A stretch of 64,000 nt of DNA from Salpingoeca rosetta (lineage: Eukaryota > Protista > Choanoflagellata). The notes below the pieces were generated by a model. It did no database searches, was not told the DNA's origin, and saw nothing but the letters and a program-made list of their open reading frames with translations. Made by a program: the position numbers and the translations under genes. This document shows positions 1-64,000 of this stretch, in pieces. The stretch's first letter is position 1; the number at the start of each line of letters is the position of its first letter. The DNA is taken from positions 973,679-1,037,678 of the forward strand of contig JAWQFM010000016.1 of assembly GCA_033442325.1 (NCBI GenBank), in the 5' to 3' direction.

Positions 1-18896
<18,896 letters not shown>

Positions 18897-19455
18897 GATG
18901 GCGGCCGTGAGCAGCCAGCGTCTTGCAGGCCTGCTCCTGCCCCTGCTAGTCCTGGTGCTCCTGCTTCAACACCGTCAGCAGCGCTTCAAGACAAGAAGGG
19001 AAGGGAAGTGGAGTGAAGAGGGGTCTGCTTGTCTGTTGTGTCAGCGTGTGTCGGCGTTTGTGCTCGCGCACAGGTTTTGCTTCTTGCTTGCTTGTGTTCG
19101 TGTGCTGTCCTTTTGTGTGTGCTGTTTGATGACGATGACGATGGCACTTCTTCACGGCACAAATCACAACAAGAACCACGAAGTGTGTGCCTGCCGTTCC
19201 CTCCGTTCTCTCCCCCCCCCTCTCTCTCTGTATACGTGTCTCTTGCGCACGCAGTCTATGCTAGCGGTAAGGGGGAAAGGAAGCACGGCGCAAGCAACAA
19301 GACACAACAAACACAGCCACGACCACAGCAGCAGCAACAGCAGCAGTAGCAACAGCAGCAGTAGCAACAGCAGTAGTAGCAACAGCAACAACAGCCTCTT
19401 GTCGCTGCTGGCTTTTCAATTAACGATCCCTGCTTCTCCTCCTTTCATTCGTTCC

Positions 19456-20830
19456 TCAGTCTTCCTTCTTCGCTGGTGCAGGCTTGGGCTCGCCTTCACC
19501 CTCCGCACTGCTGCTGTTGTTGTTTTTCTTCGTCTTCTCATCACCATCGCCAGCGCCATCGCCCTTGTTGTCATCATCGGCATCCTCCTCATCGTCGTCA
19601 GTGACGGGCCCGTACGAGTACAGCGGCTTGAACGACTCCAGAACACCAATCGTCTCGTCGTTAATGCTAAGGATGGCGGGGAGCAAGTGAGCATGCGTTT
19701 GGGGAGAGGAGGGGGGTTGTGAGGCAGCTGCGTAGGACAAAAGCAGAACGCACACCCACACCCACACTCACACTCACACTCGCACCCACACTCACAATCG
19801 CACAAAACGAGCGCTCTTACTTTGGGAGGATCCAGAAGTCGTGCGTGCGGCCGGAGCCGTAGTAGACGGCGAGATGTGCCACGTAGCGCACGACTGAACC
19901 GCACGCGCAGGTGAAGTGGTCGTACACACATGCAATGAGCAAGCAGCAACGGCATGGCAGTGCAGGCAGGCAGAGCAATGGTGGCACACGCACACATACA
20001 CATACACATATACGCACACACGCATACAAACACGTACTTGCAAGCACGCACACACATACACACGCACACACGCACACATACACGTACACACCCCTTTGGT
20101 ACTTACGGAAGAGGGTGAGGAGCAGGATGAGGAGGGTCATGCTGGTGTACCATGCAATGCCGTGCACAACACCGCGGATGGCTTGCGGCCACACGGGGAT
20201 GGTGGTCAACAGACCAACAACCACAACTGCACGCCAGCGCAAAGATGATGCAAGGATAAGACGCGGTGCTTTGCACGGCAGGGCAATACTGTGCATGTGT
20301 GTATGTCTCGATGGGTTACAGGACACACACATACACACACGCACGCACGCGCGTTGCAGTACTCGTATTCGTGGGTGGACTTACGAACGACAAGGCTGAG
20401 GAGATACTGCTTCATGGAATATGCGGTGAAGAGCCACACATACGGCTGAAACCAAGGCAGAGGCCATCGACAGATAAGCACGCAGTGGTGAGCGATGGGT
20501 GCGAAGGCACAATAGCGATGGGTGCGAGGGCACAATAGCGAACAGGGTGGCTCCAAGGCAACGAGGAGTTGGGGCGGAGGGAGGGGGGCAAAAGGGCCGC
20601 AGTGCATCGGGTCACACCACACCGTCTTTGGGTCATCCAGGAACTCGAGTTGCAGCCGCTGGTCCTGTACAGGCTGCAGCTTCTTCTTCGTCTGCAAGGC
20701 GTGATGAGAGGCGGTGGAGGCGGGTGGGGGTGGAACGAGAGACGGGGGGTTGCGGGTGAGGGTTGTCGTGGTTGCGAGAGGGGCATCCGTCATCCCAACA
20801 CGCACACACACACACACACACGCACACACG

Positions 20831-20881
<51 letters not shown>

Positions 20882-21267
20882 GCACCTTGATCTCGCCGTC
20901 CTTTGACTTGACGCGCCGCTCAGCAAACTCTGCGCGGTAGAAGAAGCGACTGCGGAGAAGCCTGCAGACAGGGTGACAACCACACCATACAAGACGCGAT
21001 AACAACAATCAGCGCACGCTCCGAGGGACAAAGAATACACGACTGAGGACACGCAGCGCAGGCTGAGAAGAGAGGTCAAGCTTAGGGCAAAGGGTGTGCC
21101 GTACTGTGTGGCGAGCGCGACGGCCTGGTCCCGGTCCGACACTTCATCACCAAGCTCCTTCAAGATGAAGTCCACCAAACGTCCACCTGCGCACAAGGCA
21201 GCAGCCACACACACGTCAGGGTACATGTGGTTGTGATTGTGGTTGTGGTGAATGTAGAGCAACACAA

Positions 21268-21355
<88 letters not shown>

Positions 21356-21486
21356 GAGAAGTACTGTGCGGGGCGGTCCATCACCTTCTTCTCCTTGGTT
21401 GGCATGTTCAACCGCAGCTTGCGAGCCGCACGCTTCAAATCCTTCAGCGTGCGCTGCTGCTGCTCCTGCGCGCTTGCTTCGCCCAT
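19456..21486 (-). CDS. SEC62: Translocation protein Sec62, multi-exon
   Basis: Starts MGEASAQEQQQRTLKDLKRAARKLR and includes LLRSRFFYRA and YVWLF. Two hydrophobic segments flank PVWP. The spliced C-terminal motif HDFWILPN/INDETIGVLESFKPLYSY matches the Sec62 FWxxPNL...FxxSFxPLY pattern. An acidic tail ends at the stop at 19456. Confidence 0.88.
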
Positions 21487-21779
21487 CGTCTCTCGTCACT
21501 GCTGTGTGTTGTGCTCGTCTCACTTGCTTGGCCCACTTATTGCTTGCTTGCTTCTTGCTTGTTTGTTGTTTGTGGGTGTGGGAAATACGATGAGTGCTTT
21601 CTTCTCCTCTCTTTCCCTCTGCTTTCGTTTTTGTTGTTTGTTCACATCAAGTCACACATCAAGTCACACCTTGCTGCTCACTTCATCGACTTTATTCACG
21701 TTAGGAGAGCACACATGCACACACACACATGCAAGCACACACATGCAAGCACATGCACACACATGCACATGCACACACA

Positions 21780-24190
<2,411 letters not shown>

Positions 24191-24643
24191 CGTGTCTGGC
24201 TCTGTCTGTGATTCTTGTTCCGCGGTGGTTGTCTTGCTCAGGCTCAGGCAGTTGTCGACCAAGAGAAAGTCGCGTCATCAAACTGTGCAAATTGCAGTGT
24301 TATCAAATCAGCTGTGTGCAATTGGCAAACCGCGAGATGACAAGCAAGCACAAGTCGCGTGCACAGTCTCATCAGTCTCTCTCTGTCACCCGTGACACAC
24401 ACAACTCACGGACACTGGAACAGTCAGACTTCCATCCGTCCTGTCATGACTCTGACACAACAATATTCACTGACACAGATGCAGACACATCCTGACACAC
24501 ATCCTGTGCTCTTTATGTTGCCGCAACCATGGATACGTGGTCATTTATTACATCGCTGACCCAGCGACCGAGCATCATTGGAAGATTAGAGCAGCCGACA
24601 AGAAGACAAGACTACGACAAGAAGACAAGAAGCCACCAGCACA

Positions 24644-25759
24644 ATGACTGAAGAGAACATCCCGGGAGTGGTGATCGACAATGGCTCCGGCGTTATCAAG
24701 AGTGGCTTTGCCGATGCTGACGCACCCCACGCCGTCTTTCCTTCCATCGTTGGCCGTCCACGCCACCATGCACACCACTCCGCCTTTATTGGACCGAACG
24801 CCCAGAGCAAGCGTGGCATACTTGCACTTGAATACCCCATTGAGCACGGCATCGTGACCAACTGGGACGACATGGAGAAGATCTGGCACCACACCTTCTG
24901 CGACGAGCTCAAGGTGGATCCTGAGAACCATTCTGTCCTCCTCACGGAAGCTTGCCTCAACCCCCGAGCCAACCGCGAGAAGATGGCCCAGATCATGTTT
25001 GAGACGTTCAAGACACCTGGCGTGTACGTTGCCACAGCTCCAGTATTGTCGCTGTTCGCTTCCGGACGCACCACTGGCGTGGTTGTGGACTGTGGTGATG
25101 GCGTGACGCAGATTGTGCCTGTGTACGAAGATTGCTTCCTTCGGCACACCATTCAGCGCCTCGACCTTGCCGGCCGCGATCTCACCGACTACATGATCAA
25201 GCTGCTGGATGGGCACGCGTACACCTTCAGGTCGACGGCTGAGCGTGACATTGCCCGTGGTGCCAAGGAGAAGCTCTCCTACGTCGCCCTCGATTACGAA
25301 CAGGAGATGTCAGCTAATTGTGCTGACGTTGAAGATTGGTATGAGCTTCCCGATGGCCAGGTTCTGAGCGTCTGCCACGAGCGCTTTCGCTGTGCAGAGC
25401 CGCTCTTCCAACCTCACATCCTCGGTCTAGAGATGGCTGGCATTCACGAACTCACCTACAACTCGATTTCGCGGTGCAACGATAACATCCCTGAGGAACC
25501 GTTCGCCAATCCCGAAATTGTGCTTGCTGGCGGCACCACCATGATGCCGGGCTTTGTCGAACGCATGCACAAAGAGATCACCGCCCTTGCGCCATCCACC
25601 ATGAATATCAAGATCATTGCTCCTCCCAAGCGCAAGCAGGCTGCATGGCTCGGCGGCTCCATCCTCGCCTCCCTCTCCACCTTCCAGCAGACGTGGATCA
25701 CCAAGGCCGAGTATGACGAAGTCGGGCCGTCTATTGTCCACCGCAAGTGTTGGTCCTAA
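24644..25759 (+). CDS. Divergent actin paralog A, 371 aa, intronless
   Basis: Full-length actin fold ([47 protein letters not shown]) with a shortened His-rich D-loop. Confidence 0.95.
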
Positions 25760-25818
25760 ACACACACACAGGTCTGGGCGCGCGCGCGCGTGTGTGTGTA
25801 TGTGTGTGTCTGTCTGTC

Positions 25819-25876
<58 letters not shown>

Positions 25877-25924
25877 TGTCTAGTCTGTCTGTCTGTGTTA
25901 GGCAGGATGGTCAGACAAGCGTGT

Positions 25925-26024
25925 NNNNNNNNNNNNNNNNNNNNNNNNNNNNNNNNNNNNNNNNNNNNNNNNNNNNNNNNNNNNNNNNNNNNNNNNNNNN
26001 NNNNNNNNNNNNNNNNNNNNNNNN
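25925..26024. other. Assembly gap (100 N)
   Basis: N run between actin A and actin B. Confidence 1.
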
Positions 26025-26078
<54 letters not shown>

Positions 26079-26665
26079 TGTCTGTCTGTCTGTCTGTGTG
26101 TCTGTCCGTGTGTATGTGTCTGTGTGTCTGTCTGTCTGTCTGTGTGTCTGCGTGTCTGTATGTCTGTCCAACCATCTGGTCGTGCCTGTACCTGCTTGTC
26201 TGTATTTCCCTCCCCTCTACCCCCTTAACTGCCCTACTCCCTTGCTCCCCTGCTTCCTCGCACTGGCGTTGTTCCTGCCTGCATTGTACCTATTCTTGTA
26301 CCACTATCACTCTCTTCGTCCTCTTCATTCCTTCGCACATGCTCCTCCTGTCACATCTTCCCCCGCCATTGCTGTTCGCTCGTTCCCCCTTTCCACCATG
26401 TGCCACTGTGACACACCACTGCGCACCCTTCCCTCTTCTCTTCTGGGGTACACTGCAAAAGAAAGCCAACATGAAGCCAGCAAGCCAGAGAAGGCAACCA
26501 GGGCCTCAGGGCAACAGCCTCACAAGCGCATTCATGTGGCCAGAAACGGACGAGCACTCCCAGCCAAACAACGCGTTTGCTGGAAGGACTCTTGCTTGTG
26601 AGATTTCGCATTTCACAACCAACTTCACAACCAACCAACCAACCCACCAACGGACACGACATACG

Positions 26666-27805
26666 ATGGCGGAGATTGACCCAGATGCACCTGCTGTTGT
26701 TCTTGACAACGGTTCCTTCGAGTGCAAGGCCGGGTTTGCGGGGGAGGATGAGCCGCGTGCGGTCTTTCCCGCCGTGGTGGGGCGCCCTCACCACCACGGC
26801 CAGGCCGACGCGGGCCACAAGCACAGGGACGCGTACGTTGGCGCGGAAGCCCTGGAGAAGAGCGATGTTCTCACGCTCAGGTACCCTGTTGAGCACCGCA
26901 TTGTGACCAACTGGGACGACATGGAGAAGATCTGGCACCACACCTTCCACAACGAGCTCAAGGTGGATCCTGAGAAGCAGCCGGTGCTTCTGACCGAGCC
27001 TCCGCTCAACCCCAAGCCCAACCGTGAGAAGATGACCCAGATCATGTTTGAGACGTTCAACACGCCCGCAGCCTACCTGTCCAATCAAGCCGTGCTCTCC
27101 CTGTACGCCTGCGGCCGTACCACGGGTATCGTCCTCGACTCTGGTTACGACGTCACCCACACGGTCCCCATCTCCGAGGGTTACGCCCTGCCTCACGCCA
27201 TCCTGCGCCTCGACCTCGCCGGCCGCCATCTCACCAACTACATGATGAACCTCCTCACCGAGCGCGGTTACTCCTTCACCACCACCGCCGAGCGTGACAC
27301 TGCCCGCGACATCAAGGAAAAGCTCTCCTACGTCGCCCTCGACTTTGAGCAGGAGATGGCCACCGCCGCTTCCTCCTCCAGCCTGGAGAAGAGCTACGAC
27401 CTCCCCGATGGCCAGAGCATTACTATCGGCAACGAGCGCTTCCGCTGCCCTGAGGCGCTCTTCCAGCCGTCCCTCCTGGACATTGAGGCCACGGGCATCC
27501 ACGAGCAACTGAACACCTCAGTACTCAGGTGTGACCTCGACATCTACAGGGTGATGCTCAACAACATTGTGCTCTCTGGCGGCACCACGCTGTTCCCCGG
27601 CATTGCCAAGCGCATGCAGAAGGAGATGACTGCACTTGCGCCCGCTGCGCTGAGTGTCAAGATTGCGCCCCCTGCAGACAGCAAGTATGCCGTGTGGGAG
27701 GGAGGTGCCATCCTCACCTCACTCTCCACCTTTGAGGACCTGTGGATCTCCAAGGCCGAGTACGACGAGTCTGGCCCCTCGATTGTCCACCGCAAGTGCA
27801 CGTAA
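26666..27805 (+). CDS. Divergent actin paralog B, 379 aa, intronless
   Basis: ATG at 26666 ([17 protein letters not shown]). Actin motifs run throughout to [10 protein letters not shown]. The upstream part of the listed 671-aa ORF is microsatellite and gap. Confidence 0.95.
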
Positions 27806-28456
27806 TCAAGCACACACACAAAGTGTTCTCGTGAACATGTGTGTGTGTATCTGTGTGTGTGTGTGTACCTGTGTGTGTATGTATTTTGTGTGTGTGTGTG
27901 TATGTGTGTGTATGTGTGTGTGTGTGTGTGTCTCGACGTCTGTATGTGTCTGCGGCTGTTATCTACCTCAGAGCCCATGTGTGGATGTCTGCGGCTGTTA
28001 CCTGACCTCAGAGCCTACGTGTGCGCACACCTCTCGTGTTACGCTGTGCCTGTCAATACCGTTCACCACCACCACCACCACCACCACCATCGCTGCATGC
28101 GTTTTTGCCGCCCCTCTCCTTGTGTGCGCATGCATGCATACCCATTCTCGCAAAGAAGACTTGTAATTGCCATTGCGCGCAACTATAAACGAAGCGCAAC
28201 ACTGCCACCCAACGACAGCCAATACTAAGGTACAAAGGCACCAACAAACAGCAACGTGCCACGCACACACACACACTCACACTCACACACACACACACAC
28301 ACACACACGCACGCACACACACACACTCACACACTCACACACACTCACACACACTCACACTCACACTCACTCACGCACACGCACACGCACACGCACACAC
28401 ACTCACACTCACACTCACTCACATACAAAACAAAGTGACAACCCACACAACAGCCA

Positions 28457-30289
28457 CTACTCCTCGCCATCCCCTTCGTCATCCTCCTCGTCCTCGTCCT
28501 CGTCCACGTCGTCGTCGTCGTAGTGCAGCTGGTATGTGCTGCTGATGTCCCAGCGCGACCCGCTGGACGCCGCGCTGACGTACTTGATGAAGCGCATCGT
28601 GCCCGGGTCGCGGTACACCAGCGACAGCGTGTTGGATGACGGCTGCACGCTGAGCAGATCATTGCCGGCCGCGTCATCATCGCAGTACACCTCCGCCGCC
28701 ACATTGTCCTCGTTCTCCGCGGCCAGGTAGCACTCGAACCCGCCCGCGTCCCCACTCGTCCACTGCGCGCCCTTGAGCTCGTCGCTGTCGTCAACAAAGC
28801 ACAGCGTGGCGTCCAGCTCCGCCTCTGCCTGCAGCTGCCCGTGGTGCGCCACTGTGTAGTCGAGGCCGCTGCGGAAGCGCCGCGTTGCCGTCTTCAAACC
28901 CGTCAGCCGCCCGCCGGTCACCACGCTCAGATACCGCAGGAACGGCCGCGACCGGAACACCGCCGTCTCCAGCCGTGCGAGCGTCGCCCCAGGCGATGCT
29001 GTGTCTTCTTGCTTGTCAGCCTCCTTGTCTGCGGCGTTGCTGGCGCGCGTGTATTGCAGGAAGCGCTGCATGTGCGCGGGGCCAACCACCTGCCAGTTGC
29101 CCTCAATCCCCGTGTCGTCCCTGGGCAGCCTCTCGTCCAGCAGGCCATCCTTTGTGTCGGCCTCCAAGCACTCCGCCGTCACGCGCGCCGCCACATCTTC
29201 CTTGAGGAAGCGCTGCAGCTGCACAGAGGAAGAGTTCTCAAACTCCTTGCCAATGGCCGCAATGGCATCGGCCTTGAGGTATACCGGGTTGACGTACTGC
29301 TGCAGGAAGGCCAGGTCCTCGTCCGAGAGCGAATCCACCTCCACGCCGTCAGGCTTGACGCTGCTGCTGCTGTCCTTGCTGCTGTCCTTGCTGCTGTCCT
29401 TGCTGGTGTTGTCGGTGCTGTTGTCGGCGTGGATGGGCTCAAAGGGCTGCTCGCGCTCCTGCGCCGTCTTGAGCTGGTTGAGGGAGGCCATGTCGTTGCC
29501 GATGGGCTCGCGTGGCCCGTGGAACCAGCCCTGGATGCTGAGGCGTGGCGACCCGTCAGAGAGCACCTCCTGCACAGAGTGGTACGAGCGCCCAGGCATC
29601 ACGCGGAACACGCCCATGGTGTTGAAGAGCGGCAGGTGGCGAGCGGTCGGGTGGGCGGTCGGCACGCCTTGCACCAGCATCTCCGCGCCCTCGTCCCCCT
29701 GGGCCTCTCGCTTGACAACGCTGGTGGGGTCCAGCGGGTACAGCTCCAACGCGCCGCCCTCCTCCGCGGTCCAGCCCTCCTTGCTGAAGTACAGGATGAA
29801 GGAGACGGCGCGGGTGCCGATGACGTCGTCGTGGCACAGGAGGTGGGAGCCGTGCGTGTAGGCGGAGGCGGCCATGTCCACGCGCTCCGTCAGCTCGCCG
29901 CAGCCGGTCACCTCGGAGATGAAGCTGCGAAACTCCTTGGAGTAGAGCCGGTCGCGCAGCCTGAGCAGGGTGGGCAGCTTTGCGGCCAGCTCGGGCTGTG
30001 TGTTGTCGATGTTGGCCAAGTCCGTGGTCTGGTACAGCTTGAACAGGTCCGTCTCCTTGTACTTGGTCTCCAGGTTCTGCACAATTTCATCACGCACCTG
30101 CGCAAACTCTTCCGGACTGCAGATGGGATCGAAGATGCAGTGCGGGTATGGCTTCGATGTCACATATGCATTGCGGTACTTCTCCCGCGATTCCTTCGTC
30201 AACAGGCCCTCGCTCAGCAGCTCCTTCTGCTCCTTGGGGTCGCTGCCATCACCAGCATCTACCTTGGCTCGCTTCTCGTCCATCATCAT
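28457..30289 (-). CDS. OGFOD1: Prolyl 3-hydroxylase OGFOD1/Tpa1 (Fe(II)/2-oxoglutarate dioxygenase), ~610 aa, intronless
   Basis: Motifs PYPH, KETDLFKLYQTTDLAN, HLLCHDDVIGTRAVSFILY (HxD), SYHSVQEV and RLSIQGWF. The C-terminal Ofd1 domain shows RRFRSGLDYT and NTLSLVYRD...RFIKYVS. Confidence 0.93.
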   Translation of the reverse strand: MMMDEKRAKVDAGDGSDPKEQKELLSEGLLTKESREKYRNAYVTSKPYPHCIFDPICSPEEFAQVRDEIVQNLETKYKETDLFKLYQTTDLANIDNTQPELAAKLPTLLRLRDRLYSKEFRSFISEVTGCGELTERVDMAASAYTHGSHLLCHDDVIGTRAVSFILYFSKEGWTAEEGGALELYPLDPTSVVKREAQGDEGAEMLVQGVPTAHPTARHLPLFNTMGVFRVMPGRSYHSVQEVLSDGSPRLSIQGWFHGPREPIGNDMASLNQLKTAQEREQPFEPIHADNSTDNTSKDSSKDSSKDSSSSVKPDGVEVDSLSDEDLAFLQQYVNPVYLKADAIAAIGKEFENSSSVQLQRFLKEDVAARVTAECLEADTKDGLLDERLPRDDTGIEGNWQVVGPAHMQRFLQYTRASNAADKEADKQEDTASPGATLARLETAVFRSRPFLRYLSVVTGGRLTGLKTATRRFRSGLDYTVAHHGQLQAEAELDATLCFVDDSDELKGAQWTSGDAGGFECYLAAENEDNVAAEVYCDDDAAGNDLLSVQPSSNTLSLVYRDPGTMRFIKYVSAASSGSRWDISSTYQLHYDDDDVDEDEDEEDDEGDGEE

Positions 30290-30588
30290 CTCTGCAGTGC
30301 TCACTCGCACGTGTGTGTGTGTGTGTGTCTTGTGGCTTGTGGTTGTGGTCGTGTGTTGATTGCGTTGGTGCACAAAAACTGCTGATTCAGCACAAATCCC
30401 GCGCACTTTGCTGTTGGCTGGCTGCAACGAAGACAACGAAGACGAACACCAAGCAAGCAGAGACCCTGCAACGTGCCAACCAACCAACCAGTTCACCACC
30501 ACTCCACCACCACGACCACCAACCAACCAACCAATTCAGCCTTGTCTCTGCCTTTGCTTGCCTGCGTTCACAATACGGGCGGCGGAAG

Positions 30589-33035
30589 ATGCAGGAGTTC
30601 CAGCACAGGACGGAGGAGTGCGAGCGCGCCGTCTCCTTTGACACGGCGCGCGTGGACGGCGCAACGCAGCTGGGCGCCGCAGTGTTTTGGGCGGCGGTGA
30701 CCTCTGGCGCAGGATACCGGCTGCTGGCACACGATGAACAGGGCCAAGGCTTGCTGGCGCTGCTTGGGCTGCAGGACGCGGCGCAGCTCGGCTCTGCGGT
30801 GCACGAGGCAGTGGGCTTCCTCGTCTGGGGCACGTCTGCGCTGCAGCGCAACCAGGTGCCCGCGCTGTCCCTGCGGTTTGTGCGCGTCGCCGTCAAGGCC
30901 GCGGCATGGCTGGCGCTGACCGCCATGAGCTACTGCCCCGTCGGCCGGCTGGTGTTTGGGCGGCCTCTGCGGCGCCTGGCCATCACGTGTGCGCAGCAAG
31001 GCAGCGCGGCCCATGCTGGCGCCATGGCGCGCTTTGCTCGTGCATTTGCGGCCATGGCCACCTCGAAACAAGGGCTGCTGGCGCTGCTGAACGCCGCCAT
31101 CCTGCCCATGCTGCAGAGAGCGCTTCGCGGTGCGGGCACAGACACGGGCCTGCTTCGGGGCGTCCTCGGGACCGTGGTCACCAGCCTGCGCGTCATCCTC
31201 ACCGTGACATCCGCCGTGGCCACCTACACACAGCTGCGGCCCGCACATCTCGTGCCGTCCAACCCATGGGAGGCCGAGCCCGCGCACATGGAGTACCTGC
31301 GCAAAACCGCGCTGGCCACCGTGCACGAGCATGGCGACGATGGCATCGATGAAAACACCCCGGCAGGTGGACCCATTGGCGTGCTTGTGTGTAACCTCGG
31401 CACAACACCCACTCCACGTGCCACAGATGTGGCCCAGTTCCTAAAGGAGTTTCTCATGGATCCGCGTGTTGTGGAGGTGCGTACATCACGTGTGTATTTG
31501 TGTGTGGGGAGGAAGGTAACGGTGTGCTTCTGTGTGTCTGTGTCTTTGTGTCTGTGACTTTGTGTGCGTGCGTGTGTGTGTGTGTGTGTGTGTGTGTCTC
31601 TCTCTCTCTCTCTGTCCTCACCTACACGTGCACGCACCCATCGTGATGTGCGGCTTGTTAGGTTGCACCTTGGGTGTGGAGCATGGTGCTGAATGGCTTT
31701 ATCATTCCCATCCGCAAGTACACATCTGGCCAGCTGTATGAGCGCCTGTTCCAGAACGCCGGTACAGGCAACACGTCCCCCCTCGTCCACCACACCAGCC
31801 GCTTCACACAGCAAGTCCAGCAACACCTCGGCTCCAACTATGTCGTCGAATACGGCATGAGGTGCTCTTGTGTGCGTGTGTGTATGTCTGTCTGTCTGTC
31901 TGTCTATGTGTGTGTGCCTGTCTGTCTGTCTGCCTGTTTGTTTGTTTGTTTGTTTGTTTGTCTATGTGTGTGTGTGTCTGCCTGCCTGTCTGTCTGTCTG
32001 TTTGTTTGTTTGTTTGTCTGCAGCTGCATCGATCGACGTACGTCTGTGTGCTTATGTGCCTTGTCCCCAACTCCCCTCTTCCTCCCCCCAAGCTCACACC
32101 TCTCCGTCCCTCCCTCCGCCTGCTCGCACCTGCTATTGTCAGATATGGGGAGCCCAGCATTGGGAGTGCGCTGGCTGCGTTGAAACGCCGCGAGTGTGAG
32201 CGGGTGATTGTGCTGCCCAAATACCCGCAGTACTCTGGCACAACCACCGCCTCCATCTACGACGAGGTGTTTGCGTGTGCGCGCCGCTATCGCTTCGTCC
32301 CAGCCATCCGCATTGTCCCACCCTTTTACAGCCACCCAGCCTACATCCAGGCGATCGTGGCCACGGCGTCGCAGTTCCTTGCACAGCACAGCAACATTGA
32401 GCGCTTTGTCATTTCGTTTCACGGCATCCCCGAACGCTACCACCTTCGCGGCGACCCGTACCCGTGGCACTGCGAGGCGACGGCGCGCGCCATTGCAGCG
32501 GGAATGTGCTGGAGCAAAGACCAGTGGATGCTGTCGTACCAGTCTGTGTTTGGCAAGGACCCCTGGCTGCTTCCCGCCACGGATGCAACCGTCGAGGAGC
32601 TCGGGAAACAAGGTGCGTTTATTGTGGGGGGGGGTGTCTGTGTCTGTGTCTGTCTGTCTGTCTGTCTAAACGTGCTGACACCACGAACCCTCGTCCTGTG
32701 CTGGTTCCCTCCCAATGCTCGAGATTGTGCATGCATGCATGCCAGCTCAACACACACACACACTCACTCACTCACAAACTCTCACACACACACACACACA
32801 CACACACACAACACAACACAACACAAATGCAGGGGTGAAGAGGATTGCCGTGCTGTGTCCGGGCTTCCTGACCGATTGCCTGGAGACAATTGATGAGAAC
32901 GGCACAGAGAATGCAAACGTCTTCAAGGAGAACGGGGGCGAGGAGCTTGTGCTTGTGCCCTGCCTCAACTCCAGCCCAGAGTGGTGTGAGGCCGCAGCAG
33001 CCATTATCCAACACGAAGCCCGCGGCTGGGAATAG
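30589..33035 (+). CDS. hemH: Ferrochelatase (bacterial HemH-like) with a ~260-aa N-terminal extension; exons 30589-31476, 31662-31861, 32143-32612, 32833-33035
   Basis: Motifs GVLVCNLGT, FLKEFLMDPRVVE, YGMRYGEPSI, LPKYPQYSGTTTAS, SFHGIPERY..GDPY, QSVFGKDPWL, CPGFLTDCLETIDE and PCLN. All three GT-AG introns join in frame. Confidence 0.93.
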
Positions 33036-33401
33036 TAGCCCCACAAGTGTGCGTGTGTGTGTGTGTGTGTGCGCGCGCTGTGTGTGTGTGCGTGTGTATG
33101 CTGTGTGTGCTGTGTGTGCTGTGTGTGTGTGTGATGTAAATCTCGCCATCTCGCCAACTCGTGTCACATCACGCACTTTGTCACTTCACGGGTGCTAAGT
33201 TGAACCTCCGGTTTACAATAAAATATGCGACATCACTTCAGACAGTGCAGCACACACGTGCGCGTCCATCGCGGCACGCCACACAGCCACACGCACGAAA
33301 CTCCAAGCACGCACACACACACACACACACACATATGCACACACACATATGCACACGCACACACACACACACACACACAGTCGCAGTCGCATCCTCATGC
33401 A

Positions 33402-34763
33402 TTATTCGATAACCTCCCAACCAAAGTCCGGAGGCAGCATGCCGCGGCCATGGTCGATGAAGAACGTGGAATGCAGCAGCGTGCGTCCGCCGTGCGGCTG
33501 GTTCACGTCCAAGTAGGCGCCCCAGAAGCTGAGGGTGGACGACGTGAGAACGTGGTGCTGGCAACGTGCCATCATCGCCACGCTGTGCACGACATCTTCC
33601 TCAACCACAACAAACTGCAAACCTCCCGGTACGGACCTGGCAAACTCATCCATCATCGCCTGCGCCTTGACGTTGTTGTCCGAGAAAACCAGATACAGCG
33701 TGCGGTCAGCGTCAAACTCGCGCGTGAACACACGCTCATAGAACGACGTTGGTGGCAGACGCCGACCCTCCAGGAGTTTCTTCGCCGGCTCCTGCGCATA
33801 TCCAAGCCGCAGATGCAGCGACACGGTCTGTAATGCGCCTTTTCCGCCGGTGTAGGCGTTGGGGCGTGCTGGGGCACGAGTTTGGTCCGACCGCGTGATG
33901 GTCCCTGCATCTGGCGTGCCTGCAAGCAAGTCGCCGTACTTGAGGCTGACGTACTCCTCCACGCCGGGGTTGAAGCGAAGAACGCGCAGCACGTGCTCAC
34001 GCGAAGGGTGCCAGTACGCATGGTTGAAGAAGTACCCGTGGATGTATGCTGGCAGCAGCTTTGGGTTCGGCAGCGGTGCGTACTCGTCCGGGACCTCAAT
34101 CTTGAAGGCGTACCTGTTGAACACGCGCACAGGCGGCACAGCAACCTCAACACTGCACCACTGCAGCGCAGGGAACGTGTGCTTCAAGGTGACGCCAGTT
34201 GCGGGCGGCGTGTGGCCACCCCAGGGCTCAAACGTGTGGAAGGCGCGGTTCCAGTGCTGAAAGTACCCAACGACGACAGGAACGTTGTGCTTGCGACCAT
34301 ACGCGTGCAGCGCGGCCAACTGGAACAGGATGTTGCCCAGCCCACCGTACAGGATGGGCGCCACGTACGTGCCGATAGCGTCGACATCTTCCTCTCGCGA
34401 AATGGTCGGTGGGCCCCACGACGATGGCAGCTGGCGCCACGTGTCCTTCTCCAACACCAACCCGCTCTGGCGGCAAAAGGAGCCGCAAGCGGGCACGCTT
34501 CGTGGCTCCGGAAAGTTGTCAAATTGAGCCAGCCCGGCCGCTTGAGCACGTCGAGCTGATGAAGTTTCAAGGTTGTCCTCCTTGCTGCGGCGATTGTGAA
34601 GAAAAGAAGAGCTGTTGCGCGCAGCTATCGCTGCCCCATCGTGTGGCAGGTCGACTGGTGCACTCCTTACCGTGCCTGCAGGCATCAACGACACCGCCAG
34701 CACCAGCAACGCGACAGCGCACTGCGCGGAGAGCAAGCGAAAGCAGAAGAACGGGAGCAGCAT
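33402..34763 (-). CDS. Glycosyltransferase family 11 (alpha-1,2-fucosyltransferase-like), ~453 aa, signal peptide, intronless
   Basis: GT11 motifs GGLGNILFQLAAL, IHGYF, SLHLRLG, LVFSDN and MARCQHHVLTSSTLSFWGAYL. Hydrophobic N-terminus MLLPFFCFRLLSAQCAVALLVLAVSL. Confidence 0.82.
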   Translation of the reverse strand: MLLPFFCFRLLSAQCAVALLVLAVSLMPAGTVRSAPVDLPHDGAAIAARNSSSFLHNRRSKEDNLETSSARRAQAAGLAQFDNFPEPRSVPACGSFCRQSGLVLEKDTWRQLPSSWGPPTISREEDVDAIGTYVAPILYGGLGNILFQLAALHAYGRKHNVPVVVGYFQHWNRAFHTFEPWGGHTPPATGVTLKHTFPALQWCSVEVAVPPVRVFNRYAFKIEVPDEYAPLPNPKLLPAYIHGYFFNHAYWHPSREHVLRVLRFNPGVEEYVSLKYGDLLAGTPDAGTITRSDQTRAPARPNAYTGGKGALQTVSLHLRLGYAQEPAKKLLEGRRLPPTSFYERVFTREFDADRTLYLVFSDNNVKAQAMMDEFARSVPGGLQFVVVEEDVVHSVAMMARCQHHVLTSSTLSFWGAYLDVNQPHGGRTLLHSTFFIDHGRGMLPPDFGWEVIE

Positions 34764-34848
34764 TGTCGTTTGTGGTGGTGGTGGAAACGGAAAGCGATCT
34801 TGAATGGCCCAGATCAAGGCCGCCCTGGCATATTTCAAGGACGATAGG

Positions 34849-34971
<123 letters not shown>

Positions 34972-35296
34972 TGTGTGTGTGTCATTCTCCCTGCCTCTTG
35001 CCTCCCTGTCTCTGTGCCTCTCTCTGTCTCAATCGGTGTGCATTCTGTTTAACATTGAAACAAGAGCGGAGGAACAGGGGACATCGGGACATTGTGGCAT
35101 GGAAGTTGGCCAGCACGCGCAGAGAGCACAAGCACAAGAAGGAATGCAAGAAATAAAGAAAGGGACACATCACACACACACACACGTTCACACACACACA
35201 CACACACACACATCCACACACATCCACACACTCACGCACACACGCACGCACGCACGCACACACACACGCATACACTTACAATCCCACACCGAGAGT

Positions 35297-36424
35297 TCAA
35301 GTGCACTTGCGGTGGACAATCGACGGCCCTACTTCGTCATACTCGGCCTTGGTGATCCACATCTGCTGGAAGGTGGAGAGGGAGGCGAGGATGGAGCCGC
35401 CAATCCAGACAGAGTACTTGCGCTCGGGACGAGCAACGACCTTGACGTCCATGGTGGATGGGGCGAGGGCGGTGATCTCTTTGTGCATGCGGTCAACAAA
35501 CCCCGGCATCATGGTGGTGCCGCCAGAGAGCACAATGTTGGCGGCAAGAGCTCTCCGATTGTGGATATCGCACTGCATGATGGAGTTGTCGGTGAGTTCG
35601 TGGATGCCAGGGGTGTATCGACCAAGGCTGGAAGGCTGGAAGAGGGCCTCGGGGCAGCGGAAGCGCTCGCTGCCAATGGTGATGACCTGGCCATCGGGGA
35701 GCTCGTAGCTCTTCTCCAGGCTGGAGGAGGAGGCGGCGGTGGCCATCTCCTGCTCAAAGTCGAGGGCGACGTAGGAGAGCTTCTCCTTGATGTCACGCAC
35801 AATCTCGTGCTCGGCGGTGGTGGTGAAGGAGTAACCGCGCTCGGTGAGGAGCTTGATCATGTAGTCGGTGAGATCGCGGCCGGCAAGGTCGAGGCGCTGA
35901 ATGGTATGGGGGAAAAAGCAACCCTCATACACAGGCACAATCTGCGTCACGCCATCACCACATTCCACGACCACGCCAGTGGTGCGCCCGGAAGTGTACA
36001 CCGACAGCACCGGAGTAGTGGCCACGTACATAGCAGGTGCTTTGAACGTCTCAAACATGATCTGGGTCATCTTCTCGCGGTTGGCTCGAGGGTTGAGCGG
36101 AGGCTCAGTCAGCACGACCGGCTGCTTCTCAGGATCCACCTTGAGTTCGTTGTGGAAGGTGTGGTGCCAGATCTTCTCCATGTCGTCCCAGTTGGTCACA
36201 ACGGCGTGCTCAATGGGATACTTGAGTGCGAGGATACTACGGTTGCTCTGGGCCTTGTCGCCGACGTAGGAGTCCTTCTGGCCCATGCCGACCATCACGC
36301 CCTGGTGGCGGGGACGGCCAACAATGGAGGGGAAGACGATGCGCGGTGCATCCTCACCAGCAACGCCGACTTTGCACCCAAAGGAACCATTGTCGATCAC
36401 CACAGCAGCAACGTCGTCGCTCAT
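35297..36424 (-). CDS. Divergent actin paralog C, 375 aa, intronless
   Basis: Full-length actin with a canonical D-loop ([14 protein letters not shown]) but altered nucleotide-site residues. Confidence 0.95.
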
Positions 36425-37062
36425 GGTTGCAGTTGCAGCAACAATCTTCTTGCTTCTTGGGATGTTGAGAAGCTTGCCTTTCGGCTCCTGCCTTCGTAAT
36501 CGCTTGGTTTGGTTGGTGATGGAAATGAGGAAGACCCTGTCAGCGATCTCCTTTCACCATCCCTTGTTTGTTTGTGTGTGTCACACGCATGACTGTGTAA
36601 CAAAACACCTGTTCCTCCAGAACACGCCAACACCAGTAACACGGCGTGGCTTTCCTGATGACTACGCCTGCGCGTGCATCGTGTGATGTGACTGTGCTGT
36701 TTGTGGCATAGATCATTGTACTGGCCTATTTAAAGGACAATTTGGTATGTGTGTGTGTGCATGCATGCATTCTCACTGCCTCTTGCCTCCCCCCCTCTCT
36801 CTCTCTTTGTCTTTTTTCTCCAGGTACCAATGGCTTGAGAACAGCGTGTGTTTGAATGAATGTGCCACAGCACATTGTGCAATGCAGGAAAGTAATTGTA
36901 ACATAACAGTTGCGCACACATTCATCACAACGCAACGCCGGTCTTCACATGTACGCCTCGTGACTGCACAAACCCAACAGGCAGCAGAGCCAACACATGA
37001 TGACACTGGATGAGCGACAACGACAGCATACACACAAAACACACATCACAAGCTGCAGTGTT

Positions 37063-38136
37063 TTACTTGGAAGAGTCGTCTTGCTGTGCACCATTTGCTC
37101 CTTCATCGCCATCATCAGAATCGCCAACAGCAAAGTGGTCAGCACCGGCAACATCCTCCTTGCTTGCTGCTTCCCCAGCACGCGTCTCCTCCTGCTCTTG
37201 CTGCTGCTGCTCTTGTTGCTGGCCTGCTGGTTCATGCACGCCAGGTGTGGCAGCATTGGCGCTCTCATCCAGCGACAGCGGCTCAAGAACAGTGTCAATA
37301 TCCGCAGCGCGGCACAACTCTGCAGAGTTGTCGCCAATTGTGCCCATCGTCTGCACAGCAAAAGGGAAGGAGTTGTATGTGTGTGTGAGAGTGAAGGACA
37401 ACAGCAGGATGGAGAGAGGGGGACAAAAACCGAGACAGAGACAGAGAGCCACAGAGATAAGACACACACACACACGCACACGCAGACACACATGCGCACA
37501 CACGCACACGCACACACACAAAGTATACACACACAGACACACACAGACACACACAGACACACACAGACACACAGAACTTTGTGTTGTATTCAAGCTCACG
37601 AGCGTACACAAGTCACGTCAAGCCACGTGTTGCATGTAACTGTTGCTGACAATACCTGTGCTGCCTCTGCCATGGTGGGCGCCATCTTGGAGTAGTGATT
37701 GGAGAGAGCAAGCACAATGCGGGACAGCTGCGTTGCCATGTCGCGGGCTGCTCAGCACAACAACGAACAGCAGGATGTGACGTTGGAAACCACACAAAAC
37801 CACAGCACGCGCGCCACAAACACAACCCCACACATGTGAGTATGCGCACGCGTTGACCCGCAAACACGTGCATACACACACACGCACACGCGCGCACATA
37901 CATACATGCACACACACATACACACGCGCGCACACACATACATACACACCGTTCTCGACGACAAGGAGGCGCATCTTGTGTTCCATCTGGTCGCGGAGAT
38001 GGCTGTGGCGGGCGTCGAGTCGCCCCCGCTCCCGCAGAATGTGGCGGTAGAGGTAGTTGCCCGTCTGCACCTCAGGCACCGCCGTGCCACGGTGCTGCCA
38101 TCGTCATGGTGCATTGTGTATGCGTATGCGCGTGTG

Positions 38137-38173
<37 letters not shown>

Positions 38174-38571
38174 GTATGCGTGTGTGTGTGTGTGTGTGTG
38201 TGTGAGCGTGTGTGCATGTGTGTGCGTGCGTGCGCGTGTGTGTGTGTGTGTGAGCGAGTGCGATGGCGGTGTGATTAGAGGTCTGGATGTTGTTTGTGCA
38301 TGTGTTGCGCTTCTATCGAAAAGAGTCACATACAAACACACTCACGCGCGCGCAAGTGAGAGACGGAATCACTGTCATCAGCACGACCATCAATGCTTCG
38401 CTTGCAGGTGCACATACCGCTGCTTCCTCCTGCTCCTTTGCCATCTCAAACGCGCGCATGCTCACAGCCTGGCGGTCGCAGGAACGTGCGAAACAACGTG
38501 AATGGCAGTCGTAACATTAGCGTCATATTGCACTTGCTCCCAACGGACACACACACACACACACACACACG

Positions 38572-38624
<53 letters not shown>

Positions 38625-40124
38625 TCATACCAGGAAGTCGTCTTGGCACTGCTTGAAGGCAAGGAGGGATTTCTTTGCGTCAGTGAGCACGCTGTGCAGA
38701 AACGTCTTGAGATGGTCGCACACGTACTGCACCTGTCACACGAGAGTGTGCGCGAGAGTGTGAGCGAAGCCAGCTTCCTTTCTTTCTTTCTTTGTTCGCA
38801 TCGCCGACAGAAGAATACGTCGACAGATGCAGCAGATGCAACAGCGAAAGAGTAGCTTACCATATCCACCGTTGTCTGACACGACTCTGCGTCGGCCCTG
38901 TGACCGAATGTGTGCGTGTATGTATGCGTGAGTGTATGTATGTGTGTATGTGTGAGTGTGTGAGTGTGTATGAGTGTGTGCGTGCGTGTTCATGAAGCGT
39001 GCACACGCATGCTCATGCGCTGCAACACATCCACTCCCATGCCCGGCTCCTTCCAATCCCAGCGCCCGCACTACACATAACGTACAGTAGACATGACGCG
39101 AGCAGCTCCTTCTTGTGTCTGAGTGCGTCGTGGTGCTCGTTGTGCGTGGTCTCCCGCAGCCCGCTGCCCAAGTTGTGCGCCGCCACCGCAAACGCCTGCA
39201 TCTTCGCCACGTATGCGCTCGCATGCTTGATCAGACCTGGCAGCATTGCAGGGGTGTGCGTGTTTGTGAACGTGAATGGGTGTATTCATGTGCATTGCGA
39301 GAGAGATTGCGCGCGTTCGTGTGCATGTCTCTGAGTGCTGCTCTGCACAGCAAACTGGGCAGCAGCTGAGGTGTTGGTGCAAATGGATATGACAACGATT
39401 ACACAAACAGCAAGGCCCCACTCACCGTCATAGAAGCTCGTTGCTTGCTCCACGGATTCCACCTTGGCCTCGTACGCTTGTGCTGGTGGTGAACCGAAGC
39501 AACAGAAGCGAATGTCAAAGCGACAAAGGCGAACGCAGGAGCAACAACATCACGGTGTTGATCAGAGCAGCGCTTCATCAGCATGCAATGCGTTTGATTG
39601 GGTAGGGGTAGGGGATGCGCCAGTCGCATCTGCACACGCAGTTACATCGTGTTCATTTACATTCAAAACATGCGCGCGCGTGTGCATGTGCACGTTCACA
39701 AACACACGGACGGGTGACTCACTTTCCACGCTGTGCATGGAGGCGAACTCCACCTTGAACTTTGCGCGGAGTTGCGGGGACAGCTGGCAGCACAAATACA
39801 GCAGAGAGTGGCAGCGTCAGTTGTGGGAACTGCACGACCACAATTCACACTGCAGAAAATCAGAGGACACACACGCATGCATACAGAGGACAGAGGGGAC
39901 ACGAGGCGAGGAGCACCGGCATTTGGCATCAGAGCCACTGTGGACCACGACCCCTGACTGACTGACCTTGCTTGCCATTGACTGCTTCAGTTTGGACCAC
40001 ACTATCGACAGTCAACAACATGACACGTGAGCTCTTCTTGACGAACTCACACGCACGCACACACACGCACGCACGCACACACTATCACACACACACTATC
40101 ACACGCACGCATGCACGCACACTA

Positions 40125-40175
<51 letters not shown>

Positions 40176-41397
40176 AACCCCAAGTGCACTCTGTGCCATA
40201 CTCATTTTGAGGTGAAAGCGAGACTTGGACGCCGTGTCCGCCAGCGTTTCCGGCAGCTTTCGGTACGTCACGGCCACGGGTTTCTGGGGGTGCATGGCAC
40301 ACAAATAGGCGTGCAACGTGGGTTGGTTGTGTGGAGGAGCCAGAGCATGTTCGGCAAAGGTGTTGCTTGCAGCCTGGTGCCAAGACAACACGGACAAACA
40401 CGGACACACACACACACACACACACGTACACACACCCCACGTACACACACGCACCATGTGCACAGGTTCACCTTACCCCGTTGTTGGAGCACAGCATCTG
40501 CTGTACTTCGTCGCTTGTCTTGCCTGGACACAGTCAATCACCCATATGAGCAAGCACACCGAAGAGGGCGTTTACCGTTGAAACAACAAAACAACAACCT
40601 TCGCACACACACACACACTCACACACACAACACGTCACATAGGTGCAAAAGCACCGGAACAAGGACGAACAACACGTAACAGGTGTTCTCGGCCACTGGG
40701 CTTACCGATGGTGACTTGATCGTCGATCATGGTGATTTCATCGCCAAGCTCCAGCGGTGGCTGCTCGTTGTCCCGCTCAATCACGGCGAGCAAGTTCTCC
40801 ACATAGACACACGGGCAGCGGGCTAGCACACGAAGCAGGAACGAAGGCATATTAGGTCTCGCACACCTTGAACCTGGCTGAACCAGCACATGCACACGCA
40901 CACGCAAGCACATGCACAAAAGAGCACACGCAAGCACATGCACACGCAAGCACATGCACACAAGAGCACAAGCACATGCACACACACGCAAGCACATGCG
41001 TACGTACGCGCTCCACCGCCAACGACGATGACACTCGGCGCGTCGAATATGGCCGTAATCACAGGCGAATGTGCAGCCAACTTCATAGACAGCAGAGGCG
41101 TGCCCCATTCACAACCAAGCACAGGCATTTCAGTGAGTGCAACCATTACGCTCACAAACAAGGAAAAACGAACCCGAACATCTCGCGCGCACACACAAGT
41201 CCAGCAACTGCTCTGCGCGAAGCATAGTCGCCAACCTCTCCGTTTGGGCCATGAAGTTGCAAGTCTGGTGGCAGGGAAGCGGCCCCGCCACGTCGCGGCG
41301 CGGTGGATGACGATGCACCAGACGCCGAGGCGGTCGCTGGCGCTTGTCGTGCTGCGTGAGCGCTGCTGCTGCTGTTGCTCTTGTTGTCATCAGCCAT
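37063..41397 (-). CDS. PICK1: PICK1-like PDZ + BAR/arfaptin-homology protein, multi-exon, divergent
   Basis: Splicing 41080-41008 to 40822-40706 and onward gives VIVVGGGAPRCPCVYV...LGDEITMID...GKTSDEVQQML...VTYRKL, matching PICK1 GGGAQYCPCLYI...AGDEITGVN...GKTKVEVAKMI...IHYNKL. BAR segments DHLKTFLHSVLTDAK, TGNYLYRHILRER...LRDQMEHKMRLL and QLSRIVLALSNHY match PICK1 as recalled. The C-tail is acidic. Confidence 0.82.
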
Positions 41398-41487
41398 CGT
41401 CGCGGTGTGGTTGTGGAAGATTTGTGAACATCTTTCAACAACAATCGGTGGGAGGACAGCAAATGTGTGTTGTGTGTGTGTGTGTGT

Positions 41488-41521
<34 letters not shown>

Positions 41522-42062
41522 CTGTGTCTGTGTGTCTCTTCTTAGTCTCTTTGTCCTCAAGCGCTCTTCACTCTCTCGCTTTCTCCCTTGCTCAGCAGCA
41601 CAAGCAGCCTTCTTCAGTTGCCCGCACGTGTGCTTGAATCTCTTACAATGACTGTATCCTTTGTTGGCTGTGTTGGTGTAATTGATCACTATTTTCACCA
41701 ACTCAATGGTTGTGTACAAGTGTCTAAGTGTACGACAACGTAAATACGTACAGATGTCATCAGGTCAAGGAGGGAAGGTCTTCATAGAATAGTACTGTCC
41801 AAGTTAAGGAGAACGAGGGGACAGGCCAGTGCTAGAGTGCTAGAGCGAGTGCCCTCCTCTAGTCCTCTCAGCCACTTGAGCAAAGCTGATTCAAGTAATC
41901 GACAATCGACAATTACAAAGAAGAAGGTCAAAACAAACTCTACAGAACTCTACAAGCAGTGAATCCTGTGGATCAGTAACAGCAAGGCAACACTCGAACC
42001 ATCTAACAGTTACGCCCACACACGCACACCTTCACTCTCATGCACACAACCCATCGACGTCA

Positions 42063-43733
42063 TCACCGCTTTTGCTGCTGCTGTTGGTGTGAGTGGGCTG
42101 CTGCTGGCCCGTGTCGTCCTTCGTCTATCAGCTCAACGGCGGAGGTCAGTAGCGCTGCGGCCGTCTTGGCAAGGGCGCGTGCACCGATTGAATCCGAAGC
42201 CGCCAGAGTTGCGGTATCCGAGGGCGAAGGGAGGGACTGCAGGAGTACTTGAGAGAACTGGCATGCAGCGCCAACAACGGCGGCGTCCATGGCGTGGTGC
42301 TGTAGCGCCTCAGCCAAGGCTTCGAGGATGCCCAGGTCCACAACCTCGCGCACAAGCGCGTCGCCCTCATCGCTCCGCAGGATGAGCTTGGTCAGAACCT
42401 TGCAAGCTGCTCGCTGGATGCAGGGTACGCGCGTGTGGGTGTGCATGGCGGTGGCGATGGCGGAAACAGCGCCAGCACGCACCAAGGGCTCGTGTTGCAT
42501 GTCAGGGTCCCGAGTAAGCCGTCGCAGAATCCTGCAGCCGTATGCTTGGATGGCATCGTCTCCTTGATGGTGCCACATTGCCGTGAGCACGGGTTCAGGG
42601 ATGCGTTCCCGCAGCAGACAGCGCATGCTGTGCTCGTCCTCCCCGGCGTCCAGCTGCTCTTCTCGTGGGTGCTGCTGCTTGCGTGTGCTAAAGAGAAACG
42701 ACATCACACGGTCCAGGATGCGACAGCCTAGTCGCTGCAACTCGCATACGCGCGGGTGGGCACGCATGACGCCAAGGACGGTGTTCACAGCAAGTTGATC
42801 CCGTGCAAGGCAGCACACAATGCTGGTGGGACTCTCGATGCTGCAGGCAACAAGGGCGGCGAGCGCGGCCGTCGCTCCTTCAGGACAGGACATGTGCTCC
42901 TGTGCATCACTCGTGAGGCGGCGAACGCACGCCCGCGAGTCATCACGCCCCTCGTCCGTGCGGGTTTTTGCAGCGTGCTTGTCGTCGGCGCCGTTGCCAT
43001 CGTCGCTCGTGCCCACGCTGCTGGTCTCAGCTTCTTCGTACAGCGTCGGCAGCGTCGGGGCTACTGTGCAATGTTTCGGGACGACAGATGGTGTTGGTGC
43101 TGCTGGTCGCAGTTGTGTTGGTGCTGCTGGCTGTGGTTGTGTTGGTGCTGCTGGCCGCAGTTGTGTTGGTGCTGCTGGTCGCAGTTGTGTTGGTGCTGCT
43201 GGCTGTGGTTGTGTTGGTGCTGAAGGAGCTGGGTTGCTGCCACAGCTGGTTACTCTTGCCATCGCCGCCTCGATGGTGTGCAGGACCTGTTGTGGTGGCG
43301 TCGTCCTGGCCTCTGACGAGGAGGATGGTAACGTGTGTGCTAGCCAGGCGCACGAATGCAAGCGGGACGTCGAGAGGATGCGCTGGCTGGCCCAGTACTT
43401 GAAGCGGTGGCACATGTGCACAAGCACGATCGGCGTGTTGGCTTGCAAAATGTAACGCAGCTCGTCGTGACTGCTGAACATGTCGCAGGTGCGCTTGCCG
43501 AAGAGCTTTGACCCGAGCAGCACAATCACATCCGCAGCCTTGATATTGGCGCATGCCTCCGCCACTGCGTCAGGGTCGTCTCGGCGCACAGGGGTGGTAA
43601 ACACGACACTGTTGTAGCGATCATTCAGGTCATGTTGCAGGGCACGGGCCTCGATTCCCGTCTCCACTTCATTGTGTGCAATGTAGATGGTGTGTTGAAA
43701 CGAGCTGCTGGGGTTGGTAGGCGCTGGTGTCAT
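42063..43733 (-). CDS. TIR-like domain + Pro/Thr-rich linker + armadillo-type repeat protein, 556 aa, intronless
   Basis: N-terminal TIR pattern IYIAH...ARALQHDL...VF...IKAADVIVLLGSKLFG...SHDELRYIL...PIVLVHM. C-terminal repeats VLGVMRAHPRVCELQRLGC, VLTAMWHHQGDDAIQAYGC, IATAMHTHTRVPCIQRAAC and LAEALQHHAMDAAVVGAAC. Confidence 0.72.
   Translation of the reverse strand: MTPAPTNPSSSFQHTIYIAHNEVETGIEARALQHDLNDRYNSVVFTTPVRRDDPDAVAEACANIKAADVIVLLGSKLFGKRTCDMFSSHDELRYILQANTPIVLVHMCHRFKYWASQRILSTSRLHSCAWLAHTLPSSSSEARTTPPQQVLHTIEAAMARVTSCGSNPAPSAPTQPQPAAPTQLRPAAPTQLRPAAPTQPQPAAPTQLRPAAPTPSVVPKHCTVAPTLPTLYEEAETSSVGTSDDGNGADDKHAAKTRTDEGRDDSRACVRRLTSDAQEHMSCPEGATAALAALVACSIESPTSIVCCLARDQLAVNTVLGVMRAHPRVCELQRLGCRILDRVMSFLFSTRKQQHPREEQLDAGEDEHSMRCLLRERIPEPVLTAMWHHQGDDAIQAYGCRILRRLTRDPDMQHEPLVRAGAVSAIATAMHTHTRVPCIQRAACKVLTKLILRSDEGDALVREVVDLGILEALAEALQHHAMDAAVVGAACQFSQVLLQSLPSPSDTATLAASDSIGARALAKTAAALLTSAVELIDEGRHGPAAAHSHQQQQQKR
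43091..43222. repeat. Coding 24-bp minisatellite, ~5.5 units encoding PAAPTQ(LR/PQ)
   Basis: Visible tandem repeat in the TIR-ARM linker. Confidence 0.92.
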
Positions 43734-44286
43734 GGTCGCGGTCGCTGCTGCTGTGTTTGTGGGTGGTCAGGAGAGCAAGCACTAAAAATGGCGCAGCACA
43801 AACGCTCAGGGTCGCGTGTCGTTGCGAGCGTAGCGTGTCTTTGTTTTGTTGTGTCGAGCTGTTGGCCGCTCAGCACTTTGGGACCTTGAAGGTGTGCATG
43901 CAGCTGGGCGAGTCGCTTGTTTTGCGCTTTGCATCTTCGTTCCTTCGTTCGCAGTCAGCACGTCGTCCTTCAAACAGGGCGTGCGCGACACAAAGCAGAC
44001 CATGCAGAAGACGAAGAACATTCTCGGCTACGATTGTTCTTTGTCTGGCATGACGTGTTTCAAATCCTCTTCGTGACGTCATCGTAGCGCTTCGTGTGCG
44101 TTTAAATGGGGCGGGTGATTGGTTGTTTTCCTTTTTGTGACAAAGGCAATCATCTGCCCACAACGGCATCAAATTGAAGAATTCGAGGGTCTACTATTGG
44201 GGGCAACGAGCGTCAAGCTGACAAGAGCATGCGTGAACAACAAGGCAATATCGCGACCGAAGCACACACTGCTTTCATCATTGTTG

Positions 44287-49923
<5,637 letters not shown>

Positions 49924-50246
49924 GATCGATGGTTGTAGTGTGGTCTGTTCGCTCTGCCTCTCTGCCACACACCAACACACACACACGCAGCAGCGGATAC
50001 GGAGCGAGTCTTGCTTGTTTGGCACACGACTTTCCGCACAAAACAAACAGCTGATGTGCGTCCCAATTTCGCCCAAATTATTATGAACGATACCAACAAA
50101 TCATCGTCATTTTTGAGACAAACACCACAAATTGAGCGCGCCACTGAACGACCAGCGAGTGAAAGCGGAACACGTCTACGGTGTTTTGAATCGAGCGGCA
50201 CCACCACCACCAACCACCAACCAACCACAACAAGCAAACCACAAAG

Positions 50247-51132
50247 ATGTCTGTTGCGAGTGTGCTTGTGCTGGGCTCGTCGTCCAAGTGGCGACGGCAG
50301 CAGCTGGAGGAGCAAGGATACACGTTTGAGGCCATGGCGGCGGATATCGATGAGCGCGCTGTGACGGTGGATGGCGACGAGGACGGGCGTGGTGTGAGCG
50401 ACCCTTCCAAACTCACGCTGGCCATCGCCAACGCAAAAGCCGACGCCCTCGTCCCAAAGTGTCCACCAAACAGCTTCCTCATCACCAGCGGTACGCATCA
50501 TCATCAAGTACACGTGCGTGTGTGCGTGTGTGCGTGTGTGCGGTGGGATGTACACGCCATGGTCGACAGGTGTATCAGCTTGCTCTCAATGAATCATCCT
50601 TTTCTAACGCAACATGTACACACACACACACAACACACACGCACACAACACATGCACACACGCATACACACACAACACACACACACACACACACACACAC
50701 AACACACAACACAACACACACAACACACACACATGCACACATGCACACACAGATCAGGTTGTGCATTACAAGGGAACGATCCGGGAAAAGCCAGAAACGC
50801 CCGAGATGTGCAAGGAGTACCTTCGCAGCTATGAGACGGTGCCGGCAACGACAGTGACGGCTGTCGTCGTGACAAACGTGGCGACGGGAGAACGCTTCCA
50901 GCAAGTGGACATTGCATCGCAACAGTTCAAGCCCATCCCAGAGGCAGTGATGGATGAGGTCATCGAGGGAGGCAAGGGAGATGTCATGTACTGCTGCGGT
51001 GGTTTCATGATCGACCACCCGAAGCTTCAGCCATACCTGGGGGAGAGAAAGGGTTCCGAGGACAGCATCCTGGGCATGCCCCTCGCTGTCTTGGAGTCCT
51101 TGCTGGATAAGGCCGGCTACAAGAAGGAGTGA
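50247..51132 (+). CDS. maf: Maf-family nucleoside triphosphate pyrophosphatase; exons 50247-50490 and 50753-51132
   Basis: Motifs LVLGSSSKWRR, ADIDE, LAIANAKA, LITS/DQVV, IREKP, CCGGF and DSILGMP. The splice rebuilds the catalytic Asp codon. Confidence 0.92.
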
Positions 51133-51461
51133 TCTAGCGAGACATGTGGCATGTGACGTGCGTGATATGTGACACATGACTAATGTAACGAATACCCTTG
51201 CTTGCTTCCACCTTTCATCTCTCTCTCTCTCTCTGTCTTTCTGTCTCTCTGTCTCTCTTTTTCTCTCCCTGGCCACACACTGTTATCTTGTCTTGGTGCA
51301 TCATCGACTGTCTGTCTCTGTCTGTCGATTCGACACACCCACATGATTGAAGTTCACATCACAACCCTGTTGTGGCACCCCATTAAATTGCAAGGCACAT
51401 CGCCTGCCTGATGCCCGCTGAGCGCGTATCGCGTGTTGTTGTTTCGACACATCACACCGTG

Positions 51462-53540
<2,079 letters not shown>

Positions 53541-53761
53541 GCGACATGCATACACCACAGACAGACAGACAGACACACGCACGCACGCAGACACACACAC
53601 ACACCCTTCCCTGTTGTTTGGGGTGTCAATGTCGATCAGCAGCAGCGTTCAGTTTGTTCGTCTATCATGGAGGAGACAACACGCAAGCAAAGACAATCAA
53701 GCCGTCCAAGCACAACCAACAACAGCAGCGACAAGCACGCGCATGTGTGCGAAAAAGCCAC

Positions 53762-53850
<89 letters not shown>

Positions 53851-54298
53851 ACACAGACACAGACACAGACACACACACATCGAGCTCGGGTATGAAACGG
53901 GAAAAAGGGAAAGGGGAACGAGTGCAAGAGGAGGGAGAACAGACCCCGAGGAAAAGGGGAACAACAGGATGGAACGCACGCATGTGTGCAACAACGGTTG
54001 CTGCTGAGCTTACTAAGGAAGCAATCGTGAAAGACAACAACACAAACCAATCAACCAACCAACCAACCAACCAACAGAACAGAGGGGACACAACCAAACA
54101 CATCATCCCCAAGCCTGTTCTTCGGGTGCGCTTACTCCAGTGTGTGGACATGTACAAAACAAAAACCCCCCACTTCATGATGTAACCCGCCGCCACCACC
54201 ACCATCCGCGTCACGATCATGATCATGATCATCGTCATCATCATTAATGATCGCCGTCAACACTCAACATTCATGTCACTGCTCATTCATCATCAACG

Positions 54299-54611
54299 TC
54301 AAGTCTTGAGCACCTCGATGGAGCTGCCCCAGGTGATGCCAACCCAGCTCGTGTCGACGGTCGACCACTGCACCTGGTTGATGGGCCCGTCGGGCTCGTA
54401 GCACAGAATCGGCTCCGGCGCTCGCTGCAGACACATGATGAAAGGGGGGTGGGGGTGGTTGAGGTGGTTAAGGATGGTTGTAATGATGGAGAGTGAGAGC
54501 AGGGTTATGTTTGCATGCTCAAACCGAGTCACAAGACTCTCAAAATGTAGCAACTGCGGAAGCAGCAGCAGCAAGAGCAACAGCAACAACAGCAACAAGA
54601 ACAACAAGAAG

Positions 54612-54661
<50 letters not shown>

Positions 54662-55359
54662 CGACAGCCAGTGTCAACGCACCATGGGGATGTTGCAGAT
54701 GTCCCAGATGAGGGTGCGCTTGTCGTCCGAGACAGTGATGAGGTGGGCGGCAGAGTGCGGTGCCCACACAGCGCCGTTGCACGCGCCAGAATGGGCGTTG
54801 AGCACAGCCAGCGACATGCACGGCATGCGAATGTCGATAATCACGACAGAGGGGTCGTCAATCTTCACAACCTGGGTTGGGTGGTGTGTGATCGGCGATG
54901 AGGTGCGGCAAGGGCACGGGAAACATGGCGCGTGCATCAACACACACAAACACACACACACACAGACACAAACACAGAGACAGACACAAAGAGACATAAA
55001 CACAGATACACAAACACACACACACACACAAACAAACAAAACAAACACAGTCAAAAAGCACACTTTCCCCCTCGTTCTCTGTCCAAGCGCGCCGTACCGC
55101 GAGATAGTTTGGGTCCTGCTTGTTGCATGCGAGACGGAGCAGGGGCTGGTTTCCCTCGTCCTCATAAACAATCGTCGAGTGGTCGAGCGAGCGCAGGTCA
55201 AACATGCGCACAGAGGCGTCTGCAGACACGGACGTGAAGATGTTGACGTCGTTGGAGTATGCGACGTCGTACACCTCCTGGTCGTGGGCAATCAGCTGCG
55301 ACTTGACAGAGCCCATCGCCCGCCCAGCCGCTTTCTCCGCCTGTGTGCGGTTATGCGCA

Positions 55360-55399
<40 letters not shown>

Positions 55400-56068
55400 C
55401 GCGTGTGTGTGTGTGTGTGTGAGTGGAAGAAGATAGGAGGGAGGAGGCAAGCAGAGCCAGGATTTGCACCAGCCAATGCTGCACGAATTGGCGTGCTGTT
55501 GCAACACCCTCAGAAGTAGAGTTCAAGGACCAGGTATCTGCGGTCATACCGTGATGTTCCAGACAGTGCAGGTTGTGTCGATGCTCGATGTGACAATGAA
55601 GTTGGGGTCCACTTCATGCCAGTCAAACGAGGTCAGCGGCGCACAGAACTCTGACGTCTTGTTCTGTCACCATGCAACACAGCAATGAACACAGCAATGA
55701 AACACACACACATACACGCACACGCACACATGAGTGAGACGATACAGTGATGACGACGGATGTCGTATGTGGGTGCTGGCGTGTGGCAACGGCACAAGTG
55801 GAAGGCGCGCGTGTGTCTGAACAGGTAAGCAACTGCCAACTTACGTTGTTGAGGATAACCTCGAGGTTCGTGCGGTTCCTGCCGCCCTCGCCTTCACCGA
55901 CGCGCCACAAGCGCAGATAGTCACCGGTGGTCGCAAACAGCTCTGGCCGTGTCTCCTCCTGTGAGCGGGTGAGTGTGTTTGTGCGTGTGCGTGTGTGCGT
56001 GTGTGTGTGTGTGTGTGTGTGAGTGAGTGAGTGTGTGTGTGTGTGTGTGTGAGTGAGTGTGTGAGTGC

Positions 56069-56101
<33 letters not shown>

Positions 56102-56678
56102 TGCGTGCGTGTTGAATGTGTGGGTTGTGCCTCAGCATGCAAACACCCAAAAAAGGCATGGATGCATCATGGGCACTCACGGGGTCTGGAATCCACTGGA
56201 TCTTTGTGGTTGGATACGGGTGGTCCACTTGGCTGTGCACCTCAAAGTCTCCCGTCTCCTCGTTGATGTCCAAGATTTGCACCTGCAAAGCACCAACTCA
56301 TGAGCCATCAGGAGACAGACAGAAGACAGACAGGGAGACAAGAAGACAGAGAGACACTTGCAAGTTTACAGAGAGAGACACACACGCACTCGCACACACA
56401 GACACACACACACGCACACAGACACACACACACGCACACAGAGACAACCAGGCTGACAAACAGGCAGATGCATCCTCCTCCCCGCTCCCCCAAACATCCA
56501 CACAACCACAACGCGCACCAACCTTGTTCTTATACTCCTCGATGAACGAGCCGGCCGCAAGGCGAAACGGCTTTGTCTTTGCGCGAGAAAACGCAAGGCT
56601 GTACACGGGCCATGGCGCCGAGTACTTGAACATGTCCTTCTTGGACGCCTCTTTTGCAGAAGACGCACCGTCACCCAT
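54299..56678 (-). CDS. DCAF7: WD40 protein DCAF7/WDR68 (AN11/TTG1-like), multi-exon
   Basis: Motifs [82 protein letters not shown] and [19 protein letters not shown]. Confidence 0.95.
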
Positions 56679-56689
56679 CTCGATGGTCG

Positions 56690-56738
<49 letters not shown>

Positions 56739-57249
56739 ACACAAGAGTAGTTGGAAGAAAAGAGAAGAAGACAGACACAAACAACAAAAGGAACTGTACA
56801 AAGTAAGGAAAAGAGTTGCCTTTCAATGAGCGTACAAGTCTCTCTGTGTGTGATTGCAGTGCCACGACTGCTTCAAGTCACACCCACTCAGCAAGTAGTC
56901 GAAGCCAAACCAAAGACGCCTCTCCCTCTGCTCGCTTTGGTCGTTAGATGTTTCTGTGTGGGTGGATGGAATGTCGCTGCTTGCTTGTCTTGCTTGTTGT
57001 CGTCTTCTTGTCTGTTGTTGTTGAAGGCGGCAGGCGAAAAAAAAATAAAAAATTCGAAGTCTCATATTTTTCACGCAACACCACAAAAAGTAGCGACATC
57101 AAGGCGGCAGCTGCGCGAGAAAGCCAAAAAGACAACGCGCACACACGTGGTTTTGGTGTTTGAGCTGAGCTGAGCAAGTGGTGCGCGCTCAGAGAGACAG
57201 GTATACACACACACACACACACACACAGGTACACACAGATACACACAGG

Positions 57250-64000
<6,751 letters not shown>

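What the first reader, a model, noticed from the sequence alone, without database searches (positions are those of the whole stretch)
42063..43733. Intronless TIR-linker-ARM protein: a reverse-order SARM1-like candidate immune or NADase module
Seen: the first ~135 aa have TIR topology (IYIAH, IKAADVIVLLGS, SHDELRYI, PIVLV). A Glu (codon 43461-43463) sits at the alphaC position. After it come a PAAPTQ repeat linker and about four or five ARM-like repeats. Known: that Glu is the catalytic residue of NAD+-cleaving TIRs (SARM1, plant TNLs, bacterial ThsB), and SARM1 is ARM-SAM-SAM-TIR with ARM as an autoinhibitory sensor. Inference: this is an independently assembled sensor-enzyme with TIR first and no SAM, possibly an undescribed innate-immune or cell-death effector in a unicellular relative of animals. 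Being intronless among intron-rich neighbours suggests recent insertion or family expansion.
Basis: partly seen in the sequence, partly recalled or inferred. Interest (0 to 1): 0.78.

Follow-up and report, generated by a model that had tools for sequence, protein, structure and literature searches.

The report
Choanoflagellate TIR-like–armadillo repeat protein gene
This single-exon gene of the choanoflagellate Salpingoeca rosetta joins a divergent TIR-type (NAD-cleaving type) domain to armadillo repeats; it is one diverged copy of a family of at least 33 such domains in this genome, of a kind already noted in the literature.

Summary
ORF 42063-43733 (-) encodes 556 aa. It has an N-terminal beta-alpha domain, a proline-rich linker with a 24-nt tandem repeat, and four to five armadillo-type repeats.

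The window is Salpingoeca rosetta. The public assembly already calls this gene as a single exon.

Pfam does not recognise the N-domain itself. It does belong to a family of at least 33 paralogous domains in this genome. 48 of 58 aligned members match TIR_2, and several match DUF4062 above threshold.

The AlphaFold model (pLDDT 93) is closest to solved TIR domains: IL-1RAcPb, TIR-1, SARM1 and RPS4/RRS1, at Z 11.3-12.0.

This copy and its sister PTSG_03693 alone have lost the beta-A Ser and Arg that sit beside that Glu (S19A, R21N). Full NADase activity is therefore doubtful.

dN/dS against the sister is 0.17-0.29 and dS is about 0.85. The gene is a constrained, old duplicate, not a recent insertion.

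TIR+Arm proteins in choanoflagellates (2018) and DUF4062 'NIR' NADases (2026 preprints) are already described.

Verdict: a new member of a known kind, of modest interest.

The parts
42063..43733 (-). Complete single-exon coding sequence, 556 aa plus stop
   Evidence: The ORF list shows it. The public assembly GCA_000188695.1 calls the identical 556-aa product over 1671 nt, so it has no intron.
43299..43694 (-). N-terminal TIR-like domain (about aa 14-145), with a five-strand, five-helix beta-alpha topology
   Evidence: The AF2 model has pLDDT 93. VIA-align top hits are TIR domains at Z 11.3-12.0. The family profile finds Roq1, RPV1, PdTIR and SARM1 TIR structures. hhalign to S. rosetta TIR_2 domains gives 96% probability. 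There is no direct Pfam hit.
43461..43463 (-). Codon of Glu91, at the catalytic-Glu position of TIR NADases, in the first turn of helix alpha-C
   Evidence: The translation confirms the residue. It is invariant in 58/58 family members. The same column in paralog L024 aligns to Roq1 E86, which is the catalytic Glu (10.1101/2020.08.13.246413). The spacing E+10=P before beta-D is the same as in a canonical S. rosetta TIR_2 domain.
43671..43679 (-). Codons of Ala19-His20-Asn21. They replace the family's Ser-Leu-Arg after strand beta-A.
   Evidence: Column counts: Ser in 52 of 55 with Ala in only 2, and Arg in 45 with Asn in only 2. In both columns the two exceptions are this gene and its sister. 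The equivalent Ser lies 2.6-2.7 A from the catalytic Glu in SARM1 and SNC1, and Ser-to-Ala lowers NADase activity (10.1101/2025.04.09.647920).
42948..43298 (-). Poorly conserved Pro/Ala/Thr-rich linker (about aa 146-262)
   Evidence: The alignment with the sister paralog is gapped here, with 46% identity and dN/dS 0.35.
43091..43222 (-). 24-nt coding tandem repeat, 5.5 copies, encoding the PAAPTQ(L/P)(R/Q) units
   Evidence: Tandem Repeats Finder reports it. It is absent from the sister paralog.
42213..42947 (-). C-terminal armadillo-type repeat solenoid (about aa 263-507), with four to five repeats
   Evidence: Pfam ARM_LRRK2 scores 27.5 and 30.1 bits. The repeat motif appears in the alignment. 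The AF2 model is all-helical with pLDDT 86. The Foldseek list is dominated by ARM proteins, though with weak E-values.

Best explanation
This is a Salpingoeca rosetta protein-coding gene for a two-module cytosolic protein. The N-terminal module is a TIR-superfamily domain that lies between Pfam TIR_2 and DUF4062 ('NIR'). The C-terminal module is an LRRK2-type armadillo solenoid. A disordered repeat linker joins them.

Shown here: the fold, the architecture, membership of an expanded paralog family, purifying selection, and retention of the invariant Glu at the catalytic position.

Inferred: the TIR-like domain binds NAD+ (or a related nucleotide) and cleaves or cyclises it through Glu91 when several molecules are brought together. 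The armadillo repeats would be the ligand- or partner-binding part that controls this. That would make it one of many effector-plus-variable-repeat proteins (ARM, WD40, ankyrin, PDZ, Roc-COR partners) used in stress or microbe-response signalling.

This copy and its sister have replaced the Ser and Arg that flank the Glu in the pocket. Their activity is therefore probably reduced or altered compared with consensus family members.
For: Fold: the AF2 model has pLDDT 93 and pTM 0.87 with beta-alpha x5 topology. The best structural matches are TIR domains: IL-1RAcPb Z 12.0, C. elegans TIR-1 11.8, SARM1 11.5 and RPS4/RRS1 11.3. ESM Atlas neighbours are TIR_2, ThsB and DUF4062 clusters at TM 0.68-0.74.

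Homology: there are at least 33 paralogous domains in the genome. 48 of 58 family members hit TIR_2, 22 hit DUF4062 and 9 hit TIR. Paralogs exceed the DUF4062 gathering threshold. The family profile finds only TIR structures at the top of the PDB list, with Roq1 at E 2e-4. hhalign against canonical S. rosetta TIR_2 gives 96% probability, E 3e-9.

Catalytic position: Glu91 is invariant in 58/58 and aligns to Roq1 E86.

Enzymology of relatives: DUF4062 domains are Glu-dependent NADases in bacteria and in human TEP1 (10.64898/2026.05.01.722283 and 10.64898/2026.09.04.749371). A different S. rosetta TIR makes cADPR (10.64898/2026.04.20.719644).

Constraint: dN/dS is 0.17 for the TIR-like part and 0.29 for the ARM part.

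Modularity: partner domains across the family are ARM_LRRK2, WD40, Ank, PDZ, Receptor-L, Roc-COR and RRM/MLLE. The same TIR-like-then-ARM order occurs in Microstomoeca roanoka.
Against: The window protein's own N-domain gives no Pfam hit even at E 10.

It and its sister alone have Ala for the beta-A Ser and Asn for the Arg. The Ser lies next to the catalytic Glu in SARM1 and SNC1, and Ser-to-Ala reduced NADase activity in RBA1.

There is no oligomerisation module (no SAM, no STAND NTPase), and TIR NADases usually need forced self-association.

hhalign places the family Glu two residues off the TIR_2 Glu in a gapped, low-confidence stretch. The exact match appears only in the HMMER alignment to Roq1 and in a gapless register anchored on beta-D.

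Nucleoside 2-deoxyribosyltransferase and MilB folds score nearly as high, at Z 10.7-10.8.

No expression, localisation or biochemical data exist for this gene.
Confidence: 0.5

Rival explanations
1. It is a non-catalytic TIR-like adaptor. The N-domain serves only as a protein-protein interaction or regulatory module. For example, it could pair with catalytically competent family members, as RRS1 does with RPS4. The armadillo repeats would bind a partner.
For: The beta-A Ser and Arg are lost specifically in this gene and its sister. That Ser matters for NADase activity in other TIRs. Many animal TIR domains act as scaffolds (established knowledge).
Against: Glu91 and the other family-invariant positions (G79, C108, W130) are retained, and dN/dS is 0.17. 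Ser-to-Ala reduced but did not abolish activity in RBA1.
Confidence: 0.3
2. It is a nucleotide N-glycosidase of the NDT/MilB/DNPH1 type rather than an NADase. It would act on a nucleoside monophosphate or a modified nucleotide.
For: NDT, MilB and DNPH1 structures score close to TIRs: Z 10.7-10.8 and Foldseek TM 0.53-0.57. The original paper links DUF4062 to both the TIR and NDT clans.
Against: Sequence-profile hits go only to TIR families and TIR structures, never to NDT. The top structural hits are TIRs.
Confidence: 0.08
3. It is a spurious or decaying ORF: a pseudogene, or a chance open frame in GC-rich DNA.
For: There is no direct Pfam hit on the N-terminus, and the linker is low-complexity.
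Against: The frame is intact at 556 aa and shares its start with the paralog. dN/dS is well below 1 in both domains. AF2 confidence is high for both domains. The public genome calls it as a gene.
Confidence: 0.02

Closest known systems
Choanoflagellate intracellular TIR proteins with Arm/Ank/SH2 partners (Richter et al. 2018, PMC6040629)
   Same: Same organism group and the same domain combination (TIR-type domain plus armadillo repeats, no transmembrane segment). Family members in S. rosetta are labelled 'TIR domain-containing' (PTSG_02868) or 'DUF4062 domain-containing' (PTSG_10764) by UniProt.
   Different: That paper lists the combination in one sentence and does not characterise it. The window protein itself escapes Pfam TIR models, so it was probably not counted there.
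DUF4062 / 'NIR' TIR-like NADases (bacterial Swarozyc, Avs2, Vulcan, Vesta; human TEP1, NWD1/2)
   Same: N-terminal TIR-like domain with a conserved Glu, followed by a variable C-terminal sensor. Several paralogs pass the PF13271 threshold. The 'GxxYG' stretch after beta-C is shared.
   Different: Most eukaryotic NIR proteins are NLR-like, with a STAND NTPase. This protein has none. The family as a whole matches TIR_2 more often than DUF4062, at 48 against 22 of 58. The window copy passes neither model.
SARM1 / TIR-1 (ARM-SAM-SAM-TIR NADase)
   Same: It combines an armadillo solenoid with a Glu-bearing TIR-type domain. SARM1 and TIR-1 TIR domains are among the best structural matches, at Z 11.5-11.8.
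   Different: The domain order is reversed, there are no SAM octamerisation domains, and the ARM is of the LRRK2 type. No specific sequence kinship to SARM1 was found. Choanoflagellates have their own SARM1 homologs (PMC6040629). The beta-A Ser (SARM1 S567) is Ala here.
PTSG_03693 (S. rosetta paralog on G000 contig C7)
   Same: 61% identity over the whole length, with the same start, the same architecture and the same S19A/R21N substitutions.
   Different: It lacks the 24-nt repeat expansion in the linker. Its public model omits 8 in-frame residues.

Membership tests
TIR superfamily (Pfam TIR / TIR_2 / DUF4062 group) | Flavodoxin-like fold of five parallel strands and five helices that superposes on solved TIR domains | tested here: met
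   The AF2 model has pLDDT 93 with topology E-H x5. VIA-align top hits are TIR domains at Z 11.3-12.0 over 123-127 residues. ESM Atlas structure neighbours are TIR_2, ThsB and DUF4062 clusters.
TIR superfamily (Pfam TIR / TIR_2 / DUF4062 group) | Significant sequence or profile similarity to TIR models | tested here: met
   The test fails for the single sequence (no Pfam hit at E 10). It is met through the family. The window domain matches paralogs at E 1e-25 to 1e-61. 48 of 58 members hit TIR_2. The profile finds the Roq1 TIR at E 2e-4. hhalign against S. rosetta TIR_2 gives 96% probability.
TIR superfamily, NADase subset | Conserved Glu on helix alpha-C at the catalytic position | tested here: met
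   E91 is invariant in 58/58 and lies in the first turn of the third helix. The family column aligns with Roq1 E86. hhalign is off by two residues in a gapped region. Atomic superposition was not possible with these tools.
TIR superfamily, NADase subset | Conserved Ser after strand beta-A, next to the catalytic Glu (SARM1 S567, SNC1 S26) | tested here: not met
   The window has Ala19, whereas 52 of 55 family members have Ser. The following Arg is Asn here. The role of the Ser is taken from 10.1101/2025.04.09.647920.
TIR superfamily, NADase subset | Glu-dependent NAD+ cleavage or cyclisation | not testable with these tools
   This needs biochemistry.
DUF4062 / NIR (PF13271) | Score above the Pfam gathering threshold (24.7 bits) | tested here: not met
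   The window protein gives no hit. Paralogs score 25-34 bits.
DUF4062 / NIR (PF13271) | Typical eukaryotic context: N-terminal to a STAND/NACHT NTPase (NLR-like) | tested here: not met
   No NTPase domain is present. Only ARM_LRRK2 is found. The context is described in 10.64898/2026.09.04.749371.
SARM1 family | ARM-SAM-SAM-TIR order with tandem SAM domains | tested here: not met
   The TIR-like domain comes first, the ARM last, and there is no SAM hit at E 10.
Armadillo-repeat proteins | Tandem repeats of about 42 residues and three helices, recognised by ARM profiles | tested here: met
   ARM_LRRK2 scores 27.5 and 30.1 bits against a cut-off of 26.2, which is marginal. Paralogs score up to 1e-33. 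The AF2 model is all-helical with pLDDT 86. Foldseek hits are importin-alpha, designed ARM, APC, beta-catenin and LRRK2, but with E of 1.5e-3 or weaker.

The most novel reading that the evidence does not exclude
The genes in S. rosetta that pair this TIR-like domain with ARM repeats (about 15), together with the WD40, ankyrin, PDZ and Receptor-L variants, are a choanoflagellate innate-immune receptor repertoire that works without any NTPase. The repeat solenoid would bind a microbial or danger ligand directly. Clustering would then switch on a NAD+-derived signal or NAD+ depletion. The window gene and its sister, which keep the Glu but have lost the pocket Ser/Arg, would be attenuated sensor or decoy partners of active members, in the manner of plant RRS1/RPS4 pairs.
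Probability: 0.15. Interest if true: 0.7.

Novelty: new member of a known kind. Interest (0 to 1): 0.35.

Why it matters
It assigns a fold and a testable activity to a 'hypothetical protein' that standard domain scans leave half blank. It also shows that S. rosetta carries a large, modular family of TIR-like domains that bridges TIR_2 and the recently characterised DUF4062/NIR NADases. Choanoflagellates are the sister group of animals, so this family bears on how NAD-based immune or stress signalling was organised before animals arose. The S19A/R21N pair offers a natural contrast for asking which pocket residues such enzymes need. The gene itself is one diverged paralog of an architecture already noted in print, so on its own it would not surprise a specialist.

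Tried and rejected
Direct Pfam scans of the whole protein and of the isolated N-terminus found no TIR family.

phmmer of the N-terminus against PDB sequences gave only noise: LacI, congerin.

Foldseek against PDB gave weak, mixed flavodoxin-like hits. VIA-align was needed to rank TIRs on top.

The word-index protein search returned only the protein itself and one paralog, because low-complexity words filled the candidate list.

hhalign of the family against a single canonical S. rosetta DUF4062 sequence was uninformative, at 2% probability. A second DUF4062 locus had an in-frame stop and was dropped.

The bacterial promoter/terminator scan is irrelevant in a eukaryote.

I searched the supplements of the 2026 animal-TIR preprint for ARM architectures and for this gene's relatives. 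I found only other S. rosetta TIR proteins.

No paper mentions PTSG_03693.

My first guess from the (CA)n-rich intergenic DNA was a trypanosomatid. That was rejected once the paralog proved to be an S. rosetta protein.

'Recent insertion' was rejected on dS of about 0.85.

I built no phylogenetic tree and ran no search for orthologs outside the representative library.

Full report
**What is there**

The minus strand of the window carries an uninterrupted ATG-to-stop frame at 42063-43733, encoding 556 aa. Codon 43461-43463 is the Glu of FSSHD-E-LRYIL, residue 91. The PAAPTQ linker is a genuine 24-nt tandem repeat at 43091-43222, with 5.5 copies and 88% matches.

**Organism and gene model**

The only close database relative is Salpingoeca rosetta PTSG_03693, at 61% identity over 97% of the query. 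That protein is encoded at 98% identity on contig C7 of the window's own 55.4-Mb genome. The only difference is an 8-residue gap.

So the window is S. rosetta, and PTSG_03693 is a paralog. The public assembly GCA_000188695.1 (GL832968.1) calls exactly this 556-aa product over 1671 nt, which means a single exon.

The two immediate neighbours clearly contain introns: CDT1 has 793 aa over 5.6 kb, and arfaptin has 499 aa over 4.3 kb. Other nearby genes are intronless as well: actin (375 aa over 1128 nt), a GT11-like gene (453 aa over 1362 nt) and the OFD1-like oxygenase.

**The N-terminal domain**

Pfam finds nothing on residues 1-150, even at E 10. phmmer against PDB sequences gives only noise.

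A six-frame search of the genome with this segment finds 33 matches. All lie in long open frames without internal stops. They range from E 9e-61 (the sister gene) and about 1e-25 down to the weakest listed match at E 0.9.

I fetched twenty of these and scanned them. Their N-domains hit DUF4062 above the gathering threshold in four cases (25-34 bits). They hit TIR_2 just below threshold in many cases. One hit PF01582 TIR above threshold.

A profile of the 21 domains found 984 cluster representatives at E <= 1e-3 among 1.84 billion proteins. Most of the top hits I looked up by name are S. rosetta proteins. The rest come from other choanoflagellates (Hartaetosiga gracilis, Craspedida sp. UC1, Microstomoeca roanoka) or from unnamed environmental contigs.

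Of 58 aligned domain sequences, 48 match TIR_2, 22 match DUF4062 and 9 match TIR at E <= 0.01. The family profile puts only TIR structures at the top of the PDB list: Roq1 at 2e-4, RPV1, PdTIR, SARM1 and RUN1. hhalign against six canonical TIR_2 domains of S. rosetta gives 96% probability, E 3e-9.

AlphaFold2 on the 58-row alignment gives pLDDT 93 and pTM 0.87, with strict beta-alpha x5 topology. Foldseek hits were weak and mixed. An exhaustive VIA-align search ranks TIR domains first:

| Structure | Z |
|---|---|
| IL-1RAcPb TIR | 12.0 |
| C. elegans TIR-1 | 11.8 |
| SARM1 TIR | 11.5 |
| RPS4/RRS1 TIR | 11.3 |
| NDT and MilB enzymes | 10.7-10.8 |

ESM Atlas independently returns TIR_2, ThsB and DUF4062 clusters. 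The TIR-type fold and superfamily membership are therefore well supported. The domain sits between TIR_2 and DUF4062.

**The Glu and its surroundings**

Glu91 is invariant in all 58 sequences, as are G79 and C108. It lies in the first turn of the third helix.

HMMER aligns the same column of paralog L024 with Roq1 E86. The Roq1 paper identifies E86 as the catalytic glutamate (10.1101/2020.08.13.246413).

hhalign places the Glu two residues off in a gapped, low-confidence stretch. Read directly, however, the family and a canonical S. rosetta TIR_2 domain share the same spacing, Glu-x8-Lys-Pro-(Ile/Phe) into strand beta-D. A gapless register therefore puts Glu on Glu. The tools give no model coordinates, so I could not test the pocket geometry.

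This gene and its sister are the only two of 58 sequences with Ala in place of the beta-A Ser. Ser occurs in 52 of 55. They are also the only two with Asn in place of the following Arg, which occurs in 45.

In SARM1 (S567) and SNC1 (S26) that Ser lies 2.6-2.7 A from the catalytic Glu, and Ser-to-Ala lowered NADase activity in RBA1 (10.1101/2025.04.09.647920). The catalytic prediction is thus weaker for this copy than for the family at large.

**The C-terminal domain**

ARM_LRRK2 is the only Pfam hit: 27.5 bits in the whole protein and 30.1 bits on the isolated C-terminus, against a cut-off of 26.2. The same region recurs in the same paralogs that share the N-domain. The two modules therefore duplicated together.

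Alignment shows four repeats of the type AMxxHxxxxxxQxxGCxxLxxL. AF2 gives an all-helical solenoid with pLDDT 86. The Foldseek list is almost entirely armadillo proteins, though with weak E-values. There is no SAM domain and no NTPase.

**Family picture**

About 15 S. rosetta genes combine this N-domain with ARM repeats. Other members carry WD40, ankyrin, PDZ, Receptor-L, Roc-COR, SH2 or RRM+MLLE modules. The TIR-like-then-ARM order also occurs in Microstomoeca roanoka.

Against its sister the window gene shows the following:

| Region | dN/dS |
|---|---|
| TIR-like domain | 0.17 |
| ARM region | 0.29 |
| Linker | 0.35 |

dS is about 0.85. This is an old duplicate under constraint, not a recent insertion.

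**What is known**

Richter et al. 2018 state that choanoflagellate intracellular TIR proteins are associated with Ank, Arm and SH2 domains (PMC6040629).

Two 2026 preprints show that DUF4062 is a TIR-like, Glu-dependent NADase in phage defence and in human TEP1. One of them reports it in 96% of choanoflagellates (10.64898/2026.05.01.722283 and 10.64898/2026.09.04.749371).

A third preprint found that a different S. rosetta TIR makes cADPR (10.64898/2026.04.20.719644). No paper mentions this gene or PTSG_03693.

**Verdict**

This is a TIR-type domain with the right Glu, followed by ARM repeats, in an expanded family.

It is not specifically SARM1-like, not recently inserted, and not an undescribed kind. 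This particular copy also has a degraded pocket.

My best reading, at confidence 0.5, is a NAD-processing effector regulated by its ARM module, with reduced or altered activity. The main rival, at 0.3, is a non-catalytic adaptor or decoy. It is a new member of a known kind, with interest 0.35.

Noticed in passing
L021:4718-8626 (+), which is G000 contig C17 near 622274: A 1303-aa open frame joins the same TIR-like N-domain to four RRM and five MLLE domains, that is, a poly(A)-binding-protein-like body. A NADase-type domain on a PABP is an unusual fusion.
   Followed up: no
L038:2660-9760 (-), G000 C10 near 914091; and L041:1023-2816 (-), G000 C17 near 83052: Further family members carry other partners: a 2367-aa frame with a Receptor-L domain, and a 598-aa frame with two PDZ domains.
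   Followed up: partly
L009:4340-6028 (+), G000 C7, gene PTSG_03693: The public protein model lacks 8 residues (RVSYIQRA). They are in frame in the genome and conserved in the window paralog (RVPCIQRA). The 24-nt 'intron' is probably an annotation artefact.
   Followed up: partly
window 43410-43412 (-), codon of Cys108: A Cys in the motif K-M-C-(D/E)-x-F just after strand beta-D is invariant in 58/58 family members. It is not a canonical TIR motif, and its role is unknown.
   Followed up: no
window 41480-41560 and 44290-45420: Long (CA)n/(GT)n microsatellites flank the gene on both sides. They generate spurious Cys/Val- and His/Thr-rich ORFs in all frames.
   Followed up: no
window 24644-25759 (+) and 25790-27805 (+): Two tandem actin genes each lie within a single open frame and cover the whole Pfam Actin model. 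The second frame carries about 300 extra N-terminal residues. Other notes of this scan already flag them.
   Followed up: no
window 7096-13566 (-): Two adjacent long frames (1248 and 847 aa) match the VPS13 middle and N-terminal regions. They are probably large exons of one VPS13-like gene.
   Followed up: no
G000 contig C16, 870523-870786 (+), about 103 kb before the window start (L043:748-1410): A short (221-aa frame) TIR-like-only family member lies on the same contig as the window gene.
   Followed up: partly
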